Positions 1 through 64,000 of a stretch of DNA of 64,000 nt are shown one piece after another. The position numbers were made by a program, and so were the translations under genes. Positions within the stretch are counted from its first letter, which is position 1, and every line of letters starts with the position of its first letter. The notes under the pieces were generated by a model, which saw only the letters and a program-made list of their open reading frames with translations, searched no databases and was not told where the DNA came from. The DNA is from Minisyncoccota bacterium (GTDB taxonomy: Bacteria; Patescibacteriota; Minisyncoccia; Phycocordibacterales; UBA9973): the NCBI GenBank assembly GCA_041664745.1, contig JBAYKD010000003.1:29412-93411 (forward strand), given 5' to 3'.

Positions 1-548
1 TCATTCAACATGAGAATCGGACGGGTATGCCCTTCGCTTATCTTGCCTTGAGATAAAGCATCAAGCATATCTTGAGGAAGTGCCAATATTCGTAAGGTGT
101 TGGAAACATATTCGCGACTTTTGCCGATCTTGGCGGCGATCTGTGTGTGATTAAATTTAAATTCTTCTACAAGTCTAAAGAATGCACGGGCACGATCAAC
201 AGCATTCAAATCTTCACGTTGAAGATTCTCAATAATAGCAAGCTCGAGCTTGGCCATGTTGTCATCACCGACGCGAATAATAACTGGGACTTGTTCTAAG
301 TGAGCAATTTTCGAAGCTCGCAATCTTCTTTCTCCAGCAATCAACTCATACTCGACAGCTATACCTTCGTCCTCCTTTAAAATTTCTACACGAGAAACAA
401 CGAGAGGTTGAAGCACTCCATACTGACGAATTGAATCTGCTAAATCTTGCAATCGGGCTTCATCGAATTCACGACGAGGCTGAAAAGGATTCGGCTTAAT
501 CTTTTCTATATCTACCCAAAAAATTGAATTACTATAAAGCTGTGACAT
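1..548 (-). CDS. parB: Chromosome partitioning protein ParB/Spo0J, N-terminal part (gene runs off the left edge)
   Basis: Absent from the ORF track because it is truncated. Manual translation from the ATG at 548 gives MSQLYSNSIFWVDIEKIKPNPFQPRREFDEARLQDLADSIRQYGVLQPLVV...LIAGERRLRASK...IENLQREDLN, which are typical ParB N-terminal motifs. Confidence 0.85.
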   Translation of the reverse strand, partial: MSQLYSNSIFWVDIEKIKPNPFQPRREFDEARLQDLADSIRQYGVLQPLVVSRVEILKEDEGIAVEYELIAGERRLRASKIAHLEQVPVIIRVGDDNMAKLELAIIENLQREDLNAVDRARAFFRLVEEFKFNHTQIAAKIGKSREYVSNTLRILALPQDMLDALSQGKISEGHTRPILMLN

Positions 549-576
549 GAGTATATTTTATCACAAATTAACCAAA

Positions 577-608
577 ATAAAAAACTAAGCAAAAGCTTAG
601 TTTTTTAT
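577..608. terminator. Bidirectional intrinsic terminator hairpin (CTAAGC-AAAA-GCTTAG flanked by A- and T-runs)
   Basis: The sequence is aaaaaaCTAAGCaaaaGCTTAGtttttt, lying between tRNA-Tyr and parB. Confidence 0.6.
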
Positions 609-614
609 TATTTG

Positions 615-697
615 TGCGTCGGGTTGGATTCGAACCAACGAAGGCCGAAGCCGACAGATTTACAGTCTGTTGTGATAGACCACTCCACCACCGACGC
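615..697 (-). tRNA. tRNA-Tyr (anticodon GUA), type II with long variable arm; no encoded CCA
   Basis: The reverse complement reads GCGTCGGTGGTGGAGTGGTCTATCACAACAGACTGTAAATCTGTCGGCTTCGGCCTTCGTTGGTTCGAATCCAACCCGACGCA. It has a 7-bp acceptor stem, a CU-GUA-AA anticodon loop and a GGTTCGAATCC T-arm. Confidence 0.9.
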
Positions 698-779
698 ATA
701 TTCTAACAAGGCTAATTATACACATTTATCTAAATTTTTCAATGTTTATAAATACCTTACGTCGATTGAATAAATCTTT

Positions 780-3476
780 TTATTTAACCTTCACTTTACT
801 TCCCATTTCAATATTTGAGACTATTTTTTTCTTCTTCATATCTACAATCAATTCTTTATCTCTCATCGTCACCACCACAATGTCCTCCTTCTTCACATTT
901 TTACTTAGAAGGAAATTTGCAACTGGATTTAATATTTTATTCTGAATAAGTCTGCCCAATGGTCTCGCCCCATAGTGAGGATCATAGCCTTCTTTTGCTA
1001 AGTAAGTGAGAGCATCATTTGAAATTTCAAATCCTATTTCTTTCGCCTGTAATCTGTCTTTCACAACTTTTATTTTTAGATCAACAATACTTCGAATAGC
1101 TTCCAATGAAAGAATATCGAAGACTATCACGTCGTCTAATCTATTTAAAAATTCTGGACGGAAATAATCTTTTAAAGATTCAAGAACTTTTTCCTTCGTC
1201 TGAGTATATTCATCTATTTTCGTATTGTTCGTAAACCCTAAGGACTCCATCTTCTCTATTAATTGCGTTCCAATATTTGAAGTAAGAATTATGACTGTAT
1301 TCTTGAAATTCACAACTCGCCCCTTAGCATCAGTTAGATGCCCTTCATCGAGTACTTGAAGAAGTATGTTGAAAACTTCTGGGTGTGCTTTCTCCACTTC
1401 GTCAAAAAGAATTACCGAGTAAGGTCTATGGCGAACAGCCTCTGTAAGATTACCTGATTCATCATAGCCAACGTAGCCAGGAGGCGAACCAATAAGCTTG
1501 GAAACGCTGTGCCTCTCCATGTATTCACTCATGTCCACTCGAATTAGAGCCTTGTCATCATTGAACATAAACTGTGCTAGGGTTTTCGTTAACTCCGTCT
1601 TTCCCACTCCTGTCGGACCTAAGAATATAAATGAACCAATAGGCTTGTTTGGATCAGAAACTCCTGCACGACTCATACGTATAACATTTGAGATCTTCTT
1701 TATCGCCTCATCTTGCCCAATAACTCTGCCCCGTAATATCTCTTCCATCTTTGCCAATTTTTCTCTTTCTTCTTCAAGCATTTTTGAAAGTGGAATACCT
1801 GTCCACATAGAAACGACTTCTCCTATATCTTCGGCTGTAATTTCTTCTTTTAATATTCTGCGAGATTTTTGTAATTTCTTAAGCCTTAGAAGTTTTGTGT
1901 CTAGTTTCTTTTTCAAATCGGGAATTTCTCCATAACGTATTTCAGCAGCACGAGAAAGAAGAGCTCGCATCTCGGCATTCTCACCTTCTACACGTAGATT
2001 ATCTAATTCCTTCTTAATACTTCTTATCTCGGAAACTGTCTCTTTTTCATTTTTCCACTTAAGTTCTATCTCATGAGTCTTCTCTTTCAAATTACTTATT
2101 TCTTTTTCAATTTCTTTAATTCTCCTTTCCGTTTTTTTATTGGCTTCTGATTTATTTCCATCTCGAGCAATTTCTTTAGACAAAGCTTCTTTCTCTATTT
2201 CAAAACGCATAATCTTTCTATGTGCGTCTTCTAATACAGGTGGCTTATTCTCAAGGGCAATACGAAGAGCTGACGAAGCTTCATCAATAAGATCTACAGC
2301 TTTATCAGGTAAATATCTGTTTGTAATATAACGAGTAGAAAGATTCACTGCGGAAATTATAGCATCATCAGTAATACGAACACCGTGATAAAGTTCATAT
2401 TTTTCTTTAAGTCCACGAAGGATTGCAATGGTATCGTCCATACTTGGTTCGTCTATAAATACTGGCTGGAAACGCCTCGCTAGCGCTGGATCCTTCTCAA
2501 TATGCTTTTGATATTCCTTTAATGTTGTGGCCCCAATAGCACGAAGCTCTCCACGAGCAAGTGCAGGCTTTAACATATTTGATGCATCAAGCGATCCTTC
2601 GGAACTTCCCGCTCCTACAATAGTATGAATCTCATCTATAAATAAAATTATCTTACCTTCGGCTCTTTCTATCTCTTTAAGAATTCCGCGAAGCCTCTCT
2701 TCAAATTCTCCTCTATATTTTGTGCCAGCGAGAAGAAGCCCTAAATCAAGCGAGACTACTTCTTTGTCTTTCAAACTCTCAGGTACATCATTCTTGGCAA
2801 TTCTCTGGGCTAGAGCTTCGGCTACAGCCGTCTTGCCAGTGCCAGCTTCACCTATAAGGATAGGATTGTTCTTCGTTCGACGAGAAAGTATTTGCATCAT
2901 TCTCATTATTTCTCTTTCGCGACCAATTACAGGATCAAGCTTATCTTGGCGTGCAAGATCAGTAAGATTCCTCGTAAATTTACTTATAAGTTTTGGCTTC
3001 TTTTTACTATTATCTATTCCGGCTCCTTTTTCTTTTCTTAGTTGAGCCAAAACATCAAGCACTTGAGGTCTATTAATTTTAAATTTACTTAGAAGTTCTT
3101 TTGATTCACTTGTAGTCTCTAAAAGTGAGACGAACAAATGCTCTGTGCCAACGAATTCATCTTTAACTTCCATTGCTACCTTACTTGAATTCTCTATAAC
3201 TTGCGCCAAATCTGGAGTCAAATATATCTGATATGATGGTGATAAAGTATTTTTATTCTCAGGTGATTCTATCATTTCACTTAAATTATCTACCAGTAAA
3301 GTTGTATCTACCTCCATTTTGTCGAGAATAGAAACAATAATAGAATCTTCTTGTATTAGAAGAGCTGTTAAGAGGTGTAAAGTATTTACATGATTGACTC
3401 CACGCTCAATAGCGAGCTCATGAGCTTTCCTGATTACTTCTTTAGCTTTAGTTGTGAAATTATTGAATGGGGGCAT
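780..3476 (-). CDS. clpB: ATP-dependent chaperone/disaggregase ClpB
   Basis: 898 aa with a Clp_N repeat and two AAA+ modules (GEAGTGKTAVAE and GPTGVGKTELTK Walker A motifs). A long coiled-coil middle domain lies between them. Confidence 0.9.
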   Translation of the reverse strand: MPPFNNFTTKAKEVIRKAHELAIERGVNHVNTLHLLTALLIQEDSIIVSILDKMEVDTTLLVDNLSEMIESPENKNTLSPSYQIYLTPDLAQVIENSSKVAMEVKDEFVGTEHLFVSLLETTSESKELLSKFKINRPQVLDVLAQLRKEKGAGIDNSKKKPKLISKFTRNLTDLARQDKLDPVIGREREIMRMMQILSRRTKNNPILIGEAGTGKTAVAEALAQRIAKNDVPESLKDKEVVSLDLGLLLAGTKYRGEFEERLRGILKEIERAEGKIILFIDEIHTIVGAGSSEGSLDASNMLKPALARGELRAIGATTLKEYQKHIEKDPALARRFQPVFIDEPSMDDTIAILRGLKEKYELYHGVRITDDAIISAVNLSTRYITNRYLPDKAVDLIDEASSALRIALENKPPVLEDAHRKIMRFEIEKEALSKEIARDGNKSEANKKTERRIKEIEKEISNLKEKTHEIELKWKNEKETVSEIRSIKKELDNLRVEGENAEMRALLSRAAEIRYGEIPDLKKKLDTKLLRLKKLQKSRRILKEEITAEDIGEVVSMWTGIPLSKMLEEEREKLAKMEEILRGRVIGQDEAIKKISNVIRMSRAGVSDPNKPIGSFIFLGPTGVGKTELTKTLAQFMFNDDKALIRVDMSEYMERHSVSKLIGSPPGYVGYDESGNLTEAVRHRPYSVILFDEVEKAHPEVFNILLQVLDEGHLTDAKGRVVNFKNTVIILTSNIGTQLIEKMESLGFTNNTKIDEYTQTKEKVLESLKDYFRPEFLNRLDDVIVFDILSLEAIRSIVDLKIKVVKDRLQAKEIGFEISNDALTYLAKEGYDPHYGARPLGRLIQNKILNPVANFLLSKNVKKEDIVVVTMRDKELIVDMKKKKIVSNIEMGSKVKVK

Positions 3477-3529
3477 AAAATTAGGTTCTAATAGCTTGGT
3501 TAGAGCAATTAGTAAAAAATATAAAAATA

Positions 3530-4168
3530 TTAATTTCCAGATGTTGTACTATTTGTACTTTTTGTTGTATCTGGTTTTGTTGTAGTAGTTTTCTTCTCTG
3601 AAAGTTTCAATATTGTAAATCCATTACCAAACTTTTTCAAAATAGTTGCATCAAAGTCAATTTTATTAAGAACAACTTTATAAACTAAACTATCGTTCAG
3701 AATAGAAGAGTCAACTAATACGAGACCAACATCTGAAATAATTATTCCTTGTCCAAGTGCCTTCGTTGCATCTGTCGTAGTAGTTGGGGTTGGTGTTGGT
3801 GAAGGAGTTGCTGCTCCTGTACTATCTACTGTCGTTGTACTTGGGGTAACTGGTGTTCCCGCATTAGGATCTACTGCTGGAACCTTCGCATCAACAGGAT
3901 ATATGGAGACAACAGTATCACCATCACCCAGTAGAGGGGCAACTTCTTTTACTTCTTTGGTAGGGGTTGTAGTACTTTTAACTGGTGCTTCAACTGTTGT
4001 GACTCTCTCTATGGTTCTCTGAATGACATTATTGATGGTCTGGGGTACACTCTTCGGCATTTGATTCATAAGAGATACGGTAATAATCCCTGTAGCAATA
4101 GAAACTACAAAAGTAATAAGTAATGTAAGTAAAACAAGCTGTTTTTTGTCTAATTCTTTGATATCCAT
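3530..4168 (-). CDS. Membrane-anchored hypothetical protein with T/P-rich linker and a degenerate half trypsin-like fold
   Basis: It has an N-terminal TM helix and a TTTPT/PSPTPTPTTTT linker. The C-terminal segment GQGIIISDVGLVLVDSSILNDSLVYKVVLNKIDFDATILKKFGNGFTILKL aligns by eye to GSGFIISSDGLIVTNRHVVD...DVAIIKI of the HtrA encoded at 47977..49296, but it lacks the catalytic His and Asp. Confidence 0.5.
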   Translation of the reverse strand: MDIKELDKKQLVLLTLLITFVVSIATGIITVSLMNQMPKSVPQTINNVIQRTIERVTTVEAPVKSTTTPTKEVKEVAPLLGDGDTVVSIYPVDAKVPAVDPNAGTPVTPSTTTVDSTGAATPSPTPTPTTTTDATKALGQGIIISDVGLVLVDSSILNDSLVYKVVLNKIDFDATILKKFGNGFTILKLSEKKTTTTKPDTTKSTNSTTSGN

Positions 4169-4193
4169 GTAGATATTATATCACATCTGTCTA

Positions 4194-5399
4194 CTATTTC
4201 CACTTACTATATTTCTCTAAAATTTTAGTTAGAAGAGAGACGGATTTATCTAAATGAGCTTTGGTTGTAGGGCGGCCGAGAGTAATACGGAGAGTGTGAC
4301 CATTATCTTCTCCACTTTTACAAGCACTCTTGGAAGAGACTTCTATTCCCTTCGCATCAAGCTCTACTACAAGTAACTCACTTGTGATACCCGATATAGA
4401 AATATTTATATTATTTGGAAGCCTCTCTTTCTTACTTCCATTCAAAACTATTTTGTAATCTCCTACTTTTATATTTAATAACTTATCTATTGCGTAATCA
4501 CGAAGTTTTGTGAGTCTATCTACTTCTTTATTTTTCATTTTATTTGTAATTTCTAACGCAAGTGCGAGTCCTGCAATAGAGGCTACATTTTCCGTACCAG
4601 AGCGAAGGCCCAGTTCTTGTCCTCCACCACTATATATAGGAGAAAGTTCCACTCCTCTTTTTTTATACAAAACACCAATACCTTTTGGTCCATAAATTTT
4701 AGAACCATTGAAAGACATCATATCTACACCCAATTTTTCGATATTCGTTGTGTCTAGGTAATTCATGGCTTGTGTGGCGTCAGTATGAAAAAGGGGGAAA
4801 TCCGCTCCCCGAGGCCTTGCCTTGGGCTCCCTAAAGGCAAGGCCTCCGTCCGCAACTTTTCCTTCCTTTCTATAATGTCTTATTTCTTTCGCAATATCTT
4901 CTATCGGCTGTATTGTGCCTATTTCATTATTCGCATACATTATAGAAATTAGAATAGTATTCTCTTTCATTGCCTCCCTTACATCTTTCGGATTTATAAT
5001 TCCTTCCTCGTCTACTTTTATATAAGTCACCTCTGCTCTACCTTCACTTTCCAAAAGTTTACAATTCATAAGCACTGCCGGATGCTCTATCAGGGATGTA
5101 ATAATGTGAGGAATTTTATTATTATTTAATTTAAAATTATTTACTATCCCTAAAATAGCAATTGCATTACTCTCCGTACTGCTACCAGTAAAAATTATCT
5201 CATCACTGTGAGCATTTATATTTTTAGCGATACTTTCTCTTGATTTCTCTATAATATTCCTTACTTTTACTCCACTACTATGAATTGAAGTGGCATTTGC
5301 ATAAAATTCCTTTTCATATAGAGACATAAGTCGAAAAACTCTTTCGTCTATTGGTGTCGCAGAAGCAAAATCGAGATATATTTTCCCTTTATTAAACAT
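4194..5399 (-). CDS. Cysteine desulfurase (class V aminotransferase, NifS/IscS-like)
   Basis: Motifs HTDATQ, SFNGSKIYGPKGIG (PLP lysine) and SSKSAC (catalytic Cys) are present. The protein carries an in-frame insertion of about 20 aa (see the repeat at 4793..4853). Confidence 0.85.
   Translation of the reverse strand: MFNKGKIYLDFASATPIDERVFRLMSLYEKEFYANATSIHSSGVKVRNIIEKSRESIAKNINAHSDEIIFTGSSTESNAIAILGIVNNFKLNNNKIPHIITSLIEHPAVLMNCKLLESEGRAEVTYIKVDEEGIINPKDVREAMKENTILISIMYANNEIGTIQPIEDIAKEIRHYRKEGKVADGGLAFREPKARPRGADFPLFHTDATQAMNYLDTTNIEKLGVDMMSFNGSKIYGPKGIGVLYKKRGVELSPIYSGGGQELGLRSGTENVASIAGLALALEITNKMKNKEVDRLTKLRDYAIDKLLNIKVGDYKIVLNGSKKERLPNNINISISGITSELLVVELDAKGIEVSSKSACKSGEDNGHTLRITLGRPTTKAHLDKSVSLLTKILEKYSKWK
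4793..4853. repeat. GC-rich palindromic insertion inside the cysteine desulfurase ORF
   Basis: An 11-bp inverted repeat, GAGGCCTTGCC(4811-4821)...GGCAAGGCCTC(4836-4846), sits in a locally GC-rich patch. It encodes ADGGLAFREPKARPRGADF immediately before the conserved HTDATQ motif. Confidence 0.6.
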
Positions 5400-5458
5400 A
5401 TTTAATACTATAACACATTTGTAAAAAATGCTTTATTAGTATATACTCTCTTTAGATT

Positions 5459-5902
5459 ATGACTATATCTATACTAATTTATATACTTTCGGGCGTTGTA
5501 GTAATCCTTTTGTTGTGGATCCTTTTAACAGAGTATCGTTTTAGGAAATTCTTCGCCGGCACAAAAGCTCGTAACCTAGAAGATGTCATGATAAAAATAG
5601 GAGAACAAATGAAGGACTTGAAGGAAACTCAAGTGGTAATCAATAAGCATTTAGTCACCGTAGATAAACGTCTCGATAAATCCATCCGAAGTGTAGAGAC
5701 AATTCGCTTCAACCCATTTCTTGATGCAGGGAGCAATCAAAGCTTCGCCATTTCATTCCTAAACGATGAAGGTAATGGAGTTGTGATGTCGAGTCTTTAT
5801 GCTCGTGATCGTATGAGTATATTTGCAAAACCTATCACAGGTGGTAAATCAGAATTTGAATTATCTACAGAAGAGAAAGAAGTATTAGAAAAATCAAAAT
5901 AA
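5459..5902 (+). CDS. DUF4446-like membrane-anchored protein (family name from memory)
   Basis: 147 aa with an N-terminal TM helix and a C-terminal FNPFLDAGSNQSFAISFLNDEGNGVVMSSLYARD block. Confidence 0.45.
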   Translation: MTISILIYILSGVVVILLLWILLTEYRFRKFFAGTKARNLEDVMIKIGEQMKDLKETQVVINKHLVTVDKRLDKSIRSVETIRFNPFLDAGSNQSFAISFLNDEGNGVVMSSLYARDRMSIFAKPITGGKSEFELSTEEKEVLEKSK

Positions 5903-5908
5903 AATATT

Positions 5909-7423
5909 ATGGATAAAAACCCATTACAAACAAATAAGTTTGTCCGCCCACCCGTCGTTGTTGTCATGGGGCATGTTGACCATGGGAAGTCCACTCTCCT
6001 AGATTATATTCGTAAATCCAATATTGTAGAGTGTGAAGCTGGCGGCATTACTCAGTGCATTAGTGCATATGAAGTAACTCACAAAAGTGAGACTGGAGAG
6101 AATAGACTTATCACCTTTCTAGATACTCCCGGACATGAAGCTTTTTCTAAAATGCGTGCACGTGGAGCTTTCGCTTCCGACATCGCCATCCTTGTCGTCT
6201 CTGCGGAAGATTCTGTAAAGGCACAAACTCTTGAAGCTTACAACACTATCATAGAAAGCAAGACTCCATATATAGTAGCTATCAATAAAATAGACCGCCC
6301 AAATGCTAATGTAGAAAAAACGAAAATGGACCTTGTGGAGAAAGGTATTTATCTAGAAGGACTTGGTGGAGACATCCCTTTCGTTCTTATTTCCGCTAAG
6401 ATTGGAACTGGAATAAATGAACTCCTAGATATGATTCTTCTTGTCTCTGACATGCAAGCTTTTACTGGTGATCCTAAATTAAACGCATCTGGAATAATCA
6501 TTGAAGCTAATCGTGAACCCAAGCGTGGTATTTCCGCTACTGCTATTATAAAAAATGGAACACTCCGCTCCGGAATGATCGTCGTCGCAGGAACTGCTAT
6601 GGTCACAACTCGCATCATGGAAAACTTCTTAGGTAAGAGTATCAAAGAAGCTACCTTCTCATCCCCTGTTCGATTGGTAGGATTTGAATCAATGCCAGAA
6701 GTTGGAAATACTTTCGAATCTTTCGCTAATAAAAAAGAAGCAGAAATTTACATCAATATGGTAAAAAATGAGGCTCTCAATAATCAAGCCCCAACGATGA
6801 AAAATGTTGCGCAAATTGGGAAAGTAATTCCTATCATAATAAAGACAGATGTTGTCGGATCCATGGAGGCACTTGAAAAAGAAATAAACAAATTAAATAA
6901 TAGTGAGATCTCATACAAAATTATTAGCTTCGGGGTTGGAGCAATAAATGAATCAGACTTAAAGATGGCAAATGCCAATAAGGAAACTATCGTTGTAGGA
7001 TTCAATACCAAACTCGACAACGGAGCTCGCGACTTGAATGAAACTCTTAAGGTAAACGTGGAGGTATTCGACATTATATACAAACTTACAGATTGGCTGA
7101 AAATTATAATAGACGAAAGAAGACCAAGAGTAGAGACGGTGGAAGTGACGGGAACTCTTAAAATATTGAAAACTTTCGGATCAACTAAAGATAAACAAGT
7201 CGTTGGAGGCAAAGTGCTCCTTGGGCGAATAGTGAATGGTGGCCAAGTCCGCATAATGCGTCGTGACTTTGAGATAGGTAAAGGGAAAATTGTAGAACTT
7301 CAACAAAATAAGATAAAAGCCAAAGAAGTACTGGAAGAAAATGAATGCGGAGTACAAGTAGAAACCAAGATAGATATAGCACCAGGCGACGTATTAGAAG
7401 CATTTATAACAACAATCAAGTAA
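5909..7423 (+). CDS. infB: Translation initiation factor IF-2 (short form, starts at the G domain)
   Basis: G1 motif [12 protein letters not shown], then DTPGHEAF and NKID, followed by C-terminal IF-2 domains. rbfA follows immediately. Confidence 0.9.
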
Positions 7424-7424
7424 T

Positions 7425-7751
7425 ATGTCCGAGTTTCGATCAGAAAAAATAACAAATCATATAAAAGAACTTGCCGCTATTTTCATAGAAAAAGAGGCGG
7501 GGCCTACTTCGATGATCACAGTCACTCGCGTACTACTTTCGCCTGACAATAAACGCGCAAAGATTATGATCAGCGTCCTTCCACGTGAGAAAGAGAACGC
7601 CGCTTATGGATTCATCAGAAGGAATTTGGGTAATTTGCGTAAGTACGTATCGAAAGGATTAAAAATAAATCCTATTCCATTCCTCGAAGTTGAAATAGAT
7701 GAAGGAGAAAAAAATCGTCAACGAATTGACGAGTTGCTCGCAAAAAGTTAG
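7425..7751 (+). CDS. rbfA: Ribosome-binding factor A
   Basis: 108 aa in the conserved infB-rbfA gene order, with an RbfA-like sequence (ITVTRVLLSPDNKRAKIMISVL). Confidence 0.8.
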   Translation: MSEFRSEKITNHIKELAAIFIEKEAGPTSMITVTRVLLSPDNKRAKIMISVLPREKENAAYGFIRRNLGNLRKYVSKGLKINPIPFLEVEIDEGEKNRQRIDELLAKS

Positions 7752-7765
7752 GATAAAAAAAATAA

Positions 7766-7837
7766 GGCGTGGTAGCCAAGTGGTAAGGCAGAGATCTGCA
7801 AAATCTCTATACGGCGGTTCAATTCCGCCCCACGCCT
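7766..7837 (+). tRNA. tRNA-Cys (anticodon GCA)
   Basis: GGCGTGGTAGCCAAGTGGTAAGGCAGAGATCTGCAAAATCTCTATACGGCGGTTCAATTCCGCCCCACGCCT forms a cloverleaf with a CU-GCA-AA anticodon loop. Confidence 0.9.
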
Positions 7838-7844
7838 CAAATTT

Positions 7845-7870
7845 AAAAACACTATCGAAATAGTGTTTTT
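7845..7870. terminator. Bidirectional terminator between convergent tRNA-Cys and tRNA-Leu
   Basis: aaaaACACTATcgaaATAGTGTttttt. Confidence 0.6.
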
Positions 7871-7876
7871 AGTGTG

Positions 7877-7958
7877 TGCCCAGGAGAGGACTTGAACCTC
7901 CAAGGATTGCTCCACTAGTTCCTAAGACTAGCGCGTATACCAATTCCGCCACCTGGGC
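7877..7958 (-). tRNA. tRNA-Leu (anticodon UAG), long variable arm
   Basis: The reverse complement reads GCCCAGGTGGCGGAATTGGTATACGCGCTAGTCTTAGGAACTAGTGGAGCAATCCTTGGAGGTTCAAGTCCTCTCCTGGGCA. Confidence 0.9.
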
Positions 7959-8035
7959 ATAAAGTCATACTAGCAAAAAAACATATAAATTACTAGTATT
8001 TTTTATTTATTTATTTTCATGCTAAACTATCCTCA

Positions 8036-8905
8036 ATGTCTCACGAGAAAACAGCAATCAGAACCACATACTTCAGCATTATAAGTAATGCACTTTTAGC
8101 TGCCATTAAATGGACGGCTGGGTATTTTGGCAATTCTTATGCCCTTATCGCCGATGCAATAGAATCCACTACTGACATTTTCTCCTCTGCTTTAGTTTTA
8201 TTTGGTATCAAGTATTCGAGTAAGCCCGCTGATAAAAATCACCCATATGGTCATGGTAGAATTGAGCCACTCGTCACTTTTTTGGTTGTAGGATTCCTTA
8301 TGGTCTCTGCAGGCATTATAGCTCGCCAGTCAATTATCAATATTCATACTCCTCATGAACTTCCCCGTGCTTATACTCTCATAATCTTAGCTGGAATAAT
8401 TATTTGGAAAGAAACTTCATATAGACTTGTTGTTAAGAAAAGTAAAGAGACAAAAAGTTCATCACTTAAGGCTGATGCATGGCACCATAGAAGTGATGCG
8501 ATAACTTCTGTAGCAGCATTCATAGGTATCACGATCGCTCTCATTTTAGGGAAAGGATATGAATCTGCCGATGACTGGGCTGCACTTTTCGCATCTGCTT
8601 TTATTTTATATAATTGCTATCTTATATTTAGACCAGCATTAGGAGAGGTTATGGATGAACATACACACGGGGAAGTAGAGTTGAGAGTAAGAGAGATATC
8701 AAAAACAATTTCTGGGGTTCTTGATACTGAAAAATGTTTAATAAGAAAAACTGGCATGAAATACCATGTGGATCTACACATAATAGTCAATAAAGATATC
8801 TCAGTCGAAGAAGGTCACAATATCTCCCATAGAGTTAAAGATAAATTACAAGTAGAAATCCCAGAAATTTCGAATATTCTGATCCATGTTGAACCCAATA
8901 ATTAG
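8036..8905 (+). CDS. Cation diffusion facilitator (CzcD/FieF-type) divalent metal efflux transporter
   Basis: 289 aa with six TM helices, the motif NALLAAIKWTAGYFGNSYALIADAIES, HHRSD, and a C-terminal cytoplasmic domain. Confidence 0.85.
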   Translation: MSHEKTAIRTTYFSIISNALLAAIKWTAGYFGNSYALIADAIESTTDIFSSALVLFGIKYSSKPADKNHPYGHGRIEPLVTFLVVGFLMVSAGIIARQSIINIHTPHELPRAYTLIILAGIIIWKETSYRLVVKKSKETKSSSLKADAWHHRSDAITSVAAFIGITIALILGKGYESADDWAALFASAFILYNCYLIFRPALGEVMDEHTHGEVELRVREISKTISGVLDTEKCLIRKTGMKYHVDLHIIVNKDISVEEGHNISHRVKDKLQVEIPEISNILIHVEPNN

Positions 8906-8950
8906 GCCATTAATTTGCATTTTACCCTAAAATGTAGTAGTCTGTAATAT

Positions 8951-9184
8951 ATGACGATTATTGCTAATATATTACCTTATATACAGATTATACTATCCCT
9001 TATATTAATAGGAGCCATTTTGATGCAACAATCAGACGCAGGCGTAGGAGGAGTATTGGGCGGAGGAGATGGCGGTGGTCTTTATCACACACGTCGTGGA
9101 TTTGAAAAGTTTCTTTTTGTAATGTCTATTACAGTCGCTATTCTTCTGACTCTCTCATCTCTACTTGCAGTATTCATTAAGTAG
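8951..9184 (+). CDS. secG: Preprotein translocase subunit SecG
   Basis: 77 aa with two TM helices separated by a Gly-rich loop (QQSDAGVGGVLGGGDGGG). Confidence 0.7.
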   Translation: MTIIANILPYIQIILSLILIGAILMQQSDAGVGGVLGGGDGGGLYHTRRGFEKFLFVMSITVAILLTLSSLLAVFIK

Positions 9185-9227
9185 TTTTCGAACTAAAAAT
9201 ATTAATCTAACTCTTTAAGAGTGCATT

Positions 9228-11051
9228 ATGCATAAATTTCTCTCATTTATAAAAGAATTTCGTATTCCTAAAAAACAAGAGCTTACCGCTTCATTAGAAT
9301 CCTTCTCTAAAAAAGAATTCTATATTTTCATTGTTGTGGCTTTAGTTGCTTTTGTGGGAATGGTAATAATTCTTGATCAGCTTAACAATAAATTCCTAGT
9401 TGATGTTCCTATTAAGGGTGGATCAACAACTGAAGGGATTATCGGAATGGCAACCCTTGTGAACCCAGTAACAGCTATCTCCGATGCAGATAAAGATTTA
9501 GTTTCTTTAGTTTACAGTGGACTTGTAAGAAGAATGCCTGATGGAAGCTTTATTCCTGACTTAGCCGAGTCATATACTATCTCTCCTGATGGATTAACTT
9601 ATACTTTCATTATTAAGAACAAAGTAACTTTCCATGATGGAGTAGTTGTGACCGCAGACGATGTCATATTCACAATCAACAAAATAAAAGACCAGCTCAT
9701 AAAAAGCCCACGAAGAATAGGCTGGGAAGGAATTAGTGTCGAGAAAATAGATGACAAAACTGTTACATTTAAATTAAAACAGCCATATATCTCCTTCCTA
9801 GACAATATGACACTGGGAATTCTTCCAGAGCACATCTGGCAAAATGTAGAGGATTCAAACTTCAATATCTCCCCTTTTAATATCAAGGCGATAGGATCAG
9901 GCCCATACAAGATCAAATCTGTCTTAAAAAATAAAGATGGCCTGCCACAAGAGTACAATTTAAAAAGCTTTTCAAATTTCACACTTGGAACTCCTAATAT
10001 AGACAATTTAAAAATTATTTCTTACCCAAACGAGAAAGATTTGATGAATGCAATATTGAGCGACTCTGTAAATCAGGCGGGCGGTATAAGTCCTAAAAAT
10101 GCAGAGGAGTTACAAAGAGATTCTCACACTATAAATACAGCATCTACTTCTAGAATCTTTGGATTATTTTATAATAGTAGTAAGAATAAAATCTTCATGG
10201 ATGCGGGTGTAGTCAAAGCTTTCAATCTTGCGTTGGATAGACAAGAGATTGTTGATAAAGTTCTCTACGGCTATGGAACAGTTATAGGAAGCCCTATTCC
10301 AGAAACCATTATTCCAAGCACTAAAAATGCAATTGTAAGTAATGAAGATAATTTTAAGAAAGCCAGCGACCTTCTTGATAAAAGTGGCTGGACAGTAAGA
10401 GATGATGGAATAAGAGCAAAGGGTGGCACAACGATTGTAAATAAAACTGTTGTAACTAAAGCAAAAAATGGTACCAAAAAATCAACCATAGTTCCAACGA
10501 AAGTAAATGGTGGTCCATTAACACAGCTCGCCTTCGCTATAACTACCGGAGACACACCAGAGCTAAGGCAATCAACTGAAATTATCAAAACACAATTAGA
10601 AAAATTAGGAGTCAAAGTAAATACGCAAAAAGTTTATGAGATGGGTCCTTTGAATCAAGTGATTCGTGATCGTGATTATGAAGTTCTATTCTTTGGTCAA
10701 ATAATAAACCATGAATCAGACCTATATTCATTCTGGCATTCTTCCCAGAAGAAAGATCCTGGATTGAATATTTCTATGTACGGTAATGCCAAAGTAGATA
10801 AAATACTTGAAGATGCTCAGAAAACAATTTCTCTAGATGCAAGATTATCTAAATATAAAGACTTTATAAATGAGTTCAATAAAGATCTTCCTGCCTTACT
10901 CATATACTCGCCTAAATACTTATACGCTACATCAAATGAACTTAATAATATAAATCTTAATAGCTTAATAAATCCTTCTGATAGATTTGCATCTATTTAT
11001 ACATGGTATGCAAACAAAGATCACGTATGGAAAATCTTTACCAAACAATAA
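9228..11051 (+). CDS. ABC transporter substrate-binding protein, family 5 (OppA/DppA-like), TM-anchored, no adjacent permease/ATPase
   Basis: 607 aa with an N-terminal TM anchor and SBP_bac_5-like blocks (TFHDGVVVTADDVIFT, GSGPYK). Confidence 0.75.
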   Translation: MHKFLSFIKEFRIPKKQELTASLESFSKKEFYIFIVVALVAFVGMVIILDQLNNKFLVDVPIKGGSTTEGIIGMATLVNPVTAISDADKDLVSLVYSGLVRRMPDGSFIPDLAESYTISPDGLTYTFIIKNKVTFHDGVVVTADDVIFTINKIKDQLIKSPRRIGWEGISVEKIDDKTVTFKLKQPYISFLDNMTLGILPEHIWQNVEDSNFNISPFNIKAIGSGPYKIKSVLKNKDGLPQEYNLKSFSNFTLGTPNIDNLKIISYPNEKDLMNAILSDSVNQAGGISPKNAEELQRDSHTINTASTSRIFGLFYNSSKNKIFMDAGVVKAFNLALDRQEIVDKVLYGYGTVIGSPIPETIIPSTKNAIVSNEDNFKKASDLLDKSGWTVRDDGIRAKGGTTIVNKTVVTKAKNGTKKSTIVPTKVNGGPLTQLAFAITTGDTPELRQSTEIIKTQLEKLGVKVNTQKVYEMGPLNQVIRDRDYEVLFFGQIINHESDLYSFWHSSQKKDPGLNISMYGNAKVDKILEDAQKTISLDARLSKYKDFINEFNKDLPALLIYSPKYLYATSNELNNINLNSLINPSDRFASIYTWYANKDHVWKIFTKQ

Positions 11052-11052
11052 T

Positions 11053-13035
11053 ATGAATGAAAAACCAAAAACACAACCAAATGGAAATAGAAATAATAAT
11101 TTCAACTATCGTAGAAACAATACGATAAGAGTGCTTCACAAAGAAGGTACTCCTAAGATAAATGTACCCACCGCGATACTTCCTAAAACAACAAATCAAC
11201 AGAGAGTAAAACAAGGACAAGGAGGAATGAGTCGAGGAAGTTACCAGTATGGCAACACAAAAGGAGGACGCAAGCCCCACATAAAGACTCCCCCACCACC
11301 AAAAGAAAATAATAGCTACGTCAGAAAAAGTAAGGCCAGCATTATTCCTCCACCCCTACCTGGAGTTATTCGTATAATTCCTTTAGGTGGTGTAGAAGAA
11401 ATCGGTAAGAATATGACAGCCATTGAGATAGGTAATGACATCATCGTCATCGACGCAGGTATGCAATTCAAAACAGAAGATACACCAGGAATTGATTACA
11501 TGATTCCTAACACAACTTATTTAGAGGAACGCAAGGATAAAATAAGGGCTATGTTAGTCACTCACGGCCACTTAGATCACATCGGAGGAATTCCTCTCGT
11601 TATGAGTCGTATCGGTAATCCACCATTATATTCTAGAAACTTGTCAGTCTTGGTTATGAAAAAGCGCCAAGAAGAATTCCCTCACTTGCCTGCATTAGAT
11701 GCACATATAGTGGAGAAAGATTCTGTAGTATACGCAGGCGATCTTCGTATCCGTTTCTTTGGAGTGACTCACACAATGCCCGACTCTATGGGTATCGTTA
11801 TCGAGACTCCTTATGGATCAATAATTACTCCTGGAGACTACAAGCTTGATCAAGTAGATGGAGTTGTGAGTGACGAAGAACAAAAGGAATATGCCTTCTT
11901 TGATAAAGAAAAAGTTCTTCTTCTCATGACTGACTCAACCAACATTGAAAATGAAGGTTTCTCTATTCCTGAAATTCGCGTACATGAAGGACTCGACAAA
12001 TTGATAAGACAAGGAACAGGACGTATTATCATCTCAGCCTTTGCTTCATCTATCACTCGTCTGATGAAGATAGTTGAAATAGCAGAATCCCTAGGCAAGA
12101 AAGTTGCCCTTGATGGTAGATCACTGAAAACCAACATGGAGATATGTGAAGCCGCAGGAATATTCAAACCCAAGAAAGGTACTATCATACCAGTCGAGGA
12201 TATCGACAAATACGCTCCTAATAAAATCTTAATAATGATGACAGGAGCCCAAGGTGAAGAATTTGCAGCCCTTTCTCGTGCTGCAAATAAAACTCACAAG
12301 AAGTTTACCATTCGTCCTGGAGATACAATTATCCTTTCATCTTCTATTGTTCCTGGTAATGAGATAGCGGTGCAACACCTGAAAGACAATCTGACTCGTC
12401 ATGGTGTACGTATCATCAGTTATAGAACAAGTGAAGAAACTGTCCACGCTACTGGTCATGGAAACCAAGAAGATATAAAGTGGCTCCACAGAAAGACTCA
12501 TCCTAAATTCTTTATTCCTATTCACGGCTGGCATTCAATGCTTGTAAAGCATAGAGAAGTAGCTATGTCACTCGGCATGTCCATGGACAACATTATAGTA
12601 CCTGACAATGGATCTATAATAGAGATAGTAGATAATGGCTCGAAAATGGTCCTCCGCAAAGAGAAGGCTCCATCAGGCGCAATGATGGTGGATGGATTCT
12701 CTATCGGAGATGAACAAGATGTCGTTATAAGAGATCGCGTGATGCTTGCTCAAGATGGTATGTTCGTCCTTATCGCTACTATTGATGGGACTACTGGTAA
12801 ACTTCGCAAATCTCCAGACATCATCTCAAGAGGATTCATATATCTAAAAGAGAACCAAGAACTACTTCATCAAGTAAGATTAATAATAAAGAAAACAATT
12901 GAAGATGGAACTATGGGAACAAACCCTATCAACTTTGATTCTATAAAAACAGCACTCGGTGATAATATATCAAAGTTCCTCTTCCAAAAAACAGCCAAGA
13001 GACCATTAGTAATACCAGTATTATTAAGTATATAA
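11053..13035 (+). CDS. rnj: Ribonuclease J (metallo-beta-lactamase/beta-CASP) with ~110-aa basic low-complexity N-terminal extension
   Basis: Motifs HGHLDHIGG, beta-CASP and the RNase J C-terminal domain are present. The ATG at 11053 directly follows the SBP stop codon. The track start at 10987 is a TTG that overlaps the SBP gene. Confidence 0.9.
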   Translation: MNEKPKTQPNGNRNNNFNYRRNNTIRVLHKEGTPKINVPTAILPKTTNQQRVKQGQGGMSRGSYQYGNTKGGRKPHIKTPPPPKENNSYVRKSKASIIPPPLPGVIRIIPLGGVEEIGKNMTAIEIGNDIIVIDAGMQFKTEDTPGIDYMIPNTTYLEERKDKIRAMLVTHGHLDHIGGIPLVMSRIGNPPLYSRNLSVLVMKKRQEEFPHLPALDAHIVEKDSVVYAGDLRIRFFGVTHTMPDSMGIVIETPYGSIITPGDYKLDQVDGVVSDEEQKEYAFFDKEKVLLLMTDSTNIENEGFSIPEIRVHEGLDKLIRQGTGRIIISAFASSITRLMKIVEIAESLGKKVALDGRSLKTNMEICEAAGIFKPKKGTIIPVEDIDKYAPNKILIMMTGAQGEEFAALSRAANKTHKKFTIRPGDTIILSSSIVPGNEIAVQHLKDNLTRHGVRIISYRTSEETVHATGHGNQEDIKWLHRKTHPKFFIPIHGWHSMLVKHREVAMSLGMSMDNIIVPDNGSIIEIVDNGSKMVLRKEKAPSGAMMVDGFSIGDEQDVVIRDRVMLAQDGMFVLIATIDGTTGKLRKSPDIISRGFIYLKENQELLHQVRLIIKKTIEDGTMGTNPINFDSIKTALGDNISKFLFQKTAKRPLVIPVLLSI

Positions 13036-13137
13036 ATAGAAGCTGCACAAATTATATTCTAAAAAAAGTCCTCGGATTCCTGAGTTACAACTCAGCCAGA
13101 CTATTTTTTATAAAATAATTTGTTTCGCTTAAAACCA

Positions 13138-14313
13138 ATGAACAAGATAAATCGAATGTACGTTCTCTCATTCTTATTTAGTTTACACATAGCACTATCA
13201 GCTTATGTGAATTCGACGTTCTTGCTGAAAATTATTTCGGAGAAATACGTGGGCATTCTTTATACAATTGCTTCTCTTGTGACTCTAATATTACTCACTA
13301 AAAGTGTAAATTTACTTAAACACTTTGGAAATCGTAATTTCGTTCTAATTTCACTATTAGTAAACATGGTGTCTTTGGTTGGAATGATAGTTTCCAAAAA
13401 TGCTTACATAATAGCGACTTCATTCATTGCATTAATAGCTACTAATACATTAGTTTTTCTTTCTATTGATATCTTTATAGAACATTTTGGTAATCCTTTA
13501 ACTATAGGGAAAACTCGTGGACTTTATCTAATGATAATTAACTTAGCTTGGATGCTATGCCCTCTTGTAACATCATTTCTAATAACAAAAGAAGGTGGTT
13601 ACGTTTCAATATATATAATATCGTTTATTACAACGATCATCATGACTATCGGACTACTCTTCTCTGTTAGAAATTTTGAAGATAGAAGTTATATAAAAAC
13701 ACCATTTCTACAAACTTACAAATTCCTAAAAGAGAATCATCACATGCTCGCGATAACAATGATAAACTTTATTCTACAATTCTTCTTCGCATTAATGGTT
13801 GTGTATATGCCGATATATTTATATGAACATATAGGGTTTAATTGGAGTCAAATAGGAATAATCTTTACTATTATGCTTACTCCATTTGTCATTTTTGGTT
13901 TGCCTATAGGAGCCCTCATAGATAATTGTAAAATGAAGAAAAGAACCTTACTTTATATAGGTATTATCATAATGAGTCTATCCACACTATCTATATCATT
14001 TATCGTTTCTACAAGTGTAGCATTATGGGCATTCATAATGTTCATGACCCGTATGGGTGCAAGTATAATAGAAACAACATCAGAGGTTTACTTCTTTACT
14101 CATGTCAAAGAAGAAGATACTTATCTATTAAGTATCTTCCGAGATATGTCACCAGTGGCTTACATTATCGCCCCTCTGATTAGTACACTTATATTCATAG
14201 TACTACCACTCAAATTCTTATTCGCAATTCTAGGAGTAATAATATTATCAGGACTGTACTACATCCCCCACTTAAAACATAATCACGACTATGGAATACC
14301 CAATACGAATTAA
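13138..14313 (+). CDS. MFS-type transporter
   Basis: About 12 predicted TM helices. The first ATG is at 13138; the track start at 13120 is a TTG. Confidence 0.65.
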   Translation: MNKINRMYVLSFLFSLHIALSAYVNSTFLLKIISEKYVGILYTIASLVTLILLTKSVNLLKHFGNRNFVLISLLVNMVSLVGMIVSKNAYIIATSFIALIATNTLVFLSIDIFIEHFGNPLTIGKTRGLYLMIINLAWMLCPLVTSFLITKEGGYVSIYIISFITTIIMTIGLLFSVRNFEDRSYIKTPFLQTYKFLKENHHMLAITMINFILQFFFALMVVYMPIYLYEHIGFNWSQIGIIFTIMLTPFVIFGLPIGALIDNCKMKKRTLLYIGIIIMSLSTLSISFIVSTSVALWAFIMFMTRMGASIIETTSEVYFFTHVKEEDTYLLSIFRDMSPVAYIIAPLISTLIFIVLPLKFLFAILGVIILSGLYYIPHLKHNHDYGIPNTN

Positions 14314-14998
14314 TAAATTTCTTGCACTGAAAAACTTTGCGACAAGAAAAGGAGCCGACGAACTTATAAAAAAGGGCTACGTTTTTATCAATGGACGAAA
14401 GGCTGTACTCGGCGACCAAGTATACCGAGATGAAGACGTAACAGTCAGTAGTAATGTGCCTAAGAAGGACTACATATACTACGCTTACAATAAAGCTACC
14501 GGCGTTTCGACGAATCCTGATGTGAAAACGAAAGACATTCTCTCTGTAACAAAATTTAAAGAGGCCGTCTTCCCTATCGGCAGACTTGATAAGGATTCAC
14601 ATGGATTAATTTTAATGACAAACGACGGACGCGTGACGGACAGACTACTCTCGCCTAAGTACGTTCATGAAAAAGAATACGTCGTGAAAGTTGAACCAAA
14701 CTTTTCAGACAAATTCTTAGAGCTAATGGCAAATGGTGTTCACTTTGATAAATTCATAAGCAAGAAGTGTAAAGTCTGGCGAACCACTAGTAAGTCAAAA
14801 GATACTTTTAATATTATTCTTACTGAGGGTAAGAAGCGTCAAATCAGACGCATGTGTGAAGCTCTACACCACAAGGTAGTAAACCTCAAACGCATACGCG
14901 TAATGAACATAGAACTTGGTAAACTAAACGAAGGAGAATACAGAGCAATAAATGGAGATGAACTAGATATATTGCTTAAATCACTACAGTTAAGATAA
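14291..14998 (+). CDS. Pseudouridine synthase, RsuA/RluB family (S4 domain + catalytic GRLDKDSHGL)
   Basis: An N-terminal S4-like segment (IRINKFLA) is followed by GRLDKDSHGLILMTNDG with the catalytic Asp and by KKRQIRRM. Confidence 0.85.
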   Translation: MEYPIRINKFLALKNFATRKGADELIKKGYVFINGRKAVLGDQVYRDEDVTVSSNVPKKDYIYYAYNKATGVSTNPDVKTKDILSVTKFKEAVFPIGRLDKDSHGLILMTNDGRVTDRLLSPKYVHEKEYVVKVEPNFSDKFLELMANGVHFDKFISKKCKVWRTTSKSKDTFNIILTEGKKRQIRRMCEALHHKVVNLKRIRVMNIELGKLNEGEYRAINGDELDILLKSLQLR

Positions 14999-15001
14999 AA
15001 C

Positions 15002-15040
15002 AAAACTTCCCCAAGGCAAGTCCTTGGGGAAGTTTTGTTT
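15002..15040. terminator. Bidirectional intrinsic terminator
   Basis: AAAACTTCCCCAAGGcaagtCCTTGGGGAAGTTTT lies between the convergent pseudouridine synthase and rpsR genes. Confidence 0.8.
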
Positions 15041-15047
15041 TATCTTT

Positions 15048-15248
15048 TTATTTTGCGATATAAGGTAGTAACCCCATAAAGCGAGCGCGCTTGATAGCGA
15101 CTGCTAGCTTTCTTTGATTTTTAGAAGTCACATCTGTACGGCGTCTTGCTTGCATACGAGCACTTGGAGTAAGGAATCTGCGAAGCAGCTCTATGTCCTT
15201 GTAGTCGATATGTTTGATGTTGTTTGATGAAAAGTAATCTTGTTTCAT
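15048..15248 (-). CDS. rpsR: 30S ribosomal protein S18
   Basis: 66 aa with IDYKDIELLRRFLT...KNQRKLAVAIKRARFMGLLPY. Confidence 0.9.
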   Translation of the reverse strand: MKQDYFSSNNIKHIDYKDIELLRRFLTPSARMQARRRTDVTSKNQRKLAVAIKRARFMGLLPYIAK

Positions 15249-15273
15249 TTTATTAATTCTTAATTGTTAATTT

Positions 15274-15723
15274 TTAGAACGGTATATCTTCTGAATTTAT
15301 TTGCTCATCTGGATACTCTATAGTATCTATCTCTTCCTCTTTCTTTGGTGCTGCTGCTTGACTAGGTGCAGATGAAGAATTTCCGCCTCCACTACTCTTT
15401 GCTCCGAACTGCACTGTATCGGCAATTATTTCTGTACGGTACTTCTTAGTATTCGTTGCAGCATCATCCCAACTACGAGTCTCCATTCGGCCTTCGACAA
15501 GTATCTGACTTCCCTTTTTCATATAAGTGGCGACGTTCTCTGCCGTCTTGCCCCATACTACGATATTGTGATAATCAGTCTTCTCTTGCCTTACTCCGTT
15601 TGAATCTTTGTAAGTACGATTCGTAGCGATACTGAAAGTACAAACCTTATTGCCAGAAGCGATAGCTTTCAATTCTGGATCGCGAGTTAAATTCCCAATG
15701 AGAATTGCTTTGTTTAAATACAT
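15274..15723 (-). CDS. ssb: Single-stranded DNA-binding protein
   Basis: OB fold (NKAILIGNLTRDPEL), a Gly/Ser-rich linker and an acidic C-terminal tip ending in DIPF. Confidence 0.9.
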   Translation of the reverse strand: MYLNKAILIGNLTRDPELKAIASGNKVCTFSIATNRTYKDSNGVRQEKTDYHNIVVWGKTAENVATYMKKGSQILVEGRMETRSWDDAATNTKKYRTEIIADTVQFGAKSSGGGNSSSAPSQAAAPKKEEEIDTIEYPDEQINSEDIPF

Positions 15724-15756
15724 AAATATAATAAATAGTTAAAATTATTAATATTT

Positions 15757-16260
15757 CTATTCTACCACAAGTGCCTCGATTTCTTTATCTATGGTCTCTT
15801 CGTTGATAGGTAGAGACTCTTCAGCTTTTGGAGTAGAACGGCGCTTGAAGCCATCTTTATTTCCATAGGCTCTCTTTGTAGACATCGTGTTACCACGAAC
15901 TGTCTTGATCATTAAGTAGCGAACAAGCTTTTCATTCTTGTCTAATGCATCTTTTATAATCTTCCCATTTATCGTGCTGCACTCAAATTTGACCCAACCA
16001 AAATAACCATAAGAAAACTTTTGCTTCTTATTATTGATAGAACGAGTCATTTCGTATGCTAATTCTAGCATCTTAGGATATTCATCAGAGATAAAGGTTG
16101 CCCCCATGTCCGACAAAGAATCCTTCAAATTTGTAACTTCTCCTCCAAGATTTTCATCTGGAATACTTGGAACCATAATATAACCAACCTCATATATAGA
16201 AGATTTAACATCTGCTTCTTCTGCAGATACTACTTCTACAACTTCTTTTTCTTTTGCCAT
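15757..16260 (-). CDS. rpsF: 30S ribosomal protein S6 (with N- and C-terminal extensions)
   Basis: It sits in the rpsF-ssb-rpsR gene order and has an S6-like core (YEVGYIMVP...LVRYLMIK). Confidence 0.8.
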   Translation of the reverse strand: MAKEKEVVEVVSAEEADVKSSIYEVGYIMVPSIPDENLGGEVTNLKDSLSDMGATFISDEYPKMLELAYEMTRSINNKKQKFSYGYFGWVKFECSTINGKIIKDALDKNEKLVRYLMIKTVRGNTMSTKRAYGNKDGFKRRSTPKAEESLPINEETIDKEIEALVVE

Positions 16261-16414
16261 TTATTTAGAGCGTTATTACTAAATTTTAATAGTAAAACAC
16301 GCTTAATTATTAATTTTAATACCACTCCATTATGGACCTGTGTGTACCGACTTCAGGGTCGGGACAAATGAAATGTAGAGTCATACTAACAGAAAAAGGA
16401 GGATAAGTAAAGGC

Positions 16415-16548
16415 GATTAATTCCTCTCCCCCTTACTAAGGGGGAGATGCCGGAGGCAGAAGGGGTCTGACCCCTCCTCAGAGCATTGCCTTGCGAAGTC
16501 TGACCCCTCCCCAACCCTCCCCTTAGTAAGGGGAGGAGGAATTAATTC
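16415..16548. repeat. Full-length GC-rich repeat element with ~30-nt terminal inverted repeats, each end itself a CCCC/GGGG hairpin
   Basis: The left end is GATTAATTCCTCTCCCCCTTACTAAGGGGGAG. The reverse complement of the right end is GAATTAATTCCTCCTCCCCTTACTAAGGGGAG. There is an internal direct repeat GTCTGACCCCTCC x2. About 41 nt of the element recur almost identically at 26444-26484. Confidence 0.75.
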
Positions 16549-19500
16549 TGTGCTGGAACTATCGCTGCATTGTAGGCAGTAATGGCGTCATTGAGGGTTG
16601 TGACTTGGGCATCAATTACATCTTGAGTATCAGTAGTTGCTCCTGTGGCAGCTGCGTTGGCTGTTATGAGAGTAGCGAGTGAGCCGACTATATGCTCGCC
16701 GGGAATTACTGATTCTATAGCACTAGCATCTATAAGTCCTTGAGCTATACCTTTAGCAGTAGTGAGAGCGGAGATGTCGGAAGGTTGATTGTTTGATATT
16801 AATAATGCCATTGCATCATTTAATGCTGCCGTCTTTGCCGTCTTATTTGCTTCTAGTTCCGCCCCGGTTTGTGCAGGAGTTTGTGATTCTACTACTTCTG
16901 GTAGTAATAATGCAGAATCTCTTGCAGGGGTGAATAATAACCAACTATCTGCCGTATAGTCAGCTTCTACTTTAGCAGCTATGGTTGTTTTGGCAGTTGT
17001 TAGATCGGTATCTATTTTTGCTACTCTGGCTGCTTCTATCTCTTCAAGGGTGGGGGTTACTTCATTGCCACCATTATTTCCATCACTGTTGGAATCTATA
17101 ATCAATGCTTTGAGTGACTGTAACTCACTACGATTGATACAGACGGCTTCCTGCCCTGGGTCCGTGAGACAAACTTCGCCAGTAAATATTCTCGTAATCT
17201 TATTCCCTGCATTTGCAAGCCAAGCGGTAAGATTATCTCTCAAAGTATTCACTATCGCCTGCCCCGCTCCATCCACTTCAAATTTATTTATACCTTCTAA
17301 TTTTAGATTGAGTTCTTTGATAGCATTCACTGATGCAGCAAGTATCGTTGTAGTATTTACTTGTCTGTTGCCGGAAGGATTAATGTTTACAGCTTCTGGA
17401 ATTGCAGTTTCCACATTTTGAGCAATGAATCCTGAGTAGTCTATACCTCCATCATATAATCCTGAATCTGTTTTCCAAGAGTATGTTTGTGGATTGATTT
17501 GCATGATAGCGTTTAGACCTAGTGTAAAATCTTCCTTTATATCCTTTAGACGTGCATCGGATGTACAACTCATGGTGCCTGCACCGTTGGTTTGAATACC
17601 TCCGCAGGAAACGAGATTAGATATACCGACGCTTCCATCATAACTAATACGCATTCTTTCTGATGTTCCATAAGAATCTCCTGTCGCAAAAATTAAATTA
17701 CCCTTATTCCAATTAGAATCTCCTCCAGCACCTTCTAATATTCCATAAATAGAAGCATAAGAAGCATTATATGTTCCAGATGAAGTCTTTGAGCTAAACG
17801 CAATAATAGGTGAATAAACACCTGGAGCATAAGTATTATTTGCTAATACAAGACCAGCTGTTCCGTTTGTTGTTGTAGCTAGTGAATGACTTGCTATAAA
17901 TGCTGGTGAAGTTGCTACACTACTACCATTAATATAAAATAGGGCACTTCCAGAATAAGTTCCTAATGAAGTTACTGGCCCAGTAGAACTAATAGATGAA
18001 GCATTAATTGTACCGTTCACATCTAATTTTGCCGCCGGGGTTGTTGTCCCGATACCGACGGAGCCGGTGCCTAATACGCTTACCCATTCGTGAGCCACAT
18101 CTGTTCCTGCGACACGGATACCGAATCTATTATCAGCAGCATTATAAGCCGAACCGATATACGCATTATTATTTCCATTTACGTTAAATCCCCAAAAAGT
18201 ATTTTCAGTTGAAGCACCAATTTTTCCTGCTCTCAAGAAAACTGTATCGGAACCTTCTTGAGAAAGAATATCAAGTTTCGCCCCTGGCCCCGTCGTCCCG
18301 ATGCCGACGTTGCCGTCGTTTTTAATTGTCATTCTTATACTAGGTGTAAATTCTGTATTAGCAGTAGCTGCTGCGGCATCAGCATAAAAATTTATACCAT
18401 CTATATAGCTAAGTATTATTCCTCTTGAACCAAAACTTGCATGAGTATTACCCCATTTTAATTTAAGAGCATTGCTTTCGTAACCAGAAGAATAATAAGA
18501 ATTATGAGTAATGAAAGCATCTCCAGCTGCGTCTTGCTGATCTAAATTCAAACCATAACTCGCACCAGCATGAATCATCCCTGCTACATCCAACTTTGCA
18601 CTTGGTGTTACTGTCCCGATTCCTACATTACCGAGATTTATATTAAATGGTGGAGTTCCTCCTTGATCAACATTTTGAATTTGAAATAACCCTGGTGATC
18701 CACCTGAAGAAGCAATTGTCCAATCAGCATTAGCAGAACCTGTATCTAATTCAATACCTGCAGTCCAAGAAGTATTTCCAGATTTTACAAGAATTTGATT
18801 TCCATTACTACCCTCTACTTGCAACAACTTTCCAGGTGCGGTTGTCCCAATACCCACATTTCCGCCACTTGGTAATAGAACAAGTTCGTCCCCGTCACTC
18901 CATCCTTCTCTGTGAATTGCCATCATTGTTCTATCTGCTCCTGCCCCACCATTCATATTAGTAGTCTTCATATTAAATCTTTCTGTATGGTCATATGAAC
19001 TTGCAACACCAGCAAGATTTTTATCTTCTCCAAAAATTGTTAAGTATCCTCCACCATAAGCACCCGTTTGAATTTTTAATCCAGTATTGTCTGTTGCACG
19101 ATAAATATCCAATAAGCCACTTGGCCCAGTTGTCCCGATGCCGACGTTACCGTTTGTTTGAAGTGTCAATAAAGTAGAGGTTTCTAAAAGCCCATCTGCA
19201 TTTGCAGAAAACTTAAATTTATCTGAATCAGAATTATCTACTCCAAAGTTCCAAACTGAAGCTCCACCATCATCCATTAAAATTTTTGTATCTCCACCAT
19301 TAGGCCCAGTTACCATTCTTATTCTAGCGTGAGAAGCTGTATTTGTATTATCAGTATTTTCTAAATTAAAAGAAGCAGCAGTTCCTGCGGTTGCTTCTTT
19401 TACATCTAGTTTCCAAAGAGGATTCGTCGTCCCGATACCGACATTGCCGTTTGATCTTAAAATAGTTAAAGCGGAAGAACTTGTACCATAGTTATATAAT

Positions 19501-22322
19501 TGCCAATCAGAATTTCCTGCTGTAGCACCAGAACCAAGATACCAATCATTCACTCCATTGGTTTGCCATCTGATAGCATTCTCTACTGTATTTGTAACAC
19601 TACGATTAAGGTAAATATTTGCTTGTCCTGTACCATCTCCTATAGTAACATTCCCCGCCACACTTAATTTTGTTCCTGGTCCCGTCGTCCCGATGCCGAC
19701 GCTTGTTCCATTATCGTAAATCAAAGAATTTCCAAATGCACTTGTCCCTGTAAATTTTGGAATATAGTTTGTTGTTCCTACTCCTGTGGTAATAGAAATA
19801 GGAGTTATTGCCAAATCATTAGTAACGCCAGATGATGGTTTTGGATCCATTGTTACAGCAGTAACAGTATTTAGTCCATTATAATTTTGATACGCCTCAC
19901 TTGTAATATAAGCTTCAATGGTAGAATAAATAGATAACCCAGATACTGATACATATAGATATCCATTGTAATTAAATAAATTTACAGGATATGCCACACC
20001 GTTTGCAGTAGTATAATTCATAGAAATAACTCCTGTATTTAATAATGTACCAGAAATATTAATAGTACTATTTCTACCGCCGTTAAAATCTACTATCTTA
20101 ATAGTTCCATGAAATAGTGAATAATTATTTGCAGCAATACTTGTCGCAATCAAGGCTGTAGTCGAAGAACTGTTATAAATTGATACTGGATTTAATGCAG
20201 ATGAAGCGAAAGCAGAAGCATGCTGGCCGTCCAACATATCAGCATTTAGGTTTGTAACTGCTGTTGTAGAAGTGACAGATAAAGGAGAAGTACCAGTAGC
20301 AATATTTGAGAATAATTGGGTACCAGTAATTGTTCCGTCCGCTAAAATATTATTGTCCCCCGCATCAGACTCACCTCCAACATGAAGCCCTCCATTTATT
20401 GCAAGTTTTGAAAGTGGTGCTGTTGTTCCAATACCGAAGTTGCCAGTGCTTGTGATTCTCATTCTTTCATTTGAAAAAGTCATTCCTCCAGTTGCAAAAA
20501 TTATTGGTGCAACAGCAGAAGTAGCAACTACAAGTCCCCCCGTATCACTTTCTGTTAATACACCAGTGGCAGGAACATTGTTAAAGTTTGTATTACCAGT
20601 AGCCGAGCCATTCTGAACAAAAGAAAATGTTCCTGTGTCTCCAACGGCTTGAAGTTGAGGACGACTAGTCGTAAGTAAATTTCCATCTACTTGTATCACA
20701 GTATTCCCGGCACTTGAAACAACTAATTGGCGTGTTGGCCCCGTTGTGCCGATTCCAACGTTGCCACTACTATCCATTGTTATGCCTGTCGCTGAACCAA
20801 TAGAAGTTCCAACGGACCAGTAAGATTTTGTACCATCTGTACCAATGGAAGAAACAGCACTACCTCCTAAAGTAAGAGGTACATTATCCATCAAATTAAG
20901 TCCCCAAGATGTTTCCGATGCGACAAGATATCCTCTTAGATAAGTATTACCATTTACATCAAGAATATATCCTGCCCCTGGTGCTGTCGTCCCTACTCCC
21001 ACTCTATGAGTTCCAGAATCAACAAATAAAGAATTGGCATCAACTGTCAGATTATGAATGCCAAGATCTACATTTGTTGTACCTCCTGTGTAAGGAATAT
21101 ATCCTGCGGCAGTCGCATAATAGTTTCCATGTTGCCCATCTAGAAGATCAGCATTTAAGTTCGTATTGAGAGTTGTAGAAGTGACAGCGAAAGGAGAAGT
21201 GCCAGTAGCGAGAGTAGATGTAAGTTGATTGTTCATTCCGATAGTTGTAATGCCAGAAAGTGCTCCTGCGGAAGTCGCTTTGAATCCTGAAGAATTAATT
21301 GTGAGAGTATCATCCACTCCATTACCGATTGTAATTATTTTGGCATTAACATTTGTTCCAATTAAAATACTTCCGGTAGTTCCTGAGTCTAAAGTTAAAG
21401 CTCCAGTTGTTCCTGAATTAATAGTTAATGCTCCACTATCTGCAATATTGTTTGTAGTAAATGTTTGTGTTCCGATTACTGTCCCTGTGATAAATGTCCC
21501 TATACCGGCGTTACTGATTCTAGTAACTCCATTTAGAGAAAGTAGACCAGCAGTGATGGCGACATCACCAGCAGTCGCAGTAATATTTCCAGTTGTTGCC
21601 GTCAATCCCAAAGTAGCTGTGATAAGTCCTGAAATTGTAGGAGTGGCTGTCCATGCAGTTCCTGTGACTGTTAAGTTACCACCGAGTGATGTGAGGTTAG
21701 CACCTGATACTGTGAATGTATTATCTAGGGATGTTGCTCCGTGGAGAGTGAGAAGACCAGGAGTTGTGACTGAACCTATGGTGTTGATGGAAGATGCACC
21801 AGAGCCAAAAGTGTTGGTAGAATTGATAGCAGTAGATATAGTAGCATTGCCGGTGGATGTGATGCCAGTGGAAGCAACAATAGCTCCAGTGGAATTGACT
21901 TGGAACAAATCGCCATCACCGACAGTAAGGAGAGAGGCGGGAGTAGTGTCACCAATGCCGACAGAGCCGGCGAAATATGATTGCCCTCCGGCAGAATAAA
22001 TAGAATAATTATTATTAGCACCCTTGGTCATATTGGTAATATAGAGACCATACTGATTCGTTATTGTTCCTGTTCCTGTAGCATTCATAACATATAGACC
22101 ATAGCGATTAGATAATGTGCCACTACCATTCCAATTCGTAGAGCCAACGAATGAAGCTCCTTGATTGATAGTCCCAGTCGCTCCAGCGACGCTGGCAATT
22201 TTCCCCCATACTCCAACGAGAGGAATATGATTCCCGTCTCCATTCCAATTTTGGGTGTTTGTCGCTCCTACTTGAGCATTTGAATATGTGCCCCAAGCAT
22301 AACCAGTGAAAGACTGGAAGTA
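16542..22322 (-). CDS. Giant tail-fibre-like surface protein, C-terminal reading frame (track ORF 16542..22088; frame is open upstream to 22322)
   Basis: About 12 copies of G(N/S)VGIGTT(G/A)PxxKL(D/S)V, two NLNAD(L/M)LDGQH motifs, a Peptidase_S74-like block (SDARLKDIKEDF...GFIAQNVE...AIKEL) and FIVAR-like C-terminal repeats. Residues upstream of the annotated Met continue the YGLY repeat pattern (RYGLYVMNATGTG...QYGLYITNM). Confidence 0.8.
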   Translation of the reverse strand, partial: YFQSFTGYAWGTYSNAQVGATNTQNWNGDGNHIPLVGVWGKIASVAGATGTINQGASFVGSTNWNGSGTLSNRYGLYVMNATGTGTITNQYGLYITNMTKGANNNYSIYSAGGQSYFAGSVGIGDTTPASLLTVGDGDLFQVNSTGAIVASTGITSTGNATISTAINSTNTFGSGASSINTIGSVTTPGLLTLHGATSLDNTFTVSGANLTSLGGNLTVTGTAWTATPTISGLITATLGLTATTGNITATAGDVAITAGLLSLNGVTRISNAGIGTFITGTVIGTQTFTTNNIADSGALTINSGTTGALTLDSGTTGSILIGTNVNAKIITIGNGVDDTLTINSSGFKATSAGALSGITTIGMNNQLTSTLATGTSPFAVTSTTLNTNLNADLLDGQHGNYYATAAGYIPYTGGTTNVDLGIHNLTVDANSLFVDSGTHRVGVGTTAPGAGYILDVNGNTYLRGYLVASETSWGLNLMDNVPLTLGGSAVSSIGTDGTKSYWSVGTSIGSATGITMDSSGNVGIGTTGPTRQLVVSSAGNTVIQVDGNLLTTSRPQLQAVGDTGTFSFVQNGSATGNTNFNNVPATGVLTESDTGGLVVATSAVAPIIFATGGMTFSNERMRITSTGNFGIGTTAPLSKLAINGGLHVGGESDAGDNNILADGTITGTQLFSNIATGTSPLSVTSTTAVTNLNADMLDGQHASAFASSALNPVSIYNSSSTTALIATSIAANNYSLFHGTIKIVDFNGGRNSTINISGTLLNTGVISMNYTTANGVAYPVNLFNYNGYLYVSVSGLSIYSTIEAYITSEAYQNYNGLNTVTAVTMDPKPSSGVTNDLAITPISITTGVGTTNYIPKFTGTSAFGNSLIYDNGTSVGIGTTGPGTKLSVAGNVTIGDGTGQANIYLNRSVTNTVENAIRWQTNGVNDWYLGSGATAGNSDWQLYNYGTSSSALTILRSNGNVGIGTTNPLWKLDVKEATAGTAASFNLENTDNTNTASHARIRMVTGPNGGDTKILMDDGGASVWNFGVDNSDSDKFKFSANADGLLETSTLLTLQTNGNVGIGTTGPSGLLDIYRATDNTGLKIQTGAYGGGYLTIFGEDKNLAGVASSYDHTERFNMKTTNMNGGAGADRTMMAIHREGWSDGDELVLLPSGGNVGIGTTAPGKLLQVEGSNGNQILVKSGNTSWTAGIELDTGSANADWTIASSGGSPGLFQIQNVDQGGTPPFNINLGNVGIGTVTPSAKLDVAGMIHAGASYGLNLDQQDAAGDAFITHNSYYSSGYESNALKLKWGNTHASFGSRGIILSYIDGINFYADAAAATANTEFTPSIRMTIKNDGNVGIGTTGPGAKLDILSQEGSDTVFLRAGKIGASTENTFWGFNVNGNNNAYIGSAYNAADNRFGIRVAGTDVAHEWVSVLGTGSVGIGTTTPAAKLDVNGTINASSISSTGPVTSLGTYSGSALFYINGSSVATSPAFIASHSLATTTNGTAGLVLANNTYAPGVYSPIIAFSSKTSSGTYNASYASIYGILEGAGGDSNWNKGNLIFATGDSYGTSERMRISYDGSVGISNLVSCGGIQTNGAGTMSCTSDARLKDIKEDFTLGLNAIMQINPQTYSWKTDSGLYDGGIDYSGFIAQNVETAIPEAVNINPSGNRQVNTTTILAASVNAIKELNLKLEGINKFEVDGAGQAIVNTLRDNLTAWLANAGNKITRIFTGEVCLTDPGQEAVCINRSELQSLKALIIDSNSDGNNGGNEVTPTLEEIEAARVAKIDTDLTTAKTTIAAKVEADYTADSWLLFTPARDSALLLPEVVESQTPAQTGAELEANKTAKTAALNDAMALLISNNQPSDISALTTAKGIAQGLIDASAIESVIPGEHIVGSLATLITANAAATGATTDTQDVIDAQVTTLNDAITAYNAAIVPAQN
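17286..17561 (-). other. Peptidase S74-like intramolecular chaperone/autoprocessing domain inside the giant ORF
   Basis: SDARLKDIKEDFTLGLNAIMQINPQTYSWKTD...IDYSGFIAQNVETAIPEAV...TTTILAASVNAIKELNLKLE matches the remembered PF13884 pattern SDxRxKxNI...(F/W)xxK...GFIAQE...P....(I/L)xELxxK. Confidence 0.7.
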
Positions 22323-24586
22323 CTATTGTAAGTCTTGTTTACATTTATTCCATACCAATCACTATTAGCATCTAAAACCGTAGAAGCTTCTCCGACCAAC
22401 AATTCTACGTAATTACTTGATGCATTATTCCCTAGAGCTATACGCCCTAAATTATTTATATTATAATTTCCGCCAGCCATATTTGATCCGAGAGTAAGAT
22501 TGCTGACAGGACTGGAATTGAAATTAATTGTTTTAGAAGAAGCAATTTCAAAAGTAGAAGCTGGAGCTGTCGTCCCAATCCCAATACGATGATTGAGTGA
22601 ATCAATAGAAAGAGTATCTGTGTCAAAAGATAGTCCATTTACTCCACCGGTAAGTGCAAAGTTGGTATCGTTAGCAAAAGTCCAAGTTGTAGAATTTACG
22701 GTTGTTGCTCCTGTCCCTGTAGTGAGAGTGTTACTTCCTGTGATAGTTGTGTTTCCATTAAGTGATACTGCCCCGCTACCAGTAGAGAAAGTGTTGGCTC
22801 CTGTTTGAGAAAATGTATTGTCTAGGGTTGTAACCCCGTGAATAGTGACGATATCCGTTCCTGCATCTCCTAATGTAGTATTGTCTAAGACGGAGAGACT
22901 GGCAACAGTTGTTGATCCACTTGTGACAGAGCCAGTGAGTATTACGCTGTTACCATAGATATTACCTTCAGCATCTACGACGAACTTTACAACGTCTGCT
23001 ACAGATGCACCAATCAGATTACCATTAGGAACTGAGGAAGTAAGGTTGATGTAAATGGTAGAGTCAGAGATGTTCGATGTACCTGTGGGCCAAGTGGAGA
23101 AGAGGTGGGCGAGAGTTGGTCTATGAGTGAAAATAGTTTGACCAGAAATTGTAGTTGGTCCATTGATTGAGACAGCGCCTGTACCTGTAGAGAAGGAACC
23201 AGCTCCTATTTGTGAAAAAGTTTTCCCATCGGCAAGTGTCGTATCTCCATTTAAAGAGATGGCACCTGTACCAGTTGTGAGTGTATATGCTCCTACTTGG
23301 GTAATGTTGTTGTTTAAGGTTGTAGGTTCATTGATAGTTAGTGTTCCAGGAGCTTCGACTAGACCGATCGTGGTAGTACCACTTAGTGTACCGTTTGAAA
23401 TACGAGGAGAACGTATGGTTGTATTGTTTAGGATTCCTTCTTCTGTAATGTTATCAGATGAACTGTTGATGGATTTGATGATGGAGTCGTAGACACGATC
23501 TGTTTGATTGGTATTGTGGTTGATGTTGTTTAGGAGAGCTAGTTCTACACCTTGGAGTCTTGGAAGGATGGATGGATCGTATTGGTTGATGTAAATGTCG
23601 CGTTGTTGCTGAGTGATGTTTGTGATTGCCGTAGGTCGTGAGACCGAAGGTCCTGAGCCAGTAGGCGAAGGATTAGTTTCCCCTGATAAGGGGACGGAAG
23701 GGGTTTGTATTGGAGGGGTTTGTTTAGGTGTTGCTGTTGTTGTTACAAGAGATCGAGGGAGAGTGACCGGCACTGTAATTATTTTAGGTTCTGAAAGTAT
23801 CACAAGGAATGAATTCCAATCTGAGACAATATTATTTGGAGCAGATAAAATTCCACTCCATAATGATGTTGCGAGTTTCTTTGTATCAGCCACTCCATTC
23901 TCGGCAGAGTCTATAATTCCGTTTATGAATACTCCCCAGCCACTCTGGATTCCATTGGAAGCTCCCAAGAGTGAATCCCCAACGGAAGCAGTAAGAGATG
24001 ATTGAGGTGCTGAAAAATTATTTGAAGAAATTTTATTATAAGCAAGTAGAGCTCTGTTACCCACAGAAGTAAATCCTCTCGTCATTTTATTCTGAAGAGA
24101 AACTGAAAATTGTTTATTTGCGTTTAAAGATTTTTCTGTATTATTTAAAATTCCAAAAGTAAATGTACTCCATCCATCTGCCAAACTTTCACTGATATTG
24201 GAAAGTAAATTTTCTGTATGAATACTGTTTGTATTATTTTCCTGGCTTCCTAAAAAGTAGGAGCCGAATGAAGAAAGTCCGATAAATATGACGAGGGTAA
24301 AGATCAAAGCATTCGCTGAAAATTGTCGTCCGAATACGTCCTTGATGGATGAGTTTTTTGTGGAGTTTTTGTGAAGGTTTTTCTGAGCAATAATGTACCT
24401 CTTAACCTCGCCTTCGGTAGTGAACCAGATCCCTCCTTTTTTGACACCTTTCATCTCGCCATTGCGTATCAAAAAACCAAGGTAGTCCTGAGCATACCCA
24501 GAAATTTCAGCTGCTTGCTTTAGAGAGATCTCTTTTTTAAACAATTGCATTTTATTTATAATTACAAGGATATCTCGGATGGCCAT
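22268..24586 (-). CDS. Giant surface protein, N-terminal reading frame: HTH domain, TM helix, beta-helix-like repeats
   Basis: 772 aa. Residues ~18-65 (EISLKQAAEISGYAQDYLGFLIRNGEMKGVKKGGIWFTTEGEVKRYI) look like an excisionase/MerR-type HTH_17 domain. A TM helix covers aa ~91-113. These are followed by FSTGTGAVS(L/I)NG repeats and one HRIGIGTTAP tail-fibre repeat. The frame ends 1 nt out of frame with the downstream ORF. Confidence 0.75.
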   Translation of the reverse strand: MAIRDILVIINKMQLFKKEISLKQAAEISGYAQDYLGFLIRNGEMKGVKKGGIWFTTEGEVKRYIIAQKNLHKNSTKNSSIKDVFGRQFSANALIFTLVIFIGLSSFGSYFLGSQENNTNSIHTENLLSNISESLADGWSTFTFGILNNTEKSLNANKQFSVSLQNKMTRGFTSVGNRALLAYNKISSNNFSAPQSSLTASVGDSLLGASNGIQSGWGVFINGIIDSAENGVADTKKLATSLWSGILSAPNNIVSDWNSFLVILSEPKIITVPVTLPRSLVTTTATPKQTPPIQTPSVPLSGETNPSPTGSGPSVSRPTAITNITQQQRDIYINQYDPSILPRLQGVELALLNNINHNTNQTDRVYDSIIKSINSSSDNITEEGILNNTTIRSPRISNGTLSGTTTIGLVEAPGTLTINEPTTLNNNITQVGAYTLTTGTGAISLNGDTTLADGKTFSQIGAGSFSTGTGAVSINGPTTISGQTIFTHRPTLAHLFSTWPTGTSNISDSTIYINLTSSVPNGNLIGASVADVVKFVVDAEGNIYGNSVILTGSVTSGSTTVASLSVLDNTTLGDAGTDIVTIHGVTTLDNTFSQTGANTFSTGSGAVSLNGNTTITGSNTLTTGTGATTVNSTTWTFANDTNFALTGGVNGLSFDTDTLSIDSLNHRIGIGTTAPASTFEIASSKTINFNSSPVSNLTLGSNMAGGNYNINNLGRIALGNNASSNYVELLVGEASTVLDANSDWYGINVNKTYNSTSSLSLVMLGAHIQMLK
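23665..23705. repeat. Shortened in-frame copy of the GC-rich element inside the giant ORF
   Basis: The minus strand reads ACCCCTTCCGTCCCCTTATCAGGGGAAACTAATCCTTCG (TPSVPLSGETNPS). The metG copy reads ACCCCCTCTGCC...TCCCCCTTAGCAGGGGGCGAAAATTCG (TPSASGISPLAGGENS). Confidence 0.5.
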
Positions 24587-24652
24587 TAAAATTATTTTCT
24601 TTACCTCGGATATCCGAGGTGATTATTCTTAATATCTCGGACGTCCGATATT
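24568..24652. promoter_or_regulatory. Three related palindromic sites at the 5' end of the giant gene (candidate operator or 5'-UTR hairpins)
   Basis: A perfect 18-nt palindrome ACCTCGGATATCCGAGGT lies at 24603-24620. A 12-nt palindrome TCGGACGTCCGA lies at 24637-24648. An identical 10-mer ATATCTCGGA occurs at 24570-24579 (overlapping codons 3-6) and at 24632-24641. Confidence 0.5.
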
Positions 24653-24697
24653 GCCTAATTACTCTTTATATTATAACAAAATAGCAAAGTCATGCAA

Positions 24698-24743
24698 GAA
24701 AAAACACACCTAAAAGTGTGGATAACTTTTAGGTGTGTTTTTT
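24698..24743. terminator. Intrinsic terminator downstream of tatD (bidirectional hairpin)
   Basis: aaaaAACACACCTAAAAGtgtggataaCTTTTAGGTGTGTTtttt abuts the tatD stop codon. Confidence 0.8.
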
Positions 24744-25611
24744 AGCTCAAATTGAACAAATTTTTAACGTTAGCGAGAATCATAGCCGCCGTTTCCCCTT
24801 CATTTAAGCCCTTAATTTCGGCTATTTTTTTGACTATTTCTTCCACATAAACGGGCTCATTCCTTTGGCCTCTATACGGCACTGGCGCGACGTATGGACT
24901 GTCGGTATCGGCCATGATTTTGGCTAGTGGTAAGGACCTGATTGTCTCCTCGTAATTTATCAATCTTTTGGAGTTTTTTCGTGGCTTGTAAGTTATCACT
25001 CCAGCGAAAGAAATATAGAATCCGAAGTCAATAAATGCCTCCGCATCTAAGAGTGTTCCTGCAAAAAAATGGACCACACCTTTTAAGTTTTTATACTTTT
25101 TTAAAATTTCTAAAACATCTGCATACGCGTTGCGGCTGAGATCTTCTTCATTGTTCCTTATGTGAAGCATGAGTGGCAGATCAAGTTCGCTCGCAAGTTC
25201 TATCTGTGCGATGAATGCAACTTTCTGTTTCTCTATACTCTCTTCGTCCATATGATAATAGTCGAGTCCACACTCCCCTATTCCTACAACTTTTCCCAAA
25301 CTTACTAATTCTTTATATTTTTCTTTATCAAAAATTTCTCCACGTGATGTGAACTCTGCCCCTTCACTTCCCAATTCACTTTCATCATGGAAAGACGCAC
25401 CTGTGTGAATCGGATGAAGTCCGATCGTCGCATAAACTCCCTCATACTCATTCGTCATCTCTACTGCTTTTTTTGAAGTATCAAATTGTGTACCAATATT
25501 TATAACCAAAGTATCCCTACCTAATGCACGAGAAAGAACTGCATCTCGATCGTCATCGAAAATTTTAAAATTTGTATGCGCGTGTATGTCGATGTATTTA
25601 GGATTTTTCAT
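24742..25611 (-). CDS. tatD: TatD-family metal-dependent hydrolase/DNase
   Basis: IDIHAHTNF, GLHP, ECGLDY, HxR and DTDSPY motifs. The ATG at 25611 is preferred; the track start at 25683 is a GTG that reads through the repeat element. Confidence 0.85.
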   Translation of the reverse strand: MKNPKYIDIHAHTNFKIFDDDRDAVLSRALGRDTLVINIGTQFDTSKKAVEMTNEYEGVYATIGLHPIHTGASFHDESELGSEGAEFTSRGEIFDKEKYKELVSLGKVVGIGECGLDYYHMDEESIEKQKVAFIAQIELASELDLPLMLHIRNNEEDLSRNAYADVLEILKKYKNLKGVVHFFAGTLLDAEAFIDFGFYISFAGVITYKPRKNSKRLINYEETIRSLPLAKIMADTDSPYVAPVPYRGQRNEPVYVEEIVKKIAEIKGLNEGETAAMILANVKNLFNLS

Positions 25612-25621
25612 ATTTGTATTT

Positions 25622-25716
25622 TGGATTGCTCCCCTCCTTTTCAAGGAGGGGGTTGGGGGTGGTAATTCTGAATTAATCACCACCTCGCCCTTCGGGCACT
25701 CCTCCTCAACAAGGAG
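25622..25716. repeat. Composite GC-rich hairpin element between metG and tatD
   Basis: Hairpins include CCCCTCCTTttcAAGGAGGGG, GGTGGTAATTctgAATTAATCACCACC, GCCCttcGGGC and TCCTCCTcaacaAGGAGGA. The segment CCCCAACCCCCTCC (minus strand) matches the CCCCAACCCTCCCC segment of the element at 16415-16548. Confidence 0.6.
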
Positions 25717-25729
25717 GAGAGAAATTCAT

Positions 25730-27226
25730 TTATTCTTTTCTTAAAAACAATGGAGTCTCGGGCTTTTTATTTTCTTTAATTAGTTGTTTCAATTTTACGT
25801 TTGTTTCTGGCATTAGTGGATTAAGCATTCGAGCAATATCATAAAGTTTTAATACTAAATCTTTGATCATCTCCTTCCCTCTTTCTTCATCCACTTTCAC
25901 TACCTTGAATGGCTCGGTGGCTTGGATTGTTTTATCTAGTTCTCCTATTTTCTCCCATACATAATCAATTGCCTTTTTCAAATCAAAAGTTTCGTATATT
26001 GCAAAATATTCTGTGAAATCTGATTTTTCAGATATCTCTGGGCACTTGTCTAAATACTTTTCTGATAGAGTTAAAATACGAGATGAGAGATTCCCCAATC
26101 CATTCGCAAGGCCCGAATTGTAAGCATCTTTGAAACGCTCAAGAGTGAATGGACTGTCTTCGAAGCTTCCTACTTCACGAAGGAGGAAGTACCTGAGAGC
26201 ATCTGTGCCATATTCACTCACAATGTCCTTAGGATCAACTCCATTACCAAGACTCTTAGACATACGGACCCCTCCTTCAGCTGTTATGAAGCCATTCACT
26301 ACTATCTGGTGCGAGTTCGGCACTCCGGCCGCCATAAGCATCGCTTGCCACATAGCAGCTTGGAAACGAGTATTGTCCTTACCACAATATTGCGTCGGAT
26401 TTCCATTGACCCAATACTTTTGAAAATTGGATTCCGAATTTTCGCCCCCTGCTAAGGGGGAGATGCCAGAGGCAGAGGGGGTCTTTCCCTTTTCATCAGG
26501 CCAACCAAGTGTCGAAATATAATTCACAAGAGCATCAAACCAGACGTACATCACCTGATCGGAATCCCCTGGAACCTCTATGCCCCAAGGCATTTTCTCT
26601 TTCAAACGAGAAATTGAGAAATCAATGAGACCTCCTTTAACAAAATTTTTGATCTCATTTAGTCTAAAATCAGGAATAACAAAGTTGGGATTCTCCTCAT
26701 AAAATTTTAAAAGCTTTTCACCAAACTCCGAATATTTGAAGAAATAATTCTCTTCGTTTATAGTTTTAAGTTCAAGATTAGGGTGGAGTGGGCATTTGCC
26801 ATCTACTAGCTCAGAGTCAGTTTTCTCACTTTCACAACCGACGCAATACTTGGCCTCGTAAGTTTTCTTGTAAATGTATCCATTGTTCTGTACCCTCTTC
26901 CAGAATTCCTGTGCAGCACTTTCGTGAGCTTTGTCAGTCGTACGAATAAAGTGGATGTCCTCCACAATTCCAAACATCTTCAATTGTTCTTTAAAAGTCA
27001 CAAACCCTTGATCAACAAATGCTTGGGTGGGGGTATTTTCTTCTTTGGCTTTCTCAAATATTTTCATGCCATGCTCATCAGTGCCAGTATTGAAATAAAC
27101 ATCATATCCAAGTAATTTCTTATAGCGAACAATTGTATCTGCACGGACGAATTCTAAGGCATGCCCCATATGAAGTGGTGCGTTTACGTAAGGAAGAGTA
27201 GTAGTTAGAAAGAAAGTTTTAGACAT
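25730..27226 (-). CDS. metG: Methionine--tRNA ligase (short form)
   Basis: Class I HIGH-type motif (PYVNAPLHMGHA), a Zn knuckle (CVGCESEK...CPLH) and KMSKS. It contains an in-frame repeat-derived insertion of about 20 aa. Confidence 0.9.
   Translation of the reverse strand: MSKTFFLTTTLPYVNAPLHMGHALEFVRADTIVRYKKLLGYDVYFNTGTDEHGMKIFEKAKEENTPTQAFVDQGFVTFKEQLKMFGIVEDIHFIRTTDKAHESAAQEFWKRVQNNGYIYKKTYEAKYCVGCESEKTDSELVDGKCPLHPNLELKTINEENYFFKYSEFGEKLLKFYEENPNFVIPDFRLNEIKNFVKGGLIDFSISRLKEKMPWGIEVPGDSDQVMYVWFDALVNYISTLGWPDEKGKTPSASGISPLAGGENSESNFQKYWVNGNPTQYCGKDNTRFQAAMWQAMLMAAGVPNSHQIVVNGFITAEGGVRMSKSLGNGVDPKDIVSEYGTDALRYFLLREVGSFEDSPFTLERFKDAYNSGLANGLGNLSSRILTLSEKYLDKCPEISEKSDFTEYFAIYETFDLKKAIDYVWEKIGELDKTIQATEPFKVVKVDEERGKEMIKDLVLKLYDIARMLNPLMPETNVKLKQLIKENKKPETPLFLRKE
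26444..26484. repeat. Half copy of the GC-rich element inserted in frame in metG
   Basis: GCCCCCTGCTAAGGGGGAGATGCCAGAGGCAGAGGGGGTCT compares with CCCCCTTACTAAGGGGGAGATGCCGGAGGCAGAAGGGGTCT at 16427-16468. It is translated on the minus strand as KTPSASGISPLAGGENSES. Confidence 0.8.
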
Positions 27227-27236
27227 AAAATATTAA

Positions 27237-28307
27237 TTAATTATCTCGAGCTAAAATCTTTTTCTTTTCAATGTCGTCTAAAAATTCAAATAAACAAACA
27301 GCAAATGGAATAGCTAGTATGACGCCCCAGAAGCCAGCTAATTCTAAGCCAATAAGAATAGAAAGGATAATAACAAGTGGAGATATGCCTATGACCTTTT
27401 TTATAACTAAAGGATAAATAAGGTAAGCTTCAAATTGATGTAATATGAAATACAAACCACCTGAAAGCAAAGCAAGAGTCACGCCACCATCTAGATAAGA
27501 GAATGCGACAGCAGGGATAACAGCTAAATAAATACCAAAAGGAATAAGCTCCAAGAAACCAGTTATCAAGGCGAGAACCAACGAATATTTCACACCCAAA
27601 ATCGTAAGACCTAGGTAGGTAAGTACTCCCATTATGAGGCCTATCAGCATTTGGCCTTGCATCCAAAGGCCAATTTTGTGCTCTGTACGCTGCCATAGAT
27701 CGATAATATATTCTTCACTTTCATCAGGAATAATAATTCGAAGGAAATTTTCAATACCTTTCTCTTTGATAGATAAATAAAATGAAATCATTACGATCAG
27801 GATAAGGTTCATTAAACTCCCGAAAACTTGACTGAATATATTGAACAAACCACCAGAAAGACTACTAGCTAAACCTTGAGTACTTTTTACAAGATCCCCA
27901 ATAGATCCACTAGAAGAAATCGTATTGACAACTCCCTTCGCACCAGAGATTGCAGCTGGCTGGAAAGTATTTAGAATACTACCGTTAGGAATATATGAAC
28001 TGAGCGATGAAACAAGTGAGGACATTTCATCAATAAATACAGGGATGAAAACTGAAGCTAACCCAATCAAAACTGAAAAGACAAAAACATAAATCAAGAA
28101 CACAAGTAAAGCTCGATTCTTGATATATCGCTTGAGTTTACCCACAGCAGACTCGACAAAAGAAGCGATAACTATAGCTGTCAAAACTATCAAAATAATA
28201 TTGATAAGTCTAATGGAAAGGAAAATAAGCCCAACAACTACCAAAACCTTAACTATAGTTTCAGTTGAAATACTAACCTTTAAATGTTTTGTGTTATCGT
28301 CGCTCAT
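27237..28307 (-). CDS. AI-2E family transporter (PerM/YhhT-like permease)
   Basis: 356 aa, polytopic, with a conserved C-terminal GFWGVILAIP block. Confidence 0.75.
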   Translation of the reverse strand: MSDDNTKHLKVSISTETIVKVLVVVGLIFLSIRLINIILIVLTAIVIASFVESAVGKLKRYIKNRALLVFLIYVFVFSVLIGLASVFIPVFIDEMSSLVSSLSSYIPNGSILNTFQPAAISGAKGVVNTISSSGSIGDLVKSTQGLASSLSGGLFNIFSQVFGSLMNLILIVMISFYLSIKEKGIENFLRIIIPDESEEYIIDLWQRTEHKIGLWMQGQMLIGLIMGVLTYLGLTILGVKYSLVLALITGFLELIPFGIYLAVIPAVAFSYLDGGVTLALLSGGLYFILHQFEAYLIYPLVIKKVIGISPLVIILSILIGLELAGFWGVILAIPFAVCLFEFLDDIEKKKILARDN

Positions 28308-28341
28308 ATTTTACATAATATCACAATTTAGAGCCTATTAC

Positions 28342-29613
28342 CTAGAACTTTAAAATGTCTAAAAATTGAGTATTTTCTTTGTAAGGACCTATTATCGCGA
28401 GATTCAGATTCTTGGTTTTAAAGATAATTTTAGCCATTTTTTGAATATCTTCTGCTGTTACTTTTTTAATCTCTTTTATTTTCTCATCTAGAGTCTTCAT
28501 TTCCCTCTTCATTAGTTCTTGTGCACCATAAAAGTTCGCAACATCATCCGTAGCTTCGAGGGACATCTTCATATTACCAATTATCAAAGCCTTCACTTTA
28601 TCAAGTTCCTTTTCACCTACTTTCTTATTTATAAGTAAATTACATTCTTTAATTATTTCTCCGATGACTTCTTCTACTCTTTTATTATTTACACCAGCAG
28701 AAATCTGCATTGACCCATGATCAAGTGATGGACTATTGTAAACTCGTACATAGTAAGCTACACCCATTTCTTCACGAAGTTTAGAGAAAAGTCTTGAACT
28801 CATTCCAGCACCGAGTACCCCGCACAAAAGTGACAACGTCGTATTTCTCTTGTCAAATAAGGAGAAACTACGTACTCCAAGTATAAAGTGAGTCTGGTCA
28901 GTATCTTTATATAAAACTTTTACGTTTGGTTTGGATTGGATATCTTTCGTCTTCGATTTCTTTTCTCCATTATTCACAGGGACATCTTTAAAATATTTAC
29001 CTACTTCTTTATAAACTTCATCATTCTTAATATTACCTGCGACTATGACAACTGTTTTCGTGGCGACGTAATGACTCTTTTTATAATTTACAAAATTATC
29101 CCGAATCATTTTCTTTATATTCTCTTTAGACCCTAAGGTACTTCGTCCAGCTGGTTGTTCACCATAAAGAACTTCACTCCATAGATCAGATACATGGGCT
29201 TGCGGCATGTCCTCATACATATTGATCTCTTCTGTTATCACACCTTTCTCTTTCTCCATTTCACTACTCGGAAAAGTAGAGTTTAAATATATATCAGATA
29301 TGATATCAAAAATTTGTTTGAAATTCTTTGAGTCCCCTTTCGCATAAAATCCAGTAAGCTCATTGCCGGTGAAAGCATTGTACTGACAACCAAGAGAGTC
29401 AAGCTCGTGGGAAATAATCTGTGCAGAATTCCTCTTCAAAGTCCCCTTGAAGCACATATGCTCTAAGAAGTGCGAAATACCATTTACCTCTTTCTCTTCA
29501 TAATCACTTCCGGTACCCACAAGGACAAGAACCGTTACCGTCGGATTATCCTTCATCGGCACCGTAATCACCCTTAGGCCATTCTTATATGTTTTCTTTT
29601 TAGCTTTTTGCAT
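28342..29613 (-). CDS. M16 family zinc peptidase (insulinase/pitrilysin-like)
   Basis: Inverted zinc motif HFLEHMCFKGT plus a downstream Glu; 423 aa with a two-domain layout. Confidence 0.85.
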   Translation of the reverse strand: MQKAKKKTYKNGLRVITVPMKDNPTVTVLVLVGTGSDYEEKEVNGISHFLEHMCFKGTLKRNSAQIISHELDSLGCQYNAFTGNELTGFYAKGDSKNFKQIFDIISDIYLNSTFPSSEMEKEKGVITEEINMYEDMPQAHVSDLWSEVLYGEQPAGRSTLGSKENIKKMIRDNFVNYKKSHYVATKTVVIVAGNIKNDEVYKEVGKYFKDVPVNNGEKKSKTKDIQSKPNVKVLYKDTDQTHFILGVRSFSLFDKRNTTLSLLCGVLGAGMSSRLFSKLREEMGVAYYVRVYNSPSLDHGSMQISAGVNNKRVEEVIGEIIKECNLLINKKVGEKELDKVKALIIGNMKMSLEATDDVANFYGAQELMKREMKTLDEKIKEIKKVTAEDIQKMAKIIFKTKNLNLAIIGPYKENTQFLDILKF

Positions 29614-29654
29614 AGAGGCATTTTAGCATATTTTGAGGGTATTATAAAATTGAT

Positions 29655-29691
29655 AAAAAGCGTCCCCAAGCAATGCTTGGGGACGCTTTTA
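29655..29691. terminator. Intrinsic terminator after glyQS (bidirectional hairpin)
   Basis: aaaAGCGTCCCCAAGCaatGCTTGGGGACGCTttt. Confidence 0.8.
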
Positions 29692-29693
29692 CT

Positions 29694-30992
29694 TTAATTC
29701 ATTTTTTCTTTTATATAATCCACTATGTCTTCTTTCTTTATTCTCTCTTGCTTGCCAGTATCACGATCGCGGATAGTGACGGAGTCATCGGTCAAAGTAT
29801 CAAAGTCGACAACTATACACCACGGCGTACCTATCTCATCCTGTCTTCTGTAACGCTTGCCTATGTTGCCATTGTCGTCCCACATTACTCGCCCAAACTC
29901 ATCCTTAAGATTACGATAGATTATACGAGCATACTCTCTAAGCTCTGGTTTATTCTTCAAAAGGGGCGATACAGCGCAAACTACGGGGGCTACAGACGAT
30001 TTAAATGCTAAATATGGCCTTACCTCTTCCCCACTCTCATCCTCCGTATAAGCACTTAATAATAAGGCTAAAAATGTCCTTTCCACACCAAAAGATGGCT
30101 CTATAACATGAGGAATTATCTTTGTACTTGTCTCCTCATCTTGATATATAAGATTATGACTTTTTAAATCAAAGTCTGTTCTATAAGCTAAACCATAAAG
30201 TTCTTTCCTTCCAAATGGGAAATCAAACTCAAAATCAATAGTGCGTTTTGAATAATGCGCAAGGTCCTCTTTGTCTACTTCAAGCTCATGAACTTTATTC
30301 ATATCTATACCCATACTCTCCATCCAAGAGAGCATCTCATCTCGGAAATATTCAAAATAATTTTCCCAACCTTCCTCCTTTATAAAATATTCTACTTCCA
30401 TTTGCTCTATCTCACGCACACGGAAAATAAAATCACGGGGAGTGATCTCATTCCTGAAAGCCTTCCCTATCTGAGCCATACCGAACGGCAACTTTGGGTG
30501 GAAAGAGTCTACAACGTTTTTAAAATTCACAAACATTCCTTGGGCTGTCTCAGGTCTTAGATAAACCGTGGCGGAAGAATCCTCTACTGCACCTATCTGC
30601 GTCTGAAACATCATATTGAATTGACGAGCAGGACCAGTCTTGCCTCCACAGTCATCACAAACACCTTTCTCTTTTAAAGTATCTTCACGGAATCTCTTTT
30701 TACATTTTGTACATTCTACAAGTGGATCTGTGAAAGTATCTACGTGCCCTGAGGCTTTCCAAACAGCACTATTCATAAGAATCGCTGCGTCTACTCCATA
30801 CATGTCGTCTCTGCCATCTACAAACTTTTTCCACCATAAAGTTTTAATATTATTCTTGAGAGCAACTCCGAGTGGGCCATAATCGAAAGTCCCTGCGAGT
30901 CCACCATAAATCTCTGAGCCTTGATAAACAAACCCTCTCCTCTTACAGAGTGACATAATCTTGTCCATTAAATTGTTTTCTTCTTTTTCCAT
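29694..30992 (-). CDS. glyQS: Glycine--tRNA ligase (class II, homodimeric GlyQS type)
   Basis: GFVYQGSEIYGGLAGTFDYGPLG, FRNEITPR, class II motifs and a C-terminal anticodon-binding domain. Confidence 0.9.
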   Translation of the reverse strand: MEKEENNLMDKIMSLCKRRGFVYQGSEIYGGLAGTFDYGPLGVALKNNIKTLWWKKFVDGRDDMYGVDAAILMNSAVWKASGHVDTFTDPLVECTKCKKRFREDTLKEKGVCDDCGGKTGPARQFNMMFQTQIGAVEDSSATVYLRPETAQGMFVNFKNVVDSFHPKLPFGMAQIGKAFRNEITPRDFIFRVREIEQMEVEYFIKEEGWENYFEYFRDEMLSWMESMGIDMNKVHELEVDKEDLAHYSKRTIDFEFDFPFGRKELYGLAYRTDFDLKSHNLIYQDEETSTKIIPHVIEPSFGVERTFLALLLSAYTEDESGEEVRPYLAFKSSVAPVVCAVSPLLKNKPELREYARIIYRNLKDEFGRVMWDDNGNIGKRYRRQDEIGTPWCIVVDFDTLTDDSVTIRDRDTGKQERIKKEDIVDYIKEKMN

Positions 30993-30994
30993 AT

Positions 30995-32863
30995 TTATTG
31001 TATAACACGTTCCTGTCCTGATTGAAAGACCGGATCTCCTGATAATAAAGTATTAATAGCCATATATGTATCCTTCACAAGGGTACCCGTAAATGCGTCT
31101 GTACCTGAAAGGTAAACTTCCTTCATAAGTTGAGGAACACTTCCGACTTGTGATGTTGATGGATTAAGCGCAATAACAAATGACCCTTCGCGACTATTTG
31201 CTCCACCGGTATTCGCACTAACTGATCCTATATTCCAAATAACTTCACGAGTAACTTCATTATAAGTTATATTCTCACGTGGTGAAGAATTACTAACCCA
31301 CTTTACATAGATAGGTAAGACTGATCTAGCAACTGCACCTGAAAGAGCATTACTGCCATTCCTTATACTCCAAGTCACATTGTAATGAGTCAGAGTCTCT
31401 GCTTTCGGAGGAAGAGAACCATCTTTGTAACTAGCAGAAGAAGCGATTTGGAAATCTGACAACATTTTCACAATTTTTTTCGAGAAATTATTTATCTCAG
31501 TATAGGTCGATCCAAGAGATGGTCGACGACCCTTTATACTAACATCAATGGTCATTTGTGGATCTTTGATACTACTATCTCCACTTAAAGAAGATAAGGA
31601 TTTAATACTAAAATTCAATTCGCCTTTCTCCCCTGGCTCAATACTAGATAAATCTGAATTGGAATTTTTGTCCCAAATTATACGACTGTTTTGCGAATCA
31701 AAGAATCCTTCCCCAGGATCTACGGACATTTTATCCAATACATTTCCACCTAGGTTGGCAATAATTTCACCATCTGTAATTCTATCTGATAAATTATTCG
31801 CCCAAGTTATTCGAACATTCACCTTCTCTCCTAAAGATGATGTATCATTAACTAATATATTGGCTTCTAAGAAAGGCTTAATAATAGTGACAGTTTGAAT
31901 TAAGGAATTATAAACTACATCTATAGTGGACTTATCAGTCTTCTTGGTCGTACCAGCATAGACGTGGAAAACTTGCTGGTCTTGATCTTGGCCTATTATC
32001 CTACCAGTAACAATAATCTTGACCGGATTCGTTAGACTCAAATCACTCAAACTCCACATAGAATTATTGAAAACTGGAGCAGGTATAGCACTCTCAAAAA
32101 TAAAATTGTTCGGGTACGTTAGCTGTAGCATCGTGTCACTACTTGGAAGAGTTGTGTTTAAAGTCGCCTTTACTGTAAAAGATATAGGTTGATCAGAAGT
32201 CACAGTACTAGGTGCATCAACTGATAAAGATAGAGGAGCGGAACTAATATTTACAGCATAAGCCTTTTCTTTTGTAAAAATAGCATTGGAACCCTCTGGG
32301 TGATAATCAAGAGAAACATTGACACTGCGATCAGATCTCTCATCTCCAAAGAGAGTCACTTTAATATTCTTTGTGACTGTTTCGCCTGGTTTAATCGTAC
32401 CAATATTTATACGGGGTAAACGAACAACGTCAACTTCTGCATTACTGGCACCACTAGGATAAGATATTAAAAGATTGGCAAGTTCAAGACTCGCCTTGTT
32501 GCGATTCACAACTTCTATCTCTAAGGGAAGCTCCTCCCCTCCTTTAGTAAAAGCATTACCGATAACAGTGATGTCTATATTGTCGCTCGTCACAGAAACT
32601 CCGCCTTTATAAAAAGTATAAAGAGAAAATCCTGCGGCTCCAAAGAAAAATATAATGGCTACAATAAAAAACTTTTTAAATATTGATGTTTTAGGTTTAC
32701 GTATATCACTCATAGAATTATTCAACTCTTCATTCCTCCATTCCGGCTCTACTTTGTGATTCACCTTATGAAGTACACCCTCGTGAACACGGTGAGTTAC
32801 GGTATCAACAGGGTCATAAAGATGACGCTTGATATCTTCAATTTTGTGATCACTTTCTGTCAT
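30995..32863 (-). CDS. Large membrane-anchored hypothetical protein with repeated Ig-like/beta-sandwich regions
   Basis: 622 aa with one TM helix near aa 65-85 and beta-rich extracellular sequence. No catalytic motif was recognised. Confidence 0.4.
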   Translation of the reverse strand: MTESDHKIEDIKRHLYDPVDTVTHRVHEGVLHKVNHKVEPEWRNEELNNSMSDIRKPKTSIFKKFFIVAIIFFFGAAGFSLYTFYKGGVSVTSDNIDITVIGNAFTKGGEELPLEIEVVNRNKASLELANLLISYPSGASNAEVDVVRLPRINIGTIKPGETVTKNIKVTLFGDERSDRSVNVSLDYHPEGSNAIFTKEKAYAVNISSAPLSLSVDAPSTVTSDQPISFTVKATLNTTLPSSDTMLQLTYPNNFIFESAIPAPVFNNSMWSLSDLSLTNPVKIIVTGRIIGQDQDQQVFHVYAGTTKKTDKSTIDVVYNSLIQTVTIIKPFLEANILVNDTSSLGEKVNVRITWANNLSDRITDGEIIANLGGNVLDKMSVDPGEGFFDSQNSRIIWDKNSNSDLSSIEPGEKGELNFSIKSLSSLSGDSSIKDPQMTIDVSIKGRRPSLGSTYTEINNFSKKIVKMLSDFQIASSASYKDGSLPPKAETLTHYNVTWSIRNGSNALSGAVARSVLPIYVKWVSNSSPRENITYNEVTREVIWNIGSVSANTGGANSREGSFVIALNPSTSQVGSVPQLMKEVYLSGTDAFTGTLVKDTYMAINTLLSGDPVFQSGQERVIQ

Positions 32864-32890
32864 ACTTTTATTATTATATCATATTTTAAA

Positions 32891-33475
32891 TTAAAGTTGA
32901 CTTTCATTTAGAGCTTTATTTATATGAGATATAATGGATTGTTTTTCTTTCAAAAGTAAATTGGTTTTGTAAAGATTGATAGGACAACCAAGATAACCCG
33001 ATAGGTCCGCTGACTCCCCTATATATCCGAGTGAATTCATTATTCTTAAAACGAGATGAAGTTCGAGTGCCTCACGAGAACTAGACTCTATCTCTGTATT
33101 ATCAAGTAAGTATAATGCTTGGATAAAATCATCAAATATTTTCTCATTGGATTCTTCACCATCACAAAGCCTCTCTAATAATTTACTTATACGAGCAATT
33201 ATAAGTAATGAAGGACGCGATTTGCGAGCAAAGGGAAAAGTGGAAATATTTGAAGCCGTTGTCACTCGCCAAATATCTTTACCGCGAACAAAATCAATTT
33301 TTGCATAAGAAAAATCCTGCATTGAAAACCTGAGCTTCGACTTGTGGAGTCGGACACCTTGCACCATCGCACGCACGAGACCCATCTCACGAGTATAGAT
33401 CGTAAGCATTTTGTTCGCTTCACCCTTGTTATACGAATTTAGTATAAATCCATTTGTGTGATAAATATGGTGCAT
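32891..33475 (-). CDS. recO: DNA repair protein RecO (short form)
   Basis: N-terminal OB fold (GFILNSYNKGEANKMLTIYTREMGLVRAMVQGVR); 194 aa. Confidence 0.75.
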   Translation of the reverse strand: MHHIYHTNGFILNSYNKGEANKMLTIYTREMGLVRAMVQGVRLHKSKLRFSMQDFSYAKIDFVRGKDIWRVTTASNISTFPFARKSRPSLLIIARISKLLERLCDGEESNEKIFDDFIQALYLLDNTEIESSSREALELHLVLRIMNSLGYIGESADLSGYLGCPINLYKTNLLLKEKQSIISHINKALNESQL

Positions 33476-33494
33476 TATAAATCAAGTTTAATAA

Positions 33495-34085
33495 TTATTT
33501 TCTAAAATGAGTAGTTCCTAGAGAATTGGTCATCTTTAATAATGATTCTAAGGCAGGTGGCAATACAAAACAGGAAGCAGAACCATTCAAGTGACCACCA
33601 TTTGGAATAATAATTAGATCACATGCTAACTTTTTAGATAGTTCAATCGCATCAGACAAAGGAACATTAACATCATTGTCTCCATGAATTATTGTGAAAT
33701 TCTTGCAGACATTTTTAATATGATCAAAATCAAATGTTGTATCTAAAAAAGTATCAACTGATTCGTATCCCTCCTTCTCTATCTTTGATAATGGGCCCGA
33801 GACGAGCACAGCCCCACCTATCTTGTAGTCTGTATCCAAACTCTCTAAATATCGGAGAATAGCAGGCACACCCAAAGAATGCCCTATTAAGAAGATATCT
33901 TCTGTAGGATTCTTTACAGCCTCTTTAATAGCTGTAATCCAGTCACTTTTTACAGGCATATCTGGAGCGGGCATTGGTATAGCACACGCATATATATCAT
34001 TCTTTGCGAGCTCCCCCATAAGCCAAGGCCGCCAGCCACCATTGGGCTTGCCGTGGAAACCATGAATCATAAATACTTTTTTCAT
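33495..34085 (-). CDS. Alpha/beta serine hydrolase, RBBP9/YdeN-like
   Basis: The MIHGFHGKPNGGW start, the GHSLG nucleophile elbow and C-terminal D...H residues are present. Confidence 0.7.
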   Translation of the reverse strand: MKKVFMIHGFHGKPNGGWRPWLMGELAKNDIYACAIPMPAPDMPVKSDWITAIKEAVKNPTEDIFLIGHSLGVPAILRYLESLDTDYKIGGAVLVSGPLSKIEKEGYESVDTFLDTTFDFDHIKNVCKNFTIIHGDNDVNVPLSDAIELSKKLACDLIIIPNGGHLNGSASCFVLPPALESLLKMTNSLGTTHFRK

Positions 34086-34089
34086 GCCT

Positions 34090-34524
34090 CTATTTTACCA
34101 TATTATCAAGATAATTTTTAGCCTCTTTCAAAACCTCATTTCGGCTCTCATGGTAGAAAATATCTAATGCTTCTTTAAATGTTACCCACTTATATTCACT
34201 AACTTCTTTCTCATCAATTTTAACATTCTTATCGTCTACAAACCCTATAAAATATTCATTAACTTTTAATTTATTCCCTTCAGTATAAGAAAGTTCATAT
34301 TCCTCATGAATAAGAGGAAAATCTAGAATTTTTATTTTAGTTATACCAGTCTCCTCTTCTAACTCACGCATGGCTGTCTCAATCGGAGTCTCACCTTCCT
34401 CCATGTGACCCTTAGCAAAACTCCAATTATCAATATTGGTTTTTATTTGTTTAAGAATTAAAAATTTAGGTTGTTCTTCTTTGAAAACAACAATAACACC
34501 ATAACATTGTTCTATTGGTAACAT
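34090..34524 (-). CDS. NUDIX hydrolase (Ap4A-hydrolase-like)
   Basis: Nudix box GHMEEGETPIETAMRELEEETGI. The start codon abuts the ileS stop. Confidence 0.75.
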   Translation of the reverse strand: MLPIEQCYGVIVVFKEEQPKFLILKQIKTNIDNWSFAKGHMEEGETPIETAMRELEEETGITKIKILDFPLIHEEYELSYTEGNKLKVNEYFIGFVDDKNVKIDEKEVSEYKWVTFKEALDIFYHESRNEVLKEAKNYLDNMVK

Positions 34525-34525
34525 G

Positions 34526-37500
34526 CTATAAAAGACTAATCTTAAATATTAATTCCCCAATTTTTATTTCTGTGCCCTCTACTTCTTTTATTTGTATTTC
34601 TTTGGCACTGACTGTCTTTATGAGTTCTGTCTTAAATTTATTTATTAATTTCTGCCCATTTACATTTGTACTGATAACAAGAGTAACAACATCATTAGGA
34701 TTTAATCCTTTATTCTTTCTCTCATCTTGAATCGCTCGAATAAGCTCACGATACTGACCTTCAAAACGAAGATCCTCTGTAATATGAGTATCGAGCTCTA
34801 TTTTTTGTTCTTCTCCTTCTATAAATTTAACATTCTTTATGTTTAATTCATCCTTCAATATTTCAATGTACTCATCCTTAATCTTATACTTAGTTGCTAT
34901 TAATTTATTTAATGGCTGACGTACTGGTATTCCAACTTTTTGTCTGGCTTGTAATCCAAGAGTGACAACTTCACGAACTTCTTTCATTTCTTTAATAATT
35001 TCAGTATTTATATTTTTAACTTCAATATTTGCGACAAAATCTGTGAGATGAATACTAATAGAATCTCCATCCAATCTTAATTTCTTCCATACATCTTCGG
35101 CTATAAATGGCATAAACGGAGCAAAAAGTTTTGCTGTCGTTTTCAATACAAAATACAAAGTACTCTTGGCCTCTTTGTCTCCATCCTTTATTCGATCCCT
35201 TGAACGACGTAAATACCACGTTGAAAGATCTTCAATAAATAATTCATATGGTTTGGTGGATAAAGATAAATCATATATCTCCATACCATCTTTCATTTCA
35301 TTAATAAATTGATATAGTCGAGCAATTATCCACTGATCTAAAATGTTTGTCGATGCTTTATATTCCATACCTTCAATATCATGATCACGATAAAGTTCGT
35401 AAAAAGCTACTACGTTGTCAAAACGACTTATAATCTTGCTTGAAACTTCTTGAACTAATTTCTCAGAGAAATTTACATCTTCACCTTTCATTAAAGTACT
35501 AGACATCAGATAAAAACGAAGAGCATCAACTCCATACTTGTTGAACAAAAGCCAAGGGTCTGGAAAATTCATTTTTGATTTCGCCATTTTACTTCCATCT
35601 TCGGCTAAAACTGTACCGGTGGTCACTATATTCTCAAATGGTGCTTTACCAAATAAAATAGTAGAAATAACATGTGTATAGTAAAACCAAGTTCTCGTCT
35701 GAGCAATATACTCAGCTACAAATCCTCCAGGGAAATTGTCTTTCTGCCAATTCGGATTTTCAAATGGGAAGTGATCTTGAGCGAAAGGCATTGACCCTGA
35801 CTCAAACCAACAGTCAATAACTTCTGGAATCCTTTTGTATTCTTCTCCATCCTCACCAACTAAAATAATCGAATCTATATAAGGACGATGAAGATCTACC
35901 TCGTAATTACTATTGTGTGGAAGTGGAACAAAAGGAAGTGAGACTGCTTCTGCATTATCTAAATAATTATAACTCTTCTCGGGACCTACTAGATCAAGAG
36001 TTTTCTCTATACTTAAATTATTTACGCCAGCATACATGAGCCATACGGGACTTCCGTGCGTAATAATCAAAACATTTTTACCGGAATAACTTTTCTCAAT
36101 ATCATACAAGAAGCTCATAGATCTGCGTCGAACTTTTTCATATGATTCATTACCAATTGGTGCTTTGTAAAAATTTTCTACTGTTTTTGGAAAATCATTA
36201 TGATACTCTAACCATTTCTTGCCTTCATACATAGGAACTGACATTTCATGAAGACGATCATCAAAAATAATTTTCTCTTTATCGAAGCCAATAGCCTTCG
36301 CTACTAATTCTGCAGTCTCTTTTGTTCTCACAAAAGGAGAAGTGATTATCACATCAATATTTTCATTTTTTAATCCCTCCCCTGCTTTCTCTGCTTGGCT
36401 GCGTCCAAGTTCTGTAAGATTATCGTCATTATTTACTGTATCACTTATCAAACCTTTTACATTACACTCCGTCTCTCCATGACGCATCATGAAATATTTG
36501 TTACCAGACTTTTTTACTTTTGATTTTAAATCTTCTAGTGAACTTACCATCATCACCTTGCCTTCTTTTGACTTCCAAATAGGAAGAGGACTCGCCCAAT
36601 AACGGTTACGAGATATGGTCCAGTCTGGTGCCGACTCCATAGTATTCTTGAAGCGTCCTTCTTTTAAGTGACCTGGAATCCAATTCATATCTTCACCTTT
36701 TAAAAGTAAATCATTCTTTACTTTTTGAATATTCACAAACCAAGATGGAAGTGCATAATAAAGAAGAGGAGTCTCACATCTGTAACAATGAGGGTATGAG
36801 TGAATTATTTTCTCTTTAGCGAAAAGGATACCTTTTTGAGCAAGATACTTAATGATCAAGACGTCTGTCGATTGATGATCCTCCTTTGGTTTAACTTTCA
36901 CATTTGGGAAATCAACTATCTCTTTTGAGAAATCTCCATTGGGTTCTACATGACGAATAAAAGGAATGTTGTGTTCTTTGGCCAAATTCATATCATCTTC
37001 ACCAAAAGCTGGAGCTTCATGTGCAATACCTGTACCCTTATCTATGGTTACAAAATCTGCATGCCAAATTTTCCAAATATTTTCCTTATTTGGCATATCT
37101 ACATTCTTGTAGTAATCAAATATTGGCTCATATGAAAGGCCAACGAGTTCATTACCTTTAAGTTCTTTTACTTCTACTTGTGTTTCATTGTATCCATTTA
37201 ATAAATATTTTTTATTCTTCAATACACCTGATCCTTCTTCAATACCATCAGGGTGAGAGATAAAATGATTAAAATAATCTTTACTGAATAAATAACTTTC
37301 GCCATTTTTAAATATTACATTTTTACTATCTAATATAGTCATCTGGATGTACTCAATATCATTATTTACCGCAATCGCCGTATTTCCTGGAAGAGTCCAA
37401 GGCGTTGTCGTCCAAGCAAGTAAATATGTATCTTTATATTTTTCATCTAAAATTTTAAACTTCACATAGACAGAAATATCTGTAATATCTTTATAACTAT

Positions 37501-38104
37501 TATCCATAGCTATTTCGGAATTTGCTATCGGAGTCTCACAACGTGGACAATAAGCAAGAACTCTCACTCCTTCATAGAGTAATCCCTTCTTGTTCATCTC
37601 ACCTAGCGCCCACCAGACACTCTCTATGAAAGTGTTATCCATCGTTTTATATGAATTATCAAAATCTACCCAGCGTCCCATACGATCGACTGTCTTCTTC
37701 CATTCATTTACATAAGTAAGAACTTTACTGCGAGCATGATCGGTAAATTTATCTATACCGAGAGCTTCAATAGCTTTCTTGCCTGAAATTCCTAAATCTT
37801 TTTCAACAATATTTTCGATCGGTAATCCATGACAATCCCAGCCCCAACGACGAGGTACGGTATAGCCACTCATGGTCTTGTACCTACCAATAACATCTTT
37901 CACAGTACTACCGAGAATGTGCCCATAGTGAGGAAGCCCTGAAGCAAAAGGAGGTCCATCATAAAAAACATACTTTCCTTTTGGTGCATCTTTCTCTAGA
38001 CTTTTTTTGAAGACGTCATTCTCTTTCCAGAATTGCAAAATAGCTTCTTCTCGGAGTGCTAATTGCGACTTCACTATTTCATTTGCTTTCTTTTTATCTT
38101 CCAT
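34526..38104 (-). CDS. ileS: Isoleucine--tRNA ligase carrying an inserted histidine-phosphatase (PGAM-like) domain
   Basis: HIGH-type motif (PHYGHILG), CP1 editing motif WTTTPWTLPGNTA and KMAKSKMN. The 1192-aa length is explained by a ~200-aa RHG...H domain between IWKSKEGKVMMV and DLHRPYID. Confidence 0.9.
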   Translation of the reverse strand: MEDKKKANEIVKSQLALREEAILQFWKENDVFKKSLEKDAPKGKYVFYDGPPFASGLPHYGHILGSTVKDVIGRYKTMSGYTVPRRWGWDCHGLPIENIVEKDLGISGKKAIEALGIDKFTDHARSKVLTYVNEWKKTVDRMGRWVDFDNSYKTMDNTFIESVWWALGEMNKKGLLYEGVRVLAYCPRCETPIANSEIAMDNSYKDITDISVYVKFKILDEKYKDTYLLAWTTTPWTLPGNTAIAVNNDIEYIQMTILDSKNVIFKNGESYLFSKDYFNHFISHPDGIEEGSGVLKNKKYLLNGYNETQVEVKELKGNELVGLSYEPIFDYYKNVDMPNKENIWKIWHADFVTIDKGTGIAHEAPAFGEDDMNLAKEHNIPFIRHVEPNGDFSKEIVDFPNVKVKPKEDHQSTDVLIIKYLAQKGILFAKEKIIHSYPHCYRCETPLLYYALPSWFVNIQKVKNDLLLKGEDMNWIPGHLKEGRFKNTMESAPDWTISRNRYWASPLPIWKSKEGKVMMVSSLEDLKSKVKKSGNKYFMMRHGETECNVKGLISDTVNNDDNLTELGRSQAEKAGEGLKNENIDVIITSPFVRTKETAELVAKAIGFDKEKIIFDDRLHEMSVPMYEGKKWLEYHNDFPKTVENFYKAPIGNESYEKVRRRSMSFLYDIEKSYSGKNVLIITHGSPVWLMYAGVNNLSIEKTLDLVGPEKSYNYLDNAEAVSLPFVPLPHNSNYEVDLHRPYIDSIILVGEDGEEYKRIPEVIDCWFESGSMPFAQDHFPFENPNWQKDNFPGGFVAEYIAQTRTWFYYTHVISTILFGKAPFENIVTTGTVLAEDGSKMAKSKMNFPDPWLLFNKYGVDALRFYLMSSTLMKGEDVNFSEKLVQEVSSKIISRFDNVVAFYELYRDHDIEGMEYKASTNILDQWIIARLYQFINEMKDGMEIYDLSLSTKPYELFIEDLSTWYLRRSRDRIKDGDKEAKSTLYFVLKTTAKLFAPFMPFIAEDVWKKLRLDGDSISIHLTDFVANIEVKNINTEIIKEMKEVREVVTLGLQARQKVGIPVRQPLNKLIATKYKIKDEYIEILKDELNIKNVKFIEGEEQKIELDTHITEDLRFEGQYRELIRAIQDERKNKGLNPNDVVTLVISTNVNGQKLINKFKTELIKTVSAKEIQIKEVEGTEIKIGELIFKISLL
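35906..36502 (-). other. Histidine phosphatase superfamily (branch 1, PGAM/cofactor-dependent mutase-like) domain inserted in IleRS
   Basis: YFMMRHGETECN (RHG), SPFVRTKETA (second Arg), HEMSVPMYEGK (Glu) and LIITHGSPV (second His), covering aa ~535-733 of the ORF. Confidence 0.75.
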
Positions 38105-38150
38105 ATATTTAAATTTTTATAACTAATAATATTTTTCTATATTTTCTCTA

Positions 38151-38184
38151 GTGGCATATCTACGCCATGGCGTAGATATGCCAC
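38151..38184. repeat. 34-nt perfect palindrome in the ileS 5' UTR
   Basis: GTGGCATATCTACGCCATGGCGTAGATATGCCAC equals its own reverse complement (15-bp stem, 4-nt loop). It lies between the T-box terminator and the ileS ATG. Confidence 0.7.
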
Positions 38185-38190
38185 TTCAAT

Positions 38191-38394
38191 AAAAAAACTC
38201 GTCCACGTACAACAATTACAATAATTGCTATACAAGGACGAGCTTCTCTCGTGGTACCACCTCGTTTACTTCTCATTTAAAGGGTTCTACTTCGTCGTGA
38301 GGTCTTGCCTCACGATGTTTCTTCCCAATGCTCCGAGGCGATAACCTCTTCACTGCATATACTTGAATAATAACACCAAAATAAAAATTTGCAA
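38191..38394 (-). promoter_or_regulatory. T-box riboswitch leader of ileS (promoter, short Stem I region, T-box/antiterminator, terminator)
   Basis: On the minus strand, TTGCAA-16 nt-TATTAT is followed by ...AACGAGGUGGUACCACGAGAGAAGCUCGUCC. The core GGUGGUACC matches the conserved T-box sequence. CUCGUCC can pair either with upstream ACGAG or with downstream GGACGAG, which is followed by U7 (a long terminator stem). AUC (Ile) triplets lie at 38340-38342 and 38314-38316. Confidence 0.75.
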
Positions 38395-38514
38395 GAAAAT
38401 TAATCTGGGTGTAGTATCTAATCGAATTGCACTTTTTAGGACATTACATTTAGATGGGTGTCTATAAGATTATTTTTCAAAAATTGGTTTAATGCGCGCT
38501 TATATAAACTAGTC

Positions 38515-38795
38515 AGAAAAAAGTAATCTTTTAAAGGAATCACACGTTGGAACAACACAGCCAAAATGCTGAAAAGCAGAAGAACGTTGGTGTGCCGAGG
38601 TGGTTAGGTGTCAAACTGAAGGATCAGGAAATACGTGCCAGCAGACGCGGTTATACGTATACCTAATTCAGGTTCAGCAATTCTAGCTTTGAAAGGGAAA
38701 CATATAGCGAAAGCTAGACCAAGTGGCCAAGAAGTATCCCACTCAAAGTGAAAAGACCCTGTCTGTTCTAACGAGCAGCAGGGTTCTTTTATTTT
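38515..38795 (+). ncRNA. Unclassified structured RNA containing a 16S rRNA helix-18/530-loop look-alike; 5' end uncertain
   Basis: No ORF is present. Stems include CTAGCTTT(38683-90)/AAAGCTAG(38710-17), ATACGT/ACGTAT around GTGCCAGCAGACGCGGTTATAC (38635-38656), and AGTGG/CCACT. The region ends in a strong intrinsic terminator, ACCCTGTCTG...CAGCAGGGT followed by TCTTTTATTTTTT. Confidence 0.55.
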
Positions 38796-40466
38796 TTATA
38801 TGACTTCATTCTGATAACACTTTTCACAATAAATTATTTCAGGACGTTCTGGTGCATAAGATGTCTCAAATTCATTTGTACACCCTTCTTTCATACAAGA
38901 ACGATGCCAGAGTTTATTTGGTCCACGAGATTTTATTCTTCTATAGTGTCTACAATCAGGACAAAGTCGAGGAAGTGGAACATCTAGTTTTTTGTAAAAT
39001 AAAAATTCATTAGGAATTACTTTATAATTCTTGCTACAAGATTCACAGACATAAATTTCTTGTGTTGCATCAAAATCAATCTCAGAGAAACTTTCTGGTA
39101 TTTCTTCTATCTTCTTCGTTTCTTTATCATATGTCCCTCTTTCTGTATCTTCCCACTTAAAACCTTGAGATAAAGCTTTTTCTTTAGATAATATAAACTG
39201 CTCATAAGCTGGAGTCTCGTTGTAACCAAAGCAAGATAAGTCTTTATTAAAGAATTCTCCATACCGTCCACTTTCTCTTAATTCATTTTTTATTTTATTT
39301 AAAATCTCTTCATACTCTTTCTTTTCATATTGTTTATTTAAAATACAATAATTCTTTTTCCTTAAACCTACACAACCAAAACAATTATTGGAATTGAAAC
39401 AATACATAGAATATTCTACAAATGAACAAGTCCAACAAAGAGCATCACAAATTAGATTTGAATTATCAATACCTGTATTTATAGAATTATAAATAAGGGA
39501 AGCATTTCTACCCGCAGTATCACAGTCCATAGTATCTTTAGCATTACGCCATATATGTACCCCATATTTATTATCTTCAGCCTCATAACAGTGGAAACAT
39601 GATCTACAATTTTTTACATTTTTCATATAAGAACCTGTAGAATTTACAGCTTTCATTATTTCTGCAAATTTACGAGGTTGCTTCTTCAAAAAATCTTCAT
39701 ATTTTTCTCTAAAGTTTTTAATTCCTGAAGAAGTATTAATCGCTAATTCTTTTTTAATTTTTTCATATTCTTCTTTTGAATATTTTTCATTAAAAATATA
39801 ATTACTTTTATCCCGCAAATTTATACATCCAATACAATCCGTGCAACCTTTGCAATCGGTTAAAAAGTAACTTGTCGTACAATCATGACATCCTTTACTA
39901 TATAAAAGCTTATAGGAATTGTAACAATCATCAGATTCATAAGTCAGCTCACATTTTGAAGCAAAAGAAGTATCTACTACATCCCTACATTCTTGAATCC
40001 AATAAGAGTGAATAGAATCTTCGTTGTTTGATGATTCTATAATAAAATAACAATTCTTATTATCAGCAGAGATATTGGTATAATCACTCCCAGGACTTCG
40101 CATATAGATAAGTGAAACCTTAGGGACAGATTGCCACAACTTTTTAAATTGTTCAAAAAATGAAATCTCCGGATTATAATCTAAGCCATAATCTTCCCCT
40201 CCCCAATCATCAGCAAACCAACAATCATAACACCAAATCTTAAATGGCTTGTTTTCTGAATACATTGATATTACATCTTTATCACATTTATCACATTTCC
40301 TTTTATAAAAAGTTCTTTCATTACGAAAACTTAAGCGAAGTTGAGCCCTACAATCTGGACATATGGAAGGAGCATTTATTCCTATCTTTTCATAAAAACC
40401 AAAATCATCAGATTCTATAATAAAGTCTTTTTTACAATTCTGACATATTTTGGTTTGAGAATTCAT
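38796..40466 (-). CDS. Cys-rich hypothetical protein with terminal zinc-ribbon modules and an internal duplicated Cys-cluster domain
   Basis: The N-terminal CQNCKKDFIIESDDFGFYEKIGINAPSICPDCRAQLR is mirrored by the C-terminal CESCSKNYKVIPNEFLFYKKLDVPLPRLCPDCRHYRR. The internal repeat CHDC...CKGCTDCIGCINLRDKSNYIFNEKYSKEEYEKI pairs with CWTC...CFNSNNCFGCVGLRKKNYCILNKQYEKKEYEEI. Confidence 0.6.
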   Translation of the reverse strand: MNSQTKICQNCKKDFIIESDDFGFYEKIGINAPSICPDCRAQLRLSFRNERTFYKRKCDKCDKDVISMYSENKPFKIWCYDCWFADDWGGEDYGLDYNPEISFFEQFKKLWQSVPKVSLIYMRSPGSDYTNISADNKNCYFIIESSNNEDSIHSYWIQECRDVVDTSFASKCELTYESDDCYNSYKLLYSKGCHDCTTSYFLTDCKGCTDCIGCINLRDKSNYIFNEKYSKEEYEKIKKELAINTSSGIKNFREKYEDFLKKQPRKFAEIMKAVNSTGSYMKNVKNCRSCFHCYEAEDNKYGVHIWRNAKDTMDCDTAGRNASLIYNSINTGIDNSNLICDALCWTCSFVEYSMYCFNSNNCFGCVGLRKKNYCILNKQYEKKEYEEILNKIKNELRESGRYGEFFNKDLSCFGYNETPAYEQFILSKEKALSQGFKWEDTERGTYDKETKKIEEIPESFSEIDFDATQEIYVCESCSKNYKVIPNEFLFYKKLDVPLPRLCPDCRHYRRIKSRGPNKLWHRSCMKEGCTNEFETSYAPERPEIIYCEKCYQNEVI

Positions 40467-40469
40467 AAT

Positions 40470-40742
40470 CTATTTATTCTTTATCCAATACTTTTTTACA
40501 ATAGGTATTGATTGAGTAGAAAGAATGAAACCAAGTACAGGAATCAAAGCACTTAAATATGGTTTAGACACTCCAATACTATATAGAACAAAAATAGCTG
40601 CAATATAAGTAATAATGCTTATAGATAAAATTCTGATAAAACTTGTCTCCCAAGCCTTATCAAGCTCTACCCTTTTATTTCTCTCCTCTATTTTATTTAA
40701 TCTTTCTTCTACTGTATCCATAATATTCTTTATACTAATCAT
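40470..40742 (-). CDS. Small membrane protein (coiled-coil N-terminus + 2 TM helices), hypothetical
   Basis: 90 aa, tightly packed between argS and the Cys-rich gene. Confidence 0.4.
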   Translation of the reverse strand: MISIKNIMDTVEERLNKIEERNKRVELDKAWETSFIRILSISIITYIAAIFVLYSIGVSKPYLSALIPVLGFILSTQSIPIVKKYWIKNK

Positions 40743-40770
40743 TAAAACCTAACTAATATAAACTAATTCT

Positions 40771-42483
40771 CTACATTTTCTCTGGAACTTCAATGCCTAA
40801 GAGCCAGAGGCCATTCTTCATAGTTTGATAAAATGACTTCACAAGATCTAAGTGATAAGCCATATATTTATTTTCTTCTGCAAGTATTTGAGTATTACCG
40901 TAGAAAGTGTTGAAGGCACTTGCAAGTAGGGTCAAGTACGTTGCTATGTGATGCGGTTCAAGCGACTCATATGCATAAGATACAACTTCAGGGAATTGAT
41001 ATAGGAATTTTTCTAAATCTGTGACATTCTCTGGAATTTCTTTCTTTCCATCAGTATTAAATTTAACTGCTTTTGAAATAATCGAATTTGCTCGAACTGT
41101 TGTGTATTGTAGATATGGACCCGAATCACCTTCGAAAGAAATAGATTTTTCAAAGTCGTAAATAATATTACTTCCAAGTGAAGATCTAAGGATTGAATAT
41201 TTGAGTGCTGCCACTCCCACTACTTCAGAAATTTTCTTTTTCTCTTCATCTTTTAATTCGCGATCTTTTACTTTCTCAAGAACGATATCCATTGAATCTC
41301 GTAAAAGCAACTCACCTGTAATTACATTCCCTTTCCTTGAAGACATCTTGCCAGAAGCTAAACGCATCATACCGTGAGTAATATGCTGCATACGTGATTC
41401 TAAATCTGGATGCATTATAGAAAGGGCCTTTTGCACAACTTTCATATACTCAGCTTGCTCGATAGCCGTCGTCACAATAGAAACATCAGGGTTCTCTTTT
41501 TCAAATTTTGTTATTGTTAGACCTATCTCTTTTGATTCATATGTTGGTAAACCCTTAGAATTTATAAATACACGAGTATGTAACCTTGGATCATATTTCT
41601 CGCCATGGAAAACAATAGCTCCATCGGACTCGTCGAAAACTTTGCCAACATTTTCCCTGACAATCTTCTCTCCCATCACGGCCATTTCACTTTCAAAAAA
41701 GTAATATTCAAATTTTGTTCCAAGAATTTTATATATTTCTTCAAAGGCTTCAAGAGTTACTTTTCTACCCCAATCATAAATTTTATTGATCTCTACATCA
41801 CTTCTATCGTAAACTTTTTTATTTATAACTTCTATTTCTTCTTTAGCATTTTCATCTGTATCATATAGATTACTTCCCTTTGAATAGCATTCACCAATAT
41901 ATTGCGCCTGTTCTGCGACTGATTTTGAACTATCTGTTAATCCAAACTTTATAAGGCCATATATTGCCTTGGCTACGTGTGGGCCAACATCACCTTGATA
42001 ATTCGCATGAATAGTCTTTGCACCAGAGAACTCCATAATACGAGAAATAGACTCACCTATAGAATTACTCATAAGATGCCCAATATGAAAAGGTTTAAAT
42101 GGATTCGGCTGAGTATATTCAACCATCACCTTCTTGCCCGACAATAATTCATTCCTCCCCCAATCATCTCCTTTTTCTAAAATATCTTTCACGCTAGAAG
42201 TAAAAAAATCTCGTGATAGATAAAAATTTATGAATCCCGGACCTGCTATTTCTACTTTTTCAATTCCACCGAAGCCTTGCTTCGGTAAACCCTTTAATTC
42301 TATAATTATTTTTTCGGCTAACTCTTTCGGATTAGTTTTAAGTCCTTTTGCACAAACCATTGCTACGTTTGTGGAATAATCTCCATTCTTAAAATCTTCT
42401 GGGTGTTCAATAGAAAAATTCACATCCTCAATGTTAAGATTTTTCAATGCTTCTTTTATTAATTTTTCTATTTGTGACTTCAT
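40771..42483 (-). CDS. argS: Arginine--tRNA ligase
   Basis: An Arg_tRNA_synt_N region, the PNPFKPFHIGHL HIGH-type motif and a DALR anticodon-binding C-terminus ending in M. The ATG at 42483 follows the dut stop; the track start at 42516 is a GTG inside dut. Confidence 0.9.
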   Translation of the reverse strand: MKSQIEKLIKEALKNLNIEDVNFSIEHPEDFKNGDYSTNVAMVCAKGLKTNPKELAEKIIIELKGLPKQGFGGIEKVEIAGPGFINFYLSRDFFTSSVKDILEKGDDWGRNELLSGKKVMVEYTQPNPFKPFHIGHLMSNSIGESISRIMEFSGAKTIHANYQGDVGPHVAKAIYGLIKFGLTDSSKSVAEQAQYIGECYSKGSNLYDTDENAKEEIEVINKKVYDRSDVEINKIYDWGRKVTLEAFEEIYKILGTKFEYYFFESEMAVMGEKIVRENVGKVFDESDGAIVFHGEKYDPRLHTRVFINSKGLPTYESKEIGLTITKFEKENPDVSIVTTAIEQAEYMKVVQKALSIMHPDLESRMQHITHGMMRLASGKMSSRKGNVITGELLLRDSMDIVLEKVKDRELKDEEKKKISEVVGVAALKYSILRSSLGSNIIYDFEKSISFEGDSGPYLQYTTVRANSIISKAVKFNTDGKKEIPENVTDLEKFLYQFPEVVSYAYESLEPHHIATYLTLLASAFNTFYGNTQILAEENKYMAYHLDLVKSFYQTMKNGLWLLGIEVPEKM

Positions 42484-42484
42484 A

Positions 42485-42913
42485 TTATTTATGTCCTGTT
42501 GTTCCAAACCCTCCACGATTACTACTACTCATAATATCAACTTCCTCCCATTCTGCAATATCAACCCTTACAAAGACTCCCTGTCCTAAACGTTCTCCTT
42601 TTTCTATTGTAACATCATTATCTGTCATATTATAAACCTGTAATAATATCTCATCAGATTCACCATGATAATCATTGTCGATATATCCTACACTAACAAA
42701 GAGACCCTTCTTTTTCAAAGTACTAGATCTGTCTTTAATCTCTAACATATATCCCTTTGGAATCTCAATGATCACATTGGTTGGTAGGCGCTCTAATGTC
42801 TTAGGCAAGATAACAGCATCAATACGAGAATACAAATCAAAAGCTACCGCCCCTAGAGTATGATATTCTGGCAATGGAAAACTTTTATCTATTCTTTTAA
42901 TTTTGATTTTCAT
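42485..42913 (-). CDS. dut: dUTP diphosphatase
   Basis: 142 aa with a trimeric dUTPase-like sequence and C-terminal motif V (SSNRGGFGTTG). Confidence 0.8.
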   Translation of the reverse strand: MKIKIKRIDKSFPLPEYHTLGAVAFDLYSRIDAVILPKTLERLPTNVIIEIPKGYMLEIKDRSSTLKKKGLFVSVGYIDNDYHGESDEILLQVYNMTDNDVTIEKGERLGQGVFVRVDIAEWEEVDIMSSSNRGGFGTTGHK

Positions 42914-42985
42914 TTTAATACTTTTTTAACTTCTTTATAAATCATTTCATGAATTTGTTCACGAGATAAAATCTCCTTTTTCTTT

Positions 42986-43417
42986 TTATTCTTTATCATA
43001 AAAGTTTTTCCCTGTTATAAATGAATCCAATGTAATCTGTGTTGGATAAAATAAGGGTGAAGGTAATTCATCAATTGAACACCACTGCCAATCTCCTATC
43101 TTTTCATTTGGAAAATTTGTCTCTTCTCCGTCTTCCCAATCTGCAACAAAATTAGCTAAAATATCTTGTCTGTCTTCGTGCTTTTTGTAATTTGCCAAAG
43201 ACATGAAAATTATATTTTTTATATTAATTCCAGCTTCTTCTAAAACCTCTCTTTTAACACACTCTGCAAAAGATTCATCATATTCTAGATGTCCTCCAGG
43301 AAAAGAATACTCACCTGATCCATGAGAACCTTTTCTCTTCCCTATTAGAACCTTTCCTTCTTTCCAAATCATTATACCTACACAAGGTTTTAATTTATCT
43401 CTTTGTCCTTCTATCAT
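42986..43417 (-). CDS. NUDIX hydrolase (MutT-like)
   Basis: Nudix box GGHLEYDESFAECVKREVLEEAGI. Confidence 0.75.
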   Translation of the reverse strand: MIEGQRDKLKPCVGIMIWKEGKVLIGKRKGSHGSGEYSFPGGHLEYDESFAECVKREVLEEAGINIKNIIFMSLANYKKHEDRQDILANFVADWEDGEETNFPNEKIGDWQWCSIDELPSPLFYPTQITLDSFITGKNFYDKE

Positions 43418-43419
43418 AA

Positions 43420-44595
43420 TTATTTGCCCATCAAAACTTTATCCATCCTTGCTGCTAATTTCACCATATCAGCCTCTTTCTTCCCGCGAGTAGTTTCTGC
43501 ACAAGTACCAAGGCGAATACCTGATGGATCCATAGGACCGCGTGGGTCGCCTGGGATTGTATTCATATTCACTATTATTCCTGCTTTTTCAAGCTTTGCA
43601 CTTGCATCCTTGCCTGGTATTCCTTTACCTTCCATCCATGTATCCATAAGTATAAGGTGTGAATCTGTACCGCCTGATATGATATGCCAGCCCTTCTTTT
43701 GTAATTCTTTTGCTAAAACTCTCGCATTCTTCACAACTTGTTTTGCATACTTTTTGAATTCTGGTTTAGAAGCTTCAAGGAATGCGACGGCGGCGGCGGC
43801 AATAGTATTCTCGTGAGGACCACCAAAGAGCCCTGGAATAATCATCTTGTCTAATTTCTTATCAAACTCTCTTGCGTCCTTCTTCACAAATAAAATTGCG
43901 TGACGAGGACCACGGAGAGATTTGTGAGTAGTGGTCATCACAGAGTCGGCATAAGGAAATGGTGACGGGTAAGCTCCACCTGCAACAAGTCCTGCAAAGT
44001 GCGACATATCTACATGAAGTAATGAACCTGATGCATCTGCAATTTCTCTAAACTTTTTAAAATCAACGACACGTGGATATGCTGTAAAACCTGCCACAAT
44101 AATATTTGGCTTCTCTTCTACTGCAAGTTTCTTAATCGCATCATAATCTATCATTTCTGTTTTCTTATCAAGTTCAAATTGAACAGGCTTCCAAAGTTTG
44201 CCCGTCATAGAACCTGGGTATCCATGAGTAAGGTGGCCCCCTGAAGAAAGCTTCATCCCCATTATCTTTCCACCAAGTGGAACGAGAGCTGAGTAAAGTG
44301 CAAAGTTCGCAGGACTTCCTGAAAGAGTTTGAACATTTACATGCCACTCTGTGGCTTTTAATTTGAAAAGTTTTAATGCACGAGCAATTGCAAGATTTTC
44401 AACTTTGTCTATAACTTGATTACCACCATAATACCTTCTTCCTGGATAACCTTCAGCATATTTATTCGTAAGCTTGGAACCAAGAGCTTTCAGTACATCA
44501 TCGGAAACAATGTTCTCTGATGCTATTAAGTTTACAACACTTTTCTGTCTCTTCTCTTCTTCTTTTATGAGTTTTTCTATTTGTTTGTCTTTCAT
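43420..44595 (-). CDS. glyA: Serine hydroxymethyltransferase
   Basis: LIASENIVS, YAEGYPGRRYYGG and TTTHKSLRGPR (PLP lysine). Confidence 0.9.
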   Translation of the reverse strand: MKDKQIEKLIKEEEKRQKSVVNLIASENIVSDDVLKALGSKLTNKYAEGYPGRRYYGGNQVIDKVENLAIARALKLFKLKATEWHVNVQTLSGSPANFALYSALVPLGGKIMGMKLSSGGHLTHGYPGSMTGKLWKPVQFELDKKTEMIDYDAIKKLAVEEKPNIIVAGFTAYPRVVDFKKFREIADASGSLLHVDMSHFAGLVAGGAYPSPFPYADSVMTTTHKSLRGPRHAILFVKKDAREFDKKLDKMIIPGLFGGPHENTIAAAAVAFLEASKPEFKKYAKQVVKNARVLAKELQKKGWHIISGGTDSHLILMDTWMEGKGIPGKDASAKLEKAGIIVNMNTIPGDPRGPMDPSGIRLGTCAETTRGKKEADMVKLAARMDKVLMGK

Positions 44596-44747
44596 AATTA
44601 TGGTGATAAATTAGATTTGTAATATATTGATTTTAACATATTTGGCAAAAAACAAGAAAAGGCTATAATAGATATATATGAGAGCATACATTAGATATAG
44701 TGAAAAAAATATTAGAGTTATAATAAAATACCATTTGAGATAGCCAT

Positions 44748-45269
44748 ATGATATCCATAATATCTGCCATAGGAAATAATAACGAAATAGGAAGGAAAAA
44801 TAAACTTCTATGTAATTTACCGGCAGATATGAAACACTTCCGAGAAACAACAAGAGGACACACTGTAATAATGGGGCAAAGAACTTTTGAATCACTTGGG
44901 ACAGGAACAGATGGCGACCCTGGGAAACCACTTCCAAATAGAAGAAATATAATTCTTACCCTAAATAAAGAATACAAAAGAAATGACGTGGAAGTTGTTT
45001 ATTCGCTTGAAGAATTAGATGAATTATTAAAAGACACTACAGAAAAAGATGAGGAGTTATTTATAATAGGTGGAGGACAAATATATAAACTCTTTATAGA
45101 AAAAGCAGATAGACTATATATTACTCACGTAAATGCAGAATTCTCTGACGCTGATACTTACTTCCCTACTATAGAAGAATCAAAATGGCAAAAAGTAAAA
45201 GAAGAAAAACACGAACTAGATGAGAAAAATAAATACGCCTACTCTTTTGTAGAGTATACAAAAAAATGA
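44748..45269 (+). CDS. folA: Dihydrofolate reductase
   Basis: ISAIGNNNEIGRKNKLLCNLPADMKHFRETTRGHTVIMGQRTFESLG and IIGGGQIY. Confidence 0.9.
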   Translation: MISIISAIGNNNEIGRKNKLLCNLPADMKHFRETTRGHTVIMGQRTFESLGTGTDGDPGKPLPNRRNIILTLNKEYKRNDVEVVYSLEELDELLKDTTEKDEELFIIGGGQIYKLFIEKADRLYITHVNAEFSDADTYFPTIEESKWQKVKEEKHELDEKNKYAYSFVEYTKK

Positions 45270-45706
45270 AAAAAGTCGTTAATAAAACATATGCAAAGGG
45301 AAAAGGAGAATATGAAAAGGTTATTTCTTCTATTGAGAAAAAAGGTAAATGCCCTTTTTGCCCAGATAATTTTAAATATCACAAAGAACCCATCTTACAA
45401 AAAGAGAACGGTTGGTTTCTTACAAAAAATAGTTGGCCTTATAAAAATACCGAGCACCACCTGCTCATCATCGGCGAAGAACACAAAGAAAATTTTGACG
45501 AGTTGAATGATATAGATTTTAAGTCAGTAAAAAAATTAACAGCCTGGGCTTTAAAAAAATTTAAAATAAGAGGCGGTGCTTTAACTATACGCTTTGGAGA
45601 TACAGACCACACTGGAGCAACAGTTTGCCACTTACATTTTCATTTGATCTCTCCTAAATTAAATAAAAATAAGAAAGCAAAAACGGTTTATTTCCCTATC
45701 GGCTAA
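45266..45706 (+). CDS. HIT-superfamily protein (GalT/ATP adenylyltransferase-like branch) with N-terminal CPFCP motif
   Basis: Histidine triad HLHFHLI; ATGA start/stop overlap with folA. Confidence 0.6.
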   Translation: MKKVVNKTYAKGKGEYEKVISSIEKKGKCPFCPDNFKYHKEPILQKENGWFLTKNSWPYKNTEHHLLIIGEEHKENFDELNDIDFKSVKKLTAWALKKFKIRGGALTIRFGDTDHTGATVCHLHFHLISPKLNKNKKAKTVYFPIG

Positions 45707-45715
45707 ATAATTTTT

Positions 45716-46540
45716 CTAAATAGCGACTTCAGCTTTAATATTTGGATCAGCCTCATAATCTACTAAAGTAAAATCTTCATATTTAAAATCAAAAATATCT
45801 TTTATTTCAGGATTAATAATTAGTTTCGGTAATTTTTTAGGAATTCTCTGTAACTGCTCTCTGGCTTGTTCAAAATGATTATTGTAGATATGCACATCAG
45901 ACATTGTGTGAATAAATTCTTTTGGTTTCATCCCTGTCACTTGAGCGATCATAAGTAGCAATAAAGAATATGAAGCAATATTGTATGGCACACCTAAAAA
46001 AACATCTGCGCTTCTCTGAAATAAATGCAGTGATAATTCACCATTAACTGCAAAACATTTAAAAATACCATGGCAAGGAGCCACAAATACTTTATCAACA
46101 TCTTCTGGATTCCAAGCAGTCACCATATGTCGACGCCAGTCTGGATGTTCTTTAAGACCATCAATTAGGTTCTTGATCTGATCAATCTCTCCACCGTCTG
46201 TTTTCTTCCAGTGCCTCCATTGAGCTCCATAAATTCTTCCTACATCTCCGACAGGTAACCCCATTTTTTGAGAAATTTCTGGAGTTGCCCATTCATCCCA
46301 AATAGAAACCTTGTTGTCCTTCATAAATTGAATATCTGTTTCTCCACGCAAGAACCATAACAATTCAATAGCAATTGATTTAAAATGAAGTTTTTTAGTA
46401 GTAAGCATAGGAAATTCCCCTTTTGATAAATCAAATCTCATTGTTCGCCCGCAAACAGCAATACTCCCTACTCCGTGTGGGTCACTTTTGCCTTGTCCAT
46501 TTTCTAACACATCTTTTAATAAATCTAAATATTGACGCAT
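45716..46540 (-). CDS. thyA: Thymidylate synthase (ThyA)
   Basis: MRQYLDLL, the catalytic LAPCH variant (VAPCHGIF), QRSADVFLGVPYNIASY and a C-terminal ...AI. Confidence 0.9.
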   Translation of the reverse strand: MRQYLDLLKDVLENGQGKSDPHGVGSIAVCGRTMRFDLSKGEFPMLTTKKLHFKSIAIELLWFLRGETDIQFMKDNKVSIWDEWATPEISQKMGLPVGDVGRIYGAQWRHWKKTDGGEIDQIKNLIDGLKEHPDWRRHMVTAWNPEDVDKVFVAPCHGIFKCFAVNGELSLHLFQRSADVFLGVPYNIASYSLLLLMIAQVTGMKPKEFIHTMSDVHIYNNHFEQAREQLQRIPKKLPKLIINPEIKDIFDFKYEDFTLVDYEADPNIKAEVAI

Positions 46541-46541
46541 A

Positions 46542-47387
46542 TTATTTTTTTTTATTTTTTATATCAACCGCTAATAATTTTATGCCAAATAATTTTAATA
46601 ATTTTTCTCCACTTAAATTTGCTATACCTTCAGAAAAATAACATTTTTTTATTCCAGAATGAATAATGATCTTTACACAAACTGGGCATGGGAAATGTGT
46701 AACATATAAACTTGTCCCTTCCAGAGAGATACCCTTTCGTGCTGCTTCGGCAATTATTTTTTGCTCACCATGAATAGTAGAGCTCAGTTCTTGTTTTTCT
46801 CCAGCTTTAACAAAGTCTCGGATATGCCCCACTTGGTAAGGAGTATAATCGCTCGGAATTCCTTCGTTATAATCACGTAAGATTATCGAATTATCTTTCA
46901 CAACCACAGCCCCGACATTTCTCCACCAGCACCCACTTTTGTGCGCCTCTTTATAAGCCTCTTCCATCCACTTTTTGTCTTCGGGTTTTGTGCTTTTTTT
47001 CTCTTTTAAAGAATGGTTAGAAATAACACTATCCGCATCCCAACGTAAAAAAACTTTGTCCCATTTTATGTTTTTTTCAATAAAATAAAGCTTGGCTAGC
47101 TCTCTAGAGAATTTATCATTTACTAATAACAATTTCTCATTTTTCAATTTCAGTAAATTCTTTTCACTAAGCACTTGAACTTTCTGAAAACCGAAGGTGC
47201 TAAAAAGTTTTTGCGCAATATTGTGGTCAAAAGAAGCAATATCTTCTTTTGTTCCTAAAATTTTTTCTACCAATTTATTCTCTGCAATATAAATATGAGA
47301 GATATTGTTTTTATTTTTTTTTATGAAATTCAAAAAACCTTTATGAATTACAGGAATATTTATCACGAGAATTCTCTTTTCTTTCAT
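46542..47387 (-). CDS. dCMP deaminase (ComEB-like zinc deaminase) with ~140-aa unassigned N-terminal domain
   Basis: The C-terminal half has the HGEQKI (HAE-type) and FPCPVCVKII (PCxxC) zinc motifs. The N-terminal half has no motif I recognise. Confidence 0.75.
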   Translation of the reverse strand: MKEKRILVINIPVIHKGFLNFIKKNKNNISHIYIAENKLVEKILGTKEDIASFDHNIAQKLFSTFGFQKVQVLSEKNLLKLKNEKLLLVNDKFSRELAKLYFIEKNIKWDKVFLRWDADSVISNHSLKEKKSTKPEDKKWMEEAYKEAHKSGCWWRNVGAVVVKDNSIILRDYNEGIPSDYTPYQVGHIRDFVKAGEKQELSSTIHGEQKIIAEAARKGISLEGTSLYVTHFPCPVCVKIIIHSGIKKCYFSEGIANLSGEKLLKLFGIKLLAVDIKNKKK

Positions 47388-47388
47388 A

Positions 47389-47940
47389 TTATTTTTTCTT
47401 AATCTTTTTATTTTTTTTGCTTTTTACTTGATCAAGTAAGTGAATTTTTATTACATTTTGCACGATATCCGTCGATGAGGTATTTAAAGCTTGTCTTGGT
47501 ATAACTGAAAGCTTTTTACAATATTTTGCAATCATTTTTTTCTGCTCTTCAGTATAACTATTCCCTTCTACTGCCACAAAAATATCAATTGGTAAATCTT
47601 TGATAATCCCATACTGCCAATTCCCCTTTTTGTCTATATCGTCAACCAAAGTAACATAGTCTATACAATCCTGATATGACAACATTTCAGCTCTCTCTTT
47701 TTCGGGAATAATTGGACGAAGAGGACCTTTGTAGGACTTGATTCCTCTGTCACTATCTACCCCTACAATAAGAACATCTCCATAACTTTTAGCATTATTC
47801 AAATACCTTAAATGCCCAATATGAAGCATATCCCATGAACCAATAGTGCAAACAATTTTATGCCCCAAAACTTTATGTGCCTTTATTTTTCTTATTAAAT
47901 CCTTGTGGTTTGGAGTAAATTTTTTAGTAATATTTTCCAT
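47389..47940 (-). CDS. Cytidylyltransferase-fold nucleotidyltransferase (RfaE domain II / TagD-like)
   Basis: GSWDMLHIGHLRYLNNAKSYGDVLIVGVDSD...KGPLRPI. The ATG at 47940 is preferred over the TTG at 47973. Confidence 0.7.
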   Translation of the reverse strand: MENITKKFTPNHKDLIRKIKAHKVLGHKIVCTIGSWDMLHIGHLRYLNNAKSYGDVLIVGVDSDRGIKSYKGPLRPIIPEKERAEMLSYQDCIDYVTLVDDIDKKGNWQYGIIKDLPIDIFVAVEGNSYTEEQKKMIAKYCKKLSVIPRQALNTSSTDIVQNVIKIHLLDQVKSKKNKKIKKK

Positions 47941-47976
47941 ATTGTGAGTATACCACAAAAAAACATAAACCAAACA

Positions 47977-49296
47977 CTACTGTCCATCCGCTGCAGCTTC
48001 AAGCTTAACATTCACAACTTTCTCTACTCCACTCGAAAGAATCTTGAACTTCAAAGTTTCACCTATCTTTTTATCACGAATAATAGACATAAAATCATTA
48101 TCTTGGGTTAGAAGTACACCATTGATAGAGAGAATAATATCATCCTCTACAATGCCGGCCTTCTCTGCTGGAGATCCCGGTATAACTGCTACGTCACTCG
48201 CTGTCGCTCCTTTCGCTACCAAAATTCCATAATCAACAGACAAATTTAATTTAGTTTTTAAATCTCCCGTTACTTTCACATATCTAATTCCTACATATGG
48301 ACGAGAAATTTTCCCAGTTTTCTTCACTTGGTCTATGACACTCTTCACACTATTAATAGGTAAAGAAAATCCAACATTAGATGAACCTTGCGCAATAGCT
48401 ACATTGATACCAACCACCTCACCCTTCAAATTAAGCAACGGCCCACCAGAGTTTCCTTTATTGATAGCAGCATCCGTTTGTATAACTTTATAAAGAAATT
48501 CTTGATAACCACTACCACCAGATGCAGATAGACTACGAGAAAGACCCGAGACAACTCCAGTAGAAACAGTATTTTTAAATTCACCCAGTGCATTACCAAT
48601 AGCAACAACACTTTCTCCAACTTCAAGCTGGTCTGAATTGGCAAATTGTAAATAAGGAAGATTGGTAGCATTAATTTTTATAATGGCTACATCGAGCACA
48701 CTATCGCGAGCTAAAACCGTCGCAGTATATTCCTTACCATTATTTAACAAGACAGTATAAATCGCGTCAGTTGTATCTACAACATGGCGATTTGTAACAA
48801 TCAAACCATCCGATGAAATAATAAAACCAGAGCCACTACCAAGTTCTTGCTTCTTCATACCGTTTGGAGTATATACTGGCGTCGTTAAAAATAAATCAGG
48901 AATGATATCACCAAATTGATCTGTAACATTCTCATCTTTATACGAGACAGAATATTGAGGAACTTCCTTACTTACAACAATAGAAACAACAGCGGGCTTC
49001 GCCTTCCTCACCGCAGTAACAACTGTATCAACTTCTACTTTCTTTTCTGGTATTGTTGGCACGATTGGTGCCTCAGCAATTTTCTCTATAAAGACTGGCT
49101 CTTTCTTAGAAATTTCTCCGTTTGTTATATAATTGTTTGCAATATAACTAAAAATCCTTGCCCTATAATGCCAAAAAATGGCAAACAAAATAGCAATTGT
49201 AATTAAAATTGTTAAAAAACTTATCAAAAATATTTTTATAATTTGATAATTAAAAATATTTTTTATTCTCTTTAATATATTAAAATATTTTTTCAT
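47977..49296 (-). CDS. HtrA/DegP-family serine protease with one PDZ domain, TM-anchored
   Basis: Catalytic triad contexts TNRHVV, DVAIIKI and GNSGGPL, plus a C-terminal PDZ domain (PGSPAEKAGI). Confidence 0.85.
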   Translation of the reverse strand: MKKYFNILKRIKNIFNYQIIKIFLISFLTILITIAILFAIFWHYRARIFSYIANNYITNGEISKKEPVFIEKIAEAPIVPTIPEKKVEVDTVVTAVRKAKPAVVSIVVSKEVPQYSVSYKDENVTDQFGDIIPDLFLTTPVYTPNGMKKQELGSGSGFIISSDGLIVTNRHVVDTTDAIYTVLLNNGKEYTATVLARDSVLDVAIIKINATNLPYLQFANSDQLEVGESVVAIGNALGEFKNTVSTGVVSGLSRSLSASGGSGYQEFLYKVIQTDAAINKGNSGGPLLNLKGEVVGINVAIAQGSSNVGFSLPINSVKSVIDQVKKTGKISRPYVGIRYVKVTGDLKTKLNLSVDYGILVAKGATASDVAVIPGSPAEKAGIVEDDIILSINGVLLTQDNDFMSIIRDKKIGETLKFKILSSGVEKVVNVKLEAAADGQ

Positions 49297-49307
49297 ATTT
49301 AATTATT

Positions 49308-49937
49308 TTATCTAATAATAAAGAAACCTAAAATCATGGCTACAAAGTTCAGCACCGTATGAGCAGCTGAAATAAGTGGTAAATTCTTGTATTGATAATA
49401 CATCCAAGCAAAACCAATCCCAGCAATGAAAGTCATCGGCAAGACAAAAACAGAGTTCAAATATATAACGTGCATCATTGCAAAGACTGCAGCGTTTAAA
49501 ACAATGATGAAATAAACATTCTTCCAAGTCCTCTCTAACATGTTCATCAGAATTCCTCTAAATACAATCTCTTGTAAAATACTAATAGGAATAAACAAAA
49601 GAAGGAACTTTGCATTCTCCCACCATTCTAGAAACGGGCTATGGGGAACAATTTGTGACAACCAAAAAAGGAATAGAACTCCACCAACTGTAAAAATAGA
49701 ATAAGGAATTATATCCTTCATGAAATCCTTATGAATCCCCATGTCAGCATATGACCATTTTGAATGCTTAACTATTCCAAATAAAAGAATAGCTATACCA
49801 AAAAGCATCATAAAACGTAAATTGCCTGGCAAAATTTTAAAGTACAAAAGTAATACTGGTATAATATACAAGTATAATATCTGTAACCAGACAAGCTCTT
49901 TCTCTTTATTGGGATTATTTGGAACTTCATTCTCCAT
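49308..49937 (-). CDS. CPBP family intramembrane glutamic endopeptidase (CAAX-protease-like)
   Basis: Motifs QEIVFRGIL, FAMMH and a C-terminal AAHTVLN in a polytopic protein. Confidence 0.75.
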   Translation of the reverse strand: MENEVPNNPNKEKELVWLQILYLYIIPVLLLYFKILPGNLRFMMLFGIAILLFGIVKHSKWSYADMGIHKDFMKDIIPYSIFTVGGVLFLFWLSQIVPHSPFLEWWENAKFLLLFIPISILQEIVFRGILMNMLERTWKNVYFIIVLNAAVFAMMHVIYLNSVFVLPMTFIAGIGFAWMYYQYKNLPLISAAHTVLNFVAMILGFFIIR

Positions 49938-49991
49938 ATAGAAGATATTATACCAAAATTACTATTTATTTAGAAACATTAACTTATATAC

Positions 49992-50435
49992 CTAATTAGT
50001 CTTGGTTTGAACTGGAAGCATTGGCCTAATCTGTACCGAAATAGCACTAACGCTTCCGTCGGGATTGGCAGTACCTGTAATCATAACTTGCTTACCTACG
50101 ACAACATCAGCAACGACACCATCTATAGTCTTCTCAACTTTTGTTGCAGGAGAGAATAGAACTATTTTAGACCCACCATCACGAAGCTTAACTGTCATAC
50201 TGGTAGCATCCATAGAAAGGACTTCACCAGACACTACTCCCCCTCCACGCACCATTTCCTGACCCCTTACTCCACTATTTTGTCCACCGAAACCGTTTTG
50301 ACTAAATCCACCTTGGCGATTTGTTAATTGACTTGCAGAACTTTTAGAACTGCCATATTTCATTCCTCCTAAAAAACTCAAACCCGCAACCAGTAGAACG
50401 ATAGCTATCATTCCCACAATTTTTTTATCTTTCAT
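49992..50435 (-). CDS. Secreted/anchored small beta-domain protein (DUF5666-like), hypothetical
   Basis: A signal/anchor helix and a Gly-rich linker are followed by the C-terminal block GGVVSGEVLSMDATSMTVKL...VMITGTANPDGSVSAISVQIRP. Confidence 0.45.
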   Translation of the reverse strand: MKDKKIVGMIAIVLLVAGLSFLGGMKYGSSKSSASQLTNRQGGFSQNGFGGQNSGVRGQEMVRGGGVVSGEVLSMDATSMTVKLRDGGSKIVLFSPATKVEKTIDGVVADVVVGKQVMITGTANPDGSVSAISVQIRPMLPVQTKTN

Positions 50436-50483
50436 ATAATTTTATATTTATTTATTAATAATAATTAAAGTCTTCGCAAGCAT

Positions 50484-51704
50484 TTACTCGTACCTAAGTG
50501 CCTCGATTGGATTCAACTTTGAAGCACGCTGTGCTGGGTAATAACCGAAAACAATTCCAATAAAAGCCGAAACACCAAAGGCTAGGAGTACAGACGAGAT
50601 TGATACTTGTGCCTGTAATATTCCTAATATTGTTACCAGATAAGACACCCCCCAACCGAGTATCACTCCGATAACTCCACCGATGAATGTAAGCATGACA
50701 GCTTCTACTAGAAACTGTATATTCACATCTCTCCTTTTAGCACCTATGGCTTTTCGAAGTCCTATCTCACGCGTTCTCTCCGTCACTGAAGTCAGCATCA
50801 TATTCATAATCCCAATACCTCCAACAACAAGAGAGATTCCAGCCACTGCAGCAAGTAATGATGTAAAGGTACTTGTTACCGAAGAAGCTGTCGCTATAAT
50901 ATCCGCTTGATTCATTGTAGAAAAGTCGGCTGAAGCTGAATCCAAGTTATGGCGAGTCAAAAGAGTTGCTGTAATATCTGCCTGAACTTGAGTTGTCGCA
51001 TTAGAACTTTCGGCAGAAACATTAATAGAAGTTACATATTGATCACCTGAGAAATAACGCTGAGCGGTTGCAAGTGGTATATAGATCATATCATCAGCAT
51101 TTTGGAAACCAGTACCACCCTTCGCTTTAGTAATTCCAATGATTTTAAATTGAATACTTTTAATACGAATTATTTGTCCAACAACGTCAGTCGCCCCTTC
51201 TCCAAATAAATCTGTCACAACTGTCGGACCCAAAACAGCAACCTTAGAACCACTTTGATTATTCTGGTCTGTAATAAAATCTCCTTGGTCTATTTCTAAA
51301 TTCTTAACAGAAAGATAATCTGAAGTAATTCCATCAACAGTTGTATTAGTATTAGTACCCTTAGCTGTTACCTGATAACGCCCTGAAACTTCAGCTGCAA
51401 CAGATTTCACTCCATCAAGAGTTTTTAATGCTTCTACATCTTTTAAGGTTAATGTCTTCGCTCCACCACGACCTTGACTCACCTGCTGACCTACTCCACG
51501 AGGAGCACCAGGAGAAACTATAACGAGGTTAGATCCGATAGATTGGATAGAAGCTGAAATAGAATTTTGAGCACCTGTTCCTATCGCTGTCATAGCGATG
51601 ACAGACGCAATACCTATAACAATACCAAGCATCGTTAATCCTGAACGAGCTTTATTCCCTGATAGCGCCATAATTGTTTCTTCTAAAATATCTTTTGTTT
51701 TCAT
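50484..51704 (-). CDS. ABC transporter permease, MacB/FtsX type
   Basis: 406 aa with a MacB_PCD-like periplasmic domain between TM1 and TM2 and a C-terminal FtsX helix bundle. Confidence 0.85.
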   Translation of the reverse strand: MKTKDILEETIMALSGNKARSGLTMLGIVIGIASVIAMTAIGTGAQNSISASIQSIGSNLVIVSPGAPRGVGQQVSQGRGGAKTLTLKDVEALKTLDGVKSVAAEVSGRYQVTAKGTNTNTTVDGITSDYLSVKNLEIDQGDFITDQNNQSGSKVAVLGPTVVTDLFGEGATDVVGQIIRIKSIQFKIIGITKAKGGTGFQNADDMIYIPLATAQRYFSGDQYVTSINVSAESSNATTQVQADITATLLTRHNLDSASADFSTMNQADIIATASSVTSTFTSLLAAVAGISLVVGGIGIMNMMLTSVTERTREIGLRKAIGAKRRDVNIQFLVEAVMLTFIGGVIGVILGWGVSYLVTILGILQAQVSISSVLLAFGVSAFIGIVFGYYPAQRASKLNPIEALRYE

Positions 51705-52408
51705 ATATTTTTTATAACTCTTTTATTATGTAAGTTATTATCACTAATAATAAGTCCATCACGGATAGTAATAATTCTATCGGCATGTTCAGCAACATCG
51801 GGTTCGTGAGTTATTAATATAATTGTTCGTCCTTGTTCTTTGTTTAATTTCTGAAAAGTCCCTAGTACTATCTCCCCAGTCTTTGTATCTAGATTACCCG
51901 TTGGCTCATCAGCTAGAATAAGAGTCGGATTATTCACAAGAGCACGAGCAATAGCAACACGTTGGATCTGACCTCCTGAAAGTTGGTTTGATAAATGAAA
52001 AAAATGTGCTTCATCTAATCCTGCTGAAATTAAAGCTTCTTTTGCTCTTTTTTCTCTTTCTTCATGAGAAATTCCATCATAAACAAGTGGCAACATTACA
52101 TTACGTAAAACTGTCGTCCGAGGAAGTAAATTAAATGACTGAAAAACAAATCCTATCTTATCTTTACGAATATCAGCCAACTGGTCATCGGTCAAAGTTG
52201 AAACATCTTTGCCATCTAGAAGATATGTTCCACCTGTCGGACTATCGAGCGCTCCCAATATATGCATTAAGGTTGATTTACCAGAACCAGAAGGTCCCAT
52301 TATTGCTACAAACTCACCATCTTTTATAGTAAAGTTAACTCCCTTAAGTGCTTGAAATGGCTCTCCTCCAGAATTATATGTTTTTATTATATTACGTATT
52401 TCAATCAT
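51701..52408 (-). CDS. ABC transporter ATP-binding protein (MacB/LolD-like)
   Basis: Walker [10 protein letters not shown], signature LSGGQIQR and Walker B ILADEPT. The ATG at 52408 is preferred; the track start is a GTG overlapping the upstream gene. Confidence 0.9.
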
Positions 52409-52412
52409 ATAA

Positions 52413-54026
52413 TTAATTTCTTGGTCCACCACCACTAACAGCTCCTAAAATACTCGGTGTTGTTGATTTTGTAACAGTAGTCGCAGTTCCTTTAATCGTT
52501 TTCGTAACAATAATATCACCAACCTTAAGACCTGAAATAATTTCAGATGATGTATCGTCTGCTAGACCAATCGTGACATCTACTTGTCTTGGAAGAGTTC
52601 CCGATACAGACCCTTGAACACCTGCTGTTGCGGCGGCTAATGGTGCGTCAAAGACTTCTACATAACTTGTACCACCCTGACTTTTAATGGCACTATTAGG
52701 CACAGCAATGACATCTGTAGCTGTATCGGTAATAATAGTAGCAGAGACACTCATGCCAGGCTTTACTCTATCATCATCAACATCAAGACTGATCAAAACA
52801 TTATAAGTAACAACACCCTGACTAACAATTCCGACAGAATCAATACCATCTACTTTACCTGTAATAGTTAATCCATCTATGGCATCAAAAGTTAAGGTAG
52901 CTTTTTGTCCTAATTTAATTTTTGCTATATCAACTTCATTCAATGCAATTTTAACAATCTTTTGTTTAGCAATTAAAGTACCAATACTACCACTAGCCGA
53001 CTGACCAACTTTTGCAGTTAGAGTTGCAATTATTCCATCAAAAGGAGCTCGCACAAAACAATCATTATAAGCATTTTGTTTTGTTTCTACGTTTAATTGT
53101 GATTGGCGTAGATCAAGAGGATCAGCTGGAGACAAGGTATCAGCTAATGACTGCTTGCCTTCTTCAATACTGTTTAAACTAGAAGTTATGCTATTTACAT
53201 AACTGTTCACACTTGTGGTCCACGAAGTTAAATCTTCTTGATTAGTTGCTGTAGCAGTAGTTCCACTTTGATCTAAATCGTTTGTTGTATAATCAAAACT
53301 TGCTTGAGTTAATTTTACGGCATTTGATATTACTTTTGCAGTATCAAGAGCCTCGCTTGTGAGCTTCTCTATATCACTATTACTACTTGATCTAGATAAA
53401 GTTTTATAAAAAGATACTGTTGAATCGAGACTATTTTTTGCATCCCAATAAGCTTTCTCAGATAAATCTAATTTACTTTTACCAGCTTTACCCAATAACA
53501 TTTTATTTTGATAACCCAAATATCCATTATTCAAAGAATCCATTCCAGTAACAATAGTCTGCATATCTACTACAAAAGAAGAAACATTATTCCATGAATC
53601 ATCATAGGCCTTTGCTGTAGAATTTTCTTTTTGAAGCACGCTTAGAGTATTTGGCGTCTTTAATTTATCAAGCGAAAGCTGTGCAGTTTCAAGTGCTATC
53701 CTAGCGTCACGAGAATCAATACTAGCAATAAGCTGGCCTCTCCTTACTTCTTGTCCAACTTTTACTGGAACAGAAATAACATCTCCAGATGCTTTGGCGT
53801 TTATGTCCACAGTATCACTAGATTCTATCTGCCCACTTCCAGAAACAGAGGTGATCACACTTCCATTTGAAACAACATTTGTAACATATCTAGTTTCTGT
53901 ACTTGTTTTATTTTTAAAAAATAAGAAATAAAAAATAACAATAATGGCTATAAGTATCGCAATGCTCCAAAATTTGTTATTAGAAATAAAAGATTTTATT
54001 TTCTGTATAAGAGTTAAATTATTCAT
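52413..54026 (-). CDS. Efflux periplasmic adaptor (HlyD/MacA family) with extended alpha-helical insert
   Basis: An N-terminal TM helix, biotinyl-lipoyl-like halves and beta-barrel motifs (VRAPFDGIIA, GMSVSATI). Confidence 0.75.
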   Translation of the reverse strand: MNNLTLIQKIKSFISNNKFWSIAILIAIIVIFYFLFFKNKTSTETRYVTNVVSNGSVITSVSGSGQIESSDTVDINAKASGDVISVPVKVGQEVRRGQLIASIDSRDARIALETAQLSLDKLKTPNTLSVLQKENSTAKAYDDSWNNVSSFVVDMQTIVTGMDSLNNGYLGYQNKMLLGKAGKSKLDLSEKAYWDAKNSLDSTVSFYKTLSRSSSNSDIEKLTSEALDTAKVISNAVKLTQASFDYTTNDLDQSGTTATATNQEDLTSWTTSVNSYVNSITSSLNSIEEGKQSLADTLSPADPLDLRQSQLNVETKQNAYNDCFVRAPFDGIIATLTAKVGQSASGSIGTLIAKQKIVKIALNEVDIAKIKLGQKATLTFDAIDGLTITGKVDGIDSVGIVSQGVVTYNVLISLDVDDDRVKPGMSVSATIITDTATDVIAVPNSAIKSQGGTSYVEVFDAPLAAATAGVQGSVSGTLPRQVDVTIGLADDTSSEIISGLKVGDIIVTKTIKGTATTVTKSTTPSILGAVSGGGPRN

Positions 54027-54031
54027 AATTG

Positions 54032-54550
54032 TTATATATTCTTATCATTAAATTCCGACATGTTTAGGTTTATCTCTTCTGGGGAAGGAATAATTCTTAT
54101 TAATTTTGCTTCTATCTGCCCTTGATCGTTTGGATTGCCTATTACAATGATAAATTTATCTACAACTAAATTATCTTTGGTAACTTTATCCTTTCTCTCT
54201 AATATGTTCGTATCATCTTTTATAACTACAACCTTTTCTGTTTGATCTTTATCTAATACTACAATGTTCGGAAATTCTATCCTGATAATCTTACCGATGG
54301 CTCCATGTGCATTGGGCATTTCTTTTAGATTATCCCTCATGAAAGGTGGAGCTTTACGCATTGGACCAAAATTTCTTTCATAATTATTCCCCCAATCATT
54401 ACGAAACGATGCCTTTCTAAAACCCGCTATCATACCTAATTGAAATATTAAAACTATAATAAAAACTATACCAATAGCATATATTAGCTTTTTGAAATTT
54501 TTCGACTCTGCAAAACTTTTTATGTCATTTTTTATTTGATGTATGTTCAT
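54032..54550 (-). CDS. Membrane-anchored hypothetical protein with C-terminal small beta-domain
   Basis: One TM helix. The C-terminal HGAIGKIIRIEFPNIVVLDKD...FIIVIGNPNDQGQIEAKLIRIIP resembles the C-termini of the 49992..50435 and 61931..62635 proteins. Confidence 0.4.
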   Translation of the reverse strand: MNIHQIKNDIKSFAESKNFKKLIYAIGIVFIIVLIFQLGMIAGFRKASFRNDWGNNYERNFGPMRKAPPFMRDNLKEMPNAHGAIGKIIRIEFPNIVVLDKDQTEKVVVIKDDTNILERKDKVTKDNLVVDKFIIVIGNPNDQGQIEAKLIRIIPSPEEINLNMSEFNDKNI

Positions 54551-54551
54551 A

Positions 54552-54959
54552 TTATATATTCCAATTAATTAATAAATTACTTCTATATTGATGAAAAGCT
54601 TTTCTTAGAGAGACGAGCATTGAGAATAGTAAGAATGATAAAGCTCCGAGACTTGCCACTGGAAGTGAATCGGCAAGAGATAATAAATATTCTTTCCAAT
54701 ACGTTGCAAACAAACCGGCATCTGAGAAAACTAATGATGCATATTGGAAGAAGCCAGATGAATTAAATTGTTGTTTTATATGGAAAGACATAAAAACAAA
54801 ACCACCTAAAGATAATACCCCTACAATACCATAGGATATAGATTGTATCTTTAGGCGTTTTGCTTGCCTTAACTGTATGCCACGCCAAATAGCATCCGAA
54901 AGCCCTGTTTCCGGATGATTGTACGCCTGCTTGAACAATTTTGATAAATTATCGTTCAT
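54552..54959 (-). CDS. Putative membrane anti-sigma factor
   Basis: 135 aa with a cytoplasmic N-terminus and 2-3 TM helices, positioned downstream of the ECF sigma gene. Assignment is by context only. Confidence 0.4.
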   Translation of the reverse strand: MNDNLSKLFKQAYNHPETGLSDAIWRGIQLRQAKRLKIQSISYGIVGVLSLGGFVFMSFHIKQQFNSSGFFQYASLVFSDAGLFATYWKEYLLSLADSLPVASLGALSFLLFSMLVSLRKAFHQYRSNLLINWNI

Positions 54960-55114
54960 ATACTAAGGTATACGAGACTACAATAACTTTTGGTGCAAGG
55001 GAAAAAACTTGCATAAAAATAGCTCTCTTCAAAAACCACACAATAAAACTCTGCTGAGTTTTTTGCTCGTACTCGGGCCGTCGCCCTCCGTAAGGCTTTT
55101 TTCAGAGACTATTT

Positions 55115-55657
55115 TTATTCCAGTTTTTTCTTGAGCAATACAAGCGCCCTGTGATGATAGCTCTTCACAGTATTCATGGGCTTGCCTAGTACCTCGCCTA
55201 TTTCTTTGAAGGTCATATCTTCTTGATAATAGAGAGTGAGTACTAATTTATAATTTGGAGGAAGTTCATCTAAAATTTTCAAAAGCATTTTCTTGTCCTC
55301 TAATTTCTCAAAAATTTCATCTTGTAAAATAGATTCATCTTCTATCTCCTCTTCTTTAAAATCTTCATCATCTAAGGATGAAAATGAAATGGACTTCTTC
55401 TTACGTAAATAATCTGTAATAGTATTGCGAGTGATTACGAAAAGCCAAGTTTTAAATTGCGACTTATCGCTATTAAAACTTTTTAAATTTTCCCAAGCTT
55501 TTATGAAAACTTCTTGGACAATATCTTGTGCATACAAGGGCCCAACAAACCGAAATGTGAAATTGTAAATAGAAGAAGTGTGCTTATCTATAAGCACCTT
55601 GAGAGAATTATCATCTCCATTTAAATATTGTTGTATTAATGTATAATCTTCTTCCAT
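55115..55657 (-). CDS. ECF-type RNA polymerase sigma-70 family factor
   Basis: Region 2 (DIVQEVFIKAWENL...FKTWLFVITRN) and region 4 (MTFKEIGEVLGKPMNTVKSYHHRA). Confidence 0.85.
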   Translation of the reverse strand: MEEDYTLIQQYLNGDDNSLKVLIDKHTSSIYNFTFRFVGPLYAQDIVQEVFIKAWENLKSFNSDKSQFKTWLFVITRNTITDYLRKKKSISFSSLDDEDFKEEEIEDESILQDEIFEKLEDKKMLLKILDELPPNYKLVLTLYYQEDMTFKEIGEVLGKPMNTVKSYHHRALVLLKKKLE

Positions 55658-55669
55658 CAATCTAATATA

Positions 55670-56284
55670 CTACTTTTTGTTGTATTTGGGATGTTCTTCT
55701 TTTATAGACAAAAAATAGTTTGCGTATCTGGATAATGCAAAAAGTACAGACGAGAGACGATTAAGATATGCAATAGTGACCTTGCCTATCCTAACTCCGT
55801 CATCAAGAACGGCTATCACTCGCCTCTCACATCTACGAGCTAGGGTCCTTCCAAAATCAAGTTCAGCACTTAAGAGGCTACCACCAGAAACAGTGAATGA
55901 AGTTATAGGTGGTAATGATTCACTAATAATTTTAATAATACTTTCTATTTTATTTAGACTAGACTTTTCGACTGTCATCTCCGAGCCTGCTAATTCTGCT
56001 TGGATAATAAAAAGAGTTTGCTGTAAACCACTTATAACATCACTAAATAATATCTTATTCTTCTTATTTAAAACTATTTTCATCTGCTCATTTTGTGCAT
56101 AAACTTTCACAATACCAAGATATGCATTGAGTTCATCGAGTGCACCTAAGGCCTCTATAATATCTGCGCTTTTGGAAATTCGTCCTTGATCACAATGAAA
56201 AAGGGTCGTGGTACCAAGGTCCCCCTTACCTGTATATAAAGTATTTTTCTTAGATTTTTTACTATTTATCTTCGTTACCTTCAT
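55670..56284 (-). CDS. PduO-type ATP:cob(I)alamin adenosyltransferase family protein
   Basis: YTGKGDLGTTTLF, ALDELNAYLG and the helical bundle C-terminus. Confidence 0.75.
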   Translation of the reverse strand: MKVTKINSKKSKKNTLYTGKGDLGTTTLFHCDQGRISKSADIIEALGALDELNAYLGIVKVYAQNEQMKIVLNKKNKILFSDVISGLQQTLFIIQAELAGSEMTVEKSSLNKIESIIKIISESLPPITSFTVSGGSLLSAELDFGRTLARRCERRVIAVLDDGVRIGKVTIAYLNRLSSVLFALSRYANYFLSIKEEHPKYNKK

Positions 56285-56325
56285 AGTTTAATTATTATAC
56301 CAACACAAAACTTTTCCCCCAACTA

Positions 56326-56354
56326 TTGACTTTTCATAAAAAAATGCTTATAAT
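56326..56354 (+). promoter_or_regulatory. Consensus sigma-70 promoter for small ORF 1
   Basis: TTGACT (56326-31), 17 nt, then TATAAT (56349-54). Confidence 0.65.
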
Positions 56355-56396
56355 ATAAGTGAAAAATAATTGTTAAACTATTAATTTCCAGGACTT

Positions 56397-56576
56397 ATGG
56401 ATGATGATGAAAAAAATGAGTGGATGACAAGAAACAATGCCACATTCTCACACTTCGTGGGAGAAAAAGAAGTTTGGGAATCTCCTAAATTTACCATAGT
56501 CTGGCATAACGGACTCAAAGGTATGTCTAAGGGAGCACTAACCGAAGAGGAAGAAAAAAATATCTTCGGTAGGTAA
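56397..56576 (+). CDS. Small hypothetical protein (59 aa), not in ORF track (below the size cutoff)
   Basis: ATG preceded by AGGA. Translation: MDDDEKNEWMTRNNATFSHFVGEKEVWESPKFTIVWHNGLKGMSKGALTEEEEKNIFGR. It is followed by the terminator GAGCAGacaaaaaCTGCTCtttcttttt. Confidence 0.45.
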   Translation: MDDDEKNEWMTRNNATFSHFVGEKEVWESPKFTIVWHNGLKGMSKGALTEEEEKNIFGR

Positions 56577-56587
56577 AAAATTTGATC

Positions 56588-56615
56588 GAGCAGACAAAAA
56601 CTGCTCTTTCTTTTT
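56588..56615 (+). terminator. Intrinsic terminator after small ORF 1
   Basis: GAGCAG-acaaaaa-CTGCTC followed by a T-rich run. Confidence 0.6.
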
Positions 56616-56632
56616 ACCCAAAATCCCCAATA

Positions 56633-56661
56633 TTGACTATTCTACGTATAAGGAATAAGAT
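56633..56661 (+). promoter_or_regulatory. Sigma-70-like promoter for small ORF 2 (paralogous to 56326..56354)
   Basis: TTGACT (56633-38), 17 nt, then TAAGAT (56656-61). It shares the CCCCAANATTGACT upstream context and a downstream TAATTGTTAAA leader with the first cassette. Confidence 0.55.
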
Positions 56662-56706
56662 AAAAATTAAGTATGTTCTAATTGTTAAATTCTTAAACTT
56701 AAGCTT

Positions 56707-56910
56707 ATGTGCGACGTCTTAGTAAAGTTAACGGGGGAATTCAAAAATTTAGGAGAGAAAAAAGCAATTCTAAAAAGAAAAAGGCTCGAAGTATCTCAGT
56801 CCATTAAAAACGCAGTTATTCTCTTTGTCTTTGTTCAAGACAAAAATGCGAAAAAGACCCTGGACCGGTACAAGAAAAAACACCCAAAAGCGGTGGAAGT
56901 AGTCGTTTAA
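56707..56910 (+). CDS. Small basic hypothetical protein (67 aa)
   Basis: Track ORF with its own promoter and a downstream hairpin plus T-run. No recognisable family. Confidence 0.4.
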   Translation: MCDVLVKLTGEFKNLGEKKAILKRKRLEVSQSIKNAVILFVFVQDKNAKKTLDRYKKKHPKAVEVVV

Positions 56911-56978
56911 AAAAACAGTTTTTTAAGCCTAAAAAAAGTGATGCCCATAAAGCACCACTTTTTTAACGCCCTAAAAAA

Positions 56979-58091
56979 TTATTTATAATACACGCCCACA
57001 GCTTCACTTATATTTTCATACCCATCTTTTTTAATTAGTTTTGCGAGATCTTTATTTATCTCCCCTATTACACTTGGACCCTCGTATATCATACTTGTAA
57101 TTAACTGAACAAGACTTGAACCTCTTTTAATTTTTTCATAAGCATCCGCACCTGTAAAAATTCCTCCACAACCAATTATTATAAATCTATCCTTATATTT
57201 CTTGTAAATTTCACTTATAAGATTATTGGATAGAGCTTCTGTAGGCTTGCCACTGAAGTTACCCTTACCGGCATTTTTTATTTCTCCTTTATCAAAATAA
57301 ACATTACTTCTATCCTTCACTAAGTTTGACATAATGACTCCAGAAACCCATTTGTATGAAGATGCAATCTCACAAAGAGCCAGAGTCTCCTCTACACTTT
57401 TCTCGGCATACATTTTTATAAATAATGGCTTATCAATATTTAAATAAGATAGTTTATTCAAAAGGATAGAAAATCCGACAGGATCATCAAACTTCTCTTT
57501 TAGGTTTTCGATATTTATAAGATTAGGACAGGAAATATTTAATTCATAATAATCAAAGTGACCAGATTTTAATACAACTTCAAAAGACAGAAATACATCC
57601 TCGGCCATATCCTCAATCTTTTTGTAAGATTGATTCGTAGAACCTATACTAATACCAAGTGGAATAGAAGCCTTCTCCCTAGACACTTTATTTAAGACAT
57701 AAAAAATCCCATTGTTTTTGAAACCTTTGTTCACAAGAAGAGATAAAGATTTTGGTAATCTACCAAGCATTGGCTTTGGATTACCAACATATGGCGAGTA
57801 AGTAATAGAGCCAATAGTATGATAACCAAAACCAACAGACGGAAGTATGCCGATAAGATCTGCATCATAATCAAAACCAGCAGCAAGACCAATAGGATTC
57901 TTAAATTTAATTCCTAAGACTTTTTGTTTTAGAATATCATTTTTATATCTGAATATTTTTTTTACGATCTTTCTAGTAAATTTAAAACGCCCCAAAAGAT
58001 TTCCCTTCTCTAGGAAGTAAGTATGAACGTCATCTGCCGGAAACTTAAAAAGTATCGGTTTAATAATTTTTTTATAAATAAACTTGATCAT
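56979..58091 (-). CDS. pyrD: Dihydroorotate dehydrogenase, class 2-like
   Basis: NPIGLAAGFDYDA, GSITYSPYVGNPKPM, a NISCPN-type motif and the C-terminal GGIFTGADAYEKIKRGSSLVQL. Confidence 0.8.
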   Translation of the reverse strand: MIKFIYKKIIKPILFKFPADDVHTYFLEKGNLLGRFKFTRKIVKKIFRYKNDILKQKVLGIKFKNPIGLAAGFDYDADLIGILPSVGFGYHTIGSITYSPYVGNPKPMLGRLPKSLSLLVNKGFKNNGIFYVLNKVSREKASIPLGISIGSTNQSYKKIEDMAEDVFLSFEVVLKSGHFDYYELNISCPNLINIENLKEKFDDPVGFSILLNKLSYLNIDKPLFIKMYAEKSVEETLALCEIASSYKWVSGVIMSNLVKDRSNVYFDKGEIKNAGKGNFSGKPTEALSNNLISEIYKKYKDRFIIIGCGGIFTGADAYEKIKRGSSLVQLITSMIYEGPSVIGEINKDLAKLIKKDGYENISEAVGVYYK

Positions 58092-58092
58092 T

Positions 58093-58488
58093 TTATTCTG
58101 TAGTTACTCCATCAAATTCAGGGCCATCGGCTTCCGCCTCCGCTTTAGTAGAACGAAGTACACCATCCTTGTGATGTGCTGGAGAGTAGATAGTATACAT
58201 CTTAAGCCCATTTACACCAGCTATAACGTTATGATTCGCTCCACTTGGTACAATGACTGCATCACCATCTGCTACCTGATACTCTGTCTCATTTATTATT
58301 ACCTTGCCCGTCCCCGCTTCGAAACGGAAGAATTGATCATTATCTGGATGAACTTCCATGCCAATATCTTCGTTAGGATTTAGGCTCATAAGTACAAGTT
58401 GACAATGTGCACCCGTATAAAGCACCTTACGAAAATTATTATTTTCTTTTGTTAAACTTTCTATATTTTGTTTGAATCCTTTTTTCAT
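58093..58488 (-). CDS. Cupin-domain protein
   Basis: 131 aa with a cupin_2-like GMEVHPDNDQFFRFEAGTGKV...VIVPSGANHNV. Confidence 0.65.
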   Translation of the reverse strand: MKKGFKQNIESLTKENNNFRKVLYTGAHCQLVLMSLNPNEDIGMEVHPDNDQFFRFEAGTGKVIINETEYQVADGDAVIVPSGANHNVIAGVNGLKMYTIYSPAHHKDGVLRSTKAEAEADGPEFDGVTTE

Positions 58489-58501
58489 ATGATTATATAA
58501 A

Positions 58502-59818
58502 TTAATTAATAACTTCTTCTATTATACTCCCCTTTTCATATATTATTAAATCGTCCTTGTTTTGTACCCAAGCCTTCTGTAAAGAATCTATTATCCTCCA
58601 AGTCTCCAAAACCTCTTCATTTGAAGAGAATAAACTATGATCACCATTAATTGCATTAAAAAGTACTTGCTCATAAGCTTCAGGTAATGCACTATAATGA
58701 TCTTTAAATAAGAAATTTAAAGCATGTCGGCTTACTTGATGTTCATAACCTGGACGCTTCGCCCAGACAGAGAATGAAATACCTTCATCTGGCTGAAGAC
58801 GTAACAGTAATTCATTTGATTCATGGTCATGACCTTTCCTATATAAAATTCTTATTTCCGTATACTTATCATGAAGTGCCTTACCAGTTTTTAAATTTAT
58901 TTCTACTCCCTGCCACTTTGGATCATTGGACTCTAAATTTATCGAAGCAAAAGTTTCCGTCATACTTTGTGGATTGTCTACTTCTTTCTTATAGCCATCA
59001 TATTGACCACGGAAAGATTCATTTTCTTTTACCTTAAGTTGTCTTAAAGCTTCATATCTCTCTTGTGGAACAAGCTCTAAATGCTCTTCGTCTGGTATAT
59101 CCATAAGCGTCAAAGCAAGTAATTGAAGTAAATGGCTTTGGATTAGATCCCTGAGAGCTCCTGTCTGTTCATAGAAATTTACTCGTCCTTCTATGCCTAA
59201 TTTTTCAGAAACTACAACTTCAATCTTTTCAATAAAATCTTTATTCCAAGTTCTTTTAAATAAAGAATTGCCACCACGAAATACTATAATATTCTGAGCT
59301 GTCTCTTTGGCTAAGTAATGATCAATACGATAAACCTGCTCTTTCTTAAAACAACGATCTATGTGATCAACTAAACTTTTAGCACTTTCTAAATCTACTC
59401 CAAATGGTTTCTCAAGCAAAAGCTTCACTCCTTCCTTACTGGCAAGACCCGACTCCCCTAAGAGACCAATAATAGATTTGGAAGTTGTAGGAGGAACAGA
59501 AAGATAAAACAAACATTGTGTAGAACTTCCAAAATCTTTCTCTATCGCTTCTATCCTACTTCCCAACTTTCTGTAATCTTCTACATTATTTAAATCCATC
59601 TGGAACATTTCTGTACTACTCCTCAGATATTCTTTGTTTGTTGTACTTTGTAGTAAATCATTCAGATTAATATCTGACTGCCTCGTCACTCCAATTATTT
59701 TAAATTGTTCTGGTATCTTACCACTCTCGGCTATCTGCCCGATAGCTGGAAGAAGCTTCCTTTTAGATAAGTCGCCTGAAATTCCTATTATAATTAAAAT
59801 TGTTGGTTTACTTATCAT
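58502..59818 (-). CDS. zwf: Glucose-6-phosphate 1-dehydrogenase
   Basis: IIGISGDLSKRKLLPA (NADP site) and RIDHYLAKE (active-site motif). Confidence 0.9.
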   Translation of the reverse strand: MISKPTILIIIGISGDLSKRKLLPAIGQIAESGKIPEQFKIIGVTRQSDINLNDLLQSTTNKEYLRSSTEMFQMDLNNVEDYRKLGSRIEAIEKDFGSSTQCLFYLSVPPTTSKSIIGLLGESGLASKEGVKLLLEKPFGVDLESAKSLVDHIDRCFKKEQVYRIDHYLAKETAQNIIVFRGGNSLFKRTWNKDFIEKIEVVVSEKLGIEGRVNFYEQTGALRDLIQSHLLQLLALTLMDIPDEEHLELVPQERYEALRQLKVKENESFRGQYDGYKKEVDNPQSMTETFASINLESNDPKWQGVEINLKTGKALHDKYTEIRILYRKGHDHESNELLLRLQPDEGISFSVWAKRPGYEHQVSRHALNFLFKDHYSALPEAYEQVLFNAINGDHSLFSSNEEVLETWRIIDSLQKAWVQNKDDLIIYEKGSIIEEVIN

Positions 59819-59837
59819 TTTTTTATTAATTATTTAA

Positions 59838-60740
59838 CTAATTGTTTATCTTGTGTCCACCGAAAGCATTACGCATGGACGCAAGCAACTTTGTAGCAAA
59901 ATTAACTTTACCTTTTTGTGATTCAATTCTGACATCAAAAGAAGTCTGTATGGCAGGTGTATCTATACCAAACTCTTTAGCAACTTCAAGCGCCCAACGT
60001 GCTTCACCTGACTCAGCAACAGTACCCTCTACTCCATTCAGTTCTCTATTATCTTTCAATATATCTCTCGTAAGTTCATTAAGCCATGAAGTGATCACGC
60101 TCCTATGCTGCCAAACAACCGAAGCTTTGTATAAATCTAAACTCTTGTATGGACCCTCTTTGAGTAACCTATACCCTTCTGCTAAACTTTCCATCATGCC
60201 GTATTCTATAGCATTGTGAACCATTTTAACATAGTGACCAGATCCACTTTCGCCAAAGTATGCATACATGCCAGTAGGCTCTTTAAGCGTCTCTAGAACT
60301 TCCTTTATTTTATCAACTGAAGTACTATCTCCGCCAACCATCATAGAAAATCCATTCTGATAACCCCAGATGCCACCTGATGTACCTATATCAATCATTT
60401 CAGAACCGCTAGCTCTAACCTTCTCACTTCTTCTAAGACTGTCACTCCATTTAGAATTTCCACCATCTATCAAAATACTCCCCTTAGGAATGAGTGTAAG
60501 CCAAGTATCTATCTCACTATCGACAACATCTGATGGCACCATGATCCAGATAATTACTTGGTCTCCTCCAAATGAAGATACGACTTCCTCTTTCGTATAA
60601 GCCCCTATCATTCCAAGAGTCTTCATCTCATCGACAAGTCCACTACTTCTGTTTGAAGCAATGACAGTATGTCCGCCTTCATGAAGCTTCTTTGCTATTT
60701 GTGAACCCATTCTTCCTAAACCAAAAATTGCTATTTTCAT
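59838..60740 (-). CDS. gnd: 6-phosphogluconate dehydrogenase, decarboxylating (short, ~300-aa form)
   Basis: MKIAIFGLGRMGSQIA Rossmann start, GSGHYVKMVHNAIEYG and the C-terminal FGGH. Confidence 0.85.
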   Translation of the reverse strand: MKIAIFGLGRMGSQIAKKLHEGGHTVIASNRSSGLVDEMKTLGMIGAYTKEEVVSSFGGDQVIIWIMVPSDVVDSEIDTWLTLIPKGSILIDGGNSKWSDSLRRSEKVRASGSEMIDIGTSGGIWGYQNGFSMMVGGDSTSVDKIKEVLETLKEPTGMYAYFGESGSGHYVKMVHNAIEYGMMESLAEGYRLLKEGPYKSLDLYKASVVWQHRSVITSWLNELTRDILKDNRELNGVEGTVAESGEARWALEVAKEFGIDTPAIQTSFDVRIESQKGKVNFATKLLASMRNAFGGHKINN

Positions 60741-60742
60741 AA

Positions 60743-61414
60743 TTATTCTTTTTTGTAATCTGTAAAAATTGTTAATAATGGAATTCTTTTTAATATTTGA
60801 GAAGGATCTTCATCAATAGGAAATTCTTTTTGTAGTTTTTCTAAAATTGGCCATTTCGTTTCTCCCATAGCAAAAACGATCGCTTCATCAAGCTTTGTTA
60901 TAACCTTAGGTGTTATCGTAATACGATCAAAAGAAGGAGTCTCATAAGCACAAACTAATTCAGAGGAATTAACCGCATCACTAAATGGTAAAACTCCGGC
61001 AGTATGTCCATCTATACCAATACCAAAATTCCCTATTTTATAATCTGCTTTCTCTAATTCTTCTTTTAAAACATCTCTAAGTCTTTTAGTTGTATCTACA
61101 AAACTTTCACCAGTTAAAAATGTAATTATCTTTGCTTTTTCTATCTCAAAACCTAGTTGTTTTAATTGATACCAGTTTGAATCTAGGTGGTTCTCTGCAC
61201 CAAATCTTTCATCTGTTAAGGTTATTACGAGTCTCCCTGGGAGATTTGTATTTATCTTATCTGCGACTTTTGATTGAACTTTTATAGAAGAACCTCCAGT
61301 AACAAACCAGAGTACTCTCTTCCCTTCTGCTAACTTATTATTAATAGCTTCTGCTACAAAGATGGCAATTTCTTCCTCATCTTTAGTTGTTTTTATATTA
61401 AGATTCATATTCAT
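60743..61414 (-). CDS. pgl: 6-phosphogluconolactonase (NagB/RpiA/CoA-transferase-like fold)
   Basis: FVTGGSS and GIGIDGHTAGVLP motifs, in a zwf-gnd-pgl-type cluster. Confidence 0.75.
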   Translation of the reverse strand: MNMNLNIKTTKDEEEIAIFVAEAINNKLAEGKRVLWFVTGGSSIKVQSKVADKINTNLPGRLVITLTDERFGAENHLDSNWYQLKQLGFEIEKAKIITFLTGESFVDTTKRLRDVLKEELEKADYKIGNFGIGIDGHTAGVLPFSDAVNSSELVCAYETPSFDRITITPKVITKLDEAIVFAMGETKWPILEKLQKEFPIDEDPSQILKRIPLLTIFTDYKKE

Positions 61415-61447
61415 ATTATAGCACCAACCAAGTACTTTTATGTAAAC

Positions 61448-61478
61448 TAAAATAAAGCCTATTTTAGGCTTTATTTTG
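61448..61478. terminator. Intrinsic terminator (bidirectional hairpin)
   Basis: AAAATAAAGCCtattttaGGCTTTATTTT lies just downstream of the 61487..61825 gene. Confidence 0.75.
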
Positions 61479-61486
61479 ATTAGTTG

Positions 61487-61825
61487 TTATTTTGTTTTAC
61501 CTGATTTCTGTAAATCTAATGCTTTTCTGATAGAATTCGCTTCTTTAATTTTACCTTCTTTGGCAAGCTTCCAAGCTTCGACAAATTTAGGGAAATTATC
61601 TTTCGTAATTAGCGGATCGATCATGCCTGTCTTGTTTATTACTAATTGTCTCCATGCTTCAAAATCAACATTGGTCATCACTTGATCAATTTGAGACTCA
61701 AATGACTGACTGTATCCTGGACTTTTTTTAGAAAAATCTTGGGCCGCAAAAGCTGTGCCAGATACTCCTAACCCTAAAGTCAAAGCTAGTAAACCACTCA
61801 TTATTAAAGTATTTCTGTTTTTCAT
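61487..61825 (-). CDS. Small secreted hypothetical protein
   Basis: 112 aa with a signal peptide ending in GTAFA-AQ and a helical mature part. Confidence 0.45.
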   Translation of the reverse strand: MKNRNTLIMSGLLALTLGLGVSGTAFAAQDFSKKSPGYSQSFESQIDQVMTNVDFEAWRQLVINKTGMIDPLITKDNFPKFVEAWKLAKEGKIKEANSIRKALDLQKSGKTK

Positions 61826-61930
61826 AATTTTAATGAACTATTTTGTTATGTATTCCAAAATAATCTTGATTTAAACTTGTAAGTGCAGGCTGTCACTTCC
61901 TACACCTATGATACGCGAAAGATTAACTTT

Positions 61931-62635
61931 TTATCTCACTTTTATTGACGTTACTTTCCAAGACCTTATCTCATTTGCATTAAAAATATTATTTATTCCG
62001 TTTTCGCCAACAATTTTAACATTTCTCCCTACTTCTATAAGAGTCTGACTACCAATAAAAGAATCCTTTGTATTTATAATCCAAACTAAACCATTAAAGT
62101 CTATGAGTTCTATCTCGCCATCTTTCACTTTAGTTATTGTTCCTGACAAAAGACCATCTTCTGGATGAGACCAAACTTCATATTTATTAAAAATAAAATT
62201 ACTGTAAGCTGGAGCATTATTTACTATATAATTTTCCATATATTCATCTATGCCAACTGAATAAAATATCGTACCAAAAATAATTGTTGATCCCATATAA
62301 ATACCAATGATCATTATAAAACCACGCCTGTGACCTAATGGAGTTTGTCTGTAATAATATTCGCCTAACATAGTGAATATGCCCAAAGAAACAAGCCAGA
62401 AATATGGAACAGTTCTCAAGATGAAATTAAAACCAAATTTATTATATAAATCCCAATCATTATTAAACAAAGCAGATAAAATAATGGAAAAAGTAAAAGC
62501 CCCAATAAATAAAGATAAAATAACTACGAACCAAAACAAGGCGCGTTTAATATTAAAAACCTTTCGTGGAATTGGCTTAATACCTTCCTCTCGAATCCTT
62601 TCAAATGCTATTTGGCTTATGTTTTTATTTTCCAT
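61931..62635 (-). CDS. Polytopic membrane protein, putative anti-sigma/sensor partner of the adjacent ECF sigma
   Basis: 234 aa. The start is 1 nt after the sigma gene stop. The C-terminal domain GLLSGTITKVKDGEIELIDFNG...VKIVGENGINNIFNANEIRSW is similar to the 49992..50435 and 54032..54550 C-termini. Confidence 0.4.
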   Translation of the reverse strand: MENKNISQIAFERIREEGIKPIPRKVFNIKRALFWFVVILSLFIGAFTFSIILSALFNNDWDLYNKFGFNFILRTVPYFWLVSLGIFTMLGEYYYRQTPLGHRRGFIMIIGIYMGSTIIFGTIFYSVGIDEYMENYIVNNAPAYSNFIFNKYEVWSHPEDGLLSGTITKVKDGEIELIDFNGLVWIINTKDSFIGSQTLIEVGRNVKIVGENGINNIFNANEIRSWKVTSIKVR

Positions 62636-62636
62636 A

Positions 62637-63224
62637 TCATTTATTAATTATTAATTTATCATACTCTTCCTTGAAAAGTTTCTTGCCCCTTAATATTAAA
62701 TTACCAATTGTAGAGACTGGCTTCTTCAAAATATCGGCAATCTCTGTATAATCTTTCTCATCAAGAAAACGTAAAACTAATACTTCGCGATATTTCTCGT
62801 CTAATTTGGAGAGAGCCTCGTCTATCATTTTCCTATCAAATGAATTATCCATATCTTTCGTCATGTCAAAAGAATCACCAAATCTCTCCAAATCTTCTAC
62901 TTCAAGGGCAATACTTGGGCGAATAGACTTTTTCCTTATCGCACTTACTGCCTCATTGTGAGCTATTCGATAAATCCAAGAAGAAAACTGAAGTTCTCTA
63001 TCAAAACCATTCAAATTATAATAAGTCTTGATAAAAACTTCTTGTAAAACATCCTCGGCGTCTTCGCGACTGAATTTGGAAATTCTCATAATGTATCTCA
63101 AAAGCTTTTCTTCATACCTTTTAGATAAAAATAAAAAATAATTAGGATCACTCAAGGATAATCCAACTAATTCTATATCTGTTTTTTCTATGTTTTTATT
63201 GTCAAAAAGATGGGTATCTGTCAT
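62637..63224 (-). CDS. ECF-type RNA polymerase sigma-70 family factor (second copy)
   Basis: Region 2 (DVLQEVFIKTYYNL...FSSWIYRIAHN) and region 4 (YTEIADILKKPVSTIGNLILRG). Confidence 0.85.
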   Translation of the reverse strand: MTDTHLFDNKNIEKTDIELVGLSLSDPNYFLFLSKRYEEKLLRYIMRISKFSREDAEDVLQEVFIKTYYNLNGFDRELQFSSWIYRIAHNEAVSAIRKKSIRPSIALEVEDLERFGDSFDMTKDMDNSFDRKMIDEALSKLDEKYREVLVLRFLDEKDYTEIADILKKPVSTIGNLILRGKKLFKEEYDKLIINK

Positions 63225-63264
63225 ATCCTGTTATTATAACCTTAATACGTAAAATAAGAGAAAT

Positions 63265-64000
63265 TTATCGCAAAAGCTTATATGAATTAATAATTTTATT
63301 GAAATCACTTTCTGTTAGATGTGAATCTCCTACTACAACCTCACGTAATGTCTTTCCGTCCGAAATAGACTTCTCCACTATTTGAGAGACTACGTCATAG
63401 CCAAGGTGAGGAACCAAAATAGTTGCGTAAGCAGTTGAGTTCTCAAGATGATATATACATCTTTCCTTATTAGCTTTAACCCCCTCTACACACAACTTAT
63501 TAAACTGACTTATCACTTCAGTCGTGAGCCTTATTGATTCTATTAATTTATCAATAATAATAGGCAACATTACTCCGAGCTCTAACTGTGAAGCTTCAAC
63601 GGCCTTCTCGATAGAAACATTATTCCCGGAAACCAAGTAATATAATTGATTGACTGTCTCGGGCATAATTGGGTTAACCTTGCCAGGCATTATAGAAGAT
63701 CCTTTTTGAAGTTCTGGTAAAGTTATCTCCCCTATTCCTCCGTTCGGACCAGAAGCCATAAATTTAAAATCATTGGCAATCTTAGACAAGTCAACAGAAA
63801 GAGAAACAATCACTTGGGAAATTATTAAAAAGTCAGTTTGTGAACTTGTCCTCGCCATTAGATTCTTCGCACGAGAAAATTTACCACCAGTAATTTTATT
63901 AAGCTCTTTATAAACTTCTTTTATATATATAGGGCTCGCATTCAATGAATCCCCTATAGCTGTCCCACCTAAATTCAGAATTTTTGATAAATCTTGTGCC
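63265..64000 (-). CDS. Aspartate ammonia-lyase / class II fumarase family protein, C-terminal part (gene runs off the right edge)
   Basis: Signature GSSIMPGKVNPIMPE; the VNPxxPE variant favours aspartase. The frame stays open to position 64000 (..LNLGGTAIGDSLNASP..), and the track start at 63945 is an internal TTG. Confidence 0.8.
   Translation of the reverse strand, partial: AQDLSKILNLGGTAIGDSLNASPIYIKEVYKELNKITGGKFSRAKNLMARTSSQTDFLIISQVIVSLSVDLSKIANDFKFMASGPNGGIGEITLPELQKGSSIMPGKVNPIMPETVNQLYYLVSGNNVSIEKAVEASQLELGVMLPIIIDKLIESIRLTTEVISQFNKLCVEGVKANKERCIYHLENSTAYATILVPHLGYDVVSQIVEKSISDGKTLREVVVGDSHLTESDFNKIINSYKLLR

Follow-up and report, generated by a model that had tools for sequence, protein, structure and literature searches.

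The 64,000-nt stretch of DNA analysed here (the window) carries on its minus strand a giant ORF encoding a tail-fibre-like protein with a Peptidase_S74 domain, followed downstream on the same strand by rpsF, ssb, and rpsR. Between the stop codon of the giant gene and the rpsF promoter and leader lies a short GC-rich block (Table 1): the window is 32-42% GC overall, and 16423-16541 stands above a 62% GC filter. The sequence-only reading had described a block of about 134 nt with inverted-repeat ends, each itself a hairpin, and an internal direct repeat present twice, and all of these features were recovered. The inverted-repeat arms (16416-16456 and 16506-16546) span 41 nt and are imperfect, at 80% complementarity, and the left and right ends form perfect hairpins with arms of 11 nt (16425-16435/16437-16447) and 10 nt (16516-16525/16527-16536), respectively. 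The direct repeat is 16 nt long (GTCTGACCCCTCC(T/C)CA), at 16465-16480 and 16498-16513 with a spacing of 33. The longest ORF spanning the element reaches at most 56 aa, and the element is gene-less.

Aligning the block with six other full-length copies (L001, L002, L005, and L029 are among the copies of ~100 nt) showed that the window copy has 134 nt instead of the ~100 nt seen elsewhere because 33 nt are duplicated internally; this duplication is the direct repeat described above. In the same alignment the loop of the central hairpin B is variable and often contains ATTAAT. The sequence-only reading had also proposed predicting the RNA fold, and both strands turned out far more stable than their shuffles: -78.8 kcal/mol for the minus strand (z = -4.95) and -73.4 kcal/mol for the plus strand (z about -5 overall), with none of 200 shuffles folding as well. 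Folded as DNA, the element reaches -35.7 and -38.3 kcal/mol (z about -6). A resemblance to a Tn3-like 'GGGGTCTGAC' is internal to the element and not terminal, and we treat it as coincidence.

Table 1. Features of the element, its surroundings, and related sites in the window
Feature	Position	Strand	Remarks
Whole element (two hairpin modules as an inverted doublet)	16415..16548		134 nt; giant-gene stop on one side, rpsF promoter/leader on the other
Left terminal ATTAAT palindrome	16416..16421		Possibly a target-site copy (TTAA or TA); only suggestive
Left arm, A-type module	16417..16470	+	Covariance model match, 59.8 bits
H1 hairpin of left arm	16425-16447		TCTCCCCC-TTACTAA-GGGGGAGA
H2 mini-hairpin of left arm	16448-16458		TGCC-GGA-GGCA
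G-run of left arm	16459-16466		GAAGGGGT
Central part	16465..16513	+	Hairpin B (AGGGG-TCTGA-CCCCT) and 33-nt internal duplication with GTCTGACCCCTCC twice
Right arm, shorter C-type module, inverted orientation	16499..16544	-	Covariance model match, 18.6 bits, E 5e-4
C-run of right arm	16504-16516		CCCCTCCCCAACC
H1' hairpin of right arm	16516-16536		CCTCCCC-TTAGTAA-GGGGAGG
Right terminal ATTAAT palindrome	16541..16546		Contains the giant gene's stop codon
Tail-fibre-like ORF with Peptidase_S74 domain	16542..22088	-	1848 aa; stop abutted by the element
rpsF promoter and 5' leader (context, outside the element)	~16263..16372	-	In L004 and L006 the aligned leader comes straight after TatD
Solo A-type module inside MetRS	26434..26486	+	Antisense to the gene, in frame; 75.8 bits, clearly related
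Diverged doublet of the same architecture, MetRS-TatD spacer	25618..25728	-	25675-25728: 29.6 bits, E 5e-8
Weak, possibly decayed module in the 772-aa ORF	23671..23708	+	Peptide IQTPSVPLSGETNP; 17.3 bits, E 1.5e-3

The end of the giant gene and the rpsF leader

As had been reported, the stop and last codon of the 1,848-aa ORF lie inside the right terminal repeat, in its terminal ATTAAT palindrome, the TAA being the reverse complement of 16542-16544 and the last codon, AAT, occupying 16545-16547. The further suggestion that the element had redefined the 3' end of this gene did not survive comparison with relatives. Homologues of the last 300 residues of the giant protein are tail-fibre-like proteins. 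DNA could be read for the C-termini of two orthologues, which end in ..NAAIVPTP-TAG and ..LAIVPTP-TAA, each followed by an ordinary AT-rich spacer from which the element is absent. The protein in the window ends in ..AAIVPAQN-TAA, one residue longer. Since these two element-free orthologues stop at the same place, we rule out that the giant protein was truncated or extended by the element; its C-terminus appears to sit at the ancestral position, with at most the last one to three codons affected. If TTAA or TA were the duplicated target, the pre-insertion sequence would already have read AAT TAA, and the TAA of the giant gene is most likely part of an ATTAAT/TTAA target. When both ATTAAT copies are removed in silico, the ORF gains 37 codons through the rpsF leader, an extension that is implausible because the orthologues end at ..IVPTP. 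The element would thus have landed at or directly after the stop codon, upstream of the conserved rpsF promoter and leader. An element of the DGR/IMH type at the end of a variable gene was also considered and dropped, the C-terminus having no variable-repeat features.

ATTAAT flanks both ends of the element and also stands beside modules in L005, L026, and L002. The motif occurs 58 times in the 64-kb window, so that its interpretation as a target-site copy is only suggestive.

In three comparison loci (L003, L004, and L006) rpsF follows directly after TatD, and two of them (L004 and L006) carry, ahead of rpsF, a conserved promoter and leader (..CTGTTAGTATAAT..ACATTTCATTTGTCCCGACC..GTCGGTACACACAGGTCCATAATG..) but not the element. 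In the window, which has the same leader, a 772-aa gene, the 1848-aa gene, and the element are interposed between TatD and the rpsF leader. Because the leader is kept in relatives without the element, the element is an insertion and not a conserved regulatory region of rpsF, a possibility that the sequence-only reading had raised against itself and that we reject.

A broader version of this possibility is that the block is a cis-acting RNA of the host selected at this place, for instance to terminate the giant-gene transcript or stabilise its 3' end, or to regulate rpsF-ssb-rpsR. The very stable fold of the transcribed strand (-78.8 kcal/mol, z -4.95) and the location after the end of one gene and ahead of the next promoter are consistent with such a role, and REP/BIME and BoxC repeats in E. 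coli, which are reported to be transcribed and to act in attenuation or mRNA stabilisation (PMC3738161), may offer an analogy. We nevertheless regard it as highly improbable: relatives keep the rpsF promoter and leader without the element, orthologous tail-fibre genes end without it, and the same sequence recurs in unrelated contexts and inside coding regions. Nor did we find an intrinsic terminator, with no terminator-like site or T-run at the element (the sequence after the hairpin is GGAATTAATCGCC). In Rfam, the best match to the element at E values up to 10 was a miRNA hairpin model at 26 bits against a threshold of 84 bits, and at gathering thresholds the whole window yielded three tRNAs only and no match for the element. 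Secondary co-option as a host RNA is conceivable. More tentatively, the giant-gene transcript would end in, or run through, a hairpin of about -79 kcal/mol, which could protect its 3' end or insulate the rpsF operon.

A dispersed family of two-hairpin modules

The unit of which the element is built is a module of ~45 nt that consists of a 7-bp GC hairpin (H1, CTCCCCC-loop-GGGGGAG), one base, a mini-hairpin of 4-6 bp (H2, with TGCC-GGA-GGCA and variants in which changes are compensated), and a G-run (GAGGGGGT). In a shorter form H2 is missing, and the order is C-run, AACC, then H1. Modules occur alone, as inverted doublets, or as inverted repeats around a small gene of the DUF559 family, which encodes a Vsr-like endonuclease. 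To score sites in the window we used a covariance model of the ~45-nt module (R1), with which two of the three related sites named by the sequence-only reading held up: the module at 26434-26486 (75.8 bits) and the region 25622-25728, where 25622-25664 (10.6 bits) is the partner of 25675-25728 (29.6 bits). The third, at 23665-23705, is doubtful (17.3 bits). The diverged doublet at 25618-25728 folds into the same four hairpins as the canonical copy, with compensated stems in H1 (CTCCTCC/GGAGGAG) and H2 (GCCC-GAA-GGGC), a hairpin B with ATTAAT in its loop, and then H1'. The motif CCCCTTASTAAGGGG has three matches where 0.03 are expected by chance.

Further copies were found outside the window in CPR MAGs, metagenome loci, and Rhizobiaceae replicons. 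An exact-pattern scan placed the module in five CPR MAGs and in 38 metagenome loci, 35 of them genuine and three chance matches that lack the hairpin; contexts were varied and included solo modules, doublets, and both AT-rich and GC-rich contigs. As the metagenome loci were ascertained by an exact pattern of 20-21 nt, their apparent sequence conservation is inflated. The covariance model gave 152 matches at E values up to 1 in 325 kb of loci. By BLAST against plasmids, the module (GGGGGAGATGCCGGCAGGCAGAGGGGGT, with one additional base in the H2 loop) was found at 809 places on 179 Rhizobiaceae replicons at 80-100% identity; nearly all of the Rhizobiaceae matches listed have no annotated feature beneath them, and model R1 scores this repeat at 41-43 bits. 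Viral contigs scanned for the module gave no matches, and neither did BLAST against phages. The family is therefore not CPR-specific, being multi-copy in Rhizobiaceae and resembling BoxC-type repeats of E. coli.

The pairing of the module is conserved. In an alignment of 150 matches, 97.2% of the cells are paired against 55-78% for slid partners, all 12 pairs show two-sided (compensatory) change, and 121 cells are compensated against 19.9 +/- 3.6 in shuffles, figures that lean towards structure because the alignment is model-fitted and palindromes are read on both strands. Among the variants of H2 are TGCCC-GAA-GGGCA, TGTCAC-GGA-GTGACA, GCT-GTA-AGC, TGTCC-GAA-GGACG, and GCCC-GAA-GGGC. U-G pairs outnumber G-U pairs 30:1 in the same model-fitted alignment, a strand bias that hints at the G-rich strand as the folding single strand. 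The modules thus form a dispersed, structurally constrained repeat family that crosses phyla.

Together, these observations lead us to read the block as a non-autonomous member of a repeat family that is widespread, rich in GC, and built of nested palindromes, and as neither a gene nor a conserved regulator, a reading to which we assign a probability of about three in four. The earlier description of a non-autonomous MITE- or REP-like element is upheld in so far as the block is a non-coding member of a dispersed set of GC-rich hairpin repeats with inverted-repeat ends; the nuclease and transposase genes that we sought in the window (DUF559 and Y1-like) are absent from it. A classical MITE, that is, a deletion derivative of an insertion sequence with a DDE transposase (e.g. 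IS630/Tc1-like) moved in trans with duplication of TA or TTAA, would account for the terminal inverted repeats with ATTAAT at both ends, for the single extra TTAA by which the centres of L001 and L002 differ, for the solo module of L026 with ATTAAT on both sides, and for a gene-less, multi-copy element of 95-134 nt. We consider this origin unlikely, given that single 45-nt modules exist and that each 'terminal inverted repeat' is itself a palindrome, that the ATTAAT flanks are missing from copies inside genes and are frequent by chance, and that DUF559 is the only gene seen between matching ends (in 325 kb of loci, with searches for DUF559 and Y1-like ORFs).

Modules inside protein-coding genes

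The clearest relative of the element in the window lies inside the MetRS gene (25730-27226, minus strand), where 26434-26486 is read antisense as TPSASGISPLAGGE within a variable loop. The same peptide, encoded by nearly the same nucleotides, occupies the same MetRS loop (after YISTLGW) in L003, L004, L006, L030, L034, and L044, while in L007 this loop is empty and a module in the same frame sits in another loop of the C-terminal domain. The window, L003, L004, and L006 have a module at site 1 of MetRS, which L007 and L048 lack; relative to L048, which is the DNA of homologue P0020, the window has a net gain of 54 nt. Among 120 close MetRS homologues the commonest state of the loop is 6-7 residues (PDNLEN, GSSDESN), and the loop is empty in the nearest relatives of the window protein (P0020, P0021, P0024, and P0025; 86-89% identity). 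On a rough tree, module-bearing MetRS appears at at least seven places, with empty sisters. This presence and absence at orthologous sites, with the closest relatives empty, indicates that copies are gained and lost. A search for an exact record of the window's MetRS found none, while P0019 is this protein with a later start.

Several other, unrelated-looking inserts are held by the same MetRS loop, and decayed versions of the module are found in MetRS as well (TPSAFGLSPLAGGE, TPSAFGISLLAGSE, and a GAGGEESN remnant). For pairs that allow a synonymous comparison, codon identity reaches 0.87 within the module, while the conserved blocks that flank it stand at 0.51 and 0.60; the value of 0.87 overstates the conservation of the module because half of it is fixed by the search pattern. 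In-frame internal copies confirmed with Pfam occur in ArgRS, IMPDH, Asp/Glu racemase, MnmE, and an NAD-epimerase (two copies), and a full doublet lies within an FtsK linker. These in-gene modules use at least three reading frames, of which the one giving TPSASGISP is commonest, and are without ATTAAT flanks. A protein search with a profile of the module peptide in artificial random flanks returned a single candidate. A literature search for in-frame palindromes in CPR or for the module sequence found nothing relevant.

Association with DUF559 nuclease genes

The sequence-only reading had noted that no transposase is present in the window, and for the kinds we looked for this is correct: the 64-kb window contains no DUF559 ORF, and no ORF resembling a Y1 transposase was found among the 2643 ORFs of the window and L001-L048, the approximate queries making this a weak test. 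Outside the window, the gene that accompanies the modules encodes a DUF559 protein. All 14 DUF559 loci examined, from CPR to ycjD of E. coli, are bracketed or abutted by GC-rich hairpin modules. Five of these genes were found among all ORFs of the loci (L015, L018, L034, L044, and L048; Pfam 107-118 bits), and in all five CPR genes the order is [C-run..H1]-DUF559-[H1..G-run]. In L048, a DUF559 gene of 116 aa in the MetRS-TatD spacer is surrounded by exact 22-nt inverted hairpins with outer C-run and G-run repeats, and the gene stops before its 3' hairpin. In L015, L018, and L034 the Pfam domain is over by about residue 114, and what is left of the C-terminus lies, together with the stop, inside the 3' module (..LRPAKGEVL*, ..LRPAKGEVSEGRRG*, and ..TPPPNVGGGREGYN*, respectively); the L044 protein has a longer tail over several modules.

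Comparing L015 (MetRS/TatD) with L018 (before ligA), which are different loci that both carry A-type modules, delimits the unit. The two are similar from exactly AACCCCCTCTGCC, the outer edge of the left module, to a point shortly past GGAGGGGGT, with the G-run of the right module as the last strong block and a short AT-rich tail after it. As the similarity is bounded by the modules, gene and modules make up one discrete cassette. The left modules are identical at 41 of 42 positions and the proteins at only 55%. Co-variation of DUF559 subfamilies with module type was considered and discarded, L015 and L018 having the same A-type ends at 55% identity, and L015 and L034 having different ends at 60%. 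MetRS-TatD spacers hold a DUF559 gene in four loci, an ORF-less element in two (the window and L007), an unrelated small ORF in one (L004), and nothing in two (L003 and L006).

The association extends beyond CPR. Nine DUF559 loci found by tblastn (in Shinella, S. meliloti, Synechocystis, Deinococcus, E. coli, N. gonorrhoeae, Azospirillum, Picosynechococcus, and Sphingomonas) all have GC-rich hairpin modules with this architecture on one or both sides, and the S. meliloti locus has two doublets of 135 nt in inverted orientation. In E. coli, BLAST finds the repeat in 4907 of 5426 genomes, at a median of 14 places per genome and up to 24; its best match overlaps the 3' end of ycjD, and two more copies lie before fabI. 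For a given gene the chance of an overlap like that of ycjD is about 0.002. Judging by this copy number, the E. coli repeat is probably the published BoxC family. BoxC was first described upstream of envM, the same gene as fabI.

This correlative association suggests that the DUF559 cassette may be the autonomous partner of the gene-less modules. The Vsr/DUF559 clan includes the intron-encoded homing endonuclease I-Bth0305I (PMC3424549), and the only solved close relative of DUF559 is 3HRL, which is uncharacterised. Our literature search for a link of DUF559 or ycjD with repeats or BoxC found no paper. Alternatively, the cassette might simply home into pre-existing palindromes rather than mobilise the modules. 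The arrangement of the ends also differs: in doublets of the window type H1 is outermost, whereas in DUF559 units the C-run and G-run are outermost, so that a simple origin of the doublet as a deleted cassette does not fit directly. The window doublet looks more like the right and left ends of a cassette abutted across ATTAAT.

A further possibility is a REP/REPIN-type element mobilised by a RAYT (a Y1 HUH enzyme of the IS200/IS605 kind) acting on single-stranded hairpins. A hairpin unit of ~45 nt occurring as singlets and inverted doublets, with stems conserved and loops variable, is what one would expect of it, and the U-G bias of 30 to 1 hints at one functional single strand. Because the gene flanked by modules is DUF559 and not a RAYT, because copies are not confined to extragenic DNA, and because the weak search described above turned up no Y1-like ORF, we judge mobilisation by a RAYT to be very unlikely.

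Discussion

Our preferred reading, a non-autonomous copy of a widespread palindromic repeat, places the block among several known systems. It shares with REP/BIME and REPIN-RAYT elements of E. coli and Pseudomonas the short GC-rich hairpins, which stand singly or are paired in inverted doublets that form long hairpins, and the dozens to hundreds of copies that are mostly intergenic and transcribed with their neighbours. It also shares with REPIN-RAYT the single small gene between inverted repeat copies, which is a Y1 HUH transposase there and a DUF559 nuclease of the PD-(D/E)XK kind here. Unlike REP sequences, the modules are without a GTAG-type tag, their unit comprises two hairpins and a G-run, and copies are also found in frame in genes.

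Closer in sequence are the intergenic repeats of rhizobia, one of which, present in many copies in Sinorhizobium, Rhizobium, and Shinella, hardly differs from the A-type module. What the repeat of E. coli (at ycjD and upstream of fabI) has in common with the C-type arm (C-run, AACC, H1) is limited to the architecture and a core of 11 nt. Published families in these hosts include BoxC, with 56 bp and 22-32 copies (PMC2267715), a range that the copy number of the E. coli repeat fits, and hundreds of intergenic repeats in S. meliloti, namely RIME (209), MOTIF (256), and Sm-1 to Sm-5 (PMC3738161; PMC2573895). RIME, MOTIF A/B/C, the Sm-repeats, and BoxC, to which we tentatively liken the modules, are described as intergenic repeats (PMC2573895, PMC3738161), and in the sources we found on BoxC- and RIME-type repeats neither a partner gene nor in-frame copies are reported.

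The in-frame copies recall the Rickettsia palindromic elements (RPEs), which also insert as palindromes in frame into essential genes at permissive surface positions, have intergenic copies in addition, and inhabit a reduced, AT-rich genome. The likeness is one of description, with no sequence relationship apparent: the solo modules are shorter (14-18 codons), cross phyla, and have a candidate partner gene, while we know of no partner gene for RPEs. The copy at 16415-16548 is itself non-coding, in contrast to the MetRS copy, which is in frame. Correia/NEMIS elements of Neisseria, ERIC, RUP, and BOX are similarly gene-less, 100-150 nt long, and equipped with inverted ends that form long RNA hairpins, and MITEs of the Correia/NEMIS type lie at gene ends and are able to change transcript ends. 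Differently from Correia elements, which have a TA duplication and a DDE parent, the ends of the module family are themselves palindromes, and half-elements are common. Finally, the DUF559 cassette is like a free-standing homing endonuclease gene in being a discrete unit with a small nuclease gene that is present or absent at a fixed intergenic site, although homing endonuclease genes normally come without dispersed gene-less repeats.

We propose a mechanism in which the DUF559 cassette would act as the autonomous partner in the spread of the modules. Its nuclease would recognise or cut the hairpin modules, the substrate probably being the G-rich strand in single-stranded or extruded form, and repair or recombination would then copy modules to new sites. 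Surviving copies are seen only at sites that tolerate them, in intergenic spacers and, in stop-free frames, in probable surface loops of proteins. The broader idea is that DUF559 nucleases are unrecognised partners of cross-phylum two-hairpin repeats (BoxC-like, rhizobial, and those of CPR), analogous to RAYT and REP, and that the modules have repeatedly come to lie in frame in essential CPR proteins; we put it forward tentatively, as something short of an even bet.

By itself, the block of 134 nt is a commonplace selfish repeat whose position next to a stop codon is fortuitous. Its wider significance lies in the family, in which palindromic repeats of the REP/BoxC/RIME kind are combined with in-frame copies that recall RPEs and with a nuclease as candidate partner. 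Patescibacteria and Alphaproteobacteria share a two-hairpin module of ~45 nt with hardly a base changed between them, and loops of essential enzymes in CPR contain in-frame modules, one MetRS loop having been hit repeatedly, both by modules and by other inserts. We found no report from CPR of in-frame insertion as in Rickettsia, which bears on how the proteins of reduced genomes gain insertions. If DUF559 nucleases do recognise these repeats, ideas on where BoxC- and RIME-type repeats come from and how they move would become testable by simple biochemistry in E. coli, and so would the function of a large family of domains of unknown function.

In-frame inserts in coding sequences

We compared two MetRS loops across the homologues P0020-P0138, one after YISTLGW, where the MetRS of the window carries an in-frame module (the GC-rich two-hairpin repeat unit), and one after SEKYL. 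Both loops contained many further inserts, such as SPSPYKGEE, KTCAxGTCSAEH..C.RP, FADAQDLRP, HHPALKGTPPQAGGE, SAEASxG, SPHLMEEGVGGG, and LPLTKGEEKGGG. These inserts look unrelated and are scattered over the tree, which indicates either a short-insertion hotspot or allele exchange. In the NAD-epimerase ORF of locus L037, on a contig with a GC content of 27%, we found two modules in one frame, ~45 residues apart (FSPFGGDAEGRGG and FSPFGGDAGGRGG).

The window also encodes a class-V aminotransferase, cysteine desulfurase-like, with a perfect GC-rich hairpin (GAGGCCTTGCCTT..AAGGCAAGGCCTC) in frame with the gene and a corresponding peptide of approximately KVADGGLAFREPKARPRGADF. The Pfam match is broken into two stretches, one on each side of this hairpin, which differs from the module of the element at 16415-16548 and probably represents a second palindromic insert carried in frame, of another family.

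The region between TatD and rpsF

TatD directly adjoins rpsF in loci L003, L004, and L006, without the intervening 772-aa and 1848-aa genes (the latter tail-fibre-like, with Peptidase_S74), and the TatD side of this island is common to the window and the closest relative, L048. A promoter-like site follows the TatD terminator hairpin, and downstream of it lie two related palindromes, ATCGGACGTCCGAGAT and CCTCGGATATCCGAGG, which are kept in L048 and possibly serve as an operator. The promoter-like sequence and leader of rpsF have near-identical counterparts in L004 and L006; this leader is possibly an S6:S18 autoregulatory leader, and an Rfam search of the window returned no family above threshold there.

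Features of the window besides the full module element
Feature	Window position	Strand	Context
GC-rich perfect hairpin	4787-4858		within ORF 4197..5432 (minus strand)
rpsF promoter-like sequence and ~90-nt 5' leader	16263-16372	minus	
Island of 772-aa and 1848-aa genes	16542-24586		separates TatD from rpsF
Promoter-like site TTGCAT..TATAAT and the two palindromes	~24600-24680	minus	between TatD and 772-aa gene

DUF559 loci outside CPR and strand bias of the module

DUF559, the Vsr-like nuclease gene associated with modules, corresponds to ycjD in the sapF-ycjD-fabI region of E. coli 042 (L060; also L055). The 3' end of E. coli ycjD falls within a BoxC-like repeat, for which the median is 14 places per genome, and two additional copies fill the spacer ahead of fabI. 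On a Synechocystis sp. B12 plasmid (L053), GC hairpins flank the DUF559 gene, and a DUF1156 gene is annotated as two pieces, one on each side; the DUF559 gene and its hairpins appear to sit inside the DUF1156 gene.

Across the alignment of all covariance-model matches to the module, wobble pairs were strongly one-sided (~30 U-G versus 1 G-U), as would be expected if the G-rich strand alone must fold.

Follow-up and report, generated by a model that had tools for sequence, protein, structure and literature searches.

The window analysed here, a stretch of 64,000 nucleotides from a Minisyncoccota bacterium, encodes a type-2 isoleucyl-tRNA synthetase (IleRS), the essential enzyme that charges tRNA with isoleucine. 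It carries within its synthetase domain a nested histidine phosphatase (HP), complete and, as read from its sequence, apparently active. Sequence comparisons indicate that HPs of this subfamily are dedicated partners of IleRS in Parcubacteria/Paceibacteria, either nested in the synthetase or encoded adjacent and upstream. The pattern is of the Rosetta-stone type: the same phosphatase is fused in some lineages and is a separate neighbouring gene in their sisters.

The synthetase and its insertion site

The ileS gene (34526..38104, minus strand, stop codon TAG at 34526-34528) is an uninterrupted reading frame of 1192 amino acids in which synthetase sequence flanks the insert on either side. As a whole, the protein reaches 800.2 bits with the IleRS equivalog model TIGR00392 (cutoff 621.4), and its Pfam domains follow in the order tRNA-synt_1, in two stretches with His_Phos_1 between them, Anticodon_1 and DUF5915. 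The HIGH and KMSKS motifs, the CP1 editing motif, DUF5915, Anticodon_1 and the closest solved structure, PmIleRS2 of Priestia megaterium (8c8u, E 4e-211), place it among the type-2 enzymes.

The N-terminal part of the synthetase (aa 1-534; 36503..38104), whose motifs are invariant in 121 sequences, contains HYGH in the first half of the Rossmann/HUP fold (aa 59-62; 37919-37930), TTTPWT in the CP1/editing domain (aa 232-237; 37394-37411), the segment WTISRNRYWASPLPIW (36575-36622) and the first hairpin of a former Zn knuckle. The second hairpin lies in the C-terminal part (aa 734-1192; 34529..35905), together with DLHRPYID (35873-35896), DCWFESGS (35792-35815), the KMAKS loop (aa 839-843; 35576-35590), Anticodon_1 and DUF5915; all these features are on the minus strand. 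Across the 121 aligned IleRS sequences HYGH, KM[SA]KS and TTTPWT do not vary, in line with the original prediction that the flanking synthetase motifs are intact. The predicted IleRS is complete, with strongly conserved core motifs, and neither the window nor any related locus that we inspected shows a second ileS.

The insert had been placed at residues ~535-733 of the 1192-residue protein, and positions 35906-36502 correspond exactly to aa 535-733. PmIleRS2 resembles the window's enzyme in its HIGH, KMSKS and editing motifs, its ARD/C-terminal organisation and its overall fold, but has only ~20 residues where the latter has ~196 extra ones (query 515 to 731 corresponds to 461 to 481 in 8c8u). 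Insert-less relatives have 11-13 residues at this position, the short linker that had been expected there. In place of the linker of ~12-20 residues between the hairpins of this small Zn-knuckle subdomain, the window's enzyme has the phosphatase; the Rossmann fold resumes with its second half right after this site, which appears to lie in what Brkic et al. 2023 name CP2. All four cysteines of the flanking knuckle are lost in the window's clade, another difference from 8c8u. Nested forms share one common site and a common linker motif, and the C-terminal linker '..LPFVPLPHNSN' is part of their conserved junction. A comparable insert is absent from the solved IleRS structures.

A complete phosphatase with an invariant active site

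The nested domain with its linkers (35906..36502, minus strand) matches the branch-1 histidine phosphatase family His_Phos_1 (PF00300) with an E-value of 1.3e-36 and tRNA-synt_1 on both sides, as had been anticipated. Its Pfam core spans aa 538-713, scores 126.5 bits against a cutoff of 21.7 and covers profile positions 2-177 of 194; both this score and the alignment of the catalytic set to solved enzymes assign it to the family. The hallmark residues named in the original prediction are all in place. The RHG motif provides R541, the nucleophile H542 and G543 (36476..36484), with arginine and histidine invariant in 121 of 121 sequences. The second phosphate-pocket arginine, R593, lies in SPFVRTKETA (36326..36328), and the second catalytic histidine, H683, in ITHGSPVW (36056..36058); both are likewise invariant, and all four catalytic sites lie on the minus strand. 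The predicted general acid E620 (LHEMS; 36245..36247) is glutamate in all 121 close homologues and glutamate or aspartate in split-gene relatives. In alignments, R541/H542, N548, R593, E620 and H683 fall on catalytic residues of PhoE (1ebb) and PspA (4ij5).

This conservation stands out from the rest of the insert. Mean identity among the 121 sequences is ~45% in the insert versus 72% and 66% in the two synthetase parts, and despite this R541, H542, S589, R593, E620 and H683 are invariant throughout. Among more than 400 scored domains, including those of proteins with two to four copies, the catalytic R, H, R, E and H are kept in every copy, while the auxiliary asparagine is replaced by alanine in one and by glutamine in two. 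Such conservation indicates that purifying selection acts on the catalytic residues. The AF2 model is most confident in this part of the protein (pLDDT 83-95 per 10-residue block across aa 520-760), and strands and helices alternate over aa 536-723 as in the alpha/beta fold of phosphoglycerate mutases. In the predicted model the insert is a discrete folded lobe, the outcome that an AlphaFold check had been proposed to look for.

An artefact could take the form of a chimeric contig or of neighbouring genes wrongly read through as one. The latter is probably the rare case of one related protein, the ArgRS-HP fusion P0268, in which adjacent argS and HP genes would have been joined. For the window's gene the probability of such an artefact is negligible. 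The reading frame is uninterrupted, the composition is uniform over the junctions (GC of the insert 0.33-0.38, matching the flanks), and PF00300 is present in 120 of the 120 nearest database homologues (59-87% identity), drawn from independent NCBI, JGI, ENA and Logan assemblies. The nested architecture also occurs in 33 named GTDB genomes, two of them complete (CP179887.1 and AP024682.1). Together with the invariant catalytic residues, these data support the earlier claim of a genuine domain insertion under selection over that of a fusion or assembly artefact.

Nested and split arrangements in relatives

To survey relatives we used a profile search built from free-standing HPs only and considered the 80 best GTDB species loci for the subfamily. 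The phosphatase is nested in ileS at the same site in 33 of these loci, and in another 33 a free phosphatase gene of ~190 residues lies directly upstream of an insert-less ileS, in the order argS, HP, ileS. It is one gene away from ileS in six loci and found without ileS in the locus in eight, whose neighbours share no theme (chaperonin-like, membrane and SecA-like proteins; ValRS/TsaD in one). In three split loci studied individually (L004-L006), the free HP sits between argS and the insert-less ileS with spacers ranging from a 4-nt overlap to 28 nt. The module is therefore embedded in some lineages and a separate, co-located gene in others, and its association is almost exclusively with IleRS. 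That the phosphatase is free upstream of ileS in sister lineages suggests that a hitherto undescribed phosphate-removing step is tied to isoleucyl-tRNA synthesis in this large group. This upstream gene, the decisive context, had escaped the original prediction. Gene order is, however, broadly conserved in streamlined genomes, so that adjacency alone is weak evidence, and the eight loci with no ileS near the HP also count against coupling.

A six-frame HMM search found no second HP in the whole window or in the nested loci. We also considered, and rejected, a decayed free HP gene ahead of the window's ileS, as tblastn on 38001-38900 returned only matches with E>0.2; a marginal HP-like reading frame in another locus (L073) proved spurious.

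How the nested state arose was approached with neighbour-joining trees of the HP and of the IleRS core. In both, nested HPs are non-monophyletic, and for some of them the closest HP is of the split form, not another nested one. On the IleRS tree nested and split states intermingle, and four clades with bootstrap values of 98-100 contain both, so the two arrangements behave as interchangeable. In one locus (L080) the module resides in a backbone resembling IleRS-A, and every relative of this backbone is of the split type. The nested forms may have originated by repeated capture, or a single module may have spread laterally. Distances between HPs correlate only weakly with those between IleRSs (Spearman 0.25), which counts against coupling of the two.

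Rare relatives carry two phosphatase copies in IleRS or four in ValRS, and further fusions join the phosphatase to TsaC (4 clusters) and ArgRS (1), in all cases with intact catalytic residues. The ArgRS fusion was rejected as a recurrent architecture, since a search with its junction as query yielded 120 free-standing HPs but not one other fusion. Patescibacteria contain many seemingly arbitrary fusions, for instance of TsaC with MGMT, TruB, NUDIX or GNAT.

The genes and the leader around ileS were inspected as well. The next gene (34090-34524), with its ATG 1 nt past the ileS stop, had been described as an Ap4A-hydrolase-like NUDIX. It does abut ileS and is a NUDIX protein (E 9e-21), but the finer label does not hold, as no equivalog cutoff is reached (NudB-like best, 47 vs 103; RppH 37 vs 118). 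The gene is missing after ileS in L002 and in the split-gene lineages L004-L006. With neither a specific family assignment nor conserved adjacency, we rejected it as an Ap4A hydrolase partner of the phosphatase. On the other side, ileS is preceded by a probable compact T-box leader (38231..38362, minus strand). This tentative assignment combines a match to RF00230 of 38.6 bits (E 5.5e-7 on 701 nt), which stays under the gathering score of 93, a nearly perfect T-box core GGUGGUACCACG and, after the T-box, a terminator-like hairpin with U7 (~38191-38242, minus strand). In the related locus L003 a GNAT gene lies between the T-box and the fused ileS.

Comparison with known systems

The insert shares fold family, approximate size and the presence of a cap region with branch-1 phosphatases of the PhoE, PspA and CobC type (PDB 1ebb/1h2e, 4ij5 and 6nru), and its RHG, Asn, Arg, Glu and His align with theirs residue for residue. 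Unlike them, its subfamily is nested in or operon-coupled to IleRS and bears a signature of its own, N-x-Y-F-x-x-RHG plus [ST]-H-G-x-P-x-W, with a W-P-E loop in most members; this loop is lost in the window's own clade. Scores for characterised families stay below the equivalog cutoffs: PspA phosphoserine phosphatase (69.5 vs 350), CobC alpha-ribazole phosphatase (88.6 vs 162.9), GpmB (55 vs 261), SixA (37.6 vs 74.5) and the dPGM models NF038349 (dPGM_arch, 87.5 vs 225), TIGR01258 (pgm_1, 32.2 vs 81.7) and PRK14115 (27 vs 305). Solved dPGM structures align only with query residues 2-69. By inspection the dPGM substrate-binding motifs (ERHYG after the Glu, an RR pair and HGN) are absent: the phosphatase reads LHEMSVPMYEG and THGSPV and has no RR pair in its cap.

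The best NCBIfam match of the insert is NF005567, the mycobacterial Rv2228c/RnhC, with 95.6 bits far below the cutoff of 326. In this protein, which combines RNase H with a CobC-like acid phosphatase, a PhoE/CobC-like HP is also joined covalently to a nucleic-acid enzyme, but the fusion is end-to-end and involves another partner and another lineage. An IleRS with an extra catalytic domain is represented by NF040702 ('ileS_w_GNAT'); there the domain is an N-acetyltransferase, so that domain, position and chemistry all differ, and the window's protein scores 321 against a cutoff of 1999.

Accessory hydrolases of aminoacyl-tRNA synthetases (aaRSs) exist in embedded and free-standing forms, namely ProRS INS and YbaK/ProXp, the AlaRS editing domain and AlaXp, and ThrRS N2 and ThrRS-ed; the ProRS INS/YbaK and AlaRS/AlaXp modules act on the tRNA 3' end. 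By analogy, the IleRS phosphatase resembles such modules in being part of the synthetase or a separate protein depending on lineage, and in its insertion in or near the catalytic domain. The modules of ProRS, AlaRS and ThrRS differ from it in that they hydrolyse aminoacyl esters, have unrelated folds and are known to serve in editing, whereas the predicted chemistry of the IleRS phosphatase is phosphoryl transfer.

Possible functions of the phosphatase

On balance, we favour the view that the phosphatase is active and functionally coupled to IleRS, a combined statement that commits to no particular substrate. The HP would act as a phosphomonoesterase through a phospho-enzyme intermediate at H542 and would do so in physical association with IleRS, either docked or tethered at the edge of the aminoacylation site. 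As the likeliest mechanism we tentatively propose a third catalytic 'station' for the mobile 3' end of tRNA(Ile), analogous to the CP1 editing domain. At this station a phosphate that prevents charging would be taken off, either a 2'/3'-terminal one or the last one of a pyrophosphorylated CCA end. Next comes a rather doubtful possibility, hydrolysis of a nucleotide or phosphate species made or bound at the synthetic site.

The original prediction had also named Ap4A/Ap3A as a substrate. Branch-1 histidine phosphatases act on terminal phosphoryl groups, and since Ap4A has none, it is chemically unlikely; nor does the NUDIX neighbour, being generic and not conserved in its adjacency, speak for it. 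A phosphorylated tRNA end, suggested as well, is a viable candidate. In the full repair or proofreading version of the 'station', the CCA end of tRNA(Ile) would visit the phosphatase and lose its blocking 2'/3'-phosphate before charging. This phosphate could be left by damage from an RNase or toxin, or be what remains of a pyrophosphorylated end. Such damaged tRNA would register as 'uncharged' with the compact T-box leader, which would then induce the enzyme, and split and nested arrangements would be two interchangeable ways of keeping the phosphatase on IleRS. With all these corollaries included, the scenario is unlikely. The HP has a full PhoE-type cap region, which accompanies small-molecule substrates in characterised relatives, and this counts against action on a tRNA end. 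The domain is acidic (pI 5.5) in the window's clade and gives no sign of an RNA-binding surface; its pI tracks that of the host IleRS and proteome, and electrostatics are therefore uninformative on RNA binding. Neither a general tRNA-end repair nor a function on PPi or AMP obviously needs specificity for IleRS, which also counts against them.

The same cap region and relatives (PhoE, PspA and the nucleotide-5'-phosphate phosphatase CobC) would suit an enzyme that removes products. If AMP, PPi or some other nucleotide phosphate leaving the synthetic site were hydrolysed, this might pull adenylation and aminoacylation forward or, given the minimal nucleotide metabolism, feed nucleoside salvage. 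The fusion partners IleRS, ValRS, ArgRS and TsaC all turn ATP into AMP and PPi, the W-P-E loop that most members conserve close to the pocket could offer a stacking surface for a base, and housecleaning hydrolases (NUDIX, HAD) are often neighbours. But AMP and PPi are products of all aaRSs, whereas IleRS is nearly the sole partner of the phosphatase; breaking down AMP is costly for a purine auxotroph, the window's clade has lost the W-P-E loop, and we know of no documented PPi hydrolysis by branch-1 HPs. We regard product removal as an improbable role. Another candidate is a regulatory or protective role, in which the domain would dephosphorylate IleRS or a partner, for example reversing HipA-type kinase toxins that target class I synthetases, or would sense a phospho-metabolite and tune charging. 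Tethering to its own target would explain the IleRS specificity, some branch-1 HPs (SixA, PGAM5 and Sts-1) are protein phosphatases, and there is a weak SixA match. The window and related loci, however, show no evidence of a cognate kinase, the domain is PhoE-sized and not SixA-like, and arrays of two to four copies would be odd for a self-directed regulator, which leaves this role very unlikely.

Finally, the domain could be an ordinary phosphatase or mutase, a 'missing' PGM or a phosphoserine-type enzyme, whose gene happened to sit in the argS-ileS cluster and became embedded by genome streamlining, with no mechanistic tie to aminoacylation. Jaffe et al. 2020 reported PGM to be missing from a number of shallow clades of Parcubacteria, perhaps because its divergence hides it from detection, and this would fit such an origin. 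So would the sub-threshold matches to the archaeal dPGM, GpmB and PspA models, the frequency of seemingly arbitrary fusions in Patescibacteria and the HPs away from ileS in 8 of the 80 loci. The cutoffs for dPGM_arch, pgm_1 and PspA are all missed, however, dPGM structures align over the N-terminal ~70 residues only, and the dPGM substrate motifs ERHYG, RR and HGN are absent by inspection. Insertion at one precise site in several IleRS backbones, swappable with a tightly abutting upstream gene, is difficult to account for unless physical association is under selection, and we consider a purely metabolic passenger quite unlikely.

Implications

In the literature we found no published description of an IleRS with a nested histidine phosphatase. 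The aaRSs have been studied more intensively than most enzymes, and nearly all of their known accessory catalytic domains are aminoacyl-ester editing modules. An annotation fix is called for because NCBI names the nested proteins only 'class I tRNA ligase family protein'. A phosphoryl-transfer enzyme coupled to IleRS over hundreds of Parcubacteria species implies something outside the textbooks. It could mean a step in isoleucyl-tRNA metabolism in which phosphate is removed from the tRNA, a nucleotide or the enzyme; alternatively, it could be an unusually clear natural case of a free partner protein that was converted into a nested domain time and again at a single permissive loop. On both readings the system offers a concrete, testable handle on CPR translation biology and a natural split/nested pair for the study of domain insertion.

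A histidine phosphatase nested in the catalytic fold of IleRS

The ileS gene of the window is an uninterrupted reading frame of 1192 amino acids on the minus strand (34526..38104), in which the class I synthetase catalytic domain PF00133 is broken into two stretches by a branch-1 histidine phosphatase (HP; His_Phos_1, PF00300, aa 538-713, E 1.3e-36, 126.5 bits versus a Pfam cutoff of 21.7); Anticodon_1 and DUF5915 come after the catalytic part. The insert occupies 35906-36502 on the minus strand, exactly aa 535-733, and GC content is even across its junctions. In NCBIfam the protein scores above the equivalog cutoff for IleRS (TIGR00392, 800 versus 621 bits). Its closest solved structure is the type-2 enzyme of Priestia megaterium (PmIleRS2, 8c8u, E 4e-211), where residues 461 to 481 correspond to 515 to 731 of the window protein, leaving ~196 residues extra. 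The whole insert aligns with the phosphoserine phosphatase PspA (4ij5) and with PhoE (1ebb/1h2e), its RHG, Asn, Arg, Glu and His sitting in the catalytic columns. The original prediction of PF00300 with its catalytic motifs nested inside PF00133 is thus borne out in every sequence detail by Pfam, NCBIfam and structure alignments.

The 120 best matches in a collection of 5.8 billion proteins (59-87% identical, 1145-1232 aa) all carry PF00300 together with IleRS domains, and the named ones belong to Paceibacterota, Parcubacteria, Nomurabacteria or Patescibacteria. As they stem from NCBI, JGI, ENA and Logan assemblies, the earlier view that this is a domain insertion rather than a fusion artefact holds. 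The insert is never absent from the 121-sequence alignment, where R541, H542, S589, R593, E620 and H683 are invariant (121/121), N548 is kept in 115 sequences, and the synthetase motifs HYGH, KM[SA]KS and TTTPWT are invariant as well. Identity to the query averages 0.45 in the insert versus 0.72 and 0.66 in the synthetase parts. Judged from these alignments, the insert is no artefact and is under selection.

An AlphaFold2 run on a 60-sequence alignment gave a mediocre model of the whole protein (pLDDT 74.9, pTM 0.61). Confidence is highest at residues ~520-760 (10-residue block means of 83-95), where strands and helices alternate as expected of the fold, in agreement with the insert being a folded unit. 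A Foldseek search against the PDB returned solely ordinary IleRS, ValRS and LeuRS, none with a comparable insert. Elsewhere in the protein, an extra segment in the CP1/editing region (aa 251-300; 37205-37354) varies by lineage, with 59% gaps and 8% identity among 120 homologues, and is poorly modelled.

Free-standing phosphatases beside ileS

Searched exhaustively with phmmer in a database of 1.84 billion cluster representatives, the insert yielded 1686 matches below 1e-10, 32 of them below 1e-30. The best 150 of these 1686 fall into two main groups: IleRS proteins or fragments with the domain at the same place, their synthetase parts just 31-50% identical to the query, and free-standing proteins of ~190 aa that are 35-40% identical to the insert. 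Three of these free HPs were followed up on long contigs (L004-L006), and all three loci have the order argS, HP (186-195 aa), ileS (954-975 aa, lacking PF00300), with HP and ileS overlapping by 4 nt at one extreme and 28 nt apart at the other; a ~100-aa protein, RecO in two of the three, a ~555-aa protein, a class II aaRS and an M16 peptidase follow. This synteny agrees with the nested relatives L001-L003 and with the window, which reads argS, a 556-aa unknown, ileS::HP, NUDIX, Ser-hydrolase, RecO, a 622-aa unknown, class II aaRS and M16. Insert-less IleRS have 11-13 residues at the site versus ~200 in the window.

In a GTDB scan with one genome per species, at least 526 HP relatives were found. 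Classing of the best 80 loci by tblastn placed HP within ileS in 33, directly (<150 nt) upstream of it in 33, one gene away in six, and without ileS in the locus in eight. Their titles name Nealson-, Staskawicz-, Jorgensen-, Lipton-, Colwell-, Azam- and Uhrbacteria, Minisyncoccales and Paceibacterota; the two complete genomes, CP179887.1 and AP024682.1, carry the HP within ileS. Each genome occurs once among the 80, and searches of the 64-kb window and of the sequence flanking nested loci revealed no second HP, which is consistent with one HP copy per genome in either state. One nested locus, L048 (DATJFD010000078.1), is titled 'Candidatus Binatia bacterium' yet is probably a mis-binned Patescibacteria contig, because it clusters with the Uhrbacteria locus L074.

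Evolution of the nested and split arrangements

In 27 of 27 complete nested genes the module lies at the identical point, bordered by '...GS.xEL' plus 8-10 residues on the N-terminal side and by 'G-x-(L/I)-D-(L/F)-HRP(Y/F)(I/V)D' on the C-terminal side. With the HUP core of PmIleRS2 at residues 40-168 and 513-632 (Brkic et al. 2023), we infer that the site belongs to the connective-peptide region, probably CP2, immediately ahead of where the catalytic fold continues with its second half. Zinc-knuckle cysteines (CxxC...CxxC) flank the site in most nested and all split forms; the window clade has lost all four (WKSKEGK and VGEDGEE; aa ~509-515 and ~746-758; 36560-36580 and 35830-35870).

Nested and split genes are interleaved on a bootstrapped neighbour-joining tree of the IleRS core (HP removed, 933 columns), both states occurring together in each of four clades with 98-100% support, and the HP tree is mixed in the same way. 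Several nested HPs are nearer to a split HP than to any nested one (68 versus 57%; 64 versus 60%), HP and IleRS distances correlate weakly (Spearman 0.25), and locus L080 has the module in a backbone resembling IleRS-A (SKKRYWGLALPI...GNPWLDAG), the 14 nearest relatives of which all have the split form. Because the short linker of split IleRS looks like that of non-CPR IleRS2, sequence comparison marks the nested form as the derived state. A neighbouring HP gene may have been captured repeatedly, or one module may have spread laterally by recombination; the latter is favoured by a C-terminal linker motif, (L/F/W)-P-(Y/F/L)-(N/D), common to the 27 complete nested genes. In either case the two arrangements behave as functionally equivalent, which argues more strongly than any other observation for a phosphatase acting on or with IleRS at this site.

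Rare relatives carry the domain in other settings. In three IleRS (P0167, P0198, P0244) the anticodon-binding domain is directly preceded by a second HP, another (P0213) has two tandem copies at the main site, and in P0123 the N-terminal part of a ValRS is followed by four. TsaC-HP fusions form a small clade (four 90% clusters), and their HP retains the junction 'SGNKYF.MRH' seen in nested IleRS; a single ArgRS-HP most likely results from read-through between neighbouring argS and HP genes. All copies scored, multi-copy ones included, retain the catalytic residues R, H, R, E and H, which speaks for an enzymatic function over a purely structural one. Substitutions of the auxiliary Asn are few: one copy of P0123 has A there, and one tandem copy and the ArgRS-fused copy have Q. 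Patescibacteria TsaC (threonylcarbamoyl-AMP synthase) is itself fused to many partners (P0396-P0512), most commonly an MGMT DNA-binding domain, and also TruB, 2H/CPDase-type phosphoesterases, NUDIX, GNAT, a DNA glycosylase and the IleRS-type HP. P0259, an IleRS::HP, additionally has a GNAT domain at its C-terminus and, in frame, an IS200-like Y1 transposase domain (aa 340-461); a mobile element may have inserted there, or the call may be chimeric or truncated.

Leader and neighbouring genes

Upstream of ileS lies a compact T-box-like leader (38231-38362, minus; RF00230, 38.6 bits, E 5.5e-7, below the gathering score of 93) with a nearly perfect core, AAACGAGGUGGUACCACGAGAG, a possible AUC specifier and a stem I of no more than a few nucleotides. 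A putative terminator hairpin, CUCGUCC...GGACGAG plus U7, follows at about 38191-38242 (minus). Between it and the ileS start stands a perfect 34-nt palindrome, GTGGCATATCTACGCCATGGCGTAGATATGCCAC (38151-38184); in the rest of the ORF-free stretch (38363-38795) the GC skew changes sign. A sub-threshold match in L003 (5296-5456, plus, 37.1 bits) precedes a GNAT acetyltransferase gene abutting ileS::HP, so a single operon responsive to tRNA(Ile) may comprise GNAT, IleRS-HP, NUDIX and HAD there. No match was found in L001, L002 or L020, and a non-exhaustive literature search found no paper on T-boxes in CPR.

The 556-aa protein between argS and ileS (38796-40466, minus) is very CxxC-rich and matches no Pfam or NCBIfam model; L001-L003 have an unannotated gene of like size (566-582 aa) there, and split lineages carry the free HP in its slot. 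The downstream NUDIX, originally called Ap4A-hydrolase-like, proved generic, with no equivalog-level match, and is followed by an additional HAD phosphatase in L001 and L003. With a second NUDIX gene (42986-43417, minus) and a dUTPase (42485-42913, minus) just upstream of argS, nucleotide 'housecleaning' hydrolases flank the argS-ileS region on both sides.

Possible function and outlook

Sequence makes the enzyme class of the HP clear, and the insert matches no named HP equivalog of NCBIfam (score/cutoff: PspA 69.5/350, CobC 88.6/163, archaeal dPGM 87.5/225, GpmB 55/261, SixA 38/74.5). A mutase role is unlikely because dPGM substrate motifs are absent on inspection and dPGM structures align over the first ~70 residues alone. 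Branch-1 HPs remove terminal phosphoryl groups; since Ap4A and Ap3A have none, these originally suggested substrates are chemically unlikely.

We favour a model in which the HP would be a phosphomonoesterase serving IleRS in cis, because the association is specific to IleRS, because the HP occurs interchangeably as a free partner or as a domain nested at the edge of the catalytic fold, and because accessory hydrolases of aaRS, embedded or free, that act on the tRNA 3' end provide a precedent. The most attractive candidate substrate is a blocked (phosphorylated) 3' end of tRNA(Ile), proposed tentatively; the PhoE-like cap region and the acidity of the HP in the window clade speak against such a role. 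Second, and likewise tentative, is a phosphate species or nucleotide present at the synthetic site. Alternatively, and less probably, the HP may be a protein phosphatase or a hitch-hiking metabolic enzyme, the latter in line with the failure to detect PGM in some Parcubacteria (Jaffe et al. 2020).

No description of an IleRS with a nested histidine phosphatase was found among 8 million full texts, and two recent papers on IleRS phylogeny and structure do not mention the insert; the sequences are already public, auto-annotated as 'class I tRNA ligase family protein' or 'isoleucyl-tRNA synthetase'. While an aaRS with an accessory catalytic module is of a known kind, the window IleRS adds unprecedented chemistry, together with an unusually clear evolutionary record of split and nested forms.

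Follow-up and report, generated by a model that had tools for sequence, protein, structure and literature searches.

Helix 18 and RNAs that imitate binding sites

The 530 loop, carried by helix 18 (h18) of the small-subunit rRNA, ranks among the most highly conserved RNA segments and among those most central to function: it has a role in decoding, contacts protein S12, contributes to the streptomycin pocket and bears the m7G527 and Psi516 modifications. Bacterial 16S h18 (E. coli 500-545) has an outer stem, a 3-nt pseudoknot strand followed by NAA, a 5-bp inner stem with the conserved pairs C514-G537 and G515-C536, and a 521-522/527-528 mini-helix. All of these are shared, together with 20 of the 22 bases of the loop region, by an intergenic element in the window, the whole 64,000-nucleotide stretch of DNA analyzed here. 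Unlike bacterial h18, the element stands outside any 16S gene, has no homology to h17, h19 or h3, and possesses a predicted promoter and terminator of its own. It also carries U506:A525 in place of G506:C525, U532 in most members of its family (with U526 in one, L146) and, in the window and L146, an extra small hairpin in the 508-510 linker.

The variant 22-mer of the element, GTGCCAGCAGACGCGGTTATAC, is not unique, since many mitochondrial SSU rRNAs have it as their regular h18 sequence. Mitochondrial h18s of the fungal and protist type share it exactly, with the upstream GUC, and at loci L004, L007 and L009 the identity to the window core reaches 29 nt. However, the mitochondrial copies belong to SSU genes that are complete, though reduced, and that continue downstream with GGCGTAAAG and GGATTAGATACCC, whereas the flanks and synteny of the window element are bacterial (Patescibacteria). 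The likeness is best explained if AT-rich genomes arrived separately at the same tolerated covariation, though transfer from a mitochondrial-type SSU may account for it.

Extraribosomal RNAs that reproduce a protein-binding site of rRNA, as is proposed here, are found in the r-protein operon leaders (S15, L20, S4, L1; the r-leader families of Rfam). That regulators of r-proteins imitate rRNA is firmly documented (PMC7247131). The presumed logic, competition with rRNA for a ligand, is also shared. Opposite to the window element, which stands alone, copies a whole helix nearly base for base and has no adjacent r-protein gene, the leaders act in cis in the 5' UTR and mimic a few contact nucleotides. 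6S RNA, a mimic of the open promoter, and CsrB/RsmZ, sponges that imitate mRNA sites, resemble the element in being structured, abundant-type RNAs that sequester a protein in trans by imitation (again, proposed here) and in the architecture of a closing 5'/3' helix; however, no sequence or structure relation and no Rfam match connects them with it, the imitated target would be rRNA, and the distribution is patchy rather than housekeeping. A literature search on h18 or 530-loop mimic RNAs and on h18-cleaving toxins found nothing relevant.

We propose that the element is a stand-alone gene for a non-coding, structured small RNA, that it belongs to a patchily distributed and previously undescribed family, and that its product acts in trans as a mimic or decoy of h18. 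Taken whole, this reading is a serious possibility that falls just short of probable.

The locus and its expression signals

The features of the locus are collected in Table 1. From 5' to 3', the predicted RNA consists of the 5' strand of helix P1, variable hairpins, a conserved block, the h18 module, a 3' hairpin and the terminator, with P1 joining the 5' end to a stretch shortly downstream of the h18 module. The fold has z=-4.0 on the + strand vs z=-1.7 on the - strand, and G+C and purine skew peak over 38500-38800. The original prediction had placed the RNA at 38515-38795; its 3' end stands, while the start most likely lies near 38424 instead. The gap had also been described as free of ORFs, in agreement with the finding of no conserved ORF and of 1-2-nt indels separating the window from L146.

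Table 1. Coordinates of the predicted RNA, its parts and its neighbors in the window
Feature	Position	Strand	Remarks
Candidate -35, TTGCAA	38389..38394	+	palindromic; doubles as -35 of the divergent ileS promoter
Candidate -10 of the RNA gene, TAGTAT	38412..38417	+	inferred from sequence
Whole predicted RNA	38424..38795	+	~370 nt; ends inferred from promoter and terminator
P1 5' strand, GAAUUGC	38424..38430	+	pairs with 38677-38683, probability ~1.0
Long AT-rich hairpin, variable region	38466..38532	+	in MFE and centroid structures
Conserved block, AAAGGAAUCACACGUUGGAA.AACACAGCC ... UUGGUGUGCC.AG.UGG	38533..38605	+	directly 5' of the h18 module
h18 module	38606..38664	+	family alignment, pair counts, covariance-model matches
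P1 3' strand, GCAAUUC	38677..38683	+	inside conserved motif UUCAGCAAUUC
3' hairpin, CUAGCUUU...AAAGCUAG	38683..38717	+	lineage-specific; absent in L146
Intrinsic terminator	38754..38797	+	imperfect G+C-rich hairpin, then UUUUAUUUUUU
Context: reduced T-box leader of ileS	38231..38362	-	RF00230, 38.6 bits, E=6.6e-7, below gathering score
Context: convergent gene, conserved Cys-rich zinc-ribbon protein, 556 aa	38796..40466	-	

The RNA would be transcribed from its own sigma-70-type promoter and end at the intrinsic terminator. On the + strand TTGCAA stands 17 nt upstream of TAGTAT, a candidate promoter with 8 of 12 matches that falls under the reporting threshold of the scan; on the - strand the scan gave TTGCAA-16-TATTAT (38394-38367) for ileS, which was identified by Pfam and is transcribed, with its T-box leader, divergently from the RNA gene. 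The -35 position is kept in L145 (TTGCAA-17-TAATAT), and both L146 and L145 have TAATAT at the equivalent -10 site, 6-7 nt before a conserved GAATTG. The terminator overlaps the stop codon of the convergent gene, and its T-tract is indeed better on the + strand (TTTTATTTTTT) than on the - strand (only TTTTCACTTT), as had been noticed earlier; the consensus scan missed it, as the hairpin has a bulge and a long loop. Comparable signals accompany the other members of the family: sense-strand terminators lie 3' of the module also in L002, L028, L087 and L146, L028 has the promoter-like boxes TTGACA-16-TAATAT and a 13-bp terminator, and -10/-35 boxes with terminators occur on the sense strand in L002, L087, L117 and L146.

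The -35 hexamer is shared with the ileS promoter and the terminator with the convergent gene, and the element is divergent from ileS in three lineages. From this, the element could be taken to act in cis or at the DNA level, by binding a protein, by serving the convergent gene as an antisense or termination element, or by regulating the divergent ileS promoter. Such a role is very unlikely, as the L087 and L117 copies are not next to ileS, ileS relatives manage without the element whether or not they have a T-box, and stem covariation around a fixed loop indicates a folded single strand. A functional link between the RNA and the Cys-rich 556-aa gene was rejected, each occurring without the other: the gene stands without the RNA in L018, L136, L145 and L147/148, and the RNA without the gene in L002, L087 and L117.

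The h18 module

The original prediction started from GTGCCAGCAGACGCGGTTATAC at 38635-38656 (+) and its 20/22 agreement with the 16S 515-536 consensus, and both the match, with two mismatches, and the argument that it is unlikely to be due to chance were confirmed (0/100 shuffles gave any match). It is the only site in the window, on both strands, that matches 16S 515-536 with ≤3 mismatches. The inner stem ATACG/CGTAT is present at 38631-38635 / 38656-38660, as proposed. On the other hand, the outer pairing of AGG (38626-38628) with CCT is not conserved in L146 and has to be replaced: the true outer stem is AGGU 38606-38609 / ACCU 38661-38664, which L146 keeps. Also overlooked was the pseudoknot strand GUC at 38610-38612, which would restore the 505-507/524-526 pairing with the changed GAC at the positions of 524-526 in the 530-type loop (38635-38656). 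The linker after this strand is AAA (UAA-type), and within the linker a small hairpin, CUGA-AGGA-UCAG, is inserted at 38616-38627, covarying with its L146 counterpart AUCUG-GAAA-CGGAU. With both stems, linker, pseudoknot strand and 530 loop, the copy of h18 is structurally complete.

Around the module, P1 is predicted at probability ~1 in four lineages, with 7 bp in the window, and equivalent helices are predicted in L146, L028 (10-11 bp with G.U pairs) and L087 (8 bp, one bulge), on the basis of sequence conservation and thermodynamics, with little true covariation. The UUCAGCAAUUC motif has counterparts in L146 (TTCAGCAATTC), L087 (TTCAGCAATGCTC) and L028 (CTCAGCAGTTC). Homology of P1 to 16S h3 was considered and set aside, since the two are alike in topology but not enough in sequence to support it. 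The conserved block folds as a hairpin with a variable tip, and the 8-bp hairpin CTAGCTTT/AAAGCTAG noted earlier at 38683-38717 is present.

The RNA could not be assigned to a described class, which agrees with what had been claimed. No Rfam match was obtained on 38400-38800, even at E≤10, and no SSU rRNA model matched 38050-38900 at E≤10. At the gathering score, Rfam 15 gives only three tRNAs and no rRNA gene in the window, and ARAGORN reports no tmRNA. Rfam in E-value mode returned no match for L002, L028, L087 and L117, the L028 intergenic region giving only chance-level matches. RNase P RNA, tmRNA, SRP RNA and 6S identities were rejected, since neither Rfam nor ARAGORN supports them, CR-I/CR-V motifs are missing and relatives can dispense with the RNA. 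That the flanks do not resemble 16S was also sustained, since blastn against 16S-bearing loci aligns only ~30 nt of the core; beyond this core there is no h17, h19 or other 16S homology, and the earlier view that the element is no leftover of an rRNA gene holds. Another stretch reminiscent of rRNA, ACTCAAAGTGAAAAGAC (vs 16S 908-925), proved to be the A-tract of the bidirectional terminator, absent in L146.

Homologues and covariation

Homologues with different flanks occur at L146, L028, L002, L087 and L117. Five of the six lineages were found by an exact 22-mer search, so that the invariance of the loop is partly ascertainment; L146 was found independently, through a neighboring protein and the covariance model (40.9 bits). 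The earlier expectation of an h18-like hairpin conserved in related genomes is exceeded, in that it persists, with compensatory changes, in related and unrelated ones.

The inner stem (511-515/536-540) has 5 bp in all members, with 100% of cells paired, and all three of its variable pairs change on both sides; in L146 it reads UUACG/CGUAA. The outer stem (500-504/541-545) has 4-5 bp per member with different sequences, and 80% of its cells pair in the fixed alignment, the misses being one-base register shifts in L087 and L117. Overall, 93% of cells are paired in the family alignment, while slid controls drop to 23-52%, and the covariation score of 0.373 was reached by 0/500 shuffles (0.128±0.045). 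Directly after the outer stem, GUC is complementary to GAC (524-526) in 5/5 exact-core members, and the A525/U526 loop variant of L146 (GAU) still allows G.U pairing with GUC. The linker that follows is NAA, as in 16S (UAA, CAA or AAA), and within the loop (516-535) only 525, 526 and 532 depart from consensus across members. The comparison of members shows that the autonomous, complete h18 copy is the only module common to all of them and that compensatory changes keep its predicted foldability.

The rest of the RNA is far less constant. Member length and flanks vary (about 100 to about 450 nt), and the short members L002 and L117 have no P1 and no 5' domain. Between the window and L146 the RNA has 60% identity vs 85.7% for the adjacent gene; within the RNA, the conserved block reaches 78%, and the 38466-38532 hairpin only 27%, a different short hairpin taking its place in L146. 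The RNA evolves fast overall, and the retention of the h18 loop and a few blocks points to selection on these blocks.

These data bear on two further explanations. One is that a scrap of an rRNA gene, either the organism's own or a foreign one (e.g., mitochondrial-type), was inserted in an intergenic hot spot and is decaying there without a function. The presence of the exact 22-mer with its upstream GUC in mitochondrial h18 would be expected of it, as would the patchy presence and the variety of small elements that relatives carry in the slot upstream of ileS. Nevertheless, a module intact in six lineages with unrelated flanks, compensatory changes in both stems and the pseudoknot, predicted sense-strand promoters and terminators, the missing homology to h17, h19 and the rest of 16S, and a loop kept while the remainder drops to 27-60% identity make a scrap quite improbable.

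The other is an sRNA that base-pairs or acts otherwise, its conserved loop being a seed, a kissing loop or a ligand-binding fold, with the h18 likeness due to shared ancestry or convergence and not to competition for an h18-binding factor. The anatomy would be typical (own promoter, own terminator, one conserved exposed loop), and no protein partner is evident in the neighborhoods. However, the pseudoknot strand, NAA linker and both stems are kept too, that is, the whole three-dimensional h18 scaffold; the h18 loop is largely buried in the pseudoknot and hence poor for seed pairing; and a search of both strands of the window for a complementary target gave a single match, the element itself. 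We regard such an sRNA as unlikely.

Distribution of the element

In each of the six loci the RNA faces a convergent downstream gene, and therefore it is not a leader. Neighbors across the loci include ileS, argS, the Cys-rich protein, Hsp20 and an ArdC-like protein, and no conserved neighbor or partner gene was found across the family. The adjacency to ileS in three lineages may be inherited synteny only.

The RNA is absent from the syntenic slot and the 3.5-5 kb flanks on each side in L014-L018, L135, L136, L145 and L147/148. Because these include close relatives with the same gene order, whose neighboring protein is 85-88% identical, the RNA appears accessory and not an essential piece of a split rRNA. 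This result weighs against a 16S rRNA fragment that the ribosome incorporates to make up for a missing h18. Patescibacteria are known for unusual rRNA genes, with insertions and reductions, the module is structurally complete, and the U506:A525 variant works in mitochondrial ribosomes; however, the varying flanks and length of the members and the finding, in either collection scan, of no Patescibacterium 16S with the 22-mer variant add to the absences at the locus, and such a fragment is scarcely credible.

The L117 copy adjoins the ArdC-like gene, in a conjugative-element context. A blastn search of plasmids with the L117 RNA gave three matches, read as true 16S genes; one of the plasmids is named pTSrrn, and the PLSDB table lists no RNA genes. 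In the phage contig L139, a mini-h18 whose loop is canonical lies between genes, and it may be an unrelated capture of host rDNA; the CAGCAATGCTC of this contig, considered as a shared P1 motif, is the GNRA-loop top of the phage terminator. No match was obtained with the variant 22-mer in viral contigs, with blastn of the RNA against phage genomes, or in a metagenome scan for window-type 3' flanks (GTGCC...ACGTNTNCC). Several other candidates were dropped: L027/L097 and L125, in which GGATTAGATACCC occurs downstream; L138 and L140, viral matches that are 16S; L141-143, which are mitochondrial; and L137, where the canonical 22-mer lies inside an ORF for a Pro/Ala linker and was treated as a coincidence.

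Proposed function

As related copies occur in other genomes, our preferred reading is a new RNA family acting as a molecular mimic of rRNA. Of the original prediction, the structural part, an orphan RNA that ends in a terminator and imitates h18 and the 530 loop, is upheld; the decoy role raised there, toward S12, S4, RsmG, a toxin or an antibiotic, would be its function. The folded RNA would display h18 next to the closing helix P1, an arrangement resembling that of h18 beside h3 in the 16S 5' domain, and in trans it would bind and titrate a factor that normally recognizes small-subunit h18 and the 530 pseudoknot. We speculate that the U506:A525 swap would stop the mimic pseudoknot from cross-pairing with nascent 16S. 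A point against this reading is that S12, S4 and RsmG are not known to bind isolated h18 with high affinity.

The h3/h18 corner of the 16S 5' domain is where S4 and S12 bind. The likeness of the RNA to this corner could suggest an autoregulatory sponge for one or both of these core ribosomal proteins, encoded in trans and buffering free protein during assembly, the more so as r-protein regulators are known to mimic rRNA (PMC7247131). However, no r-protein gene is adjacent, a housekeeping circuit would hardly be expected to be missing from relatives whose gene order is identical, and two short members would do without P1 and the 5' domain; a sponge of this kind is therefore improbable. An accessory role is favored over core ribosomal-protein (S12/S4) feedback because close relatives can do without the element and one copy has a conjugative-element context. 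In such a role, the RNA might be a decoy that shields ribosomes from an h18-directed enzyme or toxin, or it might divert an h18-modifying enzyme such as RsmG or RsuA.

In its boldest form, which we offer as doubtful, the proposal is that this is the first stand-alone RNA to reproduce an entire functional rRNA helix as a decoy, and that it serves as a horizontally mobile RNA-based device for protection or manipulation, intercepting an h18-directed enzyme, toxin or drug or diverting the enzymes that modify G527 and U516. Its carriers would be Patescibacteria, which are ultra-small, and at least one conjugative element, with a possible echo in a phage, and diversion of the G527/U516 enzymes would change aminoglycoside sensitivity.

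A transcribed and selected free-standing copy of h18 would imply a factor that recognizes h18 outside the ribosome, and that cells, perhaps mobile elements, exploit this recognition. The identity of the partner would give access to h18-binding assembly or modification factors, or to a new class of ribosome-directed toxins with an RNA antidote, and the family itself would be a minimal natural construct for the 530 pseudoknot. Most exact matches to the variant 22-mer, in genomes and metagenomes, are mitochondrial SSU rRNAs or 16S genes with C525A. Universal 515F-type probes and 16S-calling pipelines can match non-rRNA loci.

Anatomy of the helix 18 copy

When the window was searched with the 16S rRNA consensus GTGCCAGCAGCCGCGGTAATAC at up to three mismatches, a single site was returned, the plus-strand sequence GTGCCAGCAGACGCGGTTATAC (38635-38656) with two mismatches; 100 dinucleotide-preserving shuffles gave no match. 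The 20/22 identity to 16S positions 515-536 reported in the original prediction therefore holds, as do the flanking stem arms, ATACG/CGTAT. As read from the sequence, the copy of helix 18 (h18) is more complete than first described. Directly upstream lies AGGU-GUC-AAA (38606-38615), and the outer stem of h18 (E. coli 500-504/541-545) is reproduced by AGGU with ACCU (38661-38664). Positions 524-526 read GAC in place of GCC, and the upstream GUC is complementary to GAC; thus, the C525A "mismatch" is half of a compensated pseudoknot pair, U506:A525. In its predicted pairing, the window element has the structure that defines h18.

Genome and metagenome scans found the variant 22-mer in many SSU rRNA genes of mitochondrial type, each time preceded by GUC. 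It is a natural h18 sequence, and U506:A525 and U532 are thus tolerated by working ribosomes. No Patescibacteria 16S gene with the variant was present in either scan. Reduced mitochondrial-type SSU rRNA genes were also seen in contigs of bacterial MAGs (L004, L007, L009, L011, L012 and L013; Saprospiraceae, Lentisphaeria, Chitinophagaceae, Actinomycetota and Bacteroidetes), and others lie inside IMG/VR 'viral' contigs (L141-L143); mis-binned organelle DNA is the likely source of both.

The element is not a fragment of an rRNA gene, a reading already thought improbable from the dissimilar flanks: in blastn comparisons with loci that bear true 16S genes, only some 30 nt at the core align, and no SSU model scores on 38050-38900 even at E<=10. 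Rfam at gathering thresholds returned three tRNAs and nothing else across the window; in E-value mode, no family matched 38400-38800, and the only hit in 38050-38900 was a weak ileS T-box leader (minus strand, 38231-38362). ARAGORN found no tmRNA. The T-box leader is strongly reduced (38.6 bits versus a gathering score of 93), with 6 nt standing in for 76 positions of the model's Stem I/II region, and no T-box was seen by eye upstream of ileS in the loci L146, L147 and L028.

Predicted extent and fold of the RNA

No long ORF spans 38400-38795, in agreement with the ORF-free gap noted earlier. The region folds better than its shuffles on the plus strand (z=-4.0 for 38400-38800; z=-1.7 on the minus strand), and it shows a local G+C peak and plus-strand purine excess within minus-strand-coding surroundings of 30% G+C. 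The predicted 8-bp hairpin is present, as is the plus-strand terminator, a hairpin followed by TTTTATTTTTT. Upstream, a conserved AATCGAATTG, common to the window, L146 and L145, lies 6-7 nt 3' of a -10-like hexamer. The terminator and strand of the original prediction stand; with the 5' end taken as G38424, its extent is replaced by a predicted RNA of roughly 370 nt. The single TTGCAA can be the -35 of both divergent promoters in 38367-38417, for ileS (minus) and the sRNA (plus).

The first seven bases, GAAUUGC, are predicted to pair with GCAAUUC (38677-38683) with a probability of about 1.0, forming a helix, P1, whose 3' strand starts 12 nt past the h18 module. Corresponding helices of 7 bp, 10-11 bp and 8 bp are predicted for L146, L028 and L087, respectively; that of L028 has U.G where its motif is GCAGUUC, and that of L087 contains a bulge. 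Thus, in these "long" members h18 is the last branch before the closing helix, a layout resembling the 16S 5' domain, where h18 adjoins h3; sequence homology of P1 to h3 could not be shown. In the "short" members, L002 and L117, a leader is followed by the module, whose outer stem is extended, and then by a terminator. The window element is a predicted sRNA gene of roughly 370 nt, its transcription predicted from these signals, and belongs to a new family that has an autonomous h18/530 pseudoknot at its core.

Features of the RNA and of related loci
Feature	Position	Strand	Locus and context
Inserted 12-nt hairpin CUGA-AGGA-UCAG	38616-38627	+	window; between linker and inner stem
Hairpin CTAGCTTT/AAAGCTAG	38683-38717	+	window
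-10-like TAGTAT	38412-38417	+	window; TAATAT in L146 and L145
Candidate -35 TTGCAA, palindromic	38389-38394	both	window and L145; also serves scan-reported divergent ileS promoter
RNA copy			L002, MAG labelled Saccharibacteria (genome scan); between argS and the T-box leader of ileS; like the window copy, divergent from ileS
RNA copy			L028, metagenome (exact 22-mer scan); ileS, RNA, Cys-rich 568-aa gene, the window arrangement
RNA copy			L064/L087/L108, one sequence, metagenome (exact 22-mer scan); between unknown 215-aa gene and hsp20-prsW-valS
RNA copy			L117, metagenome (exact 22-mer scan); between 1108-aa protein and ArdC-like gene
RNA copy			L146, JGI metagenome (via 88%-identical neighbouring Cys-rich protein, then covariance model R1, 40.9 bits); same slot as window
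Slot element	5180-5340		L145
Slot element	5171-5422		L147
Slot element	2860-3315		L028
'mini-h18'	2506-2552	-	L139, G+C-rich contig; between phrog_3724 gene and VRR-NUC-type endonuclease gene

Homologous loci and covariation

Related copies were found in five loci (L002, L028, L087, L117 and L146), of which L146 was discovered independently of the 22-mer. Its RNA is homologous to that of the window over its length and only 60% identical (adjacent gene, 85.7%). The loop, GTGCCAGCAGATGCGGTAATAC, has A525, U526 and a canonical A532, the inner stem is UUACG/CGUAA, and the inserted hairpin differs in sequence (AUCUG-GAAA-CGGAU). AGGU/ACCU and GUC are as in the window, whereas the outer pairing first proposed, AGG (38626) with CCT, is not kept in this closest homologue.

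Covariation was assessed on the five-member family alignment with a structure written from h18. In this small sample (n=5) standard pairs fill 93% of cells, and each of the three variable inner-stem pairs has both of its bases changed. Column shuffles score 0.128+-0.045, and none of 500 reaches the observed covariation score of 0.373, in support of the h18-like stem; sliding the 3' partners by 1-3 columns lowers pairing to 23-52%. Because the search pattern fixed the loop, its invariance is no evidence by itself, and the only unbiased view is that of L146.

The L002 RNA is about 130 nt long with a strong sense-strand terminator 15 nt past the module, and the IleS of this locus is about 53% identical to the window type, no more. 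L028 has a promoter, TTGACA-16-TAATAT, and its 13-bp terminator follows the module at a distance of about 300 nt; a RhuM/Fic-DOC family protein (5515-6507, minus strand) lies two genes from this RNA, and none is near the other copies. In L117 (14-4699), the 1108-aa protein has an N-terminal phosphoribosyltransferase domain, and the best matches of the neighbouring ArdC-like antirestriction/zincin gene come from conjugative plasmids in Bacillus, Paenibacillus and Hymenobacter. A mobile element thus appears to carry the family outside Patescibacteria. All six loci have a convergent next gene; therefore, the RNA is not a 5' leader, which rules out a ribosomal-protein leader.

Distribution

The same slot lacks the element in L014-L018 (IleS 74-87% identical), in L135 and L136, in L145 (an 800-kb Nomurabacteria-type scaffold), which holds only an unrelated element of ~110 nt, and in L147/L148, whose gene order, argS-83aa-556aa-ileS, is exactly that of the window. 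With R1, neither the window nor the 3.5-5 kb of sequence on each side of these slots yielded another copy. The RNA is thus accessory, gained or lost on short time scales, which argues strongly against an essential h18 piece incorporated in the ribosome as split rRNA.

In close relatives, differing small non-coding elements, each ending in a terminator, occupy the slot from the ileS promoter to the upstream gene, and L028 also has, 5' of its h18 RNA, a second stretch with a terminator; the slot looks like a hot spot of small-RNA turnover. A tie to the adjacent Cys-rich gene was rejected, since that gene is very widespread in Patescibacteria with and without the RNA. Its 556-aa 'zinc-ribbon' product (38796-40466, minus strand) has CxxC pairs at both termini and Cys repeats in between, matches no Pfam family and has >6000 homologues, of which the best 120 listed share 56-88% identity; it also occurs at L018, L028, L136 and L145-L148. 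Tandem paralogues of the gene are frequent. The window IleS (34526-38104, minus strand) carries a His_Phos_1 histidine-phosphatase domain inserted at aa 538-713, an architecture present in all of its best 120 homologues, from Patescibacteria.

Possible function

The element is a conserved, foldable, non-coding replica of h18 with predicted signals for independent transcription, patchy in distribution and unrelated to known RNA families; tested as a fragment of an rRNA gene, a piece of split rRNA, a ribosomal-protein leader or a member of any Rfam family, it did not qualify. A function by mimicry is plausible. The RNA would work in trans, presenting the 530 pseudoknot to its usual recogniser on the 30S subunit or its precursors. 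Candidate h18 ligands are S12, S4, RsmG (m7G527), RsuA (Psi516), IF1, A-site toxins and streptomycin-pocket drugs; the h18 substrate of RsuA is discussed in PMC10525438. The RNA may be an accessory decoy against an h18-directed enzyme or toxin, or may divert a modification enzyme. Housekeeping feedback on S12/S4, two of these ligands, is ranked below an accessory decoy, because near-identical genomes can do without the RNA and one copy lies in a conjugative-element context. Speculatively, the retained U506:A525 would stop the mimic from cross-pairing with nascent 16S (GGC/GCC).

Conceptually, the nearest systems include rRNA-mimicking r-protein leaders (PMC7247131) and the decoy RNAs 6S and CsrB; unlike these, the present RNA stands alone and repeats a whole rRNA helix almost base for base, and no description of such an RNA was found in the literature. 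That it is truly a decoy of an rRNA helix, serving protection or manipulation, is rather unlikely but would be highly interesting.

Matches in phage contigs

A scan of viral contigs for the canonical 22-mer gave four matches. Two (L138 and L140) are 16S contamination. The third (L137, 3814-3835, plus strand) lies inside a phage ORF encoding PPPPPVPAAAVIPEE, where the 22-mer specifies VPAAAVIP within a Pro/Ala linker encoded 3' of the major head gene, and is probably a compositional coincidence. The fourth is in L139, a genuine phage replication module that encodes a DNA polymerase, an exonuclease, a Sak4-like protein, a helicase and an endonuclease, with an intergenic GUCACC-GGC-[22-mer]-GCU-GGUGAC on the coding strand. 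There, the canonical 22-mer sits on top of a 9-bp stem (CACCGGC, as in 16S), and the terminator that follows has a GCAA tetraloop; the R1 score of this hairpin is 32.5 bits. This hairpin may be an independent capture of host h18 and, if functional, would be a second, convergent case.
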